A DNA stretch of 64,000 bases, taken from assembly GCA_963737265.1 (NCBI GenBank), contig CAVTRY010000013.1:320001-384000 (forward strand), read 5' to 3'. A program made the translations under genes and the position numbers. Every line of letters starts with the position of its first letter. Within the stretch, counting starts at the first letter, position 1. This stretch comes from an uncultured delta proteobacterium. GTDB taxonomy: Bacteria; Myxococcota_A; Polyangia; Fen-1088. A model generated the notes under the pieces. The model was not told the DNA's origin, searched no databases, and worked only from the letters and a program-made list of their open reading frames with translations. Shown here in pieces: positions 1-64,000 of the stretch.

Positions 1-1
1 C

Positions 2-181
2 GGACTGGTCGTCCTCGACAACGCGTTTCTCTTTGGTCATCTGGCGATGGCGCCCGAGGGTGAGCTCGCCGCCGCCATCGCAGCCATGCAGAAGACACAC
101 GATGTGCTTGCCCGCGACGGGCGCTTTCGCTCGACGGTATTTCCCACCGGTGAAGGTCTGGCGGTCGGGGTAAGAATCTAG
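2..181 (+). CDS. O-methyltransferase (class I SAM-dependent), 3' end only
   Basis: Manual translation GLVVLDNAFLFG...RFRSTVFPTGEGLAVGVRI* resembles the C-terminus of caffeoyl-CoA-type OMTs (DN motif); partial at the window edge. Confidence 0.65.
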   Translation, partial: GLVVLDNAFLFGHLAMAPEGELAAAIAAMQKTHDVLARDGRFRSTVFPTGEGLAVGVRI

Positions 182-219
182 CCGCCGGGCAACTCGTAAT
201 CCCGCGATAGGCGTGGAAG

Positions 220-276
220 GTCGTGGCCGTGGCCGTGGCCGGAGTGATCTTCTTCGGCCACGGCCACGGCCACGAC
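220..276. repeat. Hexamer-built palindrome GTC(GTGGCC)3...(GGCCAC)3GAC, REP-like hairpin between convergent genes
   Basis: ~22-bp inverted repeat read directly; lies between the OMT stop and the ku stop. Confidence 0.7.
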
Positions 277-398
277 TACGATGACGTTTACGACCACCCT
301 TCATCGCTCCAACTGGGTGGCGCGTCCATCCTGGAAAGGCACCTTTTTCTGCCGCCTTCCGCGACGTCGCTGCGCTTCCCGCGGGACTACGGCCGCGG

Positions 399-1391
399 TC
401 AGCGCTTGCTTGCGCGTTTGCGGGCCTCGGGCCGCGCGGCCTGGGCGTCGTCGTTCGGCGTGGCCGGCGTCGCGTGCCGGGCGGGCTTGCGCTCGAGAAC
501 GCCAGTCATCCCTGGCGTCTTGTCCGGCGCTTTGTCTGGCGCCTTGGCCAGGCTCAGGGTCGGCTTGGCGTCTTCGCGCTCGCGGGTCGCTGGCGCCTTG
601 GCGGATCGCCCCTCGCCCAGGCTCGCTTTTAGCGCCTCCATCAAATCGATCACGCGGCCGGTTTCGCTTGGGGCCGGCGCCGAAGCAATCTCTTTGCCCG
701 CAACCTTGCGTTCGATGTCAGACTGGATCCGCTTGCGGACGTCATCTTCGTAATTTGCGGGATTGAACGTCTCGGAGCCGATCTGATCGACGAGCTGCCG
801 GGCAAGCTTCACCTCGGACTCGCGCACGTCGGCGTCGGGGATGGGAACCTCGGAAAACGGACGAACTTCGTCGGCATAGAGCAAGGTCTGCATGATGATG
901 CCAATCCCGCCCTGGGCGTCGTCGGACACGCGGAGCATGACGATGTACTGCTTGCCGCGTGCCGCATAACGGGCCACCGCCGCGCGATCAGCCTCACGCA
1001 TCACGGTGGCGAGCAGGCGGTAGGCTTTTTCGCCGCCCTTTTCCGGGCCGAGGTAATACGCCTTCTCGTAATAGAGCGGATCGATGCTCCCGCGCGGGAC
1101 GAACTCGGCGATCTCGATGGACTGGGTCGCCTTCTCCTCCAGCGCCTTGAGCTCGTCGGGCGTGAAGGTGACGTACCGGTCCTTGGCGAACTCGTAGCCC
1201 TTCACCATCTCGTCGCGCGAGACGATCTCGTTGTCGACCGGACAAACGTACTGCTGCTTGAGGCGCGATCCACACTTGCCGTGCAGGAGGTTGAACGAAA
1301 CCCCGGTCGACGATTGGGTCGCGGAGAACAACTTGACTGGTATCGAAACGAGCCCGAAGGAGATCGTTCCGGTGGAGATTGCGCGCGCCAT
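399..1391 (-). CDS. ku: Ku protein (non-homologous end joining)
   Basis: MARAISTGTISFGLVSIPVKLFSA N-terminus, VKGYE and YYL.P motifs, VIDLMEALKASL motif, basic low-complexity tail. Confidence 0.95.
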   Translation of the reverse strand: MARAISTGTISFGLVSIPVKLFSATQSSTGVSFNLLHGKCGSRLKQQYVCPVDNEIVSRDEMVKGYEFAKDRYVTFTPDELKALEEKATQSIEIAEFVPRGSIDPLYYEKAYYLGPEKGGEKAYRLLATVMREADRAAVARYAARGKQYIVMLRVSDDAQGGIGIIMQTLLYADEVRPFSEVPIPDADVRESEVKLARQLVDQIGSETFNPANYEDDVRKRIQSDIERKVAGKEIASAPAPSETGRVIDLMEALKASLGEGRSAKAPATREREDAKPTLSLAKAPDKAPDKTPGMTGVLERKPARHATPATPNDDAQAARPEARKRASKR

Positions 1392-1518
1392 GGGCCAATT
1401 CTGGCCAGACGATTTTGCCGATGCACAATAAAAAGGACTTGGCTAATCCTCTTGCCGTCACAGTGCGCTATGCGGCTGCCCTTGCAACTCGCGACGTCAA
1501 CGCCTGGCCGACATCCAA

Positions 1519-2262
1519 TCAGCCTTGGGCAAGCTTCTCCACGAATTGAGCCGCGAGCTTCGGGCCGAGTCCCGCGTCCTCGTGTTTGAAATAGACGAAT
1601 GCGGCGGTCCACCCGGGCGCCATGGCCGCGAGCTTTTCGGCCCACGCCCCGAGGGCAGCTTCGTCGTAGTCGGTGCGGCGCAGGCGCAAGTAGCCCCACG
1701 GGGCCGTAGCGACCAGCGGAGTGGCAAGGTCTTCGGCGTCTGCCACGCACAGGGCCGCGCCGTGCGCGCGCAAGGCTTCGTACACGGCATCGTCGAACCA
1801 AGAGGTGTGGCGGAACTCGAAGGCGGCGCGGGTTTGCCGGGGCAGGAGGGCGAGAAAATCCACAAGACGCGGGACGTCCTTGCGAAGAAACGGCGGCAGC
1901 TGAAAGAGAATGGGCCCCAGCTTTTCGCCGAACGACGACAGCGCCTTCAGGAAATAGCCAACGGCATCGGCCGCCCCTGCCAGTTTCTGGCGATGCGTGA
2001 TCAGCTGCGGCGCCTTGGGTGCGAAGCGAAACGCGGCGGGCGTCGTGGCCGCCCACGCAGCCAGCATCTCGGCCTTCGGCATGCGGTAGAACGTGTTGTT
2101 GATCTCGACCGTCCTCAGGCGCTCGGCGTAGTGCGCCAGCATCTTCGCGGGCGGCATTTTTTCCGGATAGAAGCTCCCGCGCCACGCCGGGTAGCTGAAA
2201 CCGCTGGTTCCGATCCACGTCTCCACGCCATCTTTTGTGACACGAAAGTCGGACGTCGTCAC
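1519..2262 (-). CDS. DUF72 (UPF0759/YecE) family protein
   Basis: IGTSGFSYPAWRGSFYP, VEINNTFY, LFQLPP, EFRH.SW motifs. Confidence 0.93.
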   Translation of the reverse strand: MTTSDFRVTKDGVETWIGTSGFSYPAWRGSFYPEKMPPAKMLAHYAERLRTVEINNTFYRMPKAEMLAAWAATTPAAFRFAPKAPQLITHRQKLAGAADAVGYFLKALSSFGEKLGPILFQLPPFLRKDVPRLVDFLALLPRQTRAAFEFRHTSWFDDAVYEALRAHGAALCVADAEDLATPLVATAPWGYLRLRRTDYDEAALGAWAEKLAAMAPGWTAAFVYFKHEDAGLGPKLAAQFVEKLAQG

Positions 2263-2273
2263 GGCGGACAGCC

Positions 2274-4481
2274 ATGGCCCTAGACGAATACAGTCGCAAG
2301 CGGAATTTCACCATTACGGCCGAGCCACCCGCGCGCGTCGCCGCGACTACGACGGGCCGGAGCTTCGTCGTGCAGAAACACGCCGCGCGCCAGTTGCACT
2401 ACGATTTTCGCCTCGAGCTCGACGGCGTGCTCAAGAGCTGGTCGATCCCCAAGGGCCCGAGCTTCGATCCCGCGGCCAAGCGTCTGGCGGTGGCGGTCGA
2501 GGATCATCCCATCGACTACGGAGGATTCGAAGGCATCATCCCGGCCGGTCAGTACGGCGGCGGTACGGTATTGCTGTGGGATCGGGGAACCTGGAATCCG
2601 CTGCTCGATCCGGCCGCCGGCCTCGCCGCCGGTCACCTCAAGTTCGAGCTCTTGGGCGAAAAGCTGCGCGGCCGCTGGGCGCTGGTCCGATTGAAGCCGC
2701 GCGCCAGGGCTTCGGGCGGCAGCGACGAGCGGAGCTGGCTGCTGGTCAAAGATCGCGATGGGCACGCGCGGCCCGAAAGCGAATGGAGCGTAACGGATGC
2801 TCGCCCCGAGAGCGTGGCGACGGGGCGCAATCTGGACGCCATCGCCGCGGCCTCGGACCGCGTCTGGCACTCGAATCGCGGTCTCGCGGATCCGAGCCGC
2901 GTAGGGAGCCCGCCGGCTCTTCAGGGTTCCCATCTCAGCGCCGCGCGCGTGGCGCCGATGCCGGAAGGGGTCCGCCCGGCGCGGCCCAAGCTCGCGCGCC
3001 GCGTGCCCGACGGGGACAACTGGCTGCACGAGATCGAGATCGTGGGCGAACGGATCGTGGCCCGCGCGAACGGGGGCCGCGTTCAGTTGCTCGGGGTCGA
3101 CGGACGCGACCGCACGGCCGCGCTTGCCGGGGTGGCGAGCTTGGTGCGGACGCTGCCTGCCAATCAGGTTATTGTCGACTGCGTCGCTACGGCGCTGGGT
3201 GCGGACGGACATTCGGGAGCGGATCGCCCAGCCGACACGCTGTATGCAATCGATCTGCCGTACCTCGACGGCCACGATCTGACGCGGGTCCCGCTCAGTG
3301 AGCGCAAAGACGTGCTGGCTTCCTTGGTCGCCAAGGCCAACGCCGGTGCCGGCACCGCGACCGGGCTGCGCTACGCGGACCATGTCTTGGGCCGCGGCCG
3401 CGAAACCTTCGCCCAGGCCAGCGCCCTCGGTGCCGCCGGGATCGTATCGAAGAAGGTTGACAGCCGCTATCCGCCGCCAGCGTTGTCCTGGCGTGTCGTT
3501 CGATGTCCTTCGAATGGCGCCACCCACGCGCAGGCCGCGGCGGCAGTGCCCAAATTGGCCAGAAAGGCGCCGCCGACTGAGCTGCTCATCGCGGGCGTCA
3601 AGTTGACCCATCCCCAGCGCATGCTCTATCCCGACGTCGGCATAACCAAGCTCGACCTCGCGCGCTACTACGAGCGTGTCGGCGAGCGCATGCTGCCCTA
3701 CCTCGTGGATCGTCCACTGACGCTCGTGCGCGCCCCGGACGGCATGAACGGACAGCGCTTCTTCGTCCGTCACGCGGGCGACTGGGCTCCGCGCGAGCTA
3801 AGGCAATTCGAGATCGCCGGCGGCACCGGCGCGGGCACGGCGATGATCGTCGACGGTCTGCGCGGCCTCGTCGCCCTGGCACAGATGAACGTTCTCGAGA
3901 TACATCCGTGGAACGCGCGCACGAGCGACCTCGAGCGGCCCGATCGCATCGTCTTTGACCTGGATCCCGGGCCAGAGGTTCCTTGGTCGGAGGTCGTCGA
4001 CAGCGCCAGGCGCGTGCGGGAGGTGCTTGAGACGCTCGATCTCGCAAGCTTCGTCAAAACGACTGGGGGAAAGGGCCTGCACGTGGTGGTTCCCCTGACG
4101 CCTGCCGCGACTTGGGACGACACGCTCGAGTTTTCGCGGGTCATGGCCCAGGCGCTTTCGCGCTTCGAGCCCGCGCGTTTCTCGGCCGGGCTCGCCAAAG
4201 CGGCGCGCACCAGCAAGATCTTCGTCGACTATCTTCGCAACCGTCGCGGCGCGACCTCGGTCAGCGTGTTCTCGTCGCGTGCGCAAGCAACCGCGACCGT
4301 GTCCGTTCCCGTCACGTGGGACGGGCTTGGCTTCGCAACGCGCGCCGATGCCTTTCACGTCGGGGATGTCGACCAGTGGTTCCGGGGGCCGGACCCGTGG
4401 GCCGAACACAGCAAGATCCGGCAGCGCCTGACCGCAACCAAAATCAAGGCCGCGCGCGCCGCGCTCGGGCGAGCGCCCTAG
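2274..4481 (+). CDS. ligD: LigD-like protein: 3'-phosphoesterase + degenerate ligase domain + primase-polymerase domain
   Basis: PE motifs QKH.A..LHYDFRLE and VEDHP..Y..FEG; POL motifs PDRIVFDLDPG, KTTGGKGLHV, FVDYLRN; ligase motif I reads EIEIVGER with no Lys. Confidence 0.88.
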   Translation: MALDEYSRKRNFTITAEPPARVAATTTGRSFVVQKHAARQLHYDFRLELDGVLKSWSIPKGPSFDPAAKRLAVAVEDHPIDYGGFEGIIPAGQYGGGTVLLWDRGTWNPLLDPAAGLAAGHLKFELLGEKLRGRWALVRLKPRARASGGSDERSWLLVKDRDGHARPESEWSVTDARPESVATGRNLDAIAAASDRVWHSNRGLADPSRVGSPPALQGSHLSAARVAPMPEGVRPARPKLARRVPDGDNWLHEIEIVGERIVARANGGRVQLLGVDGRDRTAALAGVASLVRTLPANQVIVDCVATALGADGHSGADRPADTLYAIDLPYLDGHDLTRVPLSERKDVLASLVAKANAGAGTATGLRYADHVLGRGRETFAQASALGAAGIVSKKVDSRYPPPALSWRVVRCPSNGATHAQAAAAVPKLARKAPPTELLIAGVKLTHPQRMLYPDVGITKLDLARYYERVGERMLPYLVDRPLTLVRAPDGMNGQRFFVRHAGDWAPRELRQFEIAGGTGAGTAMIVDGLRGLVALAQMNVLEIHPWNARTSDLERPDRIVFDLDPGPEVPWSEVVDSARRVREVLETLDLASFVKTTGGKGLHVVVPLTPAATWDDTLEFSRVMAQALSRFEPARFSAGLAKAARTSKIFVDYLRNRRGATSVSVFSSRAQATATVSVPVTWDGLGFATRADAFHVGDVDQWFRGPDPWAEHSKIRQRLTATKIKAARAALGRAP

Positions 4482-4494
4482 GGGAAAGTCGACG

Positions 4495-5547
4495 ATGACT
4501 GGCGCGAAATCTCAACCACGCCGAGGCGGCGCCGCTGCCGTGAACGTCGCCGGCGCCGTCGCGGCACCTCTGCCCAAGGGTGTCGAACCCGAGCTGCCGA
4601 CGCCCGTGGCCGCGCCCCCGGCGGAGGAAACCTGGGGCCACGAGATCAAGTTCGACGGGTATCGCATCCTGGCCAGCGTGGAAAAGGGCCAGGTGACGCT
4701 GACAACGCGCAGAGGGAACGACTGGACCTCCCGCATGCCCGCGCTAGCGGAAGCGATAGGCGCCATCCCGGTGGAGACCGCCTTGCTCGACGGCGAGTTG
4801 GTGTCGCTGGACGCGCGTGGGGTAAGCGATTTTCAAAGTTTGCAGGACGCGCTCAGTTGCGGGCCTGGTCGCAACGCCCGCCCCCTTGTCTATTTTGCCT
4901 TTGACCTGCTGTACCTCGACGGCGTCGATCTGCGTGGCGTCGGTCTAGCCCAACGAAAGGCGTTGCTCGGGGAAATGCTCACCCACGTCCCACCTCCTTT
5001 CGCCAACACGATTCGCTTGAGTGAGCACGTCATTGGCCAGGGGCCGGCCTTCTTCACGCTAGCGGCCCGCATGGGCTTGGAGGGGATCGTCTCGAAACGA
5101 CTGGCTGCTCCCTATCGCTCCGGGCGCAGCCGCAACTGGCTGAAAGTGAAATGCATCCAGCGACAAGAGTTCGTCGTGGTCGGCTTCACCGATCCGAAAG
5201 GTTCGCGCAGTGCTCTTGGGGCGTTACTGCTCGCCACCTACAAGGGCGACGAGCTCGTCTATCGCGGACGAGTCGGCACTGGCTTTGGTGAAGGCTCGCT
5301 ACGCGAGCTTCACGGCAAGCTCGCGCCCTTGCGTGACCTTAAGCCGCGCCTCGCGCACGCGCCGGTGGGTGCCGAGGTGCGACGGGTCCACTGGGTGAAG
5401 CCCGAGCTTGTGGCCGAGGTTTCCTTCGCGGGACTCACCCAGGATGGCCTGCTTCGCCATGCAACCTTTTCGGGCCTGCGCGACGACAAGAAAGCTTCGG
5501 AGGTGACCCTCGAAAGTCTCTGCGAAAGTCTCTGCCATTGCACGTAA
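4495..5547 (+). CDS. ligD: ATP-dependent DNA ligase (LigD ligase + OB domain, stand-alone)
   Basis: Intact EIKFDGYR, LDGE, FDLL, EGIVSKR, WLKVK, GRVGTGF, LRH..F.GLR.DK. Confidence 0.92.
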   Translation: MTGAKSQPRRGGAAAVNVAGAVAAPLPKGVEPELPTPVAAPPAEETWGHEIKFDGYRILASVEKGQVTLTTRRGNDWTSRMPALAEAIGAIPVETALLDGELVSLDARGVSDFQSLQDALSCGPGRNARPLVYFAFDLLYLDGVDLRGVGLAQRKALLGEMLTHVPPPFANTIRLSEHVIGQGPAFFTLAARMGLEGIVSKRLAAPYRSGRSRNWLKVKCIQRQEFVVVGFTDPKGSRSALGALLLATYKGDELVYRGRVGTGFGEGSLRELHGKLAPLRDLKPRLAHAPVGAEVRRVHWVKPELVAEVSFAGLTQDGLLRHATFSGLRDDKKASEVTLESLCESLCHCT

Positions 5548-5572
5548 CGGGATTAAGGATTCTAATCACGCC

Positions 5573-7657
5573 ATGAAGTCTTGCGTGATTCGCCTGATTC
5601 TCTGCTGCTCCCTCCTTGTCGCATGTTCCAGCTCAAACTCATCTTCGGGCGTAGATGCTCAAGGCGATGGGGATCGGCTCGATGTCGTCAGTAGGGATTC
5701 CGCCGCTCCGACGTCGCTTCCCGACGCAGCGAGTGCCGCCGATCTTGCACCTGCCGATACCACGGCCGTCGGCGGGCCGTGGAATGCGGCGACGCAGGCG
5801 ATTCCCACCACGCCCTTCTTGGTGATCGACCAATTCGGGTATCGCACGAGCGCCGAGAAGATCGCGATTGTCCGCACGCCTGTCGCCGGCTTTGATGCGA
5901 CCACGACATTCGCCCCCAGCGCCTCGCTGTCCGTCGTCGACGTGCACTCGGGTGCAGCCGTGTGGAGCGGCGCGCCCGTCGCATGGCAAGCCGGCGCAAC
6001 CGATAGCGACGCAAGCCATGGCTCCGGCGACAAGACGTGGTGGCTCACCTTCAGCGCGCTCGCCACACCGGGCACCTATGTTGTCGTCGATCCGGGCAAC
6101 AACGTGCGCTCGTATCCGTTTCAAGTCGGCGATACGGTCTACGCCAACATCTTCAAGGCCGCTCAGAAGATGTACTACTACCAGCGCTTTGGCATCGCCA
6201 AGACCGCGTCCTATGCGGGGGCGGCTTGGGCGGATGCCTTGGACTTTCCCGGCGACACCGCCTGCCTGGATTTTGTCACGAAAAGCAACCCGCAAGACCT
6301 GAGCGGCGGCTGGTTCGATGCGGGTGACTACAACAGATACACCAACTGGGCCGCCGCCGATGTCATCCAACTTCTGCGCGCCTACGTCGAGAGCCCCCAT
6401 GCCTTCACCGACGATGTGAACATCCCTGAATCGGGCAACGCCGTACCGGATATCCTGGATGAAGTGATGTGGGAGCTCAATTGGATGAAGAAGATGCAAG
6501 ACGGAGCGGGCGCCAATGGCTCGGTGCTGAGCATCGCGGGCGAGGTTCCACCGGCGACCGGCGCAGTGATGTCGCCGCCTTCGGCATCGAGCGCAAAGTG
6601 TTTTTACGGCGAGGTCAATACCTCGGCGACCTTGAGCACCGCGGGTGCGTTTGCCTATGCCTCGACTGTGCTGCAACAGGTTCCGTCGCTGGCCTCGTAC
6701 ACCGCCGATCTCCTGAGTCGCGCCGAAAAGGCCTGGACGTGGGCCGGCGCGAATCCCGCGGTCTTCTTTCAGAACAACGACGCGGCATCTGGGTCCTCCG
6801 GACTTGGCGCTGGCCAACAGGACGTCACTGCCGCCGCCCTCGCGCAAATCAAGCTGGACGCTTCGGCGCTGCTTTTTGCGGCGACGGGAAGCACCACGTA
6901 CCAAACCTATTTCGACGCCAACTACGACGCTGGCGGTTTGACCTCGGGACTCGCGGGCTACGTCGGTCCGTGGAACCTCGGTGACCTCGACGCGTTACTC
7001 ACCTACGCCACCGCCACCAACGCCACAGCAGCGGTGGCTTCTGCGATCAAAACCAACATGCTGGCCGGGCTGAATGGCGGCGACAATTTCCCGGCATATA
7101 CGGGGAGCAAAGGCGCCTACGGCCCGTACCTGGCGCAGTTTGTGTGGGGCAGCAATCAAACCCAAGCTGCGCAGGGCTTGCTGTTCACGCTGGTTCCGAC
7201 GTACGGACTCGCTCCGGCGAAAAGCACCGATGCCATGATGGCTGCCGAGCGTCATGTCCACTACTTCCACGGCGCCAATCCGCTTTCGAAGGTGTTCCTG
7301 TCGAACGTCAACTCGATTGGCGCCTCGAATTCCGTGACGTCGCTTTACCATTCGTGGTTTGCGCCTGGCACCGATTGGAGCATTGTCGGCGTGTCCAAGT
7401 ACGGGCCCGCGCCCGGCTATCTGGTGGGCGGCGCGAATCCGAGCTATGCGCTGGATAGCTGTTGCCCCGCGGGTTGTGGGTCCGCCGCGAACAACGCGCT
7501 TTGTGTGAATCCAATCCCGCCCGCCGGGCAGCCGCCCATGAAGTCGTACAAGGATTTCAACGACAACTGGCCGCTCGATTCGTGGCAGGTTACCGAGCCC
7601 GATTTGGGCTACCAGGCGGCATATGTGAGGCTGCTGGCGAAGTTCGTGAACAACTAG
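5573..7657 (+). CDS. Glycoside hydrolase family 9 lipoprotein with N-terminal Ig-like domain
   Basis: Lipobox LVAC; IDQFGY Ig domain; YYQR and GGWFDAGD; C-terminal SWQVTEPDLGYQA with catalytic Glu. Confidence 0.88.
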   Translation: MKSCVIRLILCCSLLVACSSSNSSSGVDAQGDGDRLDVVSRDSAAPTSLPDAASAADLAPADTTAVGGPWNAATQAIPTTPFLVIDQFGYRTSAEKIAIVRTPVAGFDATTTFAPSASLSVVDVHSGAAVWSGAPVAWQAGATDSDASHGSGDKTWWLTFSALATPGTYVVVDPGNNVRSYPFQVGDTVYANIFKAAQKMYYYQRFGIAKTASYAGAAWADALDFPGDTACLDFVTKSNPQDLSGGWFDAGDYNRYTNWAAADVIQLLRAYVESPHAFTDDVNIPESGNAVPDILDEVMWELNWMKKMQDGAGANGSVLSIAGEVPPATGAVMSPPSASSAKCFYGEVNTSATLSTAGAFAYASTVLQQVPSLASYTADLLSRAEKAWTWAGANPAVFFQNNDAASGSSGLGAGQQDVTAAALAQIKLDASALLFAATGSTTYQTYFDANYDAGGLTSGLAGYVGPWNLGDLDALLTYATATNATAAVASAIKTNMLAGLNGGDNFPAYTGSKGAYGPYLAQFVWGSNQTQAAQGLLFTLVPTYGLAPAKSTDAMMAAERHVHYFHGANPLSKVFLSNVNSIGASNSVTSLYHSWFAPGTDWSIVGVSKYGPAPGYLVGGANPSYALDSCCPAGCGSAANNALCVNPIPPAGQPPMKSYKDFNDNWPLDSWQVTEPDLGYQAAYVRLLAKFVNN

Positions 7658-7772
7658 CGCGCGCCGGTTGGGACAGAGAACAGCATGGACAGAGAACGGT
7701 GAGAACGTATATTATTTTGCCTATCGTCCCATTATCTAATACGATGGGCCGCAGGAAACCACAGGAGAACCC

Positions 7773-8315
7773 ATGCCCGATACGAACATCACCGCCTTTG
7801 TAGAGACCTTCGCCAGCCAGCTTGTCGCTGCCGTGGAGGCGTCCGTCGCTGAGCGAGTCCAAGCTGCTATTGCCGGCGTTTTCGATGCGCCACAAAAGTA
7901 CGGAATCGGAAGACCACCAGTGCAGGCTGTGGCCGGTGTGGCAAGTGTGGCGGCAAAGTCTGGGGCGGCAAAGAAGTCACGACCAAAGCAGTTTTGCCCG
8001 GTACCCGGTTGCAACAACGTTGCGGCACCAGTCTTCGGCATGGTCTGCAAAGATCACAGGAACGTGGCCAAGTCCAAAATCGCAAAGTACCGGGAAGAGC
8101 GCAAGGCCACGCCCGCCCAGAGCGTGACGCCCACGGCGGTAAAGAAGGTGATGCAGATGTCGCCAAAGGCCGCGCGGGCGCGGAAGATTCAAGGACAGTA
8201 CATGGGGGCGCTAAAATCCTTAACAGGTGCGGACAGAGAAAAGGTCAAACAGACTGCCAGGGAGAAGGGCGTCGCCGAGGCCGTGCGCCTCGCGAAGTCG
8301 ATGAAGAAGGGCTAA
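7773..8315 (+). CDS. Small basic hypothetical protein with C-x4-C-x11-C-x2-H motif
   Basis: RBS AGGAG before the ATG; CPVPGCNNVAAPVFGMVCKDH; Lys/Arg-rich; AT-rich upstream region. Confidence 0.6.
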   Translation: MPDTNITAFVETFASQLVAAVEASVAERVQAAIAGVFDAPQKYGIGRPPVQAVAGVASVAAKSGAAKKSRPKQFCPVPGCNNVAAPVFGMVCKDHRNVAKSKIAKYREERKATPAQSVTPTAVKKVMQMSPKAARARKIQGQYMGALKSLTGADREKVKQTAREKGVAEAVRLAKSMKKG

Positions 8316-8326
8316 GCCTAAGCTAG

Positions 8327-8583
8327 CTAGCAGACCGTGGTGAAGGTCTCCACGTCGCCGTTCGGGCGGATTCTGGGCCGTTTGCCGACCTTGGAACCCT
8401 GGGAGGGGTCCGAACCTCCCGCGCCTTGAGCGGTCGAGCAAAGCTCGCCCGCTCCTCCGGCGGATAGGTCGCCGCTCGCTTGAATACCTCTAGTATTCGG
8501 CGCTTCGCCGCTCCTCGCATCCGGCGCACCCGGCCCGAATCCACTCCGAACGGCTCGGTCCGACTTCCACCACGGGATGCTAG
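8327..8583. mobile_element. MITE-like element, copy 1 (257 bp), CTAG-bounded
   Basis: Ends CTAGCAGACCGTGGTGAAGGTC...GACTTCCACCACGGGATGCTAG are imperfect terminal inverted repeats; internal sequence homologous (reverse orientation) to 45398-45565. Confidence 0.75.
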
Positions 8584-10736
8584 GGAGAGAGGCCGGACAC
8601 GAAGATCGCGGGTGCGGTTGTGCCAGTACCGAGAGTCGTCGACCCAAAGGTGATGGTGCTCGCGAAGACACCGCCGACCGCCACCCCGTCGAGCGCGGCA
8701 CCACTAGCCATTCGCGCCACCGTCAGGTCATCGACCTCTTGCAAGGCGATCGCATCGCCGTACCGATGAGCGCAGAGTACTGAGCCGTCCGCGCCACTCA
8801 GATGGGCGACGAAGCCGTCCGAGTTGGTGTTGGCGAACGAGGTCAGGTTCATAGCACCCATCGTGCCCGTGAAGAAGCCGCCCACGTAGATGTCGCCATT
8901 CGACGAAGTCGCTACGCTCTTGGCTTGGTGATCGAAGCCCGGATTGCCGAACGCCTCGGCCCAGATCGGGGTAAGCGTCGGCGCGCTCACGCTCATTTTG
9001 ACCACCAATGCGTCGGTGTTGCCCTGACGCGTAATCGCTCCAACGCTTCCACCGAAATTCACGTTTGCGCCCAAGCTGCCAGCCACTATAACGTTGTTGC
9101 TCGCATCGACGGCGATGGAGAACGGGCTGACCTTGCCAGTCGGGCCCCAGGTGGAGGCCGCAGTCGGCGTGCCGTCGGCGCCCGCCAACACCGCCAGGTA
9201 GAGCAGCGAGTAGATCGGGGACGCCACCACCGGGAAGGCGGCGAGGGAGCCGAATTGCAGCGTGCCGTTGTATCCGCCCGCGATGATGACGTTGCCCGAG
9301 TTGTCCATCGACACGGCCTGGCAGAGCTGGTCGCCAGCGCCGCCGAACTGCTTGCCCCAGGTCACGAGGCCCGTGGTCGCGTCGATCTTCGCCACCACGA
9401 TGTCGAGGCCGCCGCCAGCCGCGTTGGTACCTGTGAGGATGCCACCCGTGGCCTTCACGGAGGAGACACCGCAGACCGCGAAGGCGTCCTGGTTGGGGTT
9501 CGAGGCGACTGCGAGCAGCGTGCCCGTGCCCAAGCCGACAGCCAGCGAATGTACTGGATTTCCGCCCGAGTCGAAGGTGGCCACGAAGTAGGCCGAGGAC
9601 GCCGCCGTCGTGAGGAAGTCAAGGCCTGGAGCCCCGACGGTCCCGTTGGTCCCGCCCGAGTCGTTGCCATCGAAGTCGATCTCCGACTCGAAGTAGCCGA
9701 TTAAGCCGACATCGCCGCTCTTCGCCACTGCCACGCCAATCGCGTTCTGGCTTGTCAAGTTGGGGGTAGCGATCTGACCGAACGATTCGGCGAAAGTCGC
9801 GAGGCCCGTCGTGGGATCGAGCTTCACCAGAAAGACATCGCTGGCGCCAGTCGATTTGATGGAAGGGCCCGTGCCCGGATTGGGTTTCGGAAATCCGACT
9901 GCGACGCTGCAGTTAGGAAGCCCATTCGAGTCCAAGGGACAGAAGACCTGCCCCGCTGCCCAAAGCGTGCCATCTGGCCTATTGGCCATGGCCACCGGTC
10001 CCGCAAGTTGCGGGGCGGGCCATTGCTGGGCGGGGAACGTGGCGCTCGCATTGAGCGAGACGCCGCAGGAGAAGGCGCTACCGTCTGACTGGGTCGCGAC
10101 GTCTTGGTGGCTGGATAGATCCGGGGACGGTTGGACATCGACGATGTTAATCGGAGCGTCGACGAGGTCTGGCAGCACGTCGCCGACCTCTGGTGGAACG
10201 CCGACAATGTCGGGCAAGGCAGCGTCGGGCAAGGCAGCGTCGGGCAAGGCAGCGGAAGCGTCGGCCATGCTGCCGGGTCGAGCATCGGCATTGGAACCGC
10301 CCGTCCCGATGGCGCCCCCGGTTCCTCCTGTGACACCGCCACTGCCACCTGCGCCGCCAGTTCCGCCGACGTCGCCACCGTTGGATCCGTGGTCGGATAT
10401 GTCCGGTTGGCTATTCGGCGCATCTGGGATCGAGCTATCGATGGCTACGACGGAAAGATCGACGTTCGCGCTGTCCTGGCCTCCGTCCGGTGTCGCGAAT
10501 GAAAGGTCCGCTCCGCCTAGGTCGATTCCAACCTCGGCGCTGGGCCGGTCGGATGCGCTGTCCCGGCAATAGGCATCGCAGTACTTGCGCTGTCCAGCGT
10601 CGACCTTTTCATCGGACGAGCTGCTGCCGCTGCAACCGGCAAGAAGCTGCGCGGCGGCCAGAAACAGGCACCGGGAAAGCGGCACTGCTTGCGGTCGCAT
10701 CCGTGCGAAAAGGATCGCCATTCGTCTCGCGTTCAT
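8580..10736 (-). CDS. Secreted lipoprotein, Gly/Asp linker + SBBP-like beta-propeller
   Basis: Lipobox LAGC; repeats of D.FLVKLD...G...W...FG and DNSGNVIIAG; start moved to MNARR (10736). Confidence 0.75.
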   Translation of the reverse strand: MNARRMAILFARMRPQAVPLSRCLFLAAAQLLAGCSGSSSSDEKVDAGQRKYCDAYCRDSASDRPSAEVGIDLGGADLSFATPDGGQDSANVDLSVVAIDSSIPDAPNSQPDISDHGSNGGDVGGTGGAGGSGGVTGGTGGAIGTGGSNADARPGSMADASAALPDAALPDAALPDIVGVPPEVGDVLPDLVDAPINIVDVQPSPDLSSHQDVATQSDGSAFSCGVSLNASATFPAQQWPAPQLAGPVAMANRPDGTLWAAGQVFCPLDSNGLPNCSVAVGFPKPNPGTGPSIKSTGASDVFLVKLDPTTGLATFAESFGQIATPNLTSQNAIGVAVAKSGDVGLIGYFESEIDFDGNDSGGTNGTVGAPGLDFLTTAASSAYFVATFDSGGNPVHSLAVGLGTGTLLAVASNPNQDAFAVCGVSSVKATGGILTGTNAAGGGLDIVVAKIDATTGLVTWGKQFGGAGDQLCQAVSMDNSGNVIIAGGYNGTLQFGSLAAFPVVASPIYSLLYLAVLAGADGTPTAASTWGPTGKVSPFSIAVDASNNVIVAGSLGANVNFGGSVGAITRQGNTDALVVKMSVSAPTLTPIWAEAFGNPGFDHQAKSVATSSNGDIYVGGFFTGTMGAMNLTSFANTNSDGFVAHLSGADGSVLCAHRYGDAIALQEVDDLTVARMASGAALDGVAVGGVFASTITFGSTTLGTGTTAPAIFVSGLSP

Positions 10737-10815
10737 GTGCCTGCCCCGGTGTGATTGACGGCGCTCCTCGTGGGGATGGGCGAGGAGCTCGCTCATCCCC
10801 ACCATTCGCTCTGTG

Positions 10816-12672
10816 CTAGGGCTGAAGGTCCAACAGGTAGCCGGCTGTCGAGATTGACGAGCCCGCACCGAGCGCGGTCGTGGGCGGGCCAAAATCTATG
10901 ACGCCTGTGTAGTCGCCAACGACGGCCAGACCATCCTTGCCGGCGCCGGCCGTCCAGCGATTAATCGCAACCGCGCGACCGTCTTGGGAAGCTGTTAGGG
11001 CCGAATCGCCGTAGTGGTGAGCACAGGTCGTCGCACCTGTCACGCCATCCAGACGGACAATAAGGACATCGAGCCCTCCTCCAGCGGGTACGTTGGCCGA
11101 CAGGGTAGCGTTGCCTGGTCCAATGTCGATCGTGCCCTGGAACGAACCCACGACTGTCGGATTTCCGCTGGAATCGGTCGCGATGCCGAACGAGCCCGAA
11201 GTCTTATTTGCTGCGCCCCAGCGGCGTGCCCAAATCGGAACAAGACCAGAGCTGACCTTCAGGACAAATGAATCGAAAGGTCCGAGCGGGGTCAGGGACG
11301 TAGTTCCAGCGCTGAATGCGGAAGAGAAGATGCCGGTCACGAAGGCGTTGCCCTGGGCATCGGCGGCGATTGACTGTGCGACGATTTGACCGCTGGCGCC
11401 GAAGGCTATCGCGCCGATCGCGGCGCCGGTCGTTCCATTGAGCTTCGCAACCCAAAGGATCTTGTCTCTCGCTCCGGTTGGCGCTGGCGTCAATGGCCCG
11501 GTGCCAAAATCGAGCGTTCCAGCATACTGGCCCGTAAGAAGGACGTTGCCAGTGTCGTCGATAGCGGCGGCGTTGCAGACTTGATCCATCGGGCCGCCGA
11601 AAAGTCTTGCCCAAATCACGGTTCCATCAATGGCATTGACAGCGGCGACCACCACATCCTTTCCCCCACCCGGGGTGGCTCCAGTGACGCCCAACTGCGC
11701 GGCGGCGTTCGTCGCCGCTCCGCAGACCACGAAGAAGTTCTGCGTCGTGTTACCGGCAATGGCATTAAGTTGCCCCGTCCCCAAATTCACGCTCTTCGAC
11801 CACAAACCAGCTCCAGCCGTGCCATCGATTCCGGCGATGTAGTCGACCGGCGTCGAAAGCGGGTTGCTCAGCGGGGAACCAGTGACGATCTCCATCGAGC
11901 CCAGGTAATTGCCGATGACGCCAAACACCGCATTGCCACTGGTCGCGACCTGGCTCGCAAGTTGATCGGCATCGTCCCCAGCCGTGAGGACCCAGGTTGC
12001 GTCGCCCGTCGTCGGGTCAATCTTGGCCACGAACATGTCAGAGGCGCCCTGATTGGTCAGAGTCTTCGTGCCGAGAATCGTGTCGTTGGGTAAGAACGCT
12101 CCGCCAGTGGCCAGGCTGCCGTCCTTCGCCCAAGCGACCGTAAGGAGCGACGGTAGCCGGTAGCTGCGCGCAAGCGTTGGGCCTTGGCAGCTCGGCGACC
12201 CCCCCTCCGAGCTACCCGTCTCGACGGACGCGACGTCAACGAACCCGCCGCCGTCGGGATTGAGCGGCACGTCTGGGATTTGCGTGTCTTGCCATGCTAC
12301 ATCTTGCCCAGCTTCGGAACCCGAGGGATTGACATCGGTACCGCCGTCAAGGGTGGCGGTGCCGCCCGTGCCGCCGAGAGTGGTCTGGTCGAAGCCAGTA
12401 TCCGGGGCCACGGTTGCGCCTCCCGTGCCAGGTGGAACATCCTTGGGAAGCGCCGTGTCCGGTGCAGCCAGGGTGTCCGGCTTTGCATCGGGGTTTGCGC
12501 CGGCTCCTCCACCTCCTCCTCCCGTGCCGGTCATTCCTCCGACACCGCTCGATCCTCCTGTTCCGCCTCCGCCGCCACTGCTTCCGCAACCGGAAGTTGC
12601 AAAGGCAAACGCCGCACCGGCCAGCACCAAGATACGGAAAAAAACAGGGCCTCGTCGATCGTATGAAATCAT
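10816..12672 (-). CDS. Secreted lipoprotein with SBBP-like beta-propeller
   Basis: Signal/lipobox TSGC, Gly-rich linker, DMFVAKID/IWARLFGG/DDTGNVLLTG repeats; start at MISYDRR. Confidence 0.75.
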   Translation of the reverse strand: MISYDRRGPVFFRILVLAGAAFAFATSGCGSSGGGGGTGGSSGVGGMTGTGGGGGGAGANPDAKPDTLAAPDTALPKDVPPGTGGATVAPDTGFDQTTLGGTGGTATLDGGTDVNPSGSEAGQDVAWQDTQIPDVPLNPDGGGFVDVASVETGSSEGGSPSCQGPTLARSYRLPSLLTVAWAKDGSLATGGAFLPNDTILGTKTLTNQGASDMFVAKIDPTTGDATWVLTAGDDADQLASQVATSGNAVFGVIGNYLGSMEIVTGSPLSNPLSTPVDYIAGIDGTAGAGLWSKSVNLGTGQLNAIAGNTTQNFFVVCGAATNAAAQLGVTGATPGGGKDVVVAAVNAIDGTVIWARLFGGPMDQVCNAAAIDDTGNVLLTGQYAGTLDFGTGPLTPAPTGARDKILWVAKLNGTTGAAIGAIAFGASGQIVAQSIAADAQGNAFVTGIFSSAFSAGTTSLTPLGPFDSFVLKVSSGLVPIWARRWGAANKTSGSFGIATDSSGNPTVVGSFQGTIDIGPGNATLSANVPAGGGLDVLIVRLDGVTGATTCAHHYGDSALTASQDGRAVAINRWTAGAGKDGLAVVGDYTGVIDFGPPTTALGAGSSISTAGYLLDLQP

Positions 12673-12760
12673 AGTTTCCTCACTGGGTAGACCTTGCCCG
12701 CGATGGGGACATTGGAGATGAAGGTGGTGGCTGTATAGCTTCAATTGCCAACCTGCGATT

Positions 12761-12821
12761 GTGATGATTTGGCTACCTCTGGGTGTAGTAACTGCGACGA
12801 AAGCGCGACGGTTTGGTTACG
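12761..12821 (-). promoter_or_regulatory. Pho-box-like 11-bp-period repeats upstream of 12672
   Basis: Plus-strand hexamers at 12794 GCGACG, 12805 GCGACG, 12816 GTTACG; weaker in-register 12761 GTGATG and 12772 GCTACC. Confidence 0.55.
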
Positions 12822-12844
12822 TTTCGTGCCGACCAGGATGGCCA

Positions 12845-14860
12845 TCACGGCGCAAGTTTGGCTAGGAACGTGGTTTGGGGGGTTAGCAGAACAGCCGATG
12901 TCAGAACGCCTGCTGGCGCGCCAAAATCGATTTGCGTGCGGAATTGACCTAGGAAGAGACTGGTGTCCTTTTCGGCAGCGACAGCCGACGAGTTGGCCAC
13001 GACTCCGACAGCTGAACTATAACCCACAGCACTGCCATATCCCCTGGCGGCGCTGACCCGCGCAGTCGTCGCCCCGCCGCCATCCGGCTGGGCCAAAGCC
13101 GTCTCCTCTAGTAGAGCAACGAATGCCGCCGTCGCGTTACTCGTCTGCGGCAAGGGTGTGTCGCCGAGGGTGAGGGTTCCCGCGTAGTCGCCGGCCAGGA
13201 TGATGCCACCGCTGGAATTGAGAGAAAGCGCGGTTATGGCATTGCTCAGGCTTGCTCCGGCGGACCCGATGGGAACGATCCACGCAATTTCTCCGGTGTC
13301 CTTGCGCAGTTTGGCCACGAAAATAGACGACGAGGTGAAGGAGACTCCGGCAACGGAGTAAGGCGAGGCTGGCGCCACGCCCGCGACGTTTCCGGCGACG
13401 ATCAGTCCGTCGCTGACGGGAAGTAGTGCCGTTGCATTCAGGGAAGCAGCGTGCCCCACGTTGCCGAAGGCCGTAGCCCAAACACCGGTTGGGGTCGGGA
13501 CGCTGGCGTCGCCGTCGGTGAGCTGTAGCTTGGCGACGAACAGCCACTTCTTGCCGACTTGATCCACGATTGGAAGCGTCCGCGCCGAGCCTCCGAAGTT
13601 GATAGCGCTTCCGTACTTGTAGGTGCCCGCGACGTAGATGTTCGATTGGGAGTCGACGGTCACGGCATTGCAGGCCTCGTCGTTGACGCCCCCGATCTGC
13701 AGGGCCCAGTTGGTCGCGCCGGTCGTCCCGTCGAGCCCGGCAACGACCACGTCGGTGCCACCGGCCAGCATCAGTCCGGGCAAGAAATCCGTGGCCGACT
13801 TGGTCGTCGTCCCGCAAAGGACGAAGCTGGGCTGGGCCGGATCGCCGGCGAGGGAATTCAAACCGGTCACGTCGTTCGGCTTTTGGGAAAGATTGATCTT
13901 GCGCACCCAGAGGCCTCCGCCGTCGGTCGCGCTCGCGCCAAGAACGAAGTTGTCCCCGGCGGCCGTCGCAATGACGTTGTCCGGGCCCACGCCGAGGGTT
14001 CCCAGCAGCGGGCCCGCCAGGCCGAGTTGGCCGCCACCGTTGGCACCGAAGGCGAAGGCAACTTGCTTCTCGGGCCCTGGGAATGTCGTCGACCAGATGG
14101 CCTTGCCGGTGGAGGGGTCGAGCCGAGCCAGGAAAACATCCAGGTTGGAGCTATCACCGGTGTCCATGGGGCCGGCGCCCAGGTCGGTCGCACCAGAAAA
14201 TGAGCCTCCCGCAAAAACGCTACCGCTCGCCGTAATCGCGAGCGCATTGCTGTCGCTTGGCCAGTACAGGTTGTCGATGACCGATGCGGAGATGGCGGTG
14301 GGGAACGCATAGCCACCACCGTCCCCGTTCGAACACAGGCCGGTGCTCTCGTCGCAGGTAACGGTGGCCGGACAAATCGCTGTTCCGGCGCAAACGCCAT
14401 TCTCGCACTGATCGCCGGAAGTGCATTTCAGGCCGTCGTCGCACGGGGTGTAGTTGTTGGCGTTGGGGTTGGTGCATGCGCCAGTCGCGGGGCTGCAGAC
14501 ACCGGCTACATGGCACTGGTCGAGCGCCGTGCATGTCTTCGATGACCCCCAGTAACAAGCGCCGCCTTGGCATACATCGTCGACGGTGCATGGGTTGCCG
14601 GCGTCGCACCGTGTGCCGTCGGCTAGGTTGGTGTGGACGCACAGGCCGGTCGCGGGATCGCAACTGTCGGTCGTGCAAGCATTATTATCGTCGCAACTTG
14701 CGAGGCAAGCTGGCGCATCAACATTCCGCGCGTCGATGGCGGCATCGCCGTGGTTTGCCGGGGAGCTGGAGCCGCAGCTTGCGAGGCCGGAAAGGGAAAG
14801 CCCGGCAAGCACGGCGAGGGTCATTCTTGGACCAAAGTGAAAGATTCGTTTTGTGTTCAT
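12845..14860 (-). CDS. Lipoprotein with Cys-rich (CDDNNACTTDSC) repeats and beta-propeller
   Basis: Lipobox LASC; Dictyostelium-type Cys repeats; SBBP-like blades. Confidence 0.78.
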   Translation of the reverse strand: MNTKRIFHFGPRMTLAVLAGLSLSGLASCGSSSPANHGDAAIDARNVDAPACLASCDDNNACTTDSCDPATGLCVHTNLADGTRCDAGNPCTVDDVCQGGACYWGSSKTCTALDQCHVAGVCSPATGACTNPNANNYTPCDDGLKCTSGDQCENGVCAGTAICPATVTCDESTGLCSNGDGGGYAFPTAISASVIDNLYWPSDSNALAITASGSVFAGGSFSGATDLGAGPMDTGDSSNLDVFLARLDPSTGKAIWSTTFPGPEKQVAFAFGANGGGQLGLAGPLLGTLGVGPDNVIATAAGDNFVLGASATDGGGLWVRKINLSQKPNDVTGLNSLAGDPAQPSFVLCGTTTKSATDFLPGLMLAGGTDVVVAGLDGTTGATNWALQIGGVNDEACNAVTVDSQSNIYVAGTYKYGSAINFGGSARTLPIVDQVGKKWLFVAKLQLTDGDASVPTPTGVWATAFGNVGHAASLNATALLPVSDGLIVAGNVAGVAPASPYSVAGVSFTSSSIFVAKLRKDTGEIAWIVPIGSAGASLSNAITALSLNSSGGIILAGDYAGTLTLGDTPLPQTSNATAAFVALLEETALAQPDGGGATTARVSAARGYGSAVGYSSAVGVVANSSAVAAEKDTSLFLGQFRTQIDFGAPAGVLTSAVLLTPQTTFLAKLAP

Positions 14861-14940
14861 GAGATTCCCACTCGGGCACGTTTGAAGAGGCGCTCAACAA
14901 GCAGGGCGCTTCTTTCTAGGCCGTCCAGCGCTGCGTCTTC

Positions 14941-14968
14941 GTGACAAATCGGTTACCGATTTTCAACA
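14941..14968 (-). promoter_or_regulatory. Pho-box-like triple repeat TGTTGA-N5-GGTAAC-N5-TGTCAC
   Basis: Exact 11-bp spacing (14963, 14952, 14941), 80 bp upstream of 14860. Confidence 0.6.
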
Positions 14969-15279
14969 ATCGGACCCCAAGGCGGTGTTTCCCTGGGCCT
15001 GGCCAGCCAGGGTCGCGTCCGCCCGCGCGACCGTCGGGCTTCCGTCACCCCGCGCGCGCAGCTCGCTTCTCCACTTCAACCACTGACCTTTCCTTGTCGC
15101 TTTTCCGGCACCGCGAACGTCGCTTTTCCGTCGGTGGTTTGCCGGGAAGACCAATATTCATGCACCCGTAATTGTAACGAAGATTGCTCTTAATAATACT
15201 CATTCAAGCGCCGAAGTCCCTTACGTCGCGACAAGGCGTGGTTGAACGGCTCACGCCGAGGCGACGGGAGGAGTCTGCT

Positions 15280-16566
15280 ATGCGCCATTCGTTTGCCTAC
15301 GTGTGCCCCCCGGATGGGGTCGAGGTGCTCCTCCTCGGTCTGGCTGCGGCTTTGTCGGCCCCGGGCTGTCAAGGCCAGCGGGCGAGCGGTGGAATTGAAA
15401 TTTCAGTTCCACCGTTGGCGTCGGTGGCGCGGGTTGAGGCTGTGTTTCGCAGGGGCCACGACACGGAAACGACCACGGTGCCTTTGGTGCTGGTGGCGGG
15501 TCGATGGATGGTCAGCCTCGACGGACTCGATGCGAGCGCCAACTACCAAATCGTGGCCACGGGCAAGGATGGCGGCGGAGGAGACGTCTCGAGCTCGCTC
15601 GCCGCCAGCGCGACGCCACAAGAGGGGCACACCTCTCAGATGCTCATGGCTCTGCAAGCCCCAAGCGGGAACGACAGCGGTGATGGATCGCCGCCGCGGG
15701 TGGACAGTTTGTGGGCATCGGCCAAGCAGGTGAACGTCGGCGAGACGGTGGCGCTTTCGGTTTCGGCCCACGCCGCCAACCCGTCGAGCGCGCTTACCTT
15801 GGAATGGAGCGCCGGGTGCGGAAAGCTCGGCGCGAAGGACGCGGCCACCACCACCTGGCTTGCGCCGGCCGATGACGGCCTGTGCGACTTGAAGGTGCTG
15901 ATCGGCGATGGCGGGGGGCGCACGGTCAGCGCGGGCTTTCAGGTACAAGTCGGGTCGGGAGAAGGTCAGGGGGGCGCGGCTGTCGACATCTTCATCAATG
16001 CGGCGCCGGTTGTCACCGCGATGACCGCGTCGCCCGGTCCGATAGAAAGCGGATCCGCGGTCCAGTTGCAGGTCTCGGCGAACGATCCCGACGGGGACAA
16101 ACTGTCGTATCGGTGGACGAGCACCTGTCCCGGTGCCTTCGACAGCCCAACCCAGGCCGCCACGGGCTTCCTGCCCGCCTTGACCAGCGGAACGACGAGT
16201 TGTTCCTTCTCCGTCCAAGTCGCCGACGGGCGCGGTGGCGTCGGCCTGGGTACGCTGACTCTGTCCGCCGTCAAGCCGGTGATCCACGTTGGGCCCGCCA
16301 TGGGCATCACGTACCAGTCGCCCGCCGCACCGGGGGCTGGCGATGTCGTGTTCTTCCACGCCGAGGCGAGCAGTCCCGAAGGCCAACCCCTGACTTGGAA
16401 GTGGAGCGCTGACGCCGGCACCATCGCCGCCGAAACCGATCAGGCCGGGTCGAGCGACATCCACTGGACCGTCCCGGATGCGAAGGATGTTTCGTGCACG
16501 GTCACCGCGACCGCGACGGATCCCCAGGGCGCCAGCGCGTTCTACGTGTTTTCGGTTCGAACTTAA
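15280..16566 (+). CDS. Ig-like/PKD repeat lipoprotein (stalk only)
   Basis: RBS GGAGGAG before ATG 15280; NAAPVV, ANDPDGDKLSYRW and ATDPQG PKD-like motifs. Confidence 0.72.
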   Translation: MRHSFAYVCPPDGVEVLLLGLAAALSAPGCQGQRASGGIEISVPPLASVARVEAVFRRGHDTETTTVPLVLVAGRWMVSLDGLDASANYQIVATGKDGGGGDVSSSLAASATPQEGHTSQMLMALQAPSGNDSGDGSPPRVDSLWASAKQVNVGETVALSVSAHAANPSSALTLEWSAGCGKLGAKDAATTTWLAPADDGLCDLKVLIGDGGGRTVSAGFQVQVGSGEGQGGAAVDIFINAAPVVTAMTASPGPIESGSAVQLQVSANDPDGDKLSYRWTSTCPGAFDSPTQAATGFLPALTSGTTSCSFSVQVADGRGGVGLGTLTLSAVKPVIHVGPAMGITYQSPAAPGAGDVVFFHAEASSPEGQPLTWKWSADAGTIAAETDQAGSSDIHWTVPDAKDVSCTVTATATDPQGASAFYVFSVRT

Positions 16567-16572
16567 ACCTAA

Positions 16573-18135
16573 TTATTGCACGGCCTTGGCGGGAACGAGC
16601 TCGACTGTGGTGCTGCCGATACCGAGCTGGCCGCTGGTGTTAGAGCCCCAACACCACAGCGTGCCGTCCGTGGCCACCGCGCAGGTGTGATTGACACCGG
16701 TTGCCACCATCGACCAGAGCGTGCCCGCGGCGTTGACGGCGGTGGGAACGTTGGCGTCGCTGGGGTTGCCGGTGCCGAGCTGGCCGTAGCTATTGCTGCC
16801 CCAGCACCAAAGAGAATTGTCCCGCTTGATAGCACAAGTGTTCGACTGGCCACAGCTCACGCTCTTCCAAACCGTGCCGTCGAGTCGCACGGCCGTCGCG
16901 CTTTGCGCCCCCTCGCCGATCGGGACGCCGGTGCTGCCGAGCTGGCCGTCCTCATTGTCGCCCCAACACCACAGCGTGCTGTCGCCTTTCAAGGCACAAG
17001 TGTGAGATCCGCCGGTGGACACATCCACCCAGCCGGTGCCGTCCACCTGCACCGGGCTTAGGTGATACGAACCGTTCAAATCCCCCGTTTGCCCGTTCGA
17101 ATTGAGTCCCCAGCACCAAAGCTCGCCATCGCTCGTGGTGGCGCAGGTGTGCAGAAAGTTGGAGCTGACGTGGGTAAACACCAGGCCCGCGCCCGCCAGC
17201 GTTACCTGAACCGGGGAGGGTTGGTTATCGAGAGTATCATTGCCAATCTGGCCATTGGTATTGTCGCCCCAGCACCAGAGCGTTCCATCCGCCTTGATTC
17301 CGCACGTCTGATAGCTGCCGGCACTGATGCCCTGCCAAGGACCGCCCGCCACTTCGGTCGGCGCGCCCGAGGTCGGCACCGAGGGATTGCCGAGCTGGCC
17401 CGAGGCATTGTTGCCCCAACAGGACAGACTTCCATCCGTGCGCAGCGCACAGGAATGGCTTTGGCCGCACGAAACGCGGTTCCACGCCGTGTCGCCGACG
17501 TCGACTGGGGTCAGTCGGGTGATCGTGTCGTCGAAGCGGAGCTGGCCATAGGTGTTGTCTCCCCAACACCACAGGGTGGAATTGGTGCGAACGGCGCAAC
17601 TGTGATTGGCACCCGTAGAAACCTCCAGGAAGGGCACGGCCACGCCGCCGCGAGCGTCGGAGCCGATGCCGCCGTCAGACCGCCCTCCGGGCAGACCACC
17701 GTCGTCGAGGGGCGTGACGGTCTCGGTCCGACAGCCGCCATCGCCGCACGCGGCGACGGGAACCGATAGCTGAACCTGGAAGTCGATTCGCGCGCCGACG
17801 TCGATCAAGCCACTGACGGAACCCTGGCCAATCACCAGCCCATTCCGGTCCAAAGCATTGATGGCAATCGCCACCACCCCAGTGCGCGAACCGGGAAGAA
17901 CCAAGGTGAAATCGGACGGGAAGCCCAATTCGACCGATGGATTCTCCGGAAAGTACTTCTGATCCGACTTGGTTCCATTGCTGATGGTCACGCCCATTTG
18001 AAAGACGCGGGGAACTTGGCAGTCCACATTCGCGTGAACGATGACGTATGAATCCTTGCTGCCGGAGCAGCCGAGCAGGCAAATCGCGGCGCAAAAGAGC
18101 AGGCCGGTCGTGCCCGGCTTCATGGTTCGGTTCAT
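16573..18135 (-). CDS. RCC1-repeat beta-propeller lipoprotein
   Basis: Seven H[ST]CA...G.LWCWG.N..GQLG repeats; lipobox LLGC; ATG overlaps the upstream stop (ATGA). Confidence 0.9.
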   Translation of the reverse strand: MNRTMKPGTTGLLFCAAICLLGCSGSKDSYVIVHANVDCQVPRVFQMGVTISNGTKSDQKYFPENPSVELGFPSDFTLVLPGSRTGVVAIAINALDRNGLVIGQGSVSGLIDVGARIDFQVQLSVPVAACGDGGCRTETVTPLDDGGLPGGRSDGGIGSDARGGVAVPFLEVSTGANHSCAVRTNSTLWCWGDNTYGQLRFDDTITRLTPVDVGDTAWNRVSCGQSHSCALRTDGSLSCWGNNASGQLGNPSVPTSGAPTEVAGGPWQGISAGSYQTCGIKADGTLWCWGDNTNGQIGNDTLDNQPSPVQVTLAGAGLVFTHVSSNFLHTCATTSDGELWCWGLNSNGQTGDLNGSYHLSPVQVDGTGWVDVSTGGSHTCALKGDSTLWCWGDNEDGQLGSTGVPIGEGAQSATAVRLDGTVWKSVSCGQSNTCAIKRDNSLWCWGSNSYGQLGTGNPSDANVPTAVNAAGTLWSMVATGVNHTCAVATDGTLWCWGSNTSGQLGIGSTTVELVPAKAVQ

Positions 18136-18932
18136 GGCAGCACCGTCTGCGCGCCCCAGGTCGACGGCGGCGCCGAGGATTGCGGACGCAGGAGCCACCA
18201 CGTGACCACGCCACCGACGGCAAGAGCGCCCGCCACCGAGGTCCAGAACCACCACTTCTTGTATACGGCTTTCTTGTTCTCGCGTGGAGGAGGCGGCGTT
18301 TCTACGATGGCCAGCGAAAGCCCGGCGGGCTGGCTATCCGTCTTGAGGGTCGCGGCGACGGCCGCGCCCGACAGGGCGTCTGCCTTGGGCGGTTCGAGGT
18401 CTTCCTGGACCACGACCGGCGGTTTCTCGGCTTCGCTGGCTTTCTCGGCAGGCGGCTCGATAGGCGCAGGTTCCAGCTCGGCTGGGGCTGCCTTCTTTTC
18501 ACTGGGCTTTGTCCGATCGCCGAGCTGGGCTTCGGGCGCGGGAGCCGGCGCGGGAGCTTTCATCATCAAGAGGCTGGTGATGATCGCGATCTCGCTTGCG
18601 GTCACTTCGTATTGGCTGCGATTCTTGGGTAAATAGGTGCTGGCGCGCAGAAAGGCATTGTACTCGGCCAGGGCCTTCTCGGGTTTGCCAGCGAGCCGGT
18701 ACGCCTGCCCGAGAGAGAAGAGAAGGGACGGATCCTGGGTAAGCGTGTACGCGGCCTCGAAATGCTGGGCCGCCTCGTCGTAGCGGCCGAGGTTGAGCGC
18801 GACGATTCCCTGCGATCGTTCGGCCCGAACCGCCGCGCTTTCCTTGGGCGCCTTGGCGAAGGCAGTGGGCGACGATGAGAGAATCATCGTCGCGAGAAGA
18901 ACGTGGGCACACAGGGTTCGGGAAAACGTCAT
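18132..18932 (-). CDS. TPR-domain protein with C-terminal KKWWFW membrane anchor
   Basis: Signal peptide; GRYDEAAQHFEAAY...LLFSLGQAYR TPR; YKKWWFWT..G hydrophobic tail. Confidence 0.8.
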   Translation of the reverse strand: MTFSRTLCAHVLLATMILSSSPTAFAKAPKESAAVRAERSQGIVALNLGRYDEAAQHFEAAYTLTQDPSLLFSLGQAYRLAGKPEKALAEYNAFLRASTYLPKNRSQYEVTASEIAIITSLLMMKAPAPAPAPEAQLGDRTKPSEKKAAPAELEPAPIEPPAEKASEAEKPPVVVQEDLEPPKADALSGAAVAATLKTDSQPAGLSLAIVETPPPPRENKKAVYKKWWFWTSVAGALAVGGVVTWWLLRPQSSAPPSTWGAQTVLP

Positions 18933-19220
18933 GATGGAAACTCTCCCCCAAAAGCGATGGGCCTATATCGACAGCAAAAAGTGAAGCCGATCAAGGGCCG
19001 CGACGACCTGCAACGCTATTGTCACAATACTTTTGCGTAACTGAAACACATCCCCTTGGCCGTGGCGGACCGGGGTGCTTGCCGGGCGGCCCGAAGGCGA
19101 GCCCATTTTACGGCGTCCGCCGTCGAAGAAGCGCGATTGCTTGCGCCCGGCAAGGACCCGACTTGGGCTACCTTCTGCGGCGGCGGCATTGTGCACTGGG
19201 CCTTAACGGCAATTCCGCGT

Positions 19221-19248
19221 TGTAACGAATCCGTACCGCAACGCTAAC
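19221..19248 (+). promoter_or_regulatory. Pho-box-like repeat TGTAAC-N5-CGTACC-N5-GCTAAC
   Basis: 11-bp register at 19221/19232/19243, upstream of a PstS-like gene. Confidence 0.55.
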
Positions 19249-19376
19249 ACACGGTCGGGAAGAAAGGCGCTATTGCTTTGCCCGCGAAGGCATGGAACCG
19301 GCGAAGCGCGGCCATGCTGGCAAAGAGCACGAAGAGCAAAAAGCAGAAGCCAACCAGATCGAGAAGGAGGCCGACA

Positions 19377-20924
19377 ATGTCATCAACATGGAACCGTATG
19401 AAAAGGACGCTCGGGATCGTCATCCCGGTGTCCCTCACCACCCTGGTGGCGACCGGAGGGGTCGCGCAGGCTCAGACCACGTACCCAATCGAGGGTTCGG
19501 ACACCTTGACCGTAGTGATCGAGAACGCCATCACCGCGTCGGGCGCACCCCTCACCTACAATAACCTGGGTTCGGGCCAGGGCGAAAAGGATCTCGCCCA
19601 GGCTGGTTGCCCAGCGGCAGGGGTCACGGGACAGGACTTCCGAGAGGGCATCGCGCCCATGTCGCGCAATTTTCAGCAGTCCATTCTGACCGACTGTCCG
19701 ACGTGGGCACCCACACCAAACCAGGTGCTCGGTCTCGATGCCGCGGTCTTCAGCTCGCGGACCTGGTCCGGACGTCCGAAAGACATGACCGTGCCGCTGG
19801 CCAACCTGTCGGATCCGACGACGGCCGATCCAGCCAATCAATCCGACCTGTCCGTCATTTTCTTCGGCTACAACTCCTCGGGCATCAGCCACGGGACTAC
19901 CGCCGAATGTGCGCATCCTAACCGTATTGCCGCTCTCGACAGGCTGCTGAGCAAGATGCTCGGCGTCAACGAGATCAAGCACATTTACCGCCGCGATGAC
20001 AACTCGGGCACCCAGGATACCATCCGCGAACACCTCCAGAACAACTTTTGGTGCAACGGCAAGTCGGAAGGGAACGTTCACAACCCCGAGAACACAGGGC
20101 AGAACCTGCTCAACGAGGATCTGGATCCGATTCGCCGCGACTGCGTCGGTGCCGATGCAACGCACAGGGCCAGCCGCTGCACCTATTACCCAACTGCGCA
20201 GACCTGCAATTTCGGCGATCCCGACATCACGTACAACGGGGAGACCGTGCATTGCACGCAAGGCTTGGTCGTGGCCCTCTCGGAGACCGATCCCGGAAGC
20301 GCCGACATCACGACTTCCATCGCGAATCGTATGGCCGCCGATAACACCAATGGAACCCTGGGTATGGCCGGCCGTTCGTCGGTCCAGTTGCCGAGTCAGC
20401 CCACGACGGGTCTGACCATCAACACGGTCACCTTTACCAATAACAACGTGCGTGCCAACCAGTATATGTTCTCTCGTCGTCTGTTCCTGCAACAAAACCC
20501 CCTTGGTTCGGGGGATGCCGGGCGTGACGCGGCTGAAAGCATTCTTTTCAACTATGCAACCGGTCCGGGCGCTCGTTGCAACATGGACCCGATCGTGGTG
20601 GCCGCCGGATTCCTGAGCTGCTTCGACGATTGCACCTTGCCGTGCAACGTGGCCACGAATCTCTGTTGTACGCCGCCTTCCGCAGGCGCCTCGATTCCGA
20701 AGCAGAGCATCGGTGCGGAGACGATCACAACATGGTCCGACTTGGGTGACGCCAGCCACCCCTGCGTGAACACCAACATCAAGTCCGTGCTCAATCAGGT
20801 CTGTGGCCCGATCGAAGCCACGTCCTCGGGTAACCCCTCGGGTTACGCGTGCGATCTCAGCTCGCGCTGCGCCACCGGCACCTCTTGCCAGCCGTACACG
20901 ACCGGCGGCGAGACCTGCCAATAG
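19377..20924 (+). CDS. Cys-rich PstS-like phosphate-binding protein (PBP2 fold), paralog 1
   Basis: RBS AAGGAGG; signal peptide; GSDT, GSGQG, MSR, GLDA, RRDDNSGT and Y.FSR.LF motifs typical of PstS. Confidence 0.78.
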   Translation: MSSTWNRMKRTLGIVIPVSLTTLVATGGVAQAQTTYPIEGSDTLTVVIENAITASGAPLTYNNLGSGQGEKDLAQAGCPAAGVTGQDFREGIAPMSRNFQQSILTDCPTWAPTPNQVLGLDAAVFSSRTWSGRPKDMTVPLANLSDPTTADPANQSDLSVIFFGYNSSGISHGTTAECAHPNRIAALDRLLSKMLGVNEIKHIYRRDDNSGTQDTIREHLQNNFWCNGKSEGNVHNPENTGQNLLNEDLDPIRRDCVGADATHRASRCTYYPTAQTCNFGDPDITYNGETVHCTQGLVVALSETDPGSADITTSIANRMAADNTNGTLGMAGRSSVQLPSQPTTGLTINTVTFTNNNVRANQYMFSRRLFLQQNPLGSGDAGRDAAESILFNYATGPGARCNMDPIVVAAGFLSCFDDCTLPCNVATNLCCTPPSAGASIPKQSIGAETITTWSDLGDASHPCVNTNIKSVLNQVCGPIEATSSGNPSGYACDLSSRCATGTSCQPYTTGGETCQ

Positions 20925-20969
20925 GCCACGGCTAGTCAGCACACGGGCGTGGCGAGTCGAGGACATCTG

Positions 20970-20998
20970 CTCCGCCGCCCTCAACCTGGGCGGCGGAG
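20970..20998 (+). other. Strong intergenic hairpin (11-bp GC stem); possible terminator or mRNA stabiliser
   Basis: CTCCGCCGCCC-N7-GGGCGGCGGAG; no long U tract. Confidence 0.55.
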
Positions 20999-21068
20999 TT
21001 GGGTAGCAGAAAATGCATAGTAACTAGTTCGGAAATCACTCAATCAGAAGATCACAAAGGAGAATCCA

Positions 21069-24000
21069 ATGGGTACGAATCGTTTGACACTTGTAGCCGC
21101 CTTGATCGGCGTAGCCGCAACCGGAATGATTGGATGTAACAAACACCCCAGTGACAATGCAACGGGCACTGGCGCGGCCAACATCGCGATCCACTCGAAC
21201 TTGTCGATCGTCGATGTGTCGTCCGTGAAGCTGACCGTGCAATCGCCGACCAAGCTCCCCACGCCGCTCAACGTGCCGCTCAATCTCAAGAACGGCCAGT
21301 ACACGGCCCAGGTGAACCAGTTGGTCACGGGTTCGGACTACGTCTTCAGCGCGAGCGCCATGGACTCGCACTCGACCACGATATTCCACGGCGTCGCCAA
21401 CAGCGTCGCCATCACCAGCGGCGCAACGACCCAGGTGGCGCTCTACCTGGACCAGGTCAACCCCACGGGCCCGAGCTACGCCGTGCCCGTGATCGACTCG
21501 GTCTCCTTCAGTCCGAGCCAGGTGGGCCAGGGCGGAACGGCTTCCCTGTCGGCCACTGCGCACAGCCCCACTGCCGGCTATACCTCCACGCTGGCCTTCG
21601 CCTGGGTGCCCGCGGCCAGCTGCGGAACCATCTCGCTCGCGACCGCGACGGGCGGCTCGGACACTGCGGACAGGACCGCCACCGCGACCTACACGGCGCC
21701 CTTGGCGAACGTGGACTGCCAGATCAACCTGACCGTCACCGATGCGGTCGGCGGCACCAACAGCGCCGCGTTCTCGATCCGCGTCGGACTCGGCAGCAAC
21801 GGTAGCGGTAACGCCTTGGTGACGGCCCAGGTCAATGGTGCCCCGATCATCAGCAGCGTGACGTCCACTCCGGCGCAGATCACGCTCAATCCGACCGTGA
21901 CCCCGCCGTTCCCCGTCCTGGCCGTCACTGCAACGGATCCGGAAAGCGACCCACTCACCTACATGTGGAATTCCGTGACCCCGGGCTGCACGGTACAATT
22001 CGGCTCTCCCGCGACGCAGGCCTCGGCCACGACCACTTACGTGGTCACCGCCGTCACTGCCGGGACGACCTCCTGCGCCTTCACCGTCACGGTGCAGGAC
22101 ACTTGGGGGCCCACCGCCTCGCCGCAGCACAACACCGTCGTCTCCAGCTTGACGCTTCCAGTGGGCCAAGCCACGGTTCTTCAGCCGCCGTTGTTCGGTC
22201 TGGCCTATCAGTCGGACAACACCGTCACGGGTGGCGAGAACGAGGTTTTGGCCGCGGTTGCGACCGACCCCACGGGCGGCACCCTGACCTACGCCTACTC
22301 TTGGGCGGTGGATAGCACGACGGGTACCAGCTTCACCACGGCCACCCCGGCTGCGCTCGGCCTCGACCCAATCTTCACGACGGCGGGCACCTGGACGGCC
22401 CCGTCTGCCGCGCAGAGCGCTAGCACGGCGACCTTCACGGTGACGGCGACGAGCTCGGTTTCGCACCTCTCGGCGAGCTACATCTTCGTCTTCGCCCCGG
22501 CCAGCAACCCCTGCATCGGCGTTGCCAACGGCACGACATGCTCGATCCCGAGCAACCTTTGTATCGTGAACGCCACCTGCCAGGGCGGCGCTTGCGTCGG
22601 GACCCAGAAGGCCTGCACGGCCACCCCGCCGGCTTGCCAGTCCTATAGCTGCACCGCCGCGACCGGCGCTTGCAATCTGGCCAACCAGCCCACCGGAACG
22701 GCGTGCAACGACCACAACGGCTGCACCACGGGTGACGCCTGCGCCGCTGGCGTGTGCGTGACGGCCCCGGTGTCCTGCCCGGCTCCTCTCGTGTGCCAGG
22801 CTTCGGACGCGTGCGTCTCGACCGGCGATGCGACCTACACCTGCAACGTGACGAACTCTGCGACGGGCACCGCCTGCGCCGGTTCCGATCCTTGCTTCAC
22901 GGGTGACACCTGCTCGGCCGGCGCTTGCGTGAATGGCACTGCGCTCTGCACCTCTCCCCAGGTTTGCCAGGTCACTGCGGGTGTTGCCAGCTGCACAACG
23001 CCGGCTTGCATGAACCCGAACTACGACGAGGAAATCGTTCCGCCACTCCTCAGCATGGCCAACGGCGCGGACGGCACGGTGTGGGCGGCGGGTGACATCT
23101 ACAACCCGTTCACCTTCGGCCCTGGTGTCAATCTAACCTCCACGGGTAGCTCGGACATCTATCTCGTCAAGCTGAACCCCGCGACGGGCGTCGCCAGCTT
23201 CGGCGCATCGTTCGGTCAGATCGCTACCCCCAACTCGACCGACCAGATCGCCATTGGCGTGGCGACGGCGAAGAGCGGCGGCGTGGGCCTCATCGGCTCC
23301 TTCATTTCGGAGATCGACTTCGATGGCAATGACTCGGTCGGGACCAACGGAAACGTCGGAAGTGCCGGTCTTGACTTCCTCACGACGGCGGCGGCCTCGG
23401 CCTACTTCGTGGCCACCTTCGACTCGAGCGGCAATCCGGTGCATTCGCTGGCTGTCGGCTTGGGCACGGGCACGCTGCTCGCTGTCGCCTCGAACCCCAA
23501 CCAGGACGCCTTCGCGGTCTGCGGTGTCTCCTCCGTGAAGGCCACGGGTGGCATCCTCACGGGTAATGCCAACGTGGCTGGCGGCGGCCTCGACATCGTG
23601 GTGGCGAAGATCAACGCGACCACGGGCCTTGTGACCTGGGGCAAGCAGTTCGGCGGCGCCGGCGACCAGCTCTGCCAGGCGATATCGATGGACAACTCGG
23701 GCAACGTCATCATCGCGGGCGGATACAACGGCACGCTGCAATTCGGCACGCTGGCCGCCTTCCCGGTGGTATCGCAGTCGACCTACTCGCTGCTCTACAC
23801 GGCGGTGTTGGCTAGCGCTGACGGTACGCCGACCGCGGCCTCGACCTGGGGCGCAACTGGCAAGGTCAGTCCGTTCTCCGTCGCCGTCGATGCGAGCAAC
23901 AACATCATCGTGGCCGGCAGCCTCGGCGCCAGCGTGAGCTTCGGTGGAACCATCGGAACGGTCGTGGATCTCGGCCTCACGGACGCGTTCGTCGCCAAGT

Positions 24001-24437
24001 TGAGCGTGACCGCGCCGACGCTCAACCCGATCTGGGCTAAGTCGTTCGGCGATGCCGCTCACGATCAGCAAGCCAAGAGCGTAGCGACTTCGTCGAATGG
24101 CGACGTCTACGTGGGCGGCTTGTTCTCGGGCACGTTGGGCGCGATGAACCTGACATCCTTCACCAACACCAACTCGGACGGCTTCGTCGCCCATCTGAGT
24201 GGAGTGGACGGTTCAGTGCTGTGCGCCCATGTGTACGGCGATGCGGCCGGCGTGCAGGAGACCGACTACGTCACGGTGGCGAGGACGGCTACTGGCAGCC
24301 TACTCGACAACGTGGTCATTGGCGGTGCCTTCACCAGCACCATCACGTTCTCACCACTTACGCCCCTCTTCACGGGCACCAACCCCGCGGGCAACCCGAG
24401 CCTCGCCGCCAGCTACATCACTGGCATGCACAACTAG
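21069..24437 (+). CDS. Large surface lipoprotein: Ig-like stalk + Cys-rich repeats + SBBP-like beta-propeller
   Basis: RBS AAGGAG; lipobox MIGC; PKD-like domains; CNDHNGCTTGDAC repeats; C-terminal propeller near-identical to that of 8580-10736. Confidence 0.8.
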   Translation: MGTNRLTLVAALIGVAATGMIGCNKHPSDNATGTGAANIAIHSNLSIVDVSSVKLTVQSPTKLPTPLNVPLNLKNGQYTAQVNQLVTGSDYVFSASAMDSHSTTIFHGVANSVAITSGATTQVALYLDQVNPTGPSYAVPVIDSVSFSPSQVGQGGTASLSATAHSPTAGYTSTLAFAWVPAASCGTISLATATGGSDTADRTATATYTAPLANVDCQINLTVTDAVGGTNSAAFSIRVGLGSNGSGNALVTAQVNGAPIISSVTSTPAQITLNPTVTPPFPVLAVTATDPESDPLTYMWNSVTPGCTVQFGSPATQASATTTYVVTAVTAGTTSCAFTVTVQDTWGPTASPQHNTVVSSLTLPVGQATVLQPPLFGLAYQSDNTVTGGENEVLAAVATDPTGGTLTYAYSWAVDSTTGTSFTTATPAALGLDPIFTTAGTWTAPSAAQSASTATFTVTATSSVSHLSASYIFVFAPASNPCIGVANGTTCSIPSNLCIVNATCQGGACVGTQKACTATPPACQSYSCTAATGACNLANQPTGTACNDHNGCTTGDACAAGVCVTAPVSCPAPLVCQASDACVSTGDATYTCNVTNSATGTACAGSDPCFTGDTCSAGACVNGTALCTSPQVCQVTAGVASCTTPACMNPNYDEEIVPPLLSMANGADGTVWAAGDIYNPFTFGPGVNLTSTGSSDIYLVKLNPATGVASFGASFGQIATPNSTDQIAIGVATAKSGGVGLIGSFISEIDFDGNDSVGTNGNVGSAGLDFLTTAAASAYFVATFDSSGNPVHSLAVGLGTGTLLAVASNPNQDAFAVCGVSSVKATGGILTGNANVAGGGLDIVVAKINATTGLVTWGKQFGGAGDQLCQAISMDNSGNVIIAGGYNGTLQFGTLAAFPVVSQSTYSLLYTAVLASADGTPTAASTWGATGKVSPFSVAVDASNNIIVAGSLGASVSFGGTIGTVVDLGLTDAFVAKLSVTAPTLNPIWAKSFGDAAHDQQAKSVATSSNGDVYVGGLFSGTLGAMNLTSFTNTNSDGFVAHLSGVDGSVLCAHVYGDAAGVQETDYVTVARTATGSLLDNVVIGGAFTSTITFSPLTPLFTGTNPAGNPSLAASYITGMHN

Positions 24438-24488
24438 CAACGAAACGAGCTTAGCTCGCCTCGCTCGCGAGGCGGGCTAGTCCGAAAG

Positions 24489-24519
24489 AAGGGTGCCTAG
24501 CAATAGGCGCCCTTTTTTT
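24489..24519 (+). terminator. Rho-independent terminator
   Basis: AAGGGTGCCTA-GCAA-TAGGCGCCCTT followed by a T run; a second hairpin at 24452-24479. Confidence 0.85.
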
Positions 24520-24540
24520 GTCCACGCGTGTAATCCGATT

Positions 24541-24568
24541 CGTAACCAAGCCGTAGCGCATTTTTCAC
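24541..24568 (+). promoter_or_regulatory. Pho-box-like repeat CGTAAC-N5-CGTAGC-N5-TTTCAC
   Basis: 11-bp register at 24541/24552/24563, just after the terminator and upstream of 24675. Confidence 0.55.
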
Positions 24569-24674
24569 GCGAGTTTGGCGTAGGTCGCTGTATGTATTGC
24601 CGCTGACGGGCGTGGCAATGGCGGACGCCTGCCAATTCGACCGACATAGACTAACGAGAATCTGGAGGGTTGAC

Positions 24675-26186
24675 ATGGGTGAAAATCGAACGACGCTCGC
24701 AAGCTCAGTGCTTTGCATCGCCGCGGCGGGAACCGCGTGGCTATCCGGATGCAATCGGTTTGCAGATCGGGACGACGGGGGCACGGCCACTGTCGTGGTG
24801 CGTTCGGATCTGTCGATCGCCGACGTGGCTTCGGTGAAGCTGACCGTACAATCGCCGTCGGCGTTGCCCACGCCGGTCGGCGTGCCGCTCGCGCTCAAGG
24901 GCGGCCAATATTCGGCGCAGGTCAGCAACCTGCCCATCGCTTCGGACTATGTTTTCGTCGCGGACGCCAAGAAGTCGGATGGGACGTCGATCTTTCACGG
25001 CGCCGACGCCAACGTCGCCATCAGCAAAGGCGACACAGCCCAGGTCACCATCTACTTGAGCCAGGTCAACCCGCTCGGCTTCGCGGACTCGGCGCCAATC
25101 ATCGACGCCGTGTTCTTCGATGCCAACCAAGTAGCCCAGGGCGGAACGGTCCACTTGTCAGCCATTGCGCATGATGCCGATGCAGGTCAAACGGCGACGC
25201 TGACTTTCGTTTGGACATCGACGTGTGGAGCGACCATCGTGGCCGCCGCGCCGTCGGGTGGATCGGACAGTAGCCCGCGTTCGGATACGGCCACGTTCAC
25301 GGACCCGAATGCAGACGTCGACTGTCAAGTCAATCTGACGGTCACGGACGTCCTCGGTGAGCCCAACCAGGCCACGTTTACGATTCGCGTGGGCCTCGGC
25401 GGCAGCGGCAGCGGCGGCGCCAACGTCGTGGCCATCGTCGACGGTGCGCCGGCGATCGTCGGCTTGACCGCGAATCCGTCGCAAATCACTGTCGGTGCGA
25501 CAGGCGGCGGCACCCTGACCGTGGCAGCCACTGATCCCGAGGGCGACCCGTTGAATTACCAGTGGGCGTCGACGACAGCGGGCTGCTCGGTTTTTCTGGC
25601 AACGCCGACCGCACCCTCAACCAGCTTTCTGGTCAGCGCGGTTTCGGCTTCGTTCTGCACCTTCACCATCACCGTCAACGATGGCACCTGGCCGGGCACC
25701 GCCATCGTCAAGAACACGGTTGTGTCCAGCCTGACGTTGCCAGTTGGGAGCCCGGCGATTGCGTCGCCGCCGCTTTACGGCCTAGCCTATCAGTCGGACA
25801 ATACCGCGACCGGTGGCGAGGCGATCGTGCTGGCCGCGGTAGCCAGCGATCCGGCGGGCGGAACGCTGACCTACAATTGGAAGGTCAAGTCCGGCTCCAC
25901 CGGCAGCGTCGCGGGCTCGACTCCAGTTGCGCTCGGACTCGACCCCATCTTCACCACCGCCGGTACTTGGACCGCCCCCGCGGGCGTCGAGGATGGCACC
26001 GCGGCGGTGGTCATTGCGGTAACCGCCACGAGCTCCAAGTCTGGGTTCACGGCCGAGTACGATTTTACGCTCATTCCGGCCAACGACCAATGTTTTGCGG
26101 CGGCCGACGGGAGCGCGTGCGCCGTTTCCGGCAACACGGGAAGTGCAAGCGCTGTCGACAGCAACGTCGCGCGACTGAGTCCGTAG
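24675..26186 (+). CDS. Ig-like stalk lipoprotein, paralog of the N-terminal half of 21069-24437
   Basis: RBS GGAGGG; lipobox LSGC; shared VKLTVQSP..LPTP, GLAYQSDNT and LGLDPIFTTAGTWTAP; stops where the paralog's Cys-rich part begins. Confidence 0.8.
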   Translation: MGENRTTLASSVLCIAAAGTAWLSGCNRFADRDDGGTATVVVRSDLSIADVASVKLTVQSPSALPTPVGVPLALKGGQYSAQVSNLPIASDYVFVADAKKSDGTSIFHGADANVAISKGDTAQVTIYLSQVNPLGFADSAPIIDAVFFDANQVAQGGTVHLSAIAHDADAGQTATLTFVWTSTCGATIVAAAPSGGSDSSPRSDTATFTDPNADVDCQVNLTVTDVLGEPNQATFTIRVGLGGSGSGGANVVAIVDGAPAIVGLTANPSQITVGATGGGTLTVAATDPEGDPLNYQWASTTAGCSVFLATPTAPSTSFLVSAVSASFCTFTITVNDGTWPGTAIVKNTVVSSLTLPVGSPAIASPPLYGLAYQSDNTATGGEAIVLAAVASDPAGGTLTYNWKVKSGSTGSVAGSTPVALGLDPIFTTAGTWTAPAGVEDGTAAVVIAVTATSSKSGFTAEYDFTLIPANDQCFAAADGSACAVSGNTGSASAVDSNVARLSP

Positions 26187-26209
26187 ATAACGCCCGCCGG
26201 GCGCGGGAT

Positions 26210-26238
26210 CGCAACGTTCCGGTGACAGAAGCGCGACA
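26210..26238 (+). promoter_or_regulatory. Pho-box-like repeat GCAAC/GTGAC/GCGAC at 11-bp spacing
   Basis: Positions 26211, 26222, 26233, upstream of PstS-like paralog 2. Confidence 0.5.
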
Positions 26239-26324
26239 ACAGCGCGTACGCCTGCATTTCTGTTGACCCGCAAAACTGGCCGCTGCTATAGCCAGGCCAT
26301 TAGACGACGGCTGACGAGGACTAG

Positions 26325-27632
26325 ATGAAATCAGCGAAAACCCGTGCATTGTTTACTGTTCTGTCGATTGCCGGAGCCTTCCACGGTAGCCACGCCCTCG
26401 CCCAGGGTGGAATACCTGACTGTTCCACGCTTCCCAATCCCATCTACATGACCGGCACCACCGCGGTCGAGCCGATGGTGCAGGAGCTCGGCGCGAGGCT
26501 GAGGCAACTTAATGTGACTCTTCTGTGGAACGAAACCGGGGATGGCTGTGGTGCGACAAGCGACTTGGCCTTCCCCTCCCCGTCTGTGGCACCTGTTCTG
26601 AGCACGTTCAGCTACTACGAGGAAGTACCCGCGGCCCAGGTCGATGGGGCACCCCCGAAAATCACGCCCCTATCTTGCAACGCGACTCGACCATCCGACT
26701 CCCGCTCGGATCTGGTCATCAACGACCTTTTTTGGCAGGACTGCGCGGCGGCATCCGCGGCTTCGAGCCTGGCGTCCTTGCCGTCCGACTACATGGAATT
26801 TCAGGGCCCGGTGCAGGGTCTCGTGCCCATCGTCCAGGATTCGTATTACTACGTCAGCGACATCATGGCCGAAGAGCTGCTGGACATTTTTGGCTGCGGG
26901 GCCAGTGGCAAAATCCTAACATTCACCGACAATTCCGCCATTTTGGACTACTGCTACAACAGCGGGATGAAGGCGCTGTGGGACATTAGCCTGGGCCAGC
27001 CAGTCAGCGTGTTTCATGCCCCAACAAATAACGTCTTATGTCCGAGCGCTCTCACGATGATAATTCAAGTGAATAGCCATGTCGCGCTCACGGCCATCAG
27101 CTATACCTCAACCGAGGCCTGGGACCAGGACCGCGGCGCCGTTCGGGCTCTGAAGGTGCGGGGCCTGAACCAGAACCTGGCCTATTTCCCCGACAGTAGC
27201 AGCGTCGCCCGGGACAAGATCAACATCCGAGAAGGCCGCTATACGATTCAAGGTTCGCTAAAACTGGTTGCGCACGTCGCTGCGATGGACGGGGGTGGAC
27301 AGCCACAGCCGGACAATCCCGCCGCCAAGCGAATGATCGATTGGTTGCAAGGAAATCCGGTCCAGGACCCGACTTTGCAGCTTCCGTTCGACATTATCGA
27401 TGTCTATGCGCAAAGCGGGGTGGTTCCCCAGTGCGCGATGAAGGTCATCAAGGACACAGACGCTCCGCTTTTCCGGCCCTATCAGCCAGAAAACCCGTGC
27501 GGCTGCTATTTCCAAATCCAAGCCACGGGAGCCAGCATTCTTGGCTGTGAGCCCTGCCAAGATTCGTCCACCTGCCCGACCGGCACGGCATGCTATTTCC
27601 ATGGCATTCCCGCCCAGGGCTACTGCGAGTAA
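26325..27632 (+). CDS. Cys-rich PstS-like (PBP2) protein, divergent paralog 2
   Basis: Colinear with 35568 (LPNP.Y..G..A.EP, GPVQ, DK.N.REGRY.IQG.L, VPQCAMKV, GYCE*); the RxxxSGT motif is degenerate (YCYNSGM). Confidence 0.65.
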   Translation: MKSAKTRALFTVLSIAGAFHGSHALAQGGIPDCSTLPNPIYMTGTTAVEPMVQELGARLRQLNVTLLWNETGDGCGATSDLAFPSPSVAPVLSTFSYYEEVPAAQVDGAPPKITPLSCNATRPSDSRSDLVINDLFWQDCAAASAASSLASLPSDYMEFQGPVQGLVPIVQDSYYYVSDIMAEELLDIFGCGASGKILTFTDNSAILDYCYNSGMKALWDISLGQPVSVFHAPTNNVLCPSALTMIIQVNSHVALTAISYTSTEAWDQDRGAVRALKVRGLNQNLAYFPDSSSVARDKINIREGRYTIQGSLKLVAHVAAMDGGGQPQPDNPAAKRMIDWLQGNPVQDPTLQLPFDIIDVYAQSGVVPQCAMKVIKDTDAPLFRPYQPENPCGCYFQIQATGASILGCEPCQDSSTCPTGTACYFHGIPAQGYCE

Positions 27633-27641
27633 TCGCGCACG

Positions 27642-27938
27642 ATGCCAGCAACAAGGAGAACGAAAGTGCGGAGACGACTAACAAGTGGATTCTGTGCTTG
27701 CATCATGGGTGCGCTGGTCATGGCGGGGTGCAGCAGCGGCAAGAGTGGCGCGGCTGATTCCGGCCCCCCGGATTTGAGTGCCGATACGGCGCTGCAAACC
27801 CCTGGACTCGATGCCGGCTGCGACGATTCGGCGGCTGGCATCAGCTACTGCATCATCAATCCACCGGGACCTGTCTTGGGGGGCGGAACCGTGATCATCC
27901 GGGTCACGCCGACGCCGTTCCAACAGTGCAAGTATTAA
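27642..27938 (+). CDS. Small Cys-containing lipoprotein
   Basis: Lipobox MAGC; same position as 36807-37286 in module 2; true start may be GTG ~27666 (RBS AAGGAG). Confidence 0.6.
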   Translation: MPATRRTKVRRRLTSGFCACIMGALVMAGCSSGKSGAADSGPPDLSADTALQTPGLDAGCDDSAAGISYCIINPPGPVLGGGTVIIRVTPTPFQQCKY

Positions 27939-27963
27939 CAGACAAAGTCAGGGGCAGTTACTC

Positions 27964-29610
27964 GTGAAAACAGCGTCGTGCCGGTACCTCCGGATGTCCA
28001 ATTCCGCTCACCGCATGAGCAAACGCAGGAGGGTGGGGTGGAAAACGGTGTGGGTGACTGCTTGCGCGGCCGGCCTTCTGGGCGGCGTGTCCGGCGAGCG
28101 GCGATCCATGGCGGAGCCGACCGAGGCGAGCGCTGGCGGCGCCAAGGCCGCCCGCAAGCACGTCAAGGAACCAGCCCCCGATCCGATGGCCGAGGTCGAG
28201 AAGCTCCGAGCGGATTTCGAAAAGCGATTCGAGGAGCAGGAGGCTTCGGCCAAGAGCCGTGAAGAGGCACTGAAGCAAGAGGAGGCCGCCGCCGTTGCAG
28301 CGGCTCGCGCTGCGGCTGAAAAGAGTTTGGCTGCGGACAGGGTGGAGCGTCAGGCGGAAACCCTTCGGCTGCAAAAGGCATTGGCAGCAGCCGCGGCAAG
28401 AGAAGACCAGAGGGAAAAGGACGCCGCGCCAGCGGTAGGCGGAGCGCGCGGCCTTTCACTCTATGGTTACGTTCAGGCCGATTACCAATTGCGGCAGTCG
28501 TCCGAGGACCAGCTTAACCCCACCAGCGGAACCCCTCTTAACCAGGACCGCTTCCTCGTCCGGCGCGCGCGACTGGGGGTGCTGTTCGAGCGGCGGTATG
28601 GCGAAGGCCGCCTTGAAGTCGACGGAAACACCGTTAACGGACCGACGCTGGGTTTGGTGGGCGCCGAGGCATCGGTCAAATTGCCCGGCCGGGCCGAGGG
28701 AGATATTCCCTTGGTAAAGGCGACGCTTGGCTCGTTCAGAATTCCCTTCGGCGTCGAGACGCCCCAGGACGACCGGGATCGCTTCTTTCTGGAACGGACC
28801 ACGGCTTCGCGCGCCTTTTTCCCAGGGCAATACGACTTGGGCGCCCGACTGGCCGGCGGCTGGCAGTTCGTCCGCTACGCGATTGCGGTCCAGAATGGTC
28901 AACCTTTGGGCGGCAATCAGTTCCCCGGACTCGATCCCAATCACCAGAAGGACATCCTGGGTCGCGTCGGCGTGGAGGGCACGATTCGCCGCAAGGTCGA
29001 TGTTGTCGCCGGGGTGTCGGCGTTACGCGGAACCGGCTTCCACAGTGGAAGCCTGGCCAGCAAATCGACGGTTCAATGGATCAACACCAGCGAAACCGGC
29101 TCTCTCTCCACCACTGAGCTGGTGGGGAGCCCGGCGCTGGCCGCTGGTCCTTCCTCCTCGTTCACTCGGTTCGGATTTGGGGCCGATATGCTGTTGACCG
29201 GGCGCCTTCTGCGCGTGGGAACGACGAGCCTCGGCGCCGAATTCTACCTGGCCAGCAACCTGGACCGTGGTGTCTTTCCCGCGGATCCTCAGAACAGTGC
29301 AATTGATAGGAATCTGAGGGAGATAGGCTATTACTTCTCGCTGACGCAAGAGATTGGGCGCTTCATGATTGGGACGCGATTTGACTACTACAACCCCGAC
29401 CAGGATTCGAATATGAACAGCAAGGGCAGTCCCGTGCCCACAGATGTTAGCTACGCGACGCTGGCCGCGGCGGGCGCCTGCATGGCATCCTGGGGACGCT
29501 TCATTGTCGAATACGACCACAATTGGAACCACCTTGGGATCGGTTTCAATGGGATGCCCAGCAATCTCAAGGACGACGCCTTGATTGCGCGCGGCGAGGT
29601 GCGATTCTGA
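27964..29610 (+). CDS. Outer-membrane porin, OprO/OprP (phosphate-selective)-like, with N-terminal coiled coil
   Basis: F.VRRARLG, G.F.IPFG.E, ER......FFPG.YDLG motifs; C-terminal ARGEVRF barrel signature; start uncertain. Confidence 0.7.
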   Translation: MKTASCRYLRMSNSAHRMSKRRRVGWKTVWVTACAAGLLGGVSGERRSMAEPTEASAGGAKAARKHVKEPAPDPMAEVEKLRADFEKRFEEQEASAKSREEALKQEEAAAVAAARAAAEKSLAADRVERQAETLRLQKALAAAAAREDQREKDAAPAVGGARGLSLYGYVQADYQLRQSSEDQLNPTSGTPLNQDRFLVRRARLGVLFERRYGEGRLEVDGNTVNGPTLGLVGAEASVKLPGRAEGDIPLVKATLGSFRIPFGVETPQDDRDRFFLERTTASRAFFPGQYDLGARLAGGWQFVRYAIAVQNGQPLGGNQFPGLDPNHQKDILGRVGVEGTIRRKVDVVAGVSALRGTGFHSGSLASKSTVQWINTSETGSLSTTELVGSPALAAGPSSSFTRFGFGADMLLTGRLLRVGTTSLGAEFYLASNLDRGVFPADPQNSAIDRNLREIGYYFSLTQEIGRFMIGTRFDYYNPDQDSNMNSKGSPVPTDVSYATLAAAGACMASWGRFIVEYDHNWNHLGIGFNGMPSNLKDDALIARGEVRF

Positions 29611-30578
29611 TGGCGTGCCGGAGCGGAAAGATCGCCGTTCTTCCCGTGATTTGGTCGGTGTTGGTCGTATCGGGATGCGAATGGTCGGGTTCGTCTGCGA
29701 CGGGACTGGGCTCGCTGCTTCGTGTGGCCGGTGCACAGGCAATGGGAGGTTCGATTACCGATCCTCCGGACCAGATTCCCGCCACGGTAGCTCCCACCAC
29801 GAGCAACAATCTCATCTTTCCCGGTGTGAGCAATAAGGTGCTCTCGGGCGTGGTTGGTCCCAACGCCACCGCAGCGGCAATTGGTGTTCCGGGCGACGAC
29901 GGTTTCTGGCTGGTACCCGCGCTGGATACCGTAAATACGGATTCGTCCAGCTTTAGGGCACAGCTTTCCTTTTCGCCCGCACTTGGACAGAGCCCCCTGC
30001 TTCAGCATGATGCGGCCGATGGCTTCACCACGGTGACCCTCGCCTTTCGCGCGGTGGACGACAAGGGCCGGTTCGGCGTAGCCATAACCTCGGACTTGAG
30101 GGTCCAGTTGAACGACTTCACCGGCAAGAGCCTGGTGGTCTCCCTGATATGGGATTCTCCCGTCGATCTGGATCTCCACGTGCTGGTGCCCGCGCCTGCG
30201 GGATACACGGAAGTTTGGTCCAAGGAACCGGCGGCGACTCCAGCGATAGCGGCAACTGCCACGACGACCGCCTCGGCTGCCGACGGAGTGCTCGATTTCG
30301 ATTCCAATGCCGCATGCACCATCGACAATCGCGATCAGGAAGACGTGGTTTGGACGGGGACGCCTCCCGGCGGCCACTACATCGTACGCGTGGAGGCATT
30401 CTCTCTTTGCGGACTGGTTTCGGCGGGATGGCATGCCCTGGCGTATGTGCCCGCGAGCGCGGGCGCTGGCGCGGACACGACCCTGGGCGAGGCCTCCGGC
30501 ATTCTAACCGAGGCCAGTACGCGTGGTGCCCACGGCGCCGGTGCTGGCATCACCGCATTCGAGTTCGACTATCCCTAG
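29610..30578 (+). CDS. Lipoprotein with YfaP/DUF2135-like domain
   Basis: ATG overlaps the porin stop; lipobox VSGC; WDSPVDLDLHV...LDFDSN..C...EDVVW...GHYIVRV. Confidence 0.65.
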   Translation: MACRSGKIAVLPVIWSVLVVSGCEWSGSSATGLGSLLRVAGAQAMGGSITDPPDQIPATVAPTTSNNLIFPGVSNKVLSGVVGPNATAAAIGVPGDDGFWLVPALDTVNTDSSSFRAQLSFSPALGQSPLLQHDAADGFTTVTLAFRAVDDKGRFGVAITSDLRVQLNDFTGKSLVVSLIWDSPVDLDLHVLVPAPAGYTEVWSKEPAATPAIAATATTTASAADGVLDFDSNAACTIDNRDQEDVVWTGTPPGGHYIVRVEAFSLCGLVSAGWHALAYVPASAGAGADTTLGEASGILTEASTRGAHGAGAGITAFEFDYP

Positions 30579-30587
30579 GTCGCGACG

Positions 30588-33260
30588 ATGATGCGTGCCT
30601 TCGCCCTAGCCGCCACGTTCCTCGTCGCGGTCGGTTACCCCTTGACGGTTCGCGGCCAGGGCGAGTCCGGCGCCGAGCCCGAGGCAGGGAAACACCTGAC
30701 GCCTCCCAAGCTGCGGAAATTCGTCGAGGCGAAGTACCCAACTGACAAGCAAGCCGCCGGCATGGAAGCCAAGGTGGTGCTGTCGATTGAAGTGGGCGAC
30801 GATGGCAAGGTCGGGACTGTCGAGGTCGTGACCTCCGCCGGGCCGGACTTCGATAGCGCTGCCCTGGCCGCCGTTAAGCAATTCGAGTTCGAGCCGGCCA
30901 CCTTGGACGGTGTCCCGGTTCCGGTAAAGATACATTACGCCTACAAGTTCGTGGTGAAAGAGGTCATGGTCGCGGTCGGACCCCAAATCAATTTCGAGGG
31001 CGTGGTCATGGACCGCTTCACCAAGGTCCCGTCGCGCGGTGTGAAAGTGAAGATCCTCGACGCCGGGGTCGAGACATCGACCGACCAGGACGGCGCCTTT
31101 GCGTTCACCGATCTTCCGGTCGGCAAGCACGTTGTCGAATTGGCGTCGCGGGAATTGGTGACCATCAAGACCGAGGAAGTGATCACGCGTGGCAAGAAGA
31201 AGTCGGTCAAGTACATGGTCGAGGCCAAGGAAGACGATGTGGACGAGGAGGCCGTGGTTCGCGCCCCTCGCATCAAGAAGGAAGTCGTGGAGACCCGCGT
31301 ACGCACGGAGGAGGCCAAGCGGGTTCCCGGCACGCAGGGCGATACCCTGAAGGTGGTGCAAAACCTTCCCGGCGTGGGTCGATCGGCCTTCGGGTCGGGC
31401 GCCCTGATCGTTTGGGGGTCGGCCCCGCAGGACACGCGGGTCAACGTCGATGGCGTGGAGATTCCGGTGCTGTATCACGTGGGCGGCATGCGTTCGACGA
31501 TCAACACCGACCTCGTGCGCTCGATCGATCTGTCGCCCGGATCCTTCGGCGCCGAGTACGGTCGCGGGCTGGGCGGCTTGGTGCGCATCGAATTGCAGGA
31601 TCCTAGTCGCGAAGGCGTGCATGGCTACGTCGCGGCCGACATCATGGATGTGTCGGGCATGGTCTCCGCGGCGATTACCCCCAATATCCGATTGGCGGTT
31701 GCCGGCCGCCAAGGTTACCTCGACCAGACCCTCAAGGCCGCGGTGTCCAGCAACGTGGAATCTTTCTTTCCCATCCCACGCTACGACGATTACCAGGCAC
31801 GGGCCTCGCTCACGCTTGGCAAGGACGAGGAGCTGACGGCGACCTTCCTTGCATCCGACGACCACCTTCGCTTCACCGTACCCTCGACAGATCCGCTGGA
31901 AGTCAAGACGCAGGATACGACCCTGCTCTACCGCCGGTTCATCGTTCGCTACACCCGCCTTCTGCCCGATGGATCCAGTATCGCGTTTACACCGTCCTTC
32001 GGTTACGACAGCAATCAAATGCGGTGGAACTACGGTGGAACGCCGCTCTTGCTCAATGTCGATACTTGGCAATACGCAGCCCGCGCCTCGTACCGGCGCC
32101 GCGTGGCAAGTAACGTCACGCTTTCGCTGGGCATGGATTTCCAGGGGCGTAGTACGTCGGCCGAGCGCGTGGGGTCGATCAACCTGCCGGCGCGCGAAGG
32201 CGACATCGCGGTGTTCGGCCAGCCGCCGGGAAATGACCTGGAATTCGACCAATGGAAGGTCAACATGCTGGCCGCCGCGCCGTATGCCTTTGCCGAAATC
32301 ACGTTGGGAAAGTTCACGATTACGCCAGGGTTGCGCTTCGAACCCACGGTCATTGATGGCAACTTGCGCAGTCCGCACACGTACCTTTCGCCGGACATCG
32401 GGTACAGTCGCATGGATTTGCCCAAGAATCCGTGGAGCAGTCTGGGACTTCTCGCCTGGATGCCCAATCCGCGTCTTTCCCTCGCCTATCGCGCAACCAA
32501 TAGGCTGACCCTGACCGCGGGCGGGGGCGTGTACGGTCAGCCGCCGCAGGCCGAGGACTTGAGCTCGGTCTTCGGCAATCCCAATTTGGCCAGCTCGTCC
32601 GCGGTGCACGCGAGTGGCGGCGGATCGTACAAGCTACGTGGAACGCTGACCCTTGAGGGCACCCTGTTCTACAAGCAGCTCTACGACCTGGTGGCTCGCA
32701 ACGCCTCGCCCTCGCCGCCGGTGGGCCAGGCGTTGGAACAGACTGGTAAGGGACGAAGTTACGGAGGACAGTTGCTGCTTCGCCAAGAACTGGCCAAGGG
32801 CTTCTTCGGTTGGATTACCTACACCCTCAGTCGAAGCGAACGCAAGGATCGACCGGACAGCGACTGGCGCCTCTTCGACTACGATCAGACCCATGTGTTC
32901 GCGGCTTTGGCCAGCTACGAGATCGGCCGCGGGATCCAGGCCGGCGTGCGCTTTCGCTATACCACGGGAGCGCCAAGGACGCCCGTCGTAGGCGCCTATT
33001 TCAACACCCTGAACGCGCAATACGAGCCGATCTTCGGCGCGCAGAACTCGATTCGCCTTCCAGCCTTCTATTCGTTGGATATTCGAGTCGAAAAGGCGTT
33101 TGTATTCCAGCGTGTCAAGATGAACGCGTTCGCCGACGTACAGAATATCACCAATAGGAAGAACCCGGAAGAGGTCACCTTCAGCGCCAACTTCAGCCAA
33201 CGCGACTACATCACCGGGTTGCCGATATTGGCGGTCGTTGGCGCGCGGGTGGAGTTCTAA
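30588..33260 (+). CDS. TonB-dependent receptor with N-terminal TonB_C and carboxypeptidase-regulatory-like domains (module 1)
   Basis: YP...V.L.IEVG.DG.V..V.V TonB_C; plug motif VVQNLPGV; C-terminal NITN...GARVEF. Confidence 0.9.
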   Translation: MMRAFALAATFLVAVGYPLTVRGQGESGAEPEAGKHLTPPKLRKFVEAKYPTDKQAAGMEAKVVLSIEVGDDGKVGTVEVVTSAGPDFDSAALAAVKQFEFEPATLDGVPVPVKIHYAYKFVVKEVMVAVGPQINFEGVVMDRFTKVPSRGVKVKILDAGVETSTDQDGAFAFTDLPVGKHVVELASRELVTIKTEEVITRGKKKSVKYMVEAKEDDVDEEAVVRAPRIKKEVVETRVRTEEAKRVPGTQGDTLKVVQNLPGVGRSAFGSGALIVWGSAPQDTRVNVDGVEIPVLYHVGGMRSTINTDLVRSIDLSPGSFGAEYGRGLGGLVRIELQDPSREGVHGYVAADIMDVSGMVSAAITPNIRLAVAGRQGYLDQTLKAAVSSNVESFFPIPRYDDYQARASLTLGKDEELTATFLASDDHLRFTVPSTDPLEVKTQDTTLLYRRFIVRYTRLLPDGSSIAFTPSFGYDSNQMRWNYGGTPLLLNVDTWQYAARASYRRRVASNVTLSLGMDFQGRSTSAERVGSINLPAREGDIAVFGQPPGNDLEFDQWKVNMLAAAPYAFAEITLGKFTITPGLRFEPTVIDGNLRSPHTYLSPDIGYSRMDLPKNPWSSLGLLAWMPNPRLSLAYRATNRLTLTAGGGVYGQPPQAEDLSSVFGNPNLASSSAVHASGGGSYKLRGTLTLEGTLFYKQLYDLVARNASPSPPVGQALEQTGKGRSYGGQLLLRQELAKGFFGWITYTLSRSERKDRPDSDWRLFDYDQTHVFAALASYEIGRGIQAGVRFRYTTGAPRTPVVGAYFNTLNAQYEPIFGAQNSIRLPAFYSLDIRVEKAFVFQRVKMNAFADVQNITNRKNPEEVTFSANFSQRDYITGLPILAVVGARVEF

Positions 33261-34279
33261 TGAGACACCACAAGCTTGCGATGGCGTGTTGGTTCTTGCC
33301 GTTGGCCGTAACGACCGCTTGCCAGCCGACCGTGGGGGCACCCATTTCGCTCATTGGCGGGCCGTCTATTCTGGCCATGAAAGCGCAACCCGCGGAGGCG
33401 CTTCAAGGAGCGGTGGTGACTTACGAGGTCTTGGCGGCCGATGGCAACGGGAGAATTCCCGCGCCAGACGCGGATGTTACCTCGCCCGCGCAATGGGCGA
33501 TTTGCGAATTGCCCAAGCCTCCCATCGATACCAACTCCGTGAATACTAACTGTTTGGACACGGTCGCCTTGCCAGGCCAGCCCGGAGCGACGAACGACAC
33601 CTATTCGGCGCCGATGCCCGCCGATGCGTGCCGAGAGTTCGGACCCGAAAGCCCGCCAGCGCTACCTGGTCAACCTCCAATCCAGCCACGCGCCGCCGAT
33701 GTGACGGGTGGCTATTACCTCCCCGTGCGCGTCAGCTTGGCGGGTATTCCGGCGAACCTGCAGCGCCCAGGGACGGCGACGCCGGATTCCATCGTGGCGT
33801 TCGGTTTGGAAAGAATTAGCTGCGGTTTGGCCAACGCGCCTAACGGGCCGGTGCTCCAGTTCAACAAGACCTACACCCTCAACAACAACCCGACCATCGA
33901 CCAACTGACGTGGCAGCAAGGCGGCGCCGCTCCCGCCGATGTTCCGCGCGTGGAAACCGGGAGCGCCCCTATCCAGGTCCAGAGCGGCCAGACCGTGACC
34001 TTCTCCTTGTCTTGGACCGCCGATTCGGTCGAAACCTATCCTGCCTACGACATCCTTGCCCGCGTTCTCGTGTCTCACCGCGAGGCGATGCGCGTGGCTT
34101 GGTACGCAACCGGCGGAACATTCGAGCACGATGTCACTGGCCGAACCGAGACTGAAACGGAGGTTTTCGCCGGCAACACCTGGAAGTCCACCGCCACCGG
34201 CGCAATCCATCTGTGGATCGTCTTGCACGACAGCCGGGGCGGCACGGATTTCGCTTCGTTTGACTTGCAAGTCATGTAG
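33260..34279 (+). CDS. Receptor-associated lipoprotein (module 1)
   Basis: TAATG coupling; lipobox TTAC; paralog of 44442-45401 (TGGYYLPVR, W..TGGTFEHD.TG, LW.VL.DSRGG). Confidence 0.75.
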   Translation: MRHHKLAMACWFLPLAVTTACQPTVGAPISLIGGPSILAMKAQPAEALQGAVVTYEVLAADGNGRIPAPDADVTSPAQWAICELPKPPIDTNSVNTNCLDTVALPGQPGATNDTYSAPMPADACREFGPESPPALPGQPPIQPRAADVTGGYYLPVRVSLAGIPANLQRPGTATPDSIVAFGLERISCGLANAPNGPVLQFNKTYTLNNNPTIDQLTWQQGGAAPADVPRVETGSAPIQVQSGQTVTFSLSWTADSVETYPAYDILARVLVSHREAMRVAWYATGGTFEHDVTGRTETETEVFAGNTWKSTATGAIHLWIVLHDSRGGTDFASFDLQVM

Positions 34280-34428
34280 GGCTCCCGCAGTCGAGACTCT
34301 CACGAAGTAGCTCCTGGCGTGTGTCATCTGTCCGACGGTTGTGAAAACTCTGCGTTTCGGCTCGCCTGCGGCATCCAACAACATTTTCGGGCAATCGTGC
34401 TACGCCTCCCGTGCCGCGTCGATCCCCT

Positions 34429-34482
34429 TACACAAAGGAGTCACACGTATGTCACAGGATTGCAACCAGAGACGTCGATACT
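34429..34482 (+). promoter_or_regulatory. Pho box (GTCAC-N6-GTCAC-N6-GCAAC) with -10-like GATACT; likely autoregulatory promoter
   Basis: Repeats at 34440/34451/34462 (TACAC at 34429); -10 at 34477, 10 bp after the last repeat, as in PhoB-activated promoters. Confidence 0.7.
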
Positions 34483-34492
34483 GCCTCCTTCC

Positions 34493-35311
34493 ATGGCTGC
34501 CGAACCGCTTCGCAGGAATCGTATCCTCATCGTCGAAGACGAGGTCGATCTCAGCAGCTCGATGGCGTATGCCTTGCGGGCGCACGGGTACGAGACTGAG
34601 ATCGCCGACCGCGGCGAATCGGCCATGCGCGCGCTCAACTCCTTTCATCCCGATCTGGTGCTACTCGACTTGATGCTGCCGGACATGTCGGGTCTGGAGG
34701 TCTGCCGGCGCCTGCGTAGCTCGACCCGTGCCGACCAACCCGCGGTGATCATTGTTTCGGCCCGGGCCCAGGAGATCGACCGCGTGGTTGGTTTTGAAAT
34801 TGGCGCGGACGACTATGTCGTCAAGCCATTCAGCGTGCGCGAGTTGATCTTGAGGATCGAGGCGCGCCTGAAAGCGCGACGGGCGCTCGCCGAAACCCCG
34901 GTAACCGGAACTTTGTCGGCCGTTGCCGAGGCCGAAAGGCCGCTTGCCCTGGGAAGCCTCAGAGTCGACGAGTCAGGGCATCGCGTCTTCGTGGAGGACA
35001 AGGAGATCCACGTCAGCGCCTTGGAAATGCGCGTCCTCGCCTACCTCTTTCATTCTCCGGGAAGAATGCGCACGCGTCGCGAATTGTTGACCGAGGTGTG
35101 GGGCTACCATCCGGAGGTGTCCAGTCGAACGGTGGATACGCATATCAAGCGCATCCGGGACAAGTTGGGCAGCGCGGCCGGGATTCTGCAAACGGTTCGC
35201 GGCGTGGGGTTCCGTCTGGCGGAGCCCGCAACGTCAAGCCTGCGGCCGGGTGGCAGCGAGAGGCCCGGCCCGCCCCAGAGCGGCGCGCCCAACAAAAGTA
35301 AACGGCGCTGA
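34493..35311 (+). CDS. OmpR-family response regulator, PhoB/PhoP-like
   Basis: ILIVEDE, LDLMLPDMSG, EIDRVVGFEIGADDYVVKPFSVREL, VWGY...SRTVDTHIKRIRDKLG, TVRGVGFR; start moved to MAAEP. Confidence 0.88.
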   Translation: MAAEPLRRNRILIVEDEVDLSSSMAYALRAHGYETEIADRGESAMRALNSFHPDLVLLDLMLPDMSGLEVCRRLRSSTRADQPAVIIVSARAQEIDRVVGFEIGADDYVVKPFSVRELILRIEARLKARRALAETPVTGTLSAVAEAERPLALGSLRVDESGHRVFVEDKEIHVSALEMRVLAYLFHSPGRMRTRRELLTEVWGYHPEVSSRTVDTHIKRIRDKLGSAAGILQTVRGVGFRLAEPATSSLRPGGSERPGPPQSGAPNKSKRR

Positions 35312-35406
35312 TGAACGCACCACGCGAACCAAGCCTCGTCGATGGAAAGCCGGCGAATCCTGAATCTTATCGGATAACTCGGCCAAGATTCGGTCGCCAC
35401 CAATTC

Positions 35407-35434
35407 TGTTTCAATTTTGTAACGCATCCGTTGC
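35407..35434 (+). promoter_or_regulatory. Pho-box-like repeat TGTTTC-N5-TGTAAC-N5-CGTTGC
   Basis: 11-bp register at 35407/35418/35429, upstream of PstS-like paralog 3. Confidence 0.6.
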
Positions 35435-35567
35435 GGAGTTCTGGCTTCCATCCTGCGGACATATCGCTATGTTCTGCGCGCCACTTGCAATGGTACTTGA
35501 AGGTGCAGGAACCCGATCACCGAGCAATTCAGCAAAGCCAATCACGAATGATAAGGGAGGACTTTTG

Positions 35568-36787
35568 ATGACGGATAGAAGACGACTCGTAACCTTGGCA
35601 GGGCTGGCGGTCGCGCTGCTCAGTGCGGTGCCAGCGATGGCCCAGACCACCGCCGTCGCCTGCAGCGACACTTCGGTGCTTCCAAACCCGGTCTATCTCG
35701 CGGGAAGCAGCGCCTTCGAACCGACGCTGGCCCAGCTCGCGGTACAGATCAAGGCCAAGCGAGGAATATCGATTATCTACGACCCAATTTCGTCATGCAG
35801 TGGCGTCACCGACGTCTCCGACAGCACGCAAGTGTTGTCCGGCACTGCCCACTACTATGTCGCCGATGCAACCCAGAGCAGTGGTGTCGCTATCCCTTCT
35901 TGCACGCTGGCTGGCGGAACCAAACCGCTTATCGGTGTCTCCGACGTGGCCTACGATTCGTGCATGGGCAGCGCGGCGCCCGCCACCATCGGCGAGTGGC
36001 ACGGCCCCGTGCAGTCGATGTTGATTATCGTCCCCAAAGCCAATGTCACGACCACCGCCATGTCGGCGGACCAAGCGGCGGCTATTTGGGGCTGCGGTGC
36101 GAACGGAGGGGTAACACCCTTTACCGATGAGAACGCGATTCAGCAGCGGAGTGCGACCTCGGGAACGCAGATCATGGTTGCTCGCGCCATCGGCGTGCCA
36201 GAGTCGGCATTCAAGGGTAATCCCAATTCGAGTGGTAGTGCTCTCATCACCTCCCTGCTCGCCGTGGCCAACCCTCAGACTGCTATCGGAATTCTGGCCG
36301 CCGATGCCTACGCAACCAATAGGGCCAAGTTGAACGCGGTCGCTTTCAGGGGCAAGGCGCAAACCAAGGCCTTTTACGCGGACTCGGGCCCGAACGACGT
36401 GGACAAGAAGAACGTGCGCGAGGGTCGCTACGTCATCCAAGGACCGCTGCATTTCTTCACCCAGCTAACCGCCGGTCAACCCGCCGTCAACGCCCAACAG
36501 GTCCTCGATTGGCTCACCGGCAACAAGCCGATCGATCCCGCCGACACGAGCAACACAAACTACACCACCACCGTGGCCTTGTTGGGCGACGTTCCCCAGT
36601 GCGCCATGAAGGTTCAAATCGACAAGGACGGCGGACTCTTCTCGCCGTTCACACCTCCGGTTTCATGCAACTGCTTCTTCGAGACGGCTGTCAGCCTGCT
36701 GGCGGCGCCGCCCGCCGGTTGCGTGGCATGCACTTCGGATGCCGGGTGCACGGGGGAAAACGTTGCCAGACCGGATACTGCGAATAG
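35568..36787 (+). CDS. Cys-rich PstS-like protein, paralog 3 (needs one extra base at the G5A4 run 36752-36760 to end at GYCE*)
   Basis: RBS GGGAGG; signal peptide; GSSA, GVSDV, QRSATSGTQ; alternative frame ends GKRCQTGYCE*, like paralog 2. Confidence 0.75.
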
Positions 36788-36806
36788 CCAATTGGAGGAC
36801 ACGAAG

Positions 36807-37286
36807 ATGAACTTGATGAAGATTGCAACAGTGGTACTCGGATTGGCCTATTTCGGAGCTATCGGCTGCGGCAGCGACGGCACCGGTGGGGGTGGCACGG
36901 GCGGGACCATCGGCGGAGGCACGGGCGGGGCTGGTGGTTCCGTCGGCACGGATGCCGCGGGATCCGGTGGGGCGCTCGCAACCGGCGGCAGCACGGGGCT
37001 CGACGCCGCCGGCGGGACGGTGAGTCTCGACGGTGGTGGCGCGGGTGGAGCTGTGGCTCTGGACGCGAACATTGCCGATGCCGCGTTTCCGGTCGATGGC
37101 GGCCCAAGTAGCGACAGCAGCGGTTCGGAGGTGGGCGGGCTAGCAGGCATCTGCGCAGGGTTGAGCGCGGTGGCTTGCGACGTACTAATCCGGGCTCCGG
37201 ATCCCGCCACTCTTCCGGCCACTGTTATCGCGCAGAATGTCCCTGGACCCACGCCGCCGGCCTACGCGGTTTGCATCGCCCAGTAG
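36807..37286 (+). CDS. Gly-rich small lipoprotein (module 2)
   Basis: Own RBS GGAGG at 36794, ATG and lipobox AIGC; appears fused to the upstream gene only because of the frameshift. Confidence 0.7.
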   Translation: MNLMKIATVVLGLAYFGAIGCGSDGTGGGGTGGTIGGGTGGAGGSVGTDAAGSGGALATGGSTGLDAAGGTVSLDGGGAGGAVALDANIADAAFPVDGGPSSDSSGSEVGGLAGICAGLSAVACDVLIRAPDPATLPATVIAQNVPGPTPPAYAVCIAQ

Positions 37287-37313
37287 TACCATAGCCAGAG
37301 AGAGAGCCCGACG

Positions 37314-38888
37314 GTGCACAGAGATGATTTATCGACGAAGGTTCGGACTATTCGTGTGCGGCCTCGGCCAACACACCTGTGCAGCCGTTGGGCAAAGATC
37401 GCGTGGTTTGTTGGTTCGGTGATGTTACTAGGATCGCAGGGGATGGCTCTCGGTCAGGACCTTCCTCCTGGTCGGGCGCCTGACAGCGCATTGGCCGGCG
37501 CCACGCTGACGGTAGTGGGGAGCTCCGACGAGACTGCTGAGCTTGCGGCGCAAGTGGCGCGACAGCAGGGGGAAATCACGGCCCTGCGCCAAGAAATCGA
37601 GCGCCGTTTTCACGAAGAGAAGGCCGTGCGCGAGGCCGCGGAAGCCAAGGCGGCCCAAGAGGGCAAGGCGGAAAGCCAAGGCGCTGCGGCGGCGGAACTG
37701 GCGAAGAGTCCGCGAGTTTCGGGAAGCGACGGATTGACTCTGTCTGGCTTCATGCAGAACGACTTCTACGTCAAGCAGATATCGGAGGACCAGCTCAACA
37801 CTTCAACCGGCGCTCCGCTGAACGACAATCGCTTTACCATCCGCCGGGCGCGTCTGCGCGGCTCCATCGACCGTCGCTATTTAGCGGCGGTACTGGAAGT
37901 CGACGCCAATACGACCAATGGGCCACAAGTGCGGCCCATGAATATAGAGGCGACGGTCAAGCTGCCCGGGGACTCGGTGCCGACAATCGCCGGAACGGTT
38001 GGGGTTTTCAAAATCCCTTTTGGCTACGAGGTCGGTCAGGCCGACTACGAACGCCTGTTTGCCGAGCGCAGCAACATGGAGCGCGCGTTCTTTCCTGGCG
38101 AATACGACCTCGGTGCCAAGGTCGGCGGAGGTTGGCGCTTCGTGCGCTACGTGCTGGCCGTCCAGAACGGTGAACCATTGGGTGAAAGCACTTTTCCTGG
38201 GCGGGATCCGAATGCGGCCAAGGACGTGATCGGACGACTCGGCATGACCTCGCCGCTGGCCGAGAACGTCGACATCCAAGCGGGATTTTCCGGCCTAGTC
38301 GGCACGGGATTCCACCCGGGCACGCCACCCACGAAACCGACTGTCGGCTGGCAAGACCGAAACGAGAACGGCCGCGTGGATCCCAATGAATTGATCGGCA
38401 TACCTGGCAGCTCTGGACTTCCATCCCAGACTTTCGGCCGGTATGCATTGGGAGCCGATTTGTTGATTTCCGTCCGAACCCCGCAGCTTGGCAAGACGAC
38501 TGTCTATGGAGAAATCGAATGGGCCAAGAACCTGGACCGCGTCATTGCCGATCCCTACGGCCCGCTCGGCCGCGACATGCGCGAAAGGGGCTACTATTTG
38601 GCCTTGGTTCAGGACATCGGCAAGCACGTACAGCTCGGGGTGCGCTACGACTACTATGACCCCGACCAGGACAGCACGGATCGCGTGGCGGCGAACGTGC
38701 TGTTGTCGAGTCAAGCAGTCTCCACGGTCGCGCTGGCGGCGGCGGTTCGTTGGAAAATCGGTGGGCTGACGAATCGGCTGCTGGCCCAATACGACATCAA
38801 CCGGAACCATTTGGGCCGCGACCAGGCCGGCCTTACCATCAATCTTGCCAGCAATGTCTTCACCCTGCGCGCGGAGGCGGTCTTCTAA
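37314..38888 (+). CDS. OprO/OprP-like porin (module 2)
   Basis: Paralog of 27964: SEDQLN...G.PLN..RF.IRRARL, FKIPFGYE, RAFFPG.YDLG, terminal RAEAVF; start uncertain. Confidence 0.72.
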   Translation: MHRDDLSTKVRTIRVRPRPTHLCSRWAKIAWFVGSVMLLGSQGMALGQDLPPGRAPDSALAGATLTVVGSSDETAELAAQVARQQGEITALRQEIERRFHEEKAVREAAEAKAAQEGKAESQGAAAAELAKSPRVSGSDGLTLSGFMQNDFYVKQISEDQLNTSTGAPLNDNRFTIRRARLRGSIDRRYLAAVLEVDANTTNGPQVRPMNIEATVKLPGDSVPTIAGTVGVFKIPFGYEVGQADYERLFAERSNMERAFFPGEYDLGAKVGGGWRFVRYVLAVQNGEPLGESTFPGRDPNAAKDVIGRLGMTSPLAENVDIQAGFSGLVGTGFHPGTPPTKPTVGWQDRNENGRVDPNELIGIPGSSGLPSQTFGRYALGADLLISVRTPQLGKTTVYGEIEWAKNLDRVIADPYGPLGRDMRERGYYLALVQDIGKHVQLGVRYDYYDPDQDSTDRVAANVLLSSQAVSTVALAAAVRWKIGGLTNRLLAQYDINRNHLGRDQAGLTINLASNVFTLRAEAVF

Positions 38889-39811
38889 TGCGCGGCTTGT
38901 CCATCGCTGCAGCCGCGACGTCGCTCGCGATGGTCGCATGCTCGGGCGCAAATCCAAGCTCGGGGCAAACCGCCCTGATGCGCGTCCAAGGTGCGCAATT
39001 CGTGGCGGGCGCAATCGACACCACCACGCACGGCGCCACTCCTGCGGTAGGCTCGATCGCCATGCAAAACAACGATCTCTATCCAGGAGTCTCTGGTAAG
39101 AGCATATCCGGCTCGGTGGGTCCGGGCTCAACAGCGGTATTGCTGGGGCTTGAGGGTGACAGTGGCTATTGGATAGTGCCGGTTAAGGTTCTGGACCAGA
39201 ACACACCCGGAAACTTCACCTTCTCCGCCGTGGTCTCGTTCTCGCCGGAGACGCCAGCCGGCGATGCGGGCAACCTAAACCTCGTGGTTCGAGCGACAGA
39301 CAAGAACGGGAACCTTGGGCCCGCCGTGCTTCAGCCCATGACGATGGATGCCCCTCGCCCCGCGGGTCTTCTGGTTATCAGCCTGGATTGGGATACAGAC
39401 GCCGACTTGGACCTGCACGTGGTCGTGCCGGAGGGGGATGCCGGTACCACCGAAATCTGGTCGCGCAAGCCTTCGGCACTACCCTTTGGGCAACCCAACG
39501 CCACCGTGGATGACGGCATGGCCGCTGGCTATCTCGATTCCGATTCCAACAGCCAGTGCGTAATCGACGGTCGTGACGCGGAGAACGTCATCTTTCCGAC
39601 GACCGCGCCTGCGGGGCATTACATCGTGCGCGTCGACACCTTCTCGCTGTGCGGGCAAGTAACCGCGCAATGGCGCGTCCGCGTCTTTTACCAGGGACAA
39701 TCCACTCCGGTCCGAGAGGCATTCGGACAGTCAACCGACACGGATACGCGCTTTCCGCACGGTCAGGGTGCGGGCGTTCAAGCGCTGAGCTTCGATTACG
39801 CGGGTTCTTGA
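38888..39811 (+). CDS. Lipoprotein with YfaP/DUF2135-like domain (module 2)
   Basis: TAATG coupling; lipobox MVAC; WDTDADLDLHV...LDSDSN..C..DG...ENV. Confidence 0.68.
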   Translation: MRGLSIAAAATSLAMVACSGANPSSGQTALMRVQGAQFVAGAIDTTTHGATPAVGSIAMQNNDLYPGVSGKSISGSVGPGSTAVLLGLEGDSGYWIVPVKVLDQNTPGNFTFSAVVSFSPETPAGDAGNLNLVVRATDKNGNLGPAVLQPMTMDAPRPAGLLVISLDWDTDADLDLHVVVPEGDAGTTEIWSRKPSALPFGQPNATVDDGMAAGYLDSDSNSQCVIDGRDAENVIFPTTAPAGHYIVRVDTFSLCGQVTAQWRVRVFYQGQSTPVREAFGQSTDTDTRFPHGQGAGVQALSFDYAGS

Positions 39812-39839
39812 TTTCAACGATACAAAAGGAAGGTGACCA

Positions 39840-40583
39840 ATGCTGCTAATGCAAAAACTCGTTCTCGTGGCTTCGACAGGCGCCACGGCGGTTCTTTATC
39901 TGCTCTTGGCCCTGTCGGTGTTCTCAGTTGGCATTGTCGTGGAGCGCTGGTGGTTCTTCAGGAAGCGCAAAATCGATGTCGAGACGGTCGGCGACGAGCT
40001 TGCCAAGCGCTTGCGCGCAAATGATGTAGATGGCGCCAAGCGCGGCCTGGGCGCATTCCGCGCGGTAGAGGCCGAGGTTATGAAGGACGCCCTCGACTAC
40101 TACAAGGATGGTCCCGAGTCACTTCAGGAGATCGTGCAAAAGGGGATTCGCCAACGTCGCAAGATCTTCGAAAGCGGGCTGTTGTTTCTTGGCACCCTCG
40201 GCAGCAACTCGCCCTTCGTCGGTCTATTCGGCACCGTGCTTGGCGTGGTCGCGGCCTTCAAGGAGCTCGGTGCGGCGTCGGCCAACATGGCGGCATCCGG
40301 CGGCGGCATGGGCAACGTCATGGGCGGCATCGCGGAAGCGCTCATCGCGACCGCGGTCGGTATCTTGGTCGCCATTCCGGCCGTCATTGCCTACAACATT
40401 TTTCAGAAGAAGTGCAATGACATCGAAGAGAACACCGGCGCTCTTGCCAATCAGGTTCTGGCCGTCATGAAGGCCAGGCCTGCAAGGCCGGCAAGCAACA
40501 ACAAGACAGGCAAAAAGGTCACGCCGATGGATGATGTCGACGAGCCCGACATGGCCTTGCGTCAGGCAGAGGTAAACAGCTAA
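39840..40583 (+). CDS. exbB: MotA/TolQ/ExbB proton channel protein
   Basis: LGTLGSNSPFVGLFGTVLGV and GIAEALIATAVGILVAIPAVIAYN. Confidence 0.92.
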   Translation: MLLMQKLVLVASTGATAVLYLLLALSVFSVGIVVERWWFFRKRKIDVETVGDELAKRLRANDVDGAKRGLGAFRAVEAEVMKDALDYYKDGPESLQEIVQKGIRQRRKIFESGLLFLGTLGSNSPFVGLFGTVLGVVAAFKELGAASANMAASGGGMGNVMGGIAEALIATAVGILVAIPAVIAYNIFQKKCNDIEENTGALANQVLAVMKARPARPASNNKTGKKVTPMDDVDEPDMALRQAEVNS

Positions 40584-41002
40584 TGGCCGGCGCGGTCACG
40601 GGCTCCGGGCGGGCCAAAACTATTGCGGCCATCAACGTCACGCCGCTCGTCGACGTGGTACTCGTGTTGCTGGTCATTCTGATGGTTGCGTCCACCTACA
40701 TCGTTGCCCAAACCCTGAAAGTGCACCTGCCCAAGGCGCGCATGAGCGATGGCACGGCCGACAAACCGAACACGGTGCAATTGATGAAGAACGGCGATAT
40801 GCGCTGGAACGAGCAGCCGGTGAGCGAGCAGCAATTGGAGGGTCTAATTCGCACCGCGGTTGGCGCCGACTCGGAAATGAGCTTGGTGGTGAGCGCCGAC
40901 AAGGACGCTGCTCACGGTCAGGTCGTGCACATCATGGATCTCGCCAAGGTGGCCGGTGTGACCAAGTTCGCCATCAACGTCATGCAAGTTGGGGGGCCGT
41001 AG
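40583..41002 (+). CDS. exbD: ExbD/TolR protein
   Basis: INVTPLVDVVLVLLVILMV and ADKDAAHGQVVHIMD. Confidence 0.92.
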   Translation: MAGAVTGSGRAKTIAAINVTPLVDVVLVLLVILMVASTYIVAQTLKVHLPKARMSDGTADKPNTVQLMKNGDMRWNEQPVSEQQLEGLIRTAVGADSEMSLVVSADKDAAHGQVVHIMDLAKVAGVTKFAINVMQVGGP

Positions 41003-41048
41003 ACACTGGCGACTGCGCTCGCCGTCTCTTGTGCTGTGAGGTGCTCCT

Positions 41049-41783
41049 GTGAAGAAGGCCACATTTCTTGTTTCGATGATCGTTCACGGCGGCGTTGCCG
41101 TTGCGCTGCTCACGGCCTCGCAGCACCGTGCGTCCGGCAAGAACTTCTTCGTGCAAATGACCGAAGCGAAGAAGAAGGAGCTTGCGGACAAGCCGCACAA
41201 GGCGCCACCACCCAAGCCGAAAGTGGCGAAGGTCGATCGCCCGGCCGAGCACAAGGTCACCGCAGCGCCCAAGGCGGCGCCGATCGAGGCGCCGCAACCG
41301 ACAGCCAAGCTTGCCACGGCGCCGCTGGCGATGGACGTTGCCATGAGCAACGAGGACATCGGCGACGCGGTGGCTATTCCAGTCATGCGGGCACCGCAGG
41401 CCGCGGCGCCCACCAAGGTGGCGTCGATCGATTCCGAGCCCCGTCGCCGCCGCATGCACGATCTTGGACCGGGGGGACCGACCGTCGTCGAAGAACGCTG
41501 TACCGAAGAGCCATCGAAACCAGAGCCGGTGGTCAAGACCGAGATCGAGTACACGGCGGCGGCGCGCGCCGAGGGTATCGAAGGAAAGCTGAAGTTGAAA
41601 GTGGTTGTCGGCGCCGACGGTGCGGTGCTGACAGTGGAAGTTCTGTCGAGCGTGTCCCCGGAGCTCGACGCCGCGGCCATCGCTGCGGTCAAACACTGGC
41701 GTTTTCGACCGGCCATGGCCTGTGGCAAGCCGGTCGCCGGAGGGACCTACGTTCTTGCCCGGCGTTTCGAGCTGGGGGATTGA
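41049..41783 (+). CDS. tonB: Energy transducer TonB
   Basis: N-terminal TM with SxxxH motif; Pro/Lys linker; YTAAAR..GIEG...WRFRPA C-domain. Confidence 0.9.
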   Translation: MKKATFLVSMIVHGGVAVALLTASQHRASGKNFFVQMTEAKKKELADKPHKAPPPKPKVAKVDRPAEHKVTAAPKAAPIEAPQPTAKLATAPLAMDVAMSNEDIGDAVAIPVMRAPQAAAPTKVASIDSEPRRRRMHDLGPGGPTVVEERCTEEPSKPEPVVKTEIEYTAAARAEGIEGKLKLKVVVGADGAVLTVEVLSSVSPELDAAAIAAVKHWRFRPAMACGKPVAGGTYVLARRFELGD

Positions 41784-44432
41784 TTGCGACATTGCCTTAC
41801 CCTGGTGGCGGCCCTCGCGCTCGCATGGATAGCTCCATGTTCGCTGCGTGCTGACGAACCGTCCGCCATTACCAAGCCGCCACACTTGATTCATTTTGTG
41901 CCGGCCGATTATCCCAAGGAGAAGCACGACGCGGGCATTATCGCCAAGGTGTTGCTGTCGATCGAGATTGGCGACGACGGCAAGGTGGGCAATGTGGAGG
42001 TTGTGGAGAGCGGGGGCGCCGATTTCGACGCGGCCGCGGTGGCCGCCGCCCGACAATTCGTCTTCTCGCCCGCCGAAGCGAGCGGGCAATCCATCCCGGT
42101 CAAGATTACCTATCGCTATGACTTCACCATCGTGACCAAGATGGTTGCGGTGGGGCCCCAGGTGAATTTCGACGGCGTCGTTCTCGATCGATTCAAGAAG
42201 GCGCCCCTGGCCAATGTGGTAGTGAAGATCAAGGACTTGGACCTCGCCACCAAGACCGACGACGAGGGCGCGTTCGCCTTTACCGACTTGGCGCCCGGCA
42301 CCTACAAGGTCGAGATTCGCCACCCGCGCCTGGTGACGGTTCTGACCGACGAGACCATTCGTCCTGGCCAGAAACGGACCATGAAGTACTTCGTCGAAGA
42401 ACGAGAAGAGGACGTGGACGAGGAAGTCGTTGTGCGAGCCGCGCGTATCAAGAAAGAGGCGGTGGAGACGCGCATTCGCACCGAAGAAGCGCGCAAGGTG
42501 CCGGGCACGCAGGGGGACACATTGAAGGTGGTGGAGAATCTGCCCGGCGTGGCTCGCGCCAGCTTTGGCTCGGGCCAGATAGTGGTGTGGGGCTCGTCGG
42601 CCCAGGACACTCGGGTGAATGTGGATGGCGTGGAGATTCCCGCCTTGTACCACATGGGCGGTCTGCGCTCGACGGTCAATTCGGACTTGGTGAAGTCGAT
42701 CGATCTGTCGCCCGGAGCGTACAGCGCGGAATACGGACGCGGGCTCGGCGGACTTTTGCGCATCGAACTTTCCCAGGTGCCGACCGCAGGGGTCCACGGC
42801 TACGTCGCTAGTGACATTCTGGACACGTCGGGCGAAGTCTCGGTGGCAGCCACGCCGCGCTTGCGTTTCGCGGTGGCGGGGCGGATGAGCTATCTTGACC
42901 GGCTGCTGCCAGAGGTGACATCGTCCGACATCGGCGACTACTTTCCCATCCCTCGCTACGACGATTACCAAGCGCGCGCGGCGCTGTCCTTGCGCAAGGA
43001 CGAGGAAGTCACCGCCACCTTTCTCGCGTCGGACGATCACTTGCGCAGGGCCATTCCCGCCAGCGACCCCGCCGAAGTGCGCGCGGAAAACGACGACAGC
43101 TCGTTTCGGCGCTTCTTTGTCAGCTACAGTCGGCTGTTCAGCGATGGTTCCAGCGTGCGTGTGACGCCGTCCCTGGGCTACGACACGAGCTCGACACTGC
43201 AAACCTTCGGCGACCAAAGCGCGCAACTGCAAACGAATACCTGGCAGTACGCCGTACGCGCAAATCTGCGGCGCAAGGTGAGCGCCGGGGCGGTCTTGCT
43301 GGTGGGAATGGATGTGGAGGGGCGCGATATCCAGCTTGCGCGCCACGGTTCCGTGAATCAGCCGCCGCGTGAAGGCGACATCGTCGTATTTGGTCAGCGG
43401 CCATCACTTGAAGAGGCTTTTGACAATTGGAAGGTCAATATCCTCAGCGTTGCCAGTTATGCCGTCCTCGATGTGAAGTTGGGCCAGTGGACACTGACTC
43501 CGGGTCTTCGCTTCGAACCGACGCAAGTCGAAGGAGATCATAGACTGCCGTTCAGTACTATTTCGGCCCCGGTCGGCTACGCACACTTCGACGTTCCCCA
43601 GAACCCCATCGGCATTCCAGTCGTGCGCTACCTGCCCAATCCACGCTTGCAGGTGTCGTGGCACGCCCTGCCTCGCCTCGTCCTGACGAGCGGCGCGGGC
43701 GTGTACGGTCAGCCGCCGGCGCCCGAAGATATGTCGCCGGTATTTGGCAACCCGTCGATTACACAATCGCGGGCCGTTCACCTGACCGCCGGATTTTCGG
43801 TCAAGGTGCGCCCGACCCTGACCTTGGAATCCGTGGCTTTCTACAAGAAGCTGTACGACATCGTCTCGCGCAGCGCCGACCCGTCGCCTCCGGTCGCGCA
43901 GGCACTCACCCAAGACGGCAGCGGTCGCGTGCGCGGCGTGCAGGTGCTGCTGCGCCAGGAGCTGGTCAGGGGCTTCTTCGGTTGGATGACCTACACGCTG
44001 TCGCGCAGCGAACGGCGCGACCATCCCGACCTCGGCTACCGCCTGTTCGATCAAGACCAGACGCATGTATTCGCCGTGCTCGCAAGCTACGACTTCGGGA
44101 AGGGCTTCGAGGTGGGGGGCCGCTTTCGCTATGCCACCGGGATGCCGCGCACGCCGGTCACCGGCAGCTATCTCGACGGCCTGACCGGCAACTACGAGCC
44201 CATCTTCGGGGCGCAGAACTCCATTCGCATTCCGGCCTTCTATCAGCTGGACGCGCGCGCCGAGAAAAGCTTCGTCATGCGCAGGGCGAAATTGAGCGTA
44301 TCGGTCGACGTTCAGAACATAACCAACCGCAAGAATTCCGAGGAGATCGTCTATAACGAGAACTACACGCAGAAGAGCTACATCATTGGATTGCCCATCC
44401 TGGCGGTGGCCGGCGCGCGGTTGGAGTTCTAG
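41784..44432 (+). CDS. TonB-dependent receptor with N-terminal TonB_C domain (module 2)
   Basis: Colinear paralog of 30588-33260; C-terminal GARLEF. Confidence 0.9.
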   Translation: MRHCLTLVAALALAWIAPCSLRADEPSAITKPPHLIHFVPADYPKEKHDAGIIAKVLLSIEIGDDGKVGNVEVVESGGADFDAAAVAAARQFVFSPAEASGQSIPVKITYRYDFTIVTKMVAVGPQVNFDGVVLDRFKKAPLANVVVKIKDLDLATKTDDEGAFAFTDLAPGTYKVEIRHPRLVTVLTDETIRPGQKRTMKYFVEEREEDVDEEVVVRAARIKKEAVETRIRTEEARKVPGTQGDTLKVVENLPGVARASFGSGQIVVWGSSAQDTRVNVDGVEIPALYHMGGLRSTVNSDLVKSIDLSPGAYSAEYGRGLGGLLRIELSQVPTAGVHGYVASDILDTSGEVSVAATPRLRFAVAGRMSYLDRLLPEVTSSDIGDYFPIPRYDDYQARAALSLRKDEEVTATFLASDDHLRRAIPASDPAEVRAENDDSSFRRFFVSYSRLFSDGSSVRVTPSLGYDTSSTLQTFGDQSAQLQTNTWQYAVRANLRRKVSAGAVLLVGMDVEGRDIQLARHGSVNQPPREGDIVVFGQRPSLEEAFDNWKVNILSVASYAVLDVKLGQWTLTPGLRFEPTQVEGDHRLPFSTISAPVGYAHFDVPQNPIGIPVVRYLPNPRLQVSWHALPRLVLTSGAGVYGQPPAPEDMSPVFGNPSITQSRAVHLTAGFSVKVRPTLTLESVAFYKKLYDIVSRSADPSPPVAQALTQDGSGRVRGVQVLLRQELVRGFFGWMTYTLSRSERRDHPDLGYRLFDQDQTHVFAVLASYDFGKGFEVGGRFRYATGMPRTPVTGSYLDGLTGNYEPIFGAQNSIRIPAFYQLDARAEKSFVMRRAKLSVSVDVQNITNRKNSEEIVYNENYTQKSYIIGLPILAVAGARLEF

Positions 44433-44441
44433 GATCCCGCA

Positions 44442-45401
44442 ATGGCATTGAAGGACCAACATCGACTCTTCGCCTTCGCACTTTGCGTGCTGCCGATGGC
44501 GTGCAAACCGACCGTGGGCCAGCCGCCGTATCTCATCACCGACTTCACCTTGCTTGCGGTGCGCGGCGATCCGCCCGAGGCCCTACCGGGCGCTAACGTG
44601 ACCTATAGCTTCCTCCTCGCCTCGCCGGTCGATGGGACAGTCAGCAACGCGGACGCGACCTGGGATGTGTGCATGACACCGAAGCCACCCGCGGTCAGCA
44701 ACTCGGTGTCGAGCACATGCACCCAAAACCCGGATCCCGCGACCATCACCGCCGGCCAGACCTTCGCATCGGCAATTCCCACCACGGCGTGCTCGCTGTT
44801 TGGCCCGGTCGCGCCGCCGCCCGTTGCCGGCCAGCCGCCCGTGGCTCCCCGCAATCCCGACAGCACGGGCGGTTACTATCTGCCCGTTCGCTTGCGTGTG
44901 AACACGGCGAGCGCCGAGGAGCTGTCCGGCTTTGCCTTCGAGAGGATCCAGTGCAACCTCGCCAGCGCCCCAGTCAGCGCGATTCAAGCCTACAACAGCC
45001 AATACACACCCAACCATCCTCCGGGCATCGACCACACCGACCTTGTAGATGCCGCGGGCAATAGGCTTTCTCTCGACTCCGGGACGCAAAACGCAGCCAT
45101 TGGATCGGTGCTCAGTGTTGAGGCGACCTTCGCGGCCGGAGCGGCCGAGACCTTTCCGGTGTACGACCAGCAAAGCGAAGCCTTGGTGAATCAGCAAGAA
45201 AGCCTGCACATGTCGTGGTTCGTGACAGGCGGGACATTCGAGCACGACCGCACCGGCGTGGCAGCCGGCCAGACCGCCTCGTCAACCAGCAACCAATGGA
45301 CCGCGCCGGCGCAAAATGGCACGATTTATCTCTGGTTGGTTCTGCGCGACTCGCGCGGCGGCGTGGACTACAAGAGCTACCAGATTCAAGTTGGGTCCTA
45401 G
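44442..45401 (+). CDS. Receptor-associated lipoprotein (module 2)
   Basis: Lipobox PMAC; paralog of 33260-34279. Confidence 0.75.
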   Translation: MALKDQHRLFAFALCVLPMACKPTVGQPPYLITDFTLLAVRGDPPEALPGANVTYSFLLASPVDGTVSNADATWDVCMTPKPPAVSNSVSSTCTQNPDPATITAGQTFASAIPTTACSLFGPVAPPPVAGQPPVAPRNPDSTGGYYLPVRLRVNTASAEELSGFAFERIQCNLASAPVSAIQAYNSQYTPNHPPGIDHTDLVDAAGNRLSLDSGTQNAAIGSVLSVEATFAAGAAETFPVYDQQSEALVNQQESLHMSWFVTGGTFEHDRTGVAAGQTASSTSNQWTAPAQNGTIYLWLVLRDSRGGVDYKSYQIQVGS

Positions 45402-45565
45402 CAGCCCGTGGTGAAAGTCGGACCGAGCCGTTCGGAGTGGATTTGGGCCGGATGCAAGGAGCAGCGAAGCGCCGAATACTAGAGGTATTCAAGCGAGCGG
45501 CGACGCAGCAGACGGCCCAAATCCGCCCGAACAACGACGTGGAGACTTTTACCACGGGCTGCTAG
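45398..45565. mobile_element. MITE-like element, copy 2 (168 bp), CTAG-bounded
   Basis: 22-bp terminal inverted repeats with one mismatch (CTAGCAGCCCGTGGTGAAAGTC / GACTTTTACCACGGGCTGCTAG); central GAATAC-N5-GTATTC hairpin. Confidence 0.8.
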
Positions 45566-45575
45566 ACTAGCCTGG

Positions 45576-47177
45576 CTAGTAGTAAAGCTCGGCACTCGCA
45601 AGGCTGGCGGTACCAGTGTAGCCGCCGACAACGATGACCCTACCGTTGGGCAACAACGTTGCCGTTGGCCATGCCCTTGCCGTCGTTAAGCTGTTGGTGG
45701 GTGCGAATGTCCTGGCGACCGGGTCGTAGATCTCCACGCTCGCGAGAGCGTTGGGGCCATAGCCGCCGGCGATGAACACCGAGCCGCTCGACAGTGCAGT
45801 GATGCCGTAGCATTGCCTTGCTGCGGTCATGTTCCCGGTGACGGTGAAGGTTTCCGCCGCAGGATCATATAGCTCCGCGCTCGCGGTGTACCCGCCGGCA
45901 ACGAGCACCTTGCCGCCGGGCAACAAGGTCGCTCCGTGCCACATCCGTGATGTCGACATGCGGCCCGTGGCTGTGAAGGTTCCCGTTGTCGAATTGTACA
46001 GCTCCGCGCTCGCGAGTACGTCAGCGATCAATGCTCCGCTGTCGGGATGTACCATGAAGGCGCCACCCGCGATCAGTACCGACCCAGTGGACAACAAGGT
46101 CGCTGTGTGCGATTCCCTGGCCGCGGTCATGTTTCCAGTGGCTGTGAATGTCCCTGCCGCTGGGTCGTATAGCTCCGCGCTCGCAAGCGTAGTTTGCGCG
46201 GTCGCAAGGGCGCTGGTTTTATAGACGCCCCCAGCGATGAGAACTTTTCCGCTGGGCAACAGGGTAGCCGTATGCGATGTCCTGGCCGAGCTCATGCCTC
46301 CGGTGGCTGTGAATGTCCCTGCCGCTGGGTCGTATAGCTCAGCGCTCGCAACAGGCCCATCTCCACTCCATCCGCCGGTGACAAGGACCTTGCCGTTCTG
46401 CAGAAGCGTTGCCGTGTGCAATTCCCTTGCAACAGACATGCTGCCGGTGAATGCGAATGTCCCAGCCGCAGGGTCGTATAGCTCTGCAGTTGCTGTGACG
46501 TCCCCGCCAATGATGATAACCTTGCCGTTCGGCAATAGCGTTGCTGTGTGTTCGCTTCTTGCCACGGCCATGCTGCCAGTCGGCGCGACAGGTCCTTGAC
46601 CGCCAGCTGCTGTCGAGCCTGCGGTAGCGGTGGCCGTGCCGCCGGTGGAGCTCGCGGTGCCGCCGGTGGAACCGGCCTTGCCACCGGTAGAGACCGTCGT
46701 GGCACCGCCATTGCCTCCCGCGGAGCCATCAACGACACCGACGTTGCCGCCCGCGCTGTCCAATGCGCTAGCGTCTCTCGTGCCTGCGTAACCGCCAGTG
46801 CCTCCGTGACCGCCAAACCCTCCGCCGAAACCGGTTGGGATGGCTCCCCCGCTGCCGACGATTCCCCCGCTTCCGAACATGCCGCCAGTGCTGACTGCGC
46901 CGCCATAACTTGTCGCACCCCCGGAAGCACCCATCCCGCCTGTGCCGCCTGCGCCCGCCACATCTATCCCGCCATCATCGATCGTTCCACCTGAAGCGAC
47001 CGTTCCGTCGGCAACGAGCACGCCGTTGCTTTCTTCCGAAGCGCTGTCACCTGCGATTTGGTTTCCGCCATCAGCCGCGGATCCGTCCGTGTTCGTACCC
47101 ATCTTCAGCTTGGGATACAGACAACCCGCCGCCAGCGCGACAATCGGAAGCCAACTCAATCTGAGTCTTCGGCGCAT
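45576..47177 (-). CDS. Kelch-repeat lipoprotein
   Basis: Seven repeats of AR..HTATLL.NGKVL..GG...SAELYDP; lipobox AAGC. Confidence 0.92.
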   Translation of the reverse strand: MRRRLRLSWLPIVALAAGCLYPKLKMGTNTDGSAADGGNQIAGDSASEESNGVLVADGTVASGGTIDDGGIDVAGAGGTGGMGASGGATSYGGAVSTGGMFGSGGIVGSGGAIPTGFGGGFGGHGGTGGYAGTRDASALDSAGGNVGVVDGSAGGNGGATTVSTGGKAGSTGGTASSTGGTATATAGSTAAGGQGPVAPTGSMAVARSEHTATLLPNGKVIIIGGDVTATAELYDPAAGTFAFTGSMSVARELHTATLLQNGKVLVTGGWSGDGPVASAELYDPAAGTFTATGGMSSARTSHTATLLPSGKVLIAGGVYKTSALATAQTTLASAELYDPAAGTFTATGNMTAARESHTATLLSTGSVLIAGGAFMVHPDSGALIADVLASAELYNSTTGTFTATGRMSTSRMWHGATLLPGGKVLVAGGYTASAELYDPAAETFTVTGNMTAARQCYGITALSSGSVFIAGGYGPNALASVEIYDPVARTFAPTNSLTTARAWPTATLLPNGRVIVVGGYTGTASLASAELYY

Positions 47178-47207
47178 TAGCGTCGCCTCCGCGGAGGGTT
47201 CGTTCGC

Positions 47208-48273
47208 TCAGAATGCACCTTGGACACCCGCCGAACTGGGCCCAAGCCAGAGAGCCATTTGGGCCTCCCGCTCCTGTTTTGGAGTCCAAGATAGCAACGT
47301 CACGCCCACGGCAGTACCGACTCCGCCAACGATGAACCCCGTTACCGAGAGGTCGCGCATGAGATTGTATCGGTTGACCGAGCTGCTACCGACCCTGGCT
47401 GGATCGCAGGTCTGGCTCGGGCAATTGCTCCGTAGACCCGAGCTCGAACATGACATCGATTCCCGTCGCCATCCCGGTAAGCAAGCTCACTGCCCCGACA
47501 CCAACCGCAACCCAGCCCCACCTTCGTCGGCTTTGGCCAATCGGCGGGATCGGCTGCGCCAAGGTTAAGGCGCGGGTAGACGCCGCCGACAATCCATCGC
47601 GAGGTTCTTCCGCCGGCAACTCTGGGCGTGCCGATTCTAGCTTCGCCCTCACGATTGCTGCCGGCTGATGGGCGTGCGCGACCGTCGCTGTGGCTGCGTC
47701 GAACCTCAGCACTGCCTCCTGGCGTTCACCCTCGGCGAGATCGATTACGCGCTCCGCGGTCTGCGCGCCCTGCCTACCCACAACGCGCCGCCGGCCGGGA
47801 TCGACAGGGAGATCGACCCCGAGCAACACCGTCGCGATCGCGAGGTCATCCATCGTCAGTTCGATGTCGCTCGCCGCAGCGCCTTCGATGCGAATGCGCA
47901 GCCTTGGTATTCTAGCTTGCAAGTCGCCGAGCTCTCTTGCTGCATCCGCCTGGGCCTGTTGCTGGGCGCCCGCCACCCAGAGGTCATTGGGCGCGAGTAG
48001 GGTAGCTTGCCGGTACATTTCGGACGCCGCAACCAGTTGACCGCGCTTGACCAAGGTCCGCGCTACCCAAACTGCCAGCATCGGCACTTTTGCGATCTCG
48101 AAAGCCCGTTCAAATCCGCGGCCCGCCTCTTCGTAGTTGCCGGCATCGAGGTTGCGTTTGGCCTCATTCGCCAGATCGCGTGCGGCCCCTTTGGCACTGT
48201 CATCGGTGGCCCAAGCCGGCCCAGCCCCAGCGACGAGCAACCCGACGACGGCCCAAACAACTTTGCAATTCAT
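47208..48273 (-). CDS. TPR/PEGA-like membrane protein, frameshifted near 47450
   Basis: ORF 47386-48273 (TPR, VDPG PEGA-like, TM) continues in ORF 47208-47456, which ends in the typical LGPSSAGVQGAF tail. Confidence 0.7.
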
Positions 48274-48299
48274 CGGTGGCTACGCCTTTCATCGATTAT

Positions 48300-49739
48300 C
48301 TAGAAACCCGTGACGTCTTCCGGCTTTTGCCGCGTGGATTGCGCCGGCGCGCGGGCCAACGGATTGGACGCGGCTGTGGCGCGCTGGCGCGCCGAGGTGG
48401 GTGTTCGCGGGTTTACGTGATGACGGTTCGTTGGCGGCGCCGCTGCGGCGAGGGTTGCCGAGTTCGTGGCAGGCTTCGCCCGCGCTACCGCGGATGGCGT
48501 CGTTTCACCTTCGGTTCCGAGGACAGGCGCCAGCGGATCCGCATTCCGCACCTGTGCTCGCCCAGCCGGTTCGACCGGACCGGCACCTGCGGTGGCAAAG
48601 CCGCTGGACGGACCACGGGTTTCTCCGGGCGCAGAGTCGCGGCTCGGCCTCGACCCCGCAAAGAGCACGAGACTCGCAGCAATCGCTCCCCCGAGGGACA
48701 ACAACGCCCACCGACGTGGTCGCGTGGCCGGCGAAAGTGCCACCGTGAGATCCGCCAGCGCAAGCTCGCCCGTCGCTCGGGAAAATGTGGTGCCCCCCGC
48801 GAGGGTTGCGGTTCGCTTTACGGCTACGGCGCGTCTTATCCCTCCAGCGGGCCGTCGCGCGGAGTGGGCCGAGACCAATGGTTCGGCCTCACCCCGCAGC
48901 GCCCGCAGAAACGATGCAATGCTGTCGAAGCGGTCGTCGCGCGTCCGCGCCAGGGCGCGCGCGATGGCGGCCTCCACATGAGCGGGCACGTTGCCGGCCA
49001 ACGCGCGCAAGGGTCGGGGAGTGTCGGTCAGATGCATCACCAGCAGCGCTGTTCCGGTAGCCGCCACAAACGGTGTCTGTCCCGCCAGCATCTCGTAAAT
49101 GATGGTCGCGAACGAGTAGATGTCCGAGCGCAAATCCACATTCGAGCTGTCCGTGCACTGCTCGGGGGACATGTACGCGGGGCTCCCCATGACGAGTCCG
49201 GCTTGCGTTCGACGCGTCCCGCCCGTTTTGCTGCCGTGCTTTATCTTGGCAATTCCAAAGTCCAGAATTTTCACGCGCTCGCCGCAAGGCAAGCTTGGGT
49301 CGGTCACCAGGAACAAGTTCTCGGGCTTGAGATCGCGGTGTACGATTCCGGCTGCATGGGCCGCGGCCAGCGCCGAACCTGCCTGGCCCGCAATTTCAAG
49401 CGCATCCGAGACGGCGAGCCGGACCCGCTCGGCCAGGCGCGTCTGCAAGGACACGCCTTCGAGAAATTCCATGAGGATGTAAGGCGCGCCTTCGGGCGTC
49501 GCGCCAGCGTCGAAGACTTCAATGATGTTGGGATGATGGATGGCACTGGCGGCTCGTGCTTCGTTGAGAAATCGCCGAACCAATTCTGCATCCTGTGCCA
49601 GCGCGGGATGCAGGACCTTGACGACCGCGTGGCGTTCGATGAGCGAATTTTCCGCCAGGTAGACCTCGCCAAAGCCGCCTTCGCCGATAAGCCGAACGAT
49701 GCGGTAGTTACCGAAGAGTTGGCCTGCCTGTAATGTCAT
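48300..49739 (-). CDS. Hanks-type Ser/Thr protein kinase with TM segment
   Basis: GEGGFG, VVK, HRDLKPEN, DFG, GSPAYMSPE all intact. Confidence 0.95.
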   Translation of the reverse strand: MTLQAGQLFGNYRIVRLIGEGGFGEVYLAENSLIERHAVVKVLHPALAQDAELVRRFLNEARAASAIHHPNIIEVFDAGATPEGAPYILMEFLEGVSLQTRLAERVRLAVSDALEIAGQAGSALAAAHAAGIVHRDLKPENLFLVTDPSLPCGERVKILDFGIAKIKHGSKTGGTRRTQAGLVMGSPAYMSPEQCTDSSNVDLRSDIYSFATIIYEMLAGQTPFVAATGTALLVMHLTDTPRPLRALAGNVPAHVEAAIARALARTRDDRFDSIASFLRALRGEAEPLVSAHSARRPAGGIRRAVAVKRTATLAGGTTFSRATGELALADLTVALSPATRPRRWALLSLGGAIAASLVLFAGSRPSRDSAPGETRGPSSGFATAGAGPVEPAGRAQVRNADPLAPVLGTEGETTPSAVARAKPATNSATLAAAAPPTNRHHVNPRTPTSARQRATAASNPLARAPAQSTRQKPEDVTGF

Positions 49740-49984
49740 GATGATAGGCGCCTACCTCGGGCTCGCCAAAACGAGTCACGATGACCTTGCTATCGACAAG
49801 TCACGTTACAGGCTTGAATCGAACGCGGGCGTCGTAGCTAAGGTCGCTCGACCCGCGTCACGCGGGCGCCCGCGACTACGTCATCGGCGTTGGCATGCTA
49901 TGCTGACGACGTGCTGTCCGGCGCGGAGCAGCATTCATCCCATCGAGGCTGGGCCGGACCCCACTGTGTCAGCCAGGCGTGGGC

Positions 49985-50506
49985 ATGCCGTCGTACCTAG
50001 CCGATTTCGAGACGGAGTACCTGCGGCTCGGGCCGAAGTCGTTCGAGCGGGCCTATCCTTGGCCCATGCTCATCGTGGCCGGTATCACCGGCGTGCTCGC
50101 CGACAACCTCAGCAAGAGCGGCACGATGGCGGCGACCACCAGCGCTGTCTTGCAGATTACAGCGCTGGCCGGACGTGTGTTTCCCGTGGTCAAGGGCCGC
50201 AACTCGGCGCCCGGACCGGTCAGCATCGGCCGCACTTCGGACAACGATGTGGCCATTCCCGAGTACACCATCTCCACTCGTCATTGCATGCTGGCGCTGG
50301 TCGACGGCGAATACCGGCTGACCGATATGGGCTCCATCAACGGCACCCTGGTCGACGGCGTGCAACTGGCACCGCGCCAGCCGTGCCGCCTCAAGGGTGG
50401 CGAAACCGTGCGAATGGGCCGCTTTAGCCTGCTCTTCCACCTGCCCCGTGGCTTCGCCGAATACATGCGCCAGCGGACCGACCCGACCACTGCGCAGGAT
50501 CGCTGA
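49985..50506 (+). CDS. FHA domain protein
   Basis: IGR...NDV.I....IS..H and DMGS.NGT.VDG. Confidence 0.9.
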   Translation: MPSYLADFETEYLRLGPKSFERAYPWPMLIVAGITGVLADNLSKSGTMAATTSAVLQITALAGRVFPVVKGRNSAPGPVSIGRTSDNDVAIPEYTISTRHCMLALVDGEYRLTDMGSINGTLVDGVQLAPRQPCRLKGGETVRMGRFSLLFHLPRGFAEYMRQRTDPTTAQDR

Positions 50507-50626
50507 ACCACACGCAAGACCTCGACTCCATCTCGATGGTCAGTGGTCTTCCTTGCACTACGATGTCGATGCGGCAGGACAGTCTGCAACGGCTTGTTGG
50601 GCGGCACTTCCGCGGCTTGCGCTTCC

Positions 50627-51010
50627 TCATCGAAGTGGCTTGACGAAATTTGCGAAGTCATCGCGCTCTCGAAATTCATGTTTCGGGTAGAAGTCTCTCG
50701 CATATGACAGATCCGTCTTGTGGTTGTTGAGCATCAGCCGAACGCATCCGCGCTCGCGTGCCTCGCTTTCCACAGCTCGCAAGAGAAGGCCGCCGATTCC
50801 AAACCCGCGCATCGCACTGGCGACAAGGAGGTCCGACACGTACGCTTCCACGCCCTGGATCATCGGAAATGGCACGAAGTGGAACGCCACGTAGCCTGCG
50901 ACCTTCCAATCCAGCTCCGCCACAAGGATTCGGTCCAGTGTAGAAGAAGTGAAGAAAGTCAGCGACGCTACGACTGCGTTTCGATCAGCGACCCGACCGG
51001 GTTGCTCGGT
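50627..51010 (-). pseudogene. GNAT acetyltransferase cassette, 5'-truncated
   Basis: LLVASAMRGFGIGGLLL acetyl-CoA motif; no plausible start, runs into an attC half-site. Confidence 0.65.
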
Positions 51011-51056
51011 TCTGTAGTCTGCGCTGCAACAGTCAGCAACGGTTTGTTCGGCAGCG

Positions 51057-51420
51057 CTACGTGTGCCGCAGCCACCGGTCAAAGTCCATCGCTCCGTGGA
51101 GAATCGCGAGTATACGAACCTCGCCGGAAAAGACCTGATGCATGAGCCGAAGTCGGTAGACGAAGATCTCTCGAATCGACCGGCTCCCGATCTCCGGCAC
51201 GATCCGTCCACGTTCCGAGAGCACCGAGAGGGACTCCGCCGCAGCGAGGACACCTCCAGGACCTTGGCGGCGGCGGAAGGCGAATCAGCCGCGATGTATT
51301 GCAAGACCTCGTCGCACGCCGATTTGGTCGAGCATGTCGCGCAGGTATTGCGAATCAGCCGCGATGTATTGCAAGACCTCGTCGAGACAGTCCCGAGCGG
51401 ACGGAGAGTTTTCCACGCCT
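51057..51420 (-). pseudogene. RelE/ParE toxin remnant with a frameshift and a 35-bp internal duplication
   Basis: LDEVLQYIAADSPSAA in one frame, ERGRIVPE...REIFVYR.RL...ILAILHG in another; direct repeat 51280-51314 = 51350-51384. Confidence 0.7.
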
Positions 51421-51673
51421 TCGAGCACGCACGATTCTCGTTTTCTCCGTTCACTCGCGACCGTCGACAAACTCCGACCCCAGCAAAAGCATCGTCCCGA
51501 TCGCCCCGCTACTCGAAAAGTCGACCTGTTTGCCCGTGGGCAGAAGAGTCACTCCTCCTCCCGAACCCGTGGCTTGGCTCAACCAGACGCTTAATCCGGC
51601 CGCGCGCGAATTCAGCCAGTCGGGGAATATCTATGGCTGCGGCCGGATCAAACGCCTACTTGTTAGCCAGCAC

Positions 51674-51710
51674 TTGCACGGAGGCTACGAATGTGTAAAC
51701 TTCTACACAT
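51674..51710 (+). promoter_or_regulatory. vapBC promoter with operator palindrome
   Basis: TTGCAC-N16-TAAACT; ATGTGTA-N6-TACACAT overlaps the -10 and the ATG (leaderless). Confidence 0.7.
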
Positions 51711-51909
51711 GGCGACCAACCTTGCTATCGATGACCGGCTGCTGAACGAGGCCGTCCGAGTCGGAGGCCAGCGAACGAAGAAGGGCACCGTGACGCAGGC
51801 TTTGGTGGAGTACGTTCAGCGACGGAAGCAGGCTCGGATCCTGGACCTGTTTGGGAAGATCGATTTTGATCCGAAGTACGACTACAAGCAGCAGCGCCGA
51901 CGCGCATGA
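51709..51909 (+). CDS. vapB: VapB antitoxin
   Basis: MATNLAIDDRLLNEA...TKKGTV..AL.EY. Confidence 0.88.
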   Translation: MATNLAIDDRLLNEAVRVGGQRTKKGTVTQALVEYVQRRKQARILDLFGKIDFDPKYDYKQQRRRA

Positions 51910-52325
51910 ACATCATCGTCGATACCTCGGTCTGGTCGCTTGCGCTTCGCAGACAGCGCTCATCGCATAGCGCCGAGACGCAGGAACTTGCCGAGTTGGT
52001 GCGGGAGGGCCGGGCGGCCATGCTGGGAGCTGTCAGGCAGGAACTCCTCTCGGGCGTCCGAGCGGATCAGCAGTTCGAAACGCTGCGCAATCATCTTCGT
52101 GCGTTCCCGGACGTCCCTTTGGAGGCTGAGGACTACGAGGAGGCCGCCTCCTTCTTCAACAAATGCCGAGCAAAGGGGATCCAGGGCTCCCACACAGACT
52201 ACCTCATCTGCGCCGCCGCCACCCGTCGAGGATTCGGCATCCTGACGACGGATACGGACTTGGCGAACTTCGCGCGCGTGCTCCCGATCGAACTCCACAC
52301 CCCGCGCGCGTCGGTGACTGGCTAA
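51906..52325 (+). CDS. vapC: VapC PIN-domain toxin
   Basis: IVDTSVW, QELL.G, TDYLI.A, ILTTD.D; ATGA coupling. Confidence 0.92.
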   Translation: MNIIVDTSVWSLALRRQRSSHSAETQELAELVREGRAAMLGAVRQELLSGVRADQQFETLRNHLRAFPDVPLEAEDYEEAASFFNKCRAKGIQGSHTDYLICAAATRRGFGILTTDTDLANFARVLPIELHTPRASVTG

Positions 52326-52339
52326 CGCCTTGCCGTTAA

Positions 52340-52762
52340 TTCTCATACCAGAGCGCGGCCTCGATGATATCGAGTTCGGCTCCGCCCGAATCTCGATGGG
52401 CTTCATCTGGTTGGAGCACGCAGCAGTGACCGCATCTCATCGCGGATGCACGCTCCATCGTCTTTCAGACGAACAGCGCTTCGGTCTCTCTCCCCCAGAA
52501 AGCAGGAATGCCAGGATGGCCGGCCTGTTTGACCTGGCATCCGCTGGTATTTTGGCGACCGCCAGCTGAGCACGCCGGCTCTTCGGCTCTTCGAATATTT
52601 GTGAAATCGGATCCGCACGCAGCCAGGCCACCAGCAATCGCCGCGCTTGGGCCACCGAATGAAGGTGCCTCGTCGTTGCCAGACGTGATCAACCACGGTC
52701 AAGACGTCACCGGGAACTTCAGCACGCATCTTCTTCAGCCAGTTCAAGCGATGTCTCCTCAA
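52340..52762 (-). pseudogene. Degenerate copy of the antitoxin-ParE cassette found at 56789-57324
   Basis: 52340-52460 closely matches 57015-57135; ParE is cut off at an attC half-site. Confidence 0.6.
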
Positions 52763-52865
52763 ATCTGTCGAACGCTATGCCGTTAAGCTGCGGGCGGCCG
52801 TCCGCGGCCGACCGTCTGTTAGACGTCACCTTTCGCATTTCGGTCCAGATCAGGAACCTGCGGCG

Positions 52866-53162
52866 TCACGACGCTCGACGAACACGTTCCCGCCGGATGC
52901 GCTCGTTGAGATAGACCTTCATCAGGGACTGGTAGGGGACATCCTGCTTGTTCGCCAAGGCTTTGAGTTCCTCGATCATCGAAATCGGAAGCCGCAGAGA
53001 GATAGCGGTCGTTGACGGTTTCAAGTTGGGAAAGGTCGGCTGCACGGCCTTGCTCCAATCGAAGGAGTCCGTGACATCGTGCTCGGCCCAGTATTTCCGC
53101 TCCGCGTCCTCGCTTGCGAAGTGAGGGACGGATACTTTGCTTCTTTTAGGTCGCTTGTTCAT
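52866..53162 (-). CDS. brnA: BrnA/CopG-family antitoxin
   Basis: VPHFASE..ER.YW..HD and ISLRLP......LK..A....VPYQSL. Confidence 0.85.
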   Translation of the reverse strand: MNKRPKRSKVSVPHFASEDAERKYWAEHDVTDSFDWSKAVQPTFPNLKPSTTAISLRLPISMIEELKALANKQDVPYQSLMKVYLNERIRRERVRRAS

Positions 53163-53454
53163 ATAGACCCCGTTCTCTTCGACTCATGTCTCGGGCGGAG
53201 ATGACCCTCACCAAATTTTCTCGAACCGTGAAAACGATCGCGAGTAGGCGGTCGGCGTCGGTCTTTCCAAGGGCCGCCAGGCGAATCTCTCTTTCGGAAT
53301 GCTTGTCGTCCGATGCCACGACGAGCGGTCGGTTGAAGAACGTCTCCTCCGCTTCCGCCCTCGATACATGATGGAGTTCCCAGTTCTTGTTCGCGTTGCC
53401 CTCATCCCACTGAAACCCAACGCAATGTGCGAGAATCTCAGGGAAGCCAGTCAT
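53146..53454 (-). CDS. brnT: BrnT toxin (DUF497)
   Basis: FQWDEGN..KN...H.VS..EAEE.F and RVISARDM. Confidence 0.9.
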   Translation of the reverse strand: MTGFPEILAHCVGFQWDEGNANKNWELHHVSRAEAEETFFNRPLVVASDDKHSEREIRLAALGKTDADRLLAIVFTVRENLVRVISARDMSRRERGLYEQAT

Positions 53455-53460
53455 CCGGTC

Positions 53461-53483
53461 ATGTATATACCAAGCATATACAT
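53461..53483 (-). promoter_or_regulatory. brnTA operator palindrome
   Basis: ATGTATAT-N7-ATATACAT perfect inverted repeat just upstream of the start. Confidence 0.7.
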
Positions 53484-53570
53484 CTGGCAAGACATCGTGC
53501 ATCACCATCGCGCTGGGCGTGTACGTCTAACGCCTTGCCGTTAAGCTTCAACGGCTTGTTCGGCGGCGGC

Positions 53571-53918
53571 CTACCGCCCAAGCATCACATCCACTCCGGA
53601 TAGCACAAGCTCCAGTTTTGCCTTGGGCAACTTGCCCACTCGCGCTGTCAGCTCAGACTTGTCGAGAGTCACGATCTGCGAGACGTTCGCCACCGATTCC
53701 TTGGGAAGCCCGGTCGCGCTCTCAGAAAGAAGGACGTTCCCCGGGGCTGACGCCCACTTCACGTTGCTCGTAAAGGTAACACAAACGGCAGTCGCGATTC
53801 GACTACGGTTCAAAGGATCACCTTGAATCACCAGAACTGGTCTGCGAAAACCTGGCTTCGATCCGCGCGGTTCACCAAGATCCGCCCACCACACCTCTCC
53901 CTGAGAGACCGTCACCAC
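53571..53918 (-). CDS. mazF: MazF/PemK toxin
   Basis: QGEVWWADL.EP.GS..GFRRPVLVIQ and GLPKESVANVSQI.TLDK. Confidence 0.92.
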   Translation of the reverse strand: MVTVSQGEVWWADLGEPRGSKPGFRRPVLVIQGDPLNRSRIATAVCVTFTSNVKWASAPGNVLLSESATGLPKESVANVSQIVTLDKSELTARVGKLPKAKLELVLSGVDVMLGR

Positions 53919-54148
53919 TCGCTGCGCTCCAGCGTACGCCGGGCAGCTCGCGGCGCAAATCCATCAGCTGGCTCCTTCACGTCGTCGAGAACACGATTCA
54001 TCGCCTCCGTTACGCTGTCCGGCGCGTGGCGCGCGACGTACTCGCTGAGTGCACACGAGTACACCTCGCTTCTCGACCGCTTCGCCCGGTGGGCGAGGGT
54101 CTCAGCCCTCTCAAAGATGTCGTCTGGAATGGAAACCGCCGTCTTCAT
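53912..54148 (-). CDS. mazE: RHH antitoxin partner of MazF
   Basis: MKTAVSIPDDIF..AE......SRSE.Y..AL..Y; leaderless promoter TTGACC-N16-TATACT with GTATAACC x2. Confidence 0.85.
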   Translation of the reverse strand: MKTAVSIPDDIFERAETLAHRAKRSRSEVYSCALSEYVARHAPDSVTEAMNRVLDDVKEPADGFAPRAARRTLERSEW

Positions 54149-54201
54149 ACTCGCAGTATAACCCGGTATAACCTTCGGTCAACCCTCACTGCATCACGTC
54201 C

Positions 54202-54261
54202 GCCCAACGCTTTGCCGTTAAGCGGCGGGCCAAGCCCGTCCGCTGCAATGACTTGTTAGGC
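54202..54261 (-). other. Intact 60-bp attC site
   Basis: Minus strand GCCTAAC-AAGTC-ATTGCAGC...GCTTAAC-GGCAAAGC-GTTGGGC, same box layout as the aadA7 attC. Confidence 0.85.
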
Positions 54262-54492
54262 TGCGCCCCGCCGGAGGGAGCGAACGGAAACCAGATCCTC
54301 GTCCATGACATTTCGGACGTCACCCTCGTGAAGCGTCACCAGCGCCTGGGTCCGGCCCGATGCAGTCACAAACTCCACGTCGAGTCCATCCGGATCATAC
54401 GTGCCCACGACAGCGCCCAGATCCCCGCATCGCAGACCGTCGCCTGGAAGGTCCCGAATCAAAACTACCGTGTCGAGTTCTTTGAACTTCAT
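54256..54492 (-). CDS. DUF4926-like protein
   Basis: ELDTVVL.RDLP..GL..GD.GAVV..Y......VEF....G.T.A. Confidence 0.8.
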   Translation of the reverse strand: MKFKELDTVVLIRDLPGDGLRCGDLGAVVGTYDPDGLDVEFVTASGRTQALVTLHEGDVRNVMDEDLVSVRSLRRGAA

Positions 54493-54833
54493 GACGTCTC
54501 ACCCGGAAATGCTGTGACAAATCTCGGAAAGCTCTCGCCAGTCCGCACCATCCAGACCGTTACTGTTTCTGCGCCCCGTCCAGATGGCCCGACAAGCATA
54601 CCACGCACCTCGTACTTTTCCCCGAACGCACTGGGCTGGCCCTCGGTGGCGGTCCCGGATCGGCAAAGCGTGAGGAGGTCGGCCTGCAGCCGCGACCAGT
54701 CAGACCGTTCGTAGCCGAGTGACCGAAAGAAGACGGCCTTGAATCGACCAACCGGATGCTCGGGCGACAACAGGTAGTCGCGAACTTTCGCGATGTCGAT
54801 GGATGCATGCTCGGCTCCCGGTATCATTTCCAA
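54489..54833 (-). CDS. DUF6883-like putative toxin/nuclease
   Basis: AKVRDYLL...HP.G..KA.FF..LG...FG.KY...TVW...PRFVTA.P. Confidence 0.72.
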   Translation of the reverse strand: MEMIPGAEHASIDIAKVRDYLLSPEHPVGRFKAVFFRSLGYERSDWSRLQADLLTLCRSGTATEGQPSAFGEKYEVRGMLVGPSGRGAETVTVWMVRTGESFPRFVTAFPGETS

Positions 54834-54937
54834 TTTCCCTCAAGCCAGCCTAACGCTTTGCCGTTCAGCGGCGGGCGCCGAAGGCGACCGTCAGTCAGCT
54901 AAAGGTAGTTGCAAATGGAAACGGGGACGTCCCAAAA

Positions 54938-56245
54938 GTGCCGAAGTCCGAAACCATGACGAAGGATGTCATCCCCATGAAGAAGCGTATCTATCGCAGA
55001 ATGCCCGTCAATGATTTTCAACCACAAAGCATCTCGCCCGCCGACCTGGGCGGCAAGCTGGTCCTCGCCATCGATGTCGCCAAGGTCGACATGGTTGCAG
55101 CGTTCGCTGGCGCCGACGGGCGTGTGCTGCACACCATCTCTTGGAAAGCCCCAGAGCAGAACCCCACGGTGCTCTCCATCCTGCGCGGCTACCGCACCGC
55201 CGGCATCATCGTCGAAGCCGTCATGGAGCCTTCCGGAACCTACGGCGATGTGCTTCGCCACCAGCTCGAACAGGACCGCTTTCCGATCTTCATGGTCAGC
55301 GGCAAGCGCACCCACGATGCGAAGGAAATCTTCGACGGCGTGCCCAGTCTTCACGACGCCAAGGCTGCCGCCATCATCGCCAGGCTGCACGCCGACGGCC
55401 TTTCCACCCGCCTGCCTGACGAAGTCCCAGAACGTCGGCAGCTCAAGGCAGCACTGGCCATCATGGATCTGCACCAGGAGCGCTACCTGCAGCTCGTGCA
55501 TCGCTTGGAAAGCTGGCTCGCTCGCCACTGGCCCGAGTTGCCCAGCCTGCTTGATTTGACCTCGGCATCGCTTATGGCGCTGGTCGCGCGTATCGGCGGT
55601 CCTGCCGATGTCGCCGCTGCCCCGGACAAGGCGACGAAGCTCCTTCGTGGTATCAGTCACAGGCTGATTGCCGACGACGACGTTGCTGCCGTTGTCGCCT
55701 CGGCCAGCACCTCCGTCGGCGTCCCGATGGTCGGGCTTGAACGCGACGCTTTGATGGTAATCGCCGAAGAGGCCTATGACGCCCACCGGGCCTTCAGCAC
55801 GGCCAAGACGAAAGTCGAAAAACTCGCCGCCACCACGCCCGCCGCCGCGCTTGCCCCCGTCGTCGGCCGCACCACCGCTGCCGCCATCTTCGCCGAGGTC
55901 GGTGATGCACGATCGTACTCGTGTACACGCGCTTTCCTCAAAGCCATGGGCCTCAACCTCAAGGAGAAAAGCAGCGGTACCATGCACGGTCAGATCAAGA
56001 TCACCAAGCGTGGTCCATCCCGCGTACGCCAGCTACTCTGGCTCGCCATCTTCCGCTGGATTCAGGATGATCCCATCGCCAACGCCTGGTACCAGCGCAA
56101 AAAGCAACGAGACGGCGGCCGAGCCTCGCGAGCTGCCGTCGCGCTGATGCGCAAGCTGGCCAAGGGGCTGTACCACGTCGGTCGCGGTGGCACCTTTGAT
56201 AGCAGCAAGCTCTTCGACACACGCCGTCTGCAGGTGACGACGTAG
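54938..56245 (+). CDS. IS110-family recombinase (RuvC-like DEDD + Tnp domain)
   Basis: LAIDVAK, MEPSG, HDAKAA, GLNLKEKSSG...ITKRG...R.LL, A.VALMRKL; start may be ATG 54956 or 54977. Confidence 0.93.
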   Translation: MPKSETMTKDVIPMKKRIYRRMPVNDFQPQSISPADLGGKLVLAIDVAKVDMVAAFAGADGRVLHTISWKAPEQNPTVLSILRGYRTAGIIVEAVMEPSGTYGDVLRHQLEQDRFPIFMVSGKRTHDAKEIFDGVPSLHDAKAAAIIARLHADGLSTRLPDEVPERRQLKAALAIMDLHQERYLQLVHRLESWLARHWPELPSLLDLTSASLMALVARIGGPADVAAAPDKATKLLRGISHRLIADDDVAAVVASASTSVGVPMVGLERDALMVIAEEAYDAHRAFSTAKTKVEKLAATTPAAALAPVVGRTTAAAIFAEVGDARSYSCTRAFLKAMGLNLKEKSSGTMHGQIKITKRGPSRVRQLLWLAIFRWIQDDPIANAWYQRKKQRDGGRASRAAVALMRKLAKGLYHVGRGGTFDSSKLFDTRRLQVTT

Positions 56246-56271
56246 CCATGGTGGTGTTGGAACGACCCATG

Positions 56272-56615
56272 TTGAACATTCTGGATTTCCGAAGGGTGAC
56301 CTTCTGTTGAAGCGTATCTCTGCCATGTGCAAGAGCGCCGTCTGTCTTGAGGCACCCCGAGGATTTTTGATCTGACCCTGTCCATCTTGGTCAGACCCAC
56401 TTGCAGAAAAGGAGCAAACAACCAAAGCAAACCAATTCCTTGAACGTGTGAGATATCCGACGGGTGACCTCCTGTTGAAGCTCATCTCTGCCTTGTGCAA
56501 GAGCGCTGTCTGTTTCGAGGCACCCTGAGGATCCATCGACCTGACCCAATCTCCGTTGCAAGCTGACTCGATGCCGGCCCTCGCGGACATCCTACTGGAG
56601 CGTTTCGTTTACCCA
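56272..56615 (+). ncRNA. Putative bridge/seek RNA: two tandem target-binding loops + one donor-binding loop
   Basis: Repeats 56272-56378 and 56440-56547 fold as stem / internal loop / hairpin, and the loop strands match both halves of the attC target; 56560-56568 matches the IS left end; boundaries approximate. Confidence 0.7.
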
Positions 56616-56788
56616 GGCCGATTGCCGCCCGATCTCTCGCCCGCTCAATCCGCTTCGCGTACCAGATCCTTTCCACCGCATCTTTCAGACTGCGGAACGG
56701 ATCTCGTGTGCCCAGACGACCCCGATCACTCCCTGTTCTTTTTACTTGCACTGCCTACGAGCGCTGCAACGGCTTGTTCGGCGGCACC

Positions 56789-57082
56789 TCACCGCCGATG
56801 CTTCCAAACCTCGGGATCGCGATGAAGATGGATGACACCAAAGAGTATGATCTTGTCGAACTCGTCGACGAAGTACAAACCGTAGGGGAAGCGCCCGACC
56901 TTTGCCATGCGCATCCCCACTTCTCTCTCCTGAAACATGAGCGGATTCTCAGCAATTCGAGCAACCGCCCTTTCAACCTCAAGCGAGAACTCCGCCCCGA
57001 ATCCTTCGCGTTCGTTCTCATACCAGAGCGCGGCCTCGATGACATCAAGCTCGGCTTCCGCCCGAATCTCGACGGGCTTCAT
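56789..57082 (-). CDS. parE: RelE/ParE toxin
   Basis: AE.D..EAA.WYE....G.G..F......RI..NP...RFPY...HLHRDP..W. Confidence 0.9.
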   Translation of the reverse strand: MKPVEIRAEAELDVIEAALWYENEREGFGAEFSLEVERAVARIAENPLMFQEREVGMRMAKVGRFPYGLYFVDEFDKIILFGVIHLHRDPEVWKHRR

Positions 57083-57324
57083 CTGGTTGGAGAACGCAGG
57101 ATCGATCGCATCTCATCGCGAAACTCGCTCCACGGGCGAGAACTACCCTTGCCCGAACGATACGCTGCAAGACGTTCCGCCAGAATCTTTCGGTGCCAGT
57201 CCGGCACCGGAATCTGCTCGGGTTTCGACACGACGCGAGCCCAAAGAGCCTCAAGGTAGTCGAGCTTTTCCTCGACGGAAAGTTCGTCGAATCCGGGAGG
57301 GGCAGTGATGGGGACCGATGCCAT
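57079..57324 (-). CDS. Addiction-module antitoxin (TIGR02574-like)
   Basis: LSVEEKLDYLEALW...VPDWH..IL.ERL.......PWSE; ATGA-coupled to parE. Confidence 0.85.
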   Translation of the reverse strand: MASVPITAPPGFDELSVEEKLDYLEALWARVVSKPEQIPVPDWHRKILAERLAAYRSGKGSSRPWSEFRDEMRSILRSPTR

Positions 57325-57393
57325 GGAGGAAGTATACCTCCGATGCGGCCTTTGGACAGCCGCTTGTGTGGGCCGGTCACCACGCGCGTGTCC

Positions 57394-57412
57394 GTCGAAC
57401 TTACTATTAGCC
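57394..57412 (-). other. attI-like simple site heading the cassette array
   Basis: Minus strand GGCTAAT-AGTAA-GTTCGAC; the GTTCGAC complements the first cassette's GCCGAAC end; no attC hairpin upstream. Confidence 0.5.
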
Positions 57413-57650
57413 TGCAAAGAGTACCCCAATATTTCTGCGAGCGTCTCGCAAGCTTTCAGGCGCGGACGGAGACGGTCTGCCCGTGACTTCGCGGGGTTCG
57501 ACTTCGGGGAGGTTTGCCATTCCACTGCTGGCGCCTCGGATTGGCGTGCGCGCAAGCTTGATAAGACGATAACAAAACGCTGCCAGGCAGCTGGATATCA
57601 CCGGTCGAGGGGGCTGCGAACGCCGCAGGCACTGAAGCTACGTGGTAGGT

Positions 57651-57994
57651 GGCTTCGGTGAACGTGTACGTTGACCCAAGCCACGTTGCATGGGGCTTCG
57701 CTGGACGTATACGTTCGCCAAGCCTACGTCGTACGGGGCTTTCGTGGACCGACGCGTTGGAAGAAGCCGCGTTGGACGTGGCTTCGCTGGACGCATACGT
57801 TCGCCAAGGCTGCGTGGGACGTGGCTTCGCTGGACGTATACGTTCGCCAAGGCTGCGTGGGACGGGGCTTTCGTGGACCGCCGCGTTGGGAAAGGCTGCG
57901 TGAGACGCGGCTTTGCTGGACGTATACGTTGGCCGAGGCTGCTTGGTACGGGGCTTTCGTGGACCGACGCGTTGGGCGGGGACGTCTACGGCCA
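57651..57994. repeat. Non-coding tandem array of 8 x 43-bp degenerate units
   Basis: GGCTT starts at 57651, 57694, 57737, 57780, 57823, 57866, 57909 and 57952. Confidence 0.9.
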
Positions 57995-58089
57995 CGACCA
58001 CCCTTCGTCGCCCTGCCAGGCGAGAGAATTGGCCTTGGAATGGTGCCTTCAGCCCGGCGCCCCGCGATGTCGCTGCGCTTGTCGCGGGA

Positions 58090-58824
58090 TTACGGGGCAG
58101 GCGCCGGAGGTGTTGGCTTGGGGCTGTTGCTCCACCGATCGTCGGCCTTTTGCATGGCTTCGCGCAAGGGGGCGAAGAGCAGGGCGTCGTCCGCGGGGTT
58201 GATCCCGGCGTTCTCGGCGGTGGTCACGAGGATCTTGGTCCAGCGGATCCATTCGCGACGGGCGGCCTGGGTTTGCGCCGCCAAGGTCTTCGAGGGGTGT
58301 TTGAGCAGCGCACGCTTTTCTTCCACGGCTCCCATTTGCGTGGAGACGCTCTGCCACTGGTTGTACAGATCGAACATGGTCGAATCGCCCAATGGCAGCG
58401 ACTTCAGGAACGTGAGCTGGTCGTCGGTCATGGCGGCGGCCACGGCGGCGGCGTGACCGGCCTCGGCCAAGTGGCTCTTGTTGTTGTGGCTCAATCCCAG
58501 CGGGAAAAGTTGGTTGCGCAAGCTCCGCACCTGGTCGCCGTTCTTCGCCAGCTTCGCCAGCGTGGTCAGTGCGCCGAACATCCCGCGCAGCAGATCGTCG
58601 TGCTGAATATCGAGCTGCTTGCCTTGCAGGGTGAGCTGCTGGATTTCGGGATCGCTCGATTGGGCAGCCACGGCCACAATGGCCGCGTGCACCTGTTCCA
58701 GCGTGGGCAAGAGAGGCGCCATCATGGGCGTCTTCTCAATCACCGCCCGCGCCGCGCTTTCCGTTGTGACCCACGCCTTCGAGACCTCACTCATCTCCGC
58801 CTCGTCCAACTTTCGTTCGTCCAT
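58090..58824 (-). CDS. All-helical hypothetical protein upstream of the 43-bp array
   Basis: Strong RBS GGAGGTAGGAGG; coding-like composition; D..HD..LRG, LFP.GL and S...EAG motifs. Confidence 0.7.
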   Translation of the reverse strand: MDERKLDEAEMSEVSKAWVTTESAARAVIEKTPMMAPLLPTLEQVHAAIVAVAAQSSDPEIQQLTLQGKQLDIQHDDLLRGMFGALTTLAKLAKNGDQVRSLRNQLFPLGLSHNNKSHLAEAGHAAAVAAAMTDDQLTFLKSLPLGDSTMFDLYNQWQSVSTQMGAVEEKRALLKHPSKTLAAQTQAARREWIRWTKILVTTAENAGINPADDALLFAPLREAMQKADDRWSNSPKPTPPAPAP

Positions 58825-58978
58825 CACAGTCCTCCTACCTCCAATAAGTTGATACGGCACCGATCCGCCCGGACCGGTCCCCTTGGGTCGGGCGGCAGGC
58901 TACGATTTGCTTTTCGTCAAAATGGCAACGGTACTGTGACGGATCTTGATGCGTTTCACGGGTAGTCTCCCGCGAGCC

Positions 58979-59698
58979 ATGCAGTTCTCACGACCGGGCC
59001 TTCGCGCCCACACAGTCCTTGCGTTGTTGGTTCTCCTCAGTGCTTGCAAGAAAGGCGCGCCTCTACCCGCGGCACCCGCGCTTCGGGCCGAGCTGCCACC
59101 GCCCGAAGTCAGCCGGGATTCGGCGCTGCTGTTCACCTACGTCGAGGCGAACGGAATGTTCGCCACGAGCGAACAGGCAGAGAAGGTGCCCGAGGTGGGC
59201 CGGCGAGTGGTAAGGATCATGGGACAGGGCAGGGGCGAGGTTCAACGGCGGAACAATGCCAATGTCGAGGTCATCGACCTGCGCGACTTGCTCGTCAAGG
59301 GAAAGACACTGCCGCGGGTGATGTCGCGCGAGGAATTCGAGAGCCGCGCGCTGGCGCAGTTGCCGCCGGGCGATTCCTGCTCGCTGTCCGAGCCGCACGG
59401 CCCGCCGTTGGCCGAAGAGCCGGGTCGGGCGGGGCCCCCGGATGAACCGCCCATCGCGATCCTCTATGGCACGCGCTGGTGCAAGGCCTGCAAGGCGGCA
59501 CGCCGGTACCTGGTCTCCAACCTCATTCCCTTCGCCTCGAGGGACGTCGAGAAGGATCCTTCCGCCGCCCGCGAGCTAAAAGCGAAAGCCTTGCCCTTCG
59601 GGATTACGGCCGATCGCGTGCCCATCCTCGATGTGCGAGGTCGCCTGTTGGTCGGATTCGACGAGACGCGAATGAATGGGCTGCTGGCCGACTGGTAG
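58979..59698 (+). CDS. Glutaredoxin-domain lipoprotein
   Basis: Lipobox LSAC; LYGT.WCKAC, DVEKD, VP.LDV.G....GF. Confidence 0.8.
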   Translation: MQFSRPGLRAHTVLALLVLLSACKKGAPLPAAPALRAELPPPEVSRDSALLFTYVEANGMFATSEQAEKVPEVGRRVVRIMGQGRGEVQRRNNANVEVIDLRDLLVKGKTLPRVMSREEFESRALAQLPPGDSCSLSEPHGPPLAEEPGRAGPPDEPPIAILYGTRWCKACKAARRYLVSNLIPFASRDVEKDPSAARELKAKALPFGITADRVPILDVRGRLLVGFDETRMNGLLADW

Positions 59699-59718
59699 AG
59701 CTTCTCGCAAAAAGGAGT

Positions 59719-59752
59719 GCGGCCCTGGGGCCGATGAAGGCGCCAGGGCCGC
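59719..59752. terminator. Hairpin between convergent genes
   Basis: GCGGCCCTGG...CCAGGGCCGC, preceded by an A run (T run on the minus strand). Confidence 0.6.
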
Positions 59753-59786
59753 GTTGGGTTTCTAGGCTAGTTGGCTGCTGCGGCTG

Positions 59787-62691
59787 TTAGAACCGGGCGA
59801 TGGCGAACTGGCCGGCGTGGTTGACGACGGCCCAGGCGGTGTTGGTGGCGGGGTCGACGCCGAAGGTGCCGAGCCGGTAGCTGACGTTCCAGGCGCCGAG
59901 CACGAAGGCCGGCGTTCCGCCCACGTTCTGCGCGACGGCGCTGGTCCAGTTGCCGGTGCTGTCCTGCGTGGCCAAGCCGAAGCCGCCGCTGACCAGGGTC
60001 GCATCGCTGACGGCGCTGCGGTCGAACGACATCGACAGGGCGATGGTGTCGCCGCTGGCTGCTGCCGACATCCGCCGTGCCCCACAGGTTCATAATGGCG
60101 CTGGAGGTGGCGCAGGTGGCGGCGCTCCAGCCGATGTCCACGGCATGGGTAAGCGCGCGGTTAATGTAGTCCTTCGCGGCGCTGGTATTCGTGCCAGCGA
60201 GGAACTGCGCCGTCGTGCCGGCGAAGGTGAAGGGCGTGGTCGGGTAGGAAGCTCCCTCGGCAACCAGGATCTCGGTCCCGTTCTGGCTGTAGCCGAAGGT
60301 CTGCTTCTTGGCGAAGGTGAAGTTCGGGGTGACGTTGATAGGATAGGCGGCGTTCCCGGTACCCATCGGGTAGTTCGCGTCCGACTGCCAGGCGCCGTGC
60401 GTGTCGGAGTAGAAGTCCACCGTCACGTTCGCCCCATCCACGGTGAAGATGTAGTAACCGACCGTGTAGAGCTCTTGCGCCACGGGAGTCTCGCGCACCT
60501 TCTGGCCGAACCAGTTCGCGCTCGTGACGGCCGCAGGCGTGTAGAACTTGCTGCTGTCCGAGGAGCCGATGAGCTCGTGCACGTTCGACAGTCCGTCGGG
60601 GCTGGCGACGATCGAGTGCTGGTTTATGTGGTCGTGGCCGGCCATGAAGTACTTGACGTTGTTGGCGTTCAGGCTGGCGTAGAAGGCATTCTGCATGGCC
60701 GGGTTGGCGTTGGTGTAACCCTGGAACATGGTGTCCTGGTGGCTCTCGGCCATGAGCGGCTGGTGCGTATACACGAAGGCATGGTCGGTGCCGCGCGTGG
60801 TCTTGTCGAGCCGGCTGCTGATCCACGGCTGCTGTTGCGCGACCGAGTAGCCGAAGTCGTAGCCCGCGGCGGAGATGTCCACGCTCGGAGTCACCCAGGG
60901 ATCGACGATGACGAAGCGGGCGTTGTTGTAGTCGAACGAGTAGCTCATACCCTTGAGCTCACTGGCCATATTGGGAGGATCACCGGCGTTGTTGCCGGGG
61001 CTGCTGAAGTTGGTGGCGCCGAAGGTGTTGGAGAGGCCTTGCGTCTGCGGGTAGAGCGACTGCAGCACCGGGATGGCGAATTGGTTGCCCGTGCCGTACG
61101 TCTCGTGGTTACCACGCATCGGGAAGAAGCCGATGCCGGCGTTGAGAAGCTGCTGGGCGGCCTGGGCGCGCACGGTCTCGTCGGCGTCGTTGCCGGTGTC
61201 GGCGAGGTCACCGACCTGGATGACGAACTTGACACCCGCGGCGATAAACTGCGGGTTGAGCTGGTCGATGATCGACACCGAGACGGTGGTCGGGTTCTGA
61301 CCCGCCGGATCCGTGGTCGTCCACTGCGTATCCGACATCACGCCGAACTTCCACGCTGTGGAAGCGGGAGGCGTGCAGGTCGCCGCCAAGGCCGCCGTCT
61401 TGACGGCGAAGTCGTACTGAACGCTGCCGCCCACGGCGTTGGTCGCGATCACCGAGACGGTGAAGGTGGCGCTCGGCGTGGCCGGGGCCGTCCACACGAC
61501 CTGCGACGAGCCGGCGCTGTTGATTTGGTTGGCCAGCGTGCCGGCGGCGGCGACCCACGCGAAGGTGAGGGCGCTGCCTTGCGGATCGGTCGCGGCGACC
61601 GAGAAATTCACGCTGCCATTGACGTCGACCACTCTGACCGACTGGACGCTGTCGGTGACGGACGGAGCCTGAATGGCGACGGGCTTGCCAATCGGCAGGG
61701 TCGTCTGACCGGTGGTCGTGCCACCCTTGCCATCGCTGACCGTCACGGCGAGGTCGCAGCTGGTGTCGATAGAGCCGACTGGGAGGGCGACGCTGGTCAC
61801 GGCCGCCTGGGCTGAGAAGACCGCGCTCGCGCACGAGCTGGTCCATGCGTACGACAGGGCATCGCCGTCCGCATCGCTCGCGGTGACGGTGAGGGAAGTG
61901 GGCGAACCGAGCACGATGTAGCCCGGGGACGCGACGAGATCCGTGACCACTGGCCAGGTGTTGAAGCTGACATTGACGTCGGCCTGGCCGCGGCCGTTGC
62001 TGGCCGAGACGTGGACGACGATAGAGGCCGAGGTCGAGGCGCCGTGGTTATCGGTCACGGCGAGGACGAGGGTCTGGTCTCCCTCGGTGGCTGGCGCGGT
62101 CCAGTTGGTCGTGGCGGCGGTGGGGGCCGAGAAACCATCGCTGGCCGGGCTGACCGACCACGCGAAGGCGACGGTGTCGCCGGCGTTGGGGTCGTGCGCG
62201 GTCGCCTTGGCAGTGATGGTGGCGCCGGGAACGATGTTGGTCGACGACAGGACCAAGGAATCGATCACGGGCACGGCATTCTTGAAGGGCACCCCTGTCG
62301 CGGTCTGCTGGGCGGTGATGATGACCGTGGTCGTCTGATCCTTGAGGATGGCGACGCCAGAGGTCGTGCCCGCGTAATCGGGGTTGGCCGACTTGTCGAG
62401 GGCGCTGACGGTGAAGACGTAGTTGCTGCCCACGGGCAGCGAGCCGATGAGGGCGCCCCAGGCGCCGGTGCTTCCGCGCGCGGAAAGCTGGATGGAAAGT
62501 GGTGCCGCAAGAGCGGGGCCGCTCACCGTGGCGACGACGCTCTGCACGTTGAGCGCGCCGAGCGCGCGAACGCTGAGGTCGGCGCCGCCGGTGCTGGCGG
62601 AGTCGGCATGGTTACCACAGCCCGCGAGAAGCGCGGCTGCGGCGAAAGCTCCGAGCGGGAGCAGGAAAGGCTGCGAGGGGCGATGGAACAT
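59787..62691 (-). CDS. Ig-like stalk + calcineurin-like metallophosphoesterase lipoprotein; frameshift near 60054
   Basis: RBS AAGGAGG; lipobox LAGC; SDTQ, GDL, RGNHE, HQP, GHDH metal motifs; the natural C-terminus lies in ORF 59787-60071. Confidence 0.8.
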
Positions 62692-62740
62692 GGAGGACCT
62701 CCTTGTTGGTCGCGCGCACCCTACGATTTCAATTCCATAC

Positions 62741-62762
62741 AAAGCGCGACGGTCGTGTTACG
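62741..62762 (-). promoter_or_regulatory. Pho-box-like repeat CGTAAC-N5-CGTCGC
   Basis: AAAGCGCGACGGTCGTGTTACG is 19/22 identical to 12800-12821. Confidence 0.6.
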
Positions 62763-63019
62763 GAATTTCGTACGCTGAATACGACTAATGGAGCTTACGG
62801 GCGGTTTTGGCGAGAAACACCTGCCAAGGCCGGCAGGCGCAAAACCCATTTCGCTCGTGCCGCCCTCGGTCGTAATGCGCGTTGGCTGCGCCGTGTCCAA
62901 CGTCGAACCCATTGCTATTGCGCCATTTTTCGCGTGCAGAACAGCGTTGCTTGCCCGTTGTGCTCTGGTCCACCAGGGGCTCCTGGCGCACTTCGCGACT
63001 GCGTGGCAGCCTTGGGGCC

Positions 63020-63265
63020 ATGCGAACAATTAAGCGCTACGCGAACCGAAAACTCTACGACGTCCAAGAAAGTCACTACGTGACCCTCGACAAGCTTGCG
63101 AGTCTTGTACGTCAGGGCGAGGAAATCCGGGTGGTCGACCACGTTGCCGGCCGTGACCTGACCGCAGCCACACTCGCTCAAATCATATTCGAGGAAGAGA
63201 AGCGCGGGGCAGGACCGCCAGCGGCTGACCTGTGCCGAATCATCACGACCGGACAGATTCCATAG
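63020..63265 (+). CDS. PHA synthesis regulator DNA-binding domain protein (PhaR-like)
   Basis: IKRYANRKLYD...S.YVTL...DLT..TLAQII.E. Confidence 0.88.
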   Translation: MRTIKRYANRKLYDVQESHYVTLDKLASLVRQGEEIRVVDHVAGRDLTAATLAQIIFEEEKRGAGPPAADLCRIITTGQIP

Positions 63266-63350
63266 CGGCGGTTCCTTTTCCGACCATCCTATCGTCGCCT
63301 ATCGTCGCGAGGTTGCTGCTCGCCTCGGTAGTGCGCTGCTATCCTTCCTG

Positions 63351-63998
63351 CTATCCTGGCGGCTCTTGGCCGTAGATCAGCGTGCCGTCTCGATAGACCG
63401 GGATCTTGGCGGTCTGCGCCGGGGTATTTGCGTTCGATGAAACACCATCAAACGACCAATCGTTGCTCGGGTCAAAGTACGACGTGTTCTGCGGGGCCGC
63501 GATGCGGAACTGCGCCTCCTTCTTGAAAGCCGACTGGCCCCCTGGGTAGATGAGCGTTCCGGTGAAGTCGAGTGTCACGTAATAGATCGTTTGCGAGCCA
63601 TTCCAGGCAAACGGCCCGCTAAGTGTCGCCCCTTGGTTGTAGTTGCTCGTGAGCGTGATGTCGGCGGCCGAGCCTCCGTTGGCGAGGAACTGTGAGATGT
63701 CGATGAAGTATCGAAACGAAAGCTTGTCGTCCGCCCGTGCGGGCCAGCCAGATTTGTTGTTCAGCAGGGCCCTGATTTCGATGAAGTTCGGTCCCTGCGC
63801 ATTGACGGCGGCCTCGACGTAATATTCGTCATTGGTCGGCGTTTCCATTGCGGTGAGATCCGCGACGCTCTGTCCGCCCAGTTCTACCGTCAGCTTGGCG
63901 AGTACGCCGACGAATCCGGCATTGTAGTCGCAAGCGGGTTCGTTCGAGACGTAGTTGTCAATTGTGTCCGTGTACGAGTCATCCTGGCCCGGCCCTCC
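63351..63998 (-). CDS. GH9 cellulase C-terminus with CBM3 (partial)
   Basis: [11 protein letters not shown]...[16 protein letters not shown]9 signature followed by NKSGWPAR...SFRYF...[11 protein letters not shown]3c-like domain. Confidence 0.88.
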
Positions 63999-64000
63999 CA

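Follow-up and report, generated by a model that had tools for sequence, protein, structure and literature searches.

The 3' non-coding region of an IS110-family insertion sequence (IS) inserted in an integron attC site carries two tandem repeat units of 85 nt, which we read, with a probability of about 0.6, as paralogous target-binding loops of a bridge/seek-type guide RNA, unit 1 having arisen by duplication and been re-programmed and the RNA as a whole consisting of three modules. The window, meaning the whole stretch of DNA that was analysed, is 64,000 nt long and derives from an uncultured delta proteobacterium (contig CAVTRY010000013.1, positions 320,001 to 384,000); all features described below lie on its forward strand. 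The reading builds on the anatomy of the units, their conservation, their varying copy number, and the covariation of guide and flank for unit 1 and for the single units of relatives, all of which were observed. An earlier note on this DNA had proposed a natural multi-guide bridge RNA; its observation was confirmed and its interpretation was supported only in part.

The IS (54893-56761, 1869 bp) starts AGTCAGCTAAAGG and ends CTGCCTACGAG, its right terminus occupying 56745-56761 (the ACTTGCACTGCCTACGAG region), and its boundaries and flanks agree with the earlier identification of an IS110-family element inserted in attC. One attC arm (54848-54892, ending ...GACCGTC) lies at the left end, its last 5 nt (CCGTC) being those of the unit 1 3' guide, and the other arm (56762-56782, CGCTGCAACGGCTTGTTCGGC) lies at the right end, its first 9 nt being the right flank read by unit 1. 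A neighbouring uninterrupted attC (54204-54262) shows that the IS adds no target bases; within it, 54236-54249 (CCGTCCGCTGCAAT) matches the target predicted from unit 1 of the sibling copies at 13 of 14 positions. Four full copies of the element and one cut by a contig end are present in the genome, solo remnants of about 62 bp from the IS right terminus lie in other attC sites, and the flanks of the genome's copies and of relatives place insertion at one position and in one orientation in attC. The integron integrase adjoining a sister copy is bona fide (TIGR02249, 456 bits vs a cut-off of 265), and the cassettes around the element are toxin-antitoxin modules. The predicted circle junction would be ...CCTACGAG joined to AGTCAGC....

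The recombinase gene (54938-56245) encodes a DEDD recombinase/transposase of 435 aa from a GTG start; an ATG at 54956 gives MTKDV..., a start that is conserved in relatives. Pfam searches returned PF02371 above its cut-off (54.3 bits) and PF01548 just below its own (26.9 bits, cut-off 29). The best matches among 72,556 plasmids were IS110-family genes with 33-39% identity over 24-29% of the protein, and no full-length relative was found among those plasmids (0 of 62 records cover 80%). The element, with its 435-aa protein and partial 35-39% match to plasmid-borne IS110-family genes, is not a member of the described IS1111-attC elements that the earlier note had mentioned; judged by described size and by plasmid matches, its recombinase is no close relative of those of that group.

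A repeat search grouped the two units in a single family of direct repeats of 93 nt (56272-56364 and 56440-56532; 84% identity, spacing 168). The initial description of two copies of about 107 nt, 168 nt apart, with 9 mismatches in the 74-nt core, is correct when 56291-56364 is compared with the sequence 168 nt further on; over 107 nt the mismatches number 25. They had been placed at the IS 3' end but actually lie 39-291 nt past the stop codon, inside the element and 225-477 nt inward of its right end (56761). Unit 1 (56284-56368), which adjoins the recombinase gene, has outer stems TCC/GGA and GGGTGACCTT/GAGGCACCC and an inner hairpin at 56318-56335. Unit 2 (56452-56536) is orthologous to the sole unit of single-unit relatives, and a spacer hairpin (56371-56395, TCTGACC...GGTCAGA) that is not followed by a run of T separates the two.

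The four loop strands are exactly as first reported, and both repeats have the proposed target-loop anatomy, with complementarity to the right flank on one strand and identity to the left flank on the other. In unit 1 the 5' guide (56305-56314) reads TGTTGAAGCG and the 3' guide (56336-56346) reads CGCCGTC, the left flank sequence, and then TGTC. In unit 2 the 5' guide (56473-56482) reads TGTTGAAGCT, with the reverse complement AGCTTCAACA, and the 3' guide (56504-56514) reads CGCTGTC and then TGTT. As had been noticed, the loops differ at the first 'core' base, CG vs AG on the target strand. The first strand had been read correctly, but as a guide TGTTGAAGCG carries a private C-to-A change at 56310; the four other copies read TGTTGCAGCG, the exact complement (9/9) of the element's own right flank CGCTGCAAC, and unit 1 of these siblings matches the left flank at 4-5 of 5 positions. 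In relatives the unit 1 3' guide is followed by AGTC or CGTC, the first IS bases, in a handshake-like arrangement.

In a fold of the entire 545-nt non-coding region the repeats only paired with one another (z = +0.37), which was uninformative, and each unit was therefore folded by itself. Both adopt a common fold of outer stems, an inner hairpin and a large internal loop, as originally proposed, at an energy that is not significant against shuffles (z = -1.55 and -1.59; 16 and 17 of 200 shuffles fold as well). The scaffold comprises 17 pairs, with 96.9% of cells paired vs 31.9-51.7% when partners are slid, and five pairs change on both sides (21 cells), a value that none of 500 shuffles reached. 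A search with Rfam 15 over 54000-58000 (E up to 1) gave no relevant family and only two unrelated weak matches. Both units occur in all five element copies of the genome, and none of these 10 units is solo. Because all five copies and the independent assemblies of relatives hold both units, the repeat is neither chance nor an assembly artefact, and the same arrangement in every copy, in the genome and in those assemblies, led us to reject the second repeat as a remnant of a nested or neighbouring element.

The number of units among relatives is one, two or three (the third in L019), so that loop number varies among homologues as the earlier note had suggested checking. In the recombinase tree, one group (SH-aLRT 94) unites the three-unit row with 22 two-unit rows, six single-unit rows are basal, and the more distant relatives seen are also single-unit; the L123 row is a wrong ORF (a truncated recombinase) and is to be ignored. 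No lineage of the multi-unit clade has lost either unit, unit 2 being kept in 23/23. Across 26 two-unit elements, whose recombinases are separated in the tree by as much as about 0.2 changes per site, both scaffolds are near-invariant and variation sits in the guide positions, and the stretch from the stop codon to unit 1 is poorly conserved. Unit 2 of L016 has lost part of the outer stem, and the sub-clade of the window's element has TGTT following the unit 2 3' guide, a drift away from the AGTC of the element terminus.

The proposed covariation of guides with flanks is borne out for the first loop. Flank position 5 agrees with the first (or only) unit at 37/41 sites (GG 21, TT 16, mismatched 4; Fisher p = 3.6e-7 with kinship ignored), and a relatedness-aware paired test gave 3-4 pairs in the same direction and none opposite (p = 0.125). 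Single units match their own flank at position 5 at 8/8 sites, and L017 and L027, from one metagenome-assembled genome, differ at guide position 5 and their flanks differ likewise. Guide positions 2 and 4-9 are read strictly and positions 1 and 3 loosely; the first core base is loosely read, with a mismatch at 13/41 sites. A census of attC classes in G001 placed its element in a minority class, TTCAAC/TTCATC, the same class as that of the element's unit 1.

Covariation with real insertion sites was seen for the first loop only; unit 2 is the better-fitting unit at only 3 of 33 multi-unit sites (unit 1 at 23, with 7 ties). Its guide is nearly constant (AGCTTCAAC), position 5 is T or A at 32/32 multi-unit sites, and the flank mismatches it at 19 of these 32, which by sequence unit 2 cannot have guided. 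The three sites favouring it are L055 (0 vs 2 mismatches of 9 for unit 1), L061 (1 vs 4) and L123 (1 vs 3), and the left flank of L004, CTGTC, equals the unit 2 guide; these unit 2 sites could stem from another variant of the element, present in the same cell and acting in trans. In the window's genome no insertion requires unit 2 and no perfect 14-nt unit 2 target was found. Its left guide had been matched to an attC at 53544-53553, and 9/10 positions of that half do agree, but the other half (CGTTA vs CTGTC) agrees at 2/5. In G001 and G004, whose elements have the unit 2 guides AGCCACAAC and AGCCTCAAC, a search for a matching attC found none. As strong flank-guide covariation was seen for unit 1 alone, unit 2 as a still active alternative target guide, and with it the suggested widening of the attC range, is plausible but unproven.

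The original two-loop account missed a third, diverged loop at 56537-56620, a candidate donor-binding loop with an outer stem drawn by eye only. Within it, 56561-56568 (AGCTGACT) is the exact reverse complement of the initial 8 nt of the IS, 56591-56602 (CCTAC-TG-GAGCG) is similar to the IS right end continued into the first bases of the flank, and the hairpin at 56570-56591 shows compensatory changes in 3/7 pairs. The two 'core' bases of this loop do not follow the element terminus in L084, L086, L011 and L021. From these matches, the third loop may bind the donor ends. A 22-nt complementarity (73%) also links the recombinase gene start to the donor-type loop; it may be chance, since the same scan listed 91 inverted pairs.

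We propose that the 3' non-coding region of this attC-inserting element encodes a guide RNA of three modules, unit 1, unit 2 and the diverged donor-type loop, and that the region would be transcribed and bound by the recombinase. The invariant scaffold of each target module would present two single strands, the 5' strand pairing with the top strand of the right flank (N-G-N-T-G/T-C-A-A-C) and the 3' strand carrying the left-flank sequence (..GTC) and then the first element bases. Unit 2 would be the ancestral loop, its AG 'core' being the dinucleotide of the element's own terminus. Unit 1 would stem from one tandem duplication and in most lineages have been re-programmed to CG-core and G5 or T5 attC classes; it fits nearly all documented insertions. 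A further step, which we put forward tentatively, is that this is a natural multiplexed bridge RNA, in which a small tandem array of interchangeable target loops, one, two or three depending on the lineage, works with a single donor loop and a single recombinase, duplicated loops become re-programmed to further attC classes as the ancestral loop persists, and a single element gains entry to, and exit from, several classes within a degenerate family of targets. If true, this would be a guide array in a recombinase system, its gain of modules loosely comparable to spacer arrays.

It is rather unlikely, yet deserves weighing, that unit 2 has been retained for a function distinct from the selection of new targets and that unit 1 alone decides the landing site. 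Unit 2 might then serve as a scaffold, either recruiting a dimer of the recombinase or joining the donor loop in the fold of the full-length RNA, or it might recognise resident flanks in excision or direct strand transfer. Its retention in 23/23 multi-unit lineages with an invariant scaffold fits such a role, as do its almost constant guide with position 5 mismatched at 19/32 flanks, the lack of a matching attC in G001 or G004, its position directly adjoining the donor-type loop, and the cooperation of a TBL-only RNA with a full bridge RNA in a direct-transfer pathway, as outlined in a preprint (10.1101/2025.10.25.684509). However, unit 2 guides retain the attC consensus N-G-N-T-N-CAAC with a 3' strand in ..GTC or ..GAC, their variants (TCGAC with CGCTTCAAC, CTGAC with AGCTTCAAC) have counterparts among real attC classes, the orthologue of unit 2 is the working guide in single-unit relatives, and three sites fit unit 2 clearly better. 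That one unit is a functionless, slowly decaying duplicate is improbable: the drift of TGTT from the AGTC terminus in the window's sub-clade, the outer-stem loss in unit 2 of L016 and the few sites that need unit 2 would suit it, but both scaffolds are more conserved than the adjacent non-coding stretch in the 26 elements, and remain so at recombinase distances of up to about 0.2 changes per site, and neither unit is lost in any multi-unit lineage while L019 has gained a third.

An ordinary two-loop bridge RNA, with unit 1 as target-binding and unit 2 as donor-binding loop, would recall the two tandem loops described for IS621-type RNAs (PMC11208160), and the conserved unit 2 guide, as expected of a donor guide, with a reverse complement that starts AG like the element's first two bases, is compatible with it. 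Yet the unit 2 strands mismatch the element ends (by eye, the left terminus agrees at 3/8 beyond the shared AG and CT), the 3' strand varies (CGCTGTC, TGGCGTC, CGGCGTC, CGTCGAC) while the right end is constant, single-unit relatives use the unit 2 orthologue against flanks, and a separate loop holds the exact 8-nt complement of the left terminus. This assignment, which we consider very improbable, was rejected after the strands had been aligned by eye to both termini in two registers. We give equally little credence to the repeats acting as DNA, either as recombinase-binding sites or as an attC mimic: the units do contain attC-like half-sites, but these are reversed and on opposite strands, as is typical of guide loops and unlike the target's own arrangement, the stems of the units are kept via compensatory and G-U changes on one strand, and related elements are reported to use RNA from the corresponding region in experiments (PMC11187229).

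As paralogous target-binding loops, the units can be set beside known systems. Like IS621-type bridge RNAs as described in PMC11208160 and PMC13626964, the present system combines a DEDD recombinase with PF01548 and PF02371, internal-loop strands that read the two site halves on opposite DNA strands, a shared dinucleotide at the crossover with handshake-like matches of guide-adjacent bases to the partner DNA, and target-type loops separate from a donor-type loop, here a candidate. Unlike in those descriptions, the RNA lies 3' rather than 5' of the gene with the order of strand matches reversed, there are two target-type loops (1-3 in relatives) rather than one, the recombinase has 435 aa and the attC target is structured, and the core bases of target and element often differ (CG vs AG). 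The seekRNAs of IS1111-family elements, the attC-targeting ISKpn4, ISPst6 and ISPa25 among them, as presented in PMC11187229, similarly derive from a downstream non-coding region, form a stem-loop of about 80 nt with the top-strand match 5' of the bottom-strand match, and direct insertion to a fixed attC position without target duplication, with guides naturally re-programmed among relatives. That account gives transposases of 330-350 aa (here 435 aa) and describes one loop, in contrast to the two tandem loops plus candidate donor-type loop found here. The clear subterminal inverted repeats of 7-17 bp that mark the IS1111-attC group (ISKpn4, ISPa21, ISPst6 and others) are absent among the 25 longest inverted pairs here; by eye, only an interrupted GTAG..TGCAA.T lies near both ends.

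ISPpu9 with its Ssr9 RNA, as portrayed in PMC12288879, is likewise of the IS110 family, has AG at both ends and has a small-RNA gene downstream of the transposase, tandem duplicates of which occur in some strains. Unlike here, ssr9 is described as separately mobile with its own end boxes and ISPpu9 as targeting REP sequences; the duplicated modules here lie inside one element, have no end boxes and stand nowhere alone in the genome. The expectation that the architecture lacked an earlier description also stood: no account of tandem, multiple or second target-binding loops, or of two seekRNAs, was found in the literature searched outside supplementary files; multi-loop forms may appear in Supplementary Figs 6-7 of PMC11187229 (long seekRNA folds) or, for PMC11208160, in Extended Data Fig. 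10 and Supplementary Table 5.

In bridge and seek RNAs as described, a single target loop occurs, either alone or together with a donor loop. A clade in which every member examined has kept two paralogous target loops, and one member three, would show a natural modularity of the guide part and would offer a template from nature for supplying one recombinase with several target guides. The element also adds a second recombinase lineage homing to integron attC, not closely related to the known IS1111-attC group, and the guide-flank data provide a natural read-out of strictly and loosely read guide positions.

Among 401 genomes of the class searched, matches were found in eight (including G000), the gain being remnants only. 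Within the same family 7/71 genomes match, in two genera (4/9 and 3/8), against 0/329 elsewhere. Since the element and its end remnants of about 62 bp mark many attC sites, an influence of the element on the shape of cassette arrays is probable. In soil and peat Myxococcota, these elements are found in chromosomal integrons, surrounded by toxin-antitoxin cassettes.

The recombinase ORF in the window (G000:C13:320001-384000) lies at 54938-56245 on the plus strand and encodes 435 aa with two Pfam domains of IS110-family DEDD transposases (PF02371, 54.3 bits; PF01548, 26.9 bits, slightly below its cut-off of 29). The region was compared with the rest of the genome, which holds four full copies of the element (97-100% identity) and a fifth truncated by a contig end; alignment of the copies plus flanks, together with a reading of the junctions, set the bounds at 54893-56761 (1,869 bp), with AGTCAGCTAAAGG at the start and CTGCCTACGAG at the end. 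The flanks are the two arms, named left and right by element orientation only, of one integron attC (...GCCGTTCAGCGGCGGGCGCCGAAGGCGACCGTC / element / CGCTGCAACGGCTTGTTCGGC), and because an uninterrupted neighbour attC at 54204-54262 reads through (...CCCGTC CGCTGCAAT...), the element adds no target bases. The integron integrase of this genome (TIGR02249, 456 bits, cut-off 265) is about 400 bp from a sister copy of the element, and none was seen in the portion of the window examined. Window ORFs between attC sites are toxin-antitoxin modules: PIN (51906-52325, plus), BrnT with a CopG antitoxin (52866-53508, minus), MazF/PemK (53571-53918, minus), DUF4926 with DUF6883 (54256-54833, minus) and ParE (56789-57082, minus). 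All modules of this array (50580-57400) except PIN are on the minus strand, and since the cassette ORFs lie there, the minus strand is probably the conventional attC top strand. Lengths vary greatly among the attC sites of this array, with about 40 nt at 53527-53570 and about 59 nt at 54204-54262.

The two repeats reported in the earlier note near the 3' end of the element, here called unit 1 (56284-56368) and unit 2 (56452-56536), are genuine (93 nt at 84% identity, 168 nt apart, 9 mismatches across the 74-nt core), and their four loop strands agree with the sequences first read. Searched with a profile built from the units, the genome yields exactly 10: every one of the five copies has two, and no unit lies outside them. 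Folded singly, each unit forms two stems (TCC/GGA at the base, then GGGTGACCTT/GAGGCACCC), a large internal loop and an inner hairpin (CTCTGC..GCAAGAG), with a folding energy unremarkable against shuffles (z about -1.6). When 87 distinct units of relatives were aligned, the 17 structure pairs were formed in 96.9% of cells vs 31.9-51.7% with partners slid, and double-sided changes occurred in five pairs (21 cells), a figure reached by 0 of 500 shuffles; most of these changes stem from the most distant units, whose alignment is approximate. Of the two loop strands of a unit, the 5' one is reverse-complementary to the right flank over its first 9 nt; the 3' one is identical to the final 5 nt of the left flank and then continues with AGTC, TGTC or CGTC. 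The element itself begins with AGTC, and at two loci where it begins CGTCAGC instead (L084 and L086) the unit reads ...GTC-CGTC. These matches are arranged as in a target-binding loop that carries a handshake-like extension. In IS1111-family seekRNAs, which are located 3', the top-strand match is 5' of the bottom-strand match (PMC11187229); the units share both this order and the 3' location. The unit 1 5' guide is TGTTGCAGCG in four copies, and the window copy alone has A, for C, at 56310. Its guide thus reads CGCTTCAAC and mismatches its own flank; the same sequence is the guide of a metagenome relative (L053), itself in a CGCTTCAAC flank, and the flank of an element remnant at C7:296233. 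The spacer between the units contains, within 56396-56440, a strongly conserved A-rich stretch, GAAAAGGAGCAAACAACCAAAGCAAACC, with a Shine-Dalgarno-like AAGGAG lacking a start codon at the usual distance.

Sequence downstream of unit 2 stays highly conserved and contains a third loop (56537-56620), a candidate donor-binding loop. Within it, 56561-56568 (AGCTGACT) is exactly reverse-complementary to the element's first 8 nt and precedes a hairpin (56570-56591) with compensatory double changes in three of seven pairs and a conserved bulged A; then follows CCTAC-TG-GAGCG, resembling the right end CCTACGAG extended by two bases of flank. This strand reads GGAG-AG, not GGAG-CG, in the single-unit clade that has AG at the start of both guide and flanks, one clade-level change that weakly favors a donor role. 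The 5' strand of the loop resembles that of a unit (CCGTTGCAAGCT vs CCGTTGAATCG), as expected if the third loop is an old paralogue of the units, and its two 'core'-position bases do not track the element terminus in several lineages. The recombinase start-codon region (54949-54970) and the 3' strand of the loop (56586-56607) show 73% complementarity over 22 nt, with perfect 8-nt and 6-nt blocks, in a scan that gave 91 inverted pairs; this could reflect translational control or chance.

Relatives were collected with one protein-based scan of species-representative genomes (18 loci) and one scan of metagenome contigs (80 loci). The genome loci are in Myxococcota/Polyangia MAGs at 80-94% identity, with one at 62%, and in Methylococcales at 34-41%; of 71 genomes belonging to this family, 7 (in two genera) carry the element, compared with 0 of the 329 searched elsewhere in the class. 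The unit profile matches 69 of the 126 loci in the collected set, and elements carry one unit (e.g. L021, L075, L079, L083-L086), two (most) or three (L019). One unit with the same outer scaffold is present in the 60% group and in the Methylococcales in which a unit was found (L022, L023, L112-L114, L116, L117, L127). A recombinase tree of 30 rows (one of them, L123, an artefact) groups the 22 two-unit rows with the three-unit row (SH-aLRT 94) and leaves the six single-unit rows outside, and the sequence flanking the single unit resembles the surroundings of unit 2, not unit 1; a single duplication therefore added a new unit upstream of the ancestral one. No multi-unit descendant examined has lost either unit. 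Among the 26 two-unit elements compared, the two scaffolds hardly change, the stretch from stop codon to unit 1 is poorly conserved, and variation falls mostly at guide positions (for unit 1 target positions 3 and 5, for unit 2 position 1). The architecture is well supported: target-type loops in tandem, two here and one to three among relatives, together with a donor-type loop, conserved across a whole clade.

Guides were compared with 44 insertion sites having different right flanks, reduced to 41 on dropping L012, L018 and L056 (flank shifted or duplicated). At 37 of 41 sites, the base at flank position 5 (G or T) is the one specified by the first or only unit (GG 21, TT 16; Fisher p = 3.6e-7, kinship ignored), and a tree-based paired test gave 3-4 pairs in the same direction and none opposite (p = 0.125, too few pairs). 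All eight single units match their flank at this position. Guide and flank are both CGCTGCAAT for unit 1 of the three-unit L019 and both GGGTGCAAC at L085, and two elements in one MAG (L017, L027) have guides differing at position 5 and flanks differing likewise. Guide position 3 is mismatched at most sites, and position 1 is read loosely (13/41 mismatches). When mismatches over 9 nt are counted at the 33 multi-unit sites, the first unit fits better at 23, ties at 7, and is surpassed by the last unit at 3: L055 (0 vs 2), L061 (1 vs 4) and L123 (1 vs 3). Position 5 fails for the first unit at four sites, namely the window copy (explained by the guide of its siblings), L061 and L123 (explained by unit 2) and L082 (by neither). 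The arms at L061 are unlike halves of one attC, so this site may have arisen by recombination between two copies. The left flank at L004, CTGTC, is identical to the unit 2 guide. Counting against unit 2, its position 5 is always T or A at the 32 multi-unit sites tallied and mismatches the flank at 19.

In another host genome (G001), all six copies of the resident element are in the minority TTCAAC/TTCATC attC class, the class fitting its unit 1, and the majority class, CTGCAAC, is without the element, a natural example of guide position 5 discriminating by a single base. Roughly 35 sites of that majority class (GCTGCAACGGC[A/T]TGTT) are free of the element. The unit 2 guide of this element, AGCCACAAC, has no matching attC in G001 or in a further host genome, G004. 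Occupied sites in the window's own genome are CGCTGCAAC (5), AGCTGCAAC (3), CGCTTCAAC (1) and AGCTTCAAC (1, a remnant of a diverged element); most of the empty attC sites are AGCTGCAAC or AGCTTCAAC, and none is a perfect 14-nt site for either guide. The proposal that the two loops serve two attC variants is supported only in part: unit 1 appears to be the working guide for almost all known insertions, and unit 2, which fits a few sites, is best read as ancestral and selectively retained.

An ordinary pairing of one target and one donor loop was rejected, as the strands of unit 2 mismatch the element ends and vary while the ends do not; nested insertion and mis-assembly were also rejected. Membership in the described IS1111-attC group was rejected as far as testable, the recombinase being 435 aa vs 330-350 aa for IS1111-family transposases (PMC11187229). 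Among 72,556 plasmids, recombinase matches were partial, C-terminal only and at 33-39% identity. A single target loop, either by itself (short seekRNA) or accompanied by a donor loop, is what the available portions of Durrant 2024, Siddiquee 2024, Hiraizumi 2026, Sun 2025, Xie 2026 and a 2026 language-model survey of 32,190 bridge RNAs describe; some IS1111 RNAs reportedly carry donor bases in a multi-loop. No relevant description of tandem, multiple or second target loops was found in the literature searched, supplementary figures aside, and to the searches made the architecture of two target loops and a donor loop is undescribed.

Right-end remnants occupy attC sites of the window's own genome at C7:296180-296256, C7:295572-295624, C11:1196710-1196781, C13:450497-450607 and C11:2902-2932 (L010, L006, L008 and L009 among them), retaining just the last ~30-110 bp of the element with the right attC arm still attached. 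At L009 a piece of the recombinase gene is joined directly to the terminal CTACGAG, and deletions seem always to retain the right junction. Right junctions are irregular at three loci: 12 bp of left flank (CGTCCGACCGTC) are repeated after the right end at L018 (G004:C10), the terminal CGTACGAG is repeated at L056, and the element at L027 ends in ...TACGAGCGAG.
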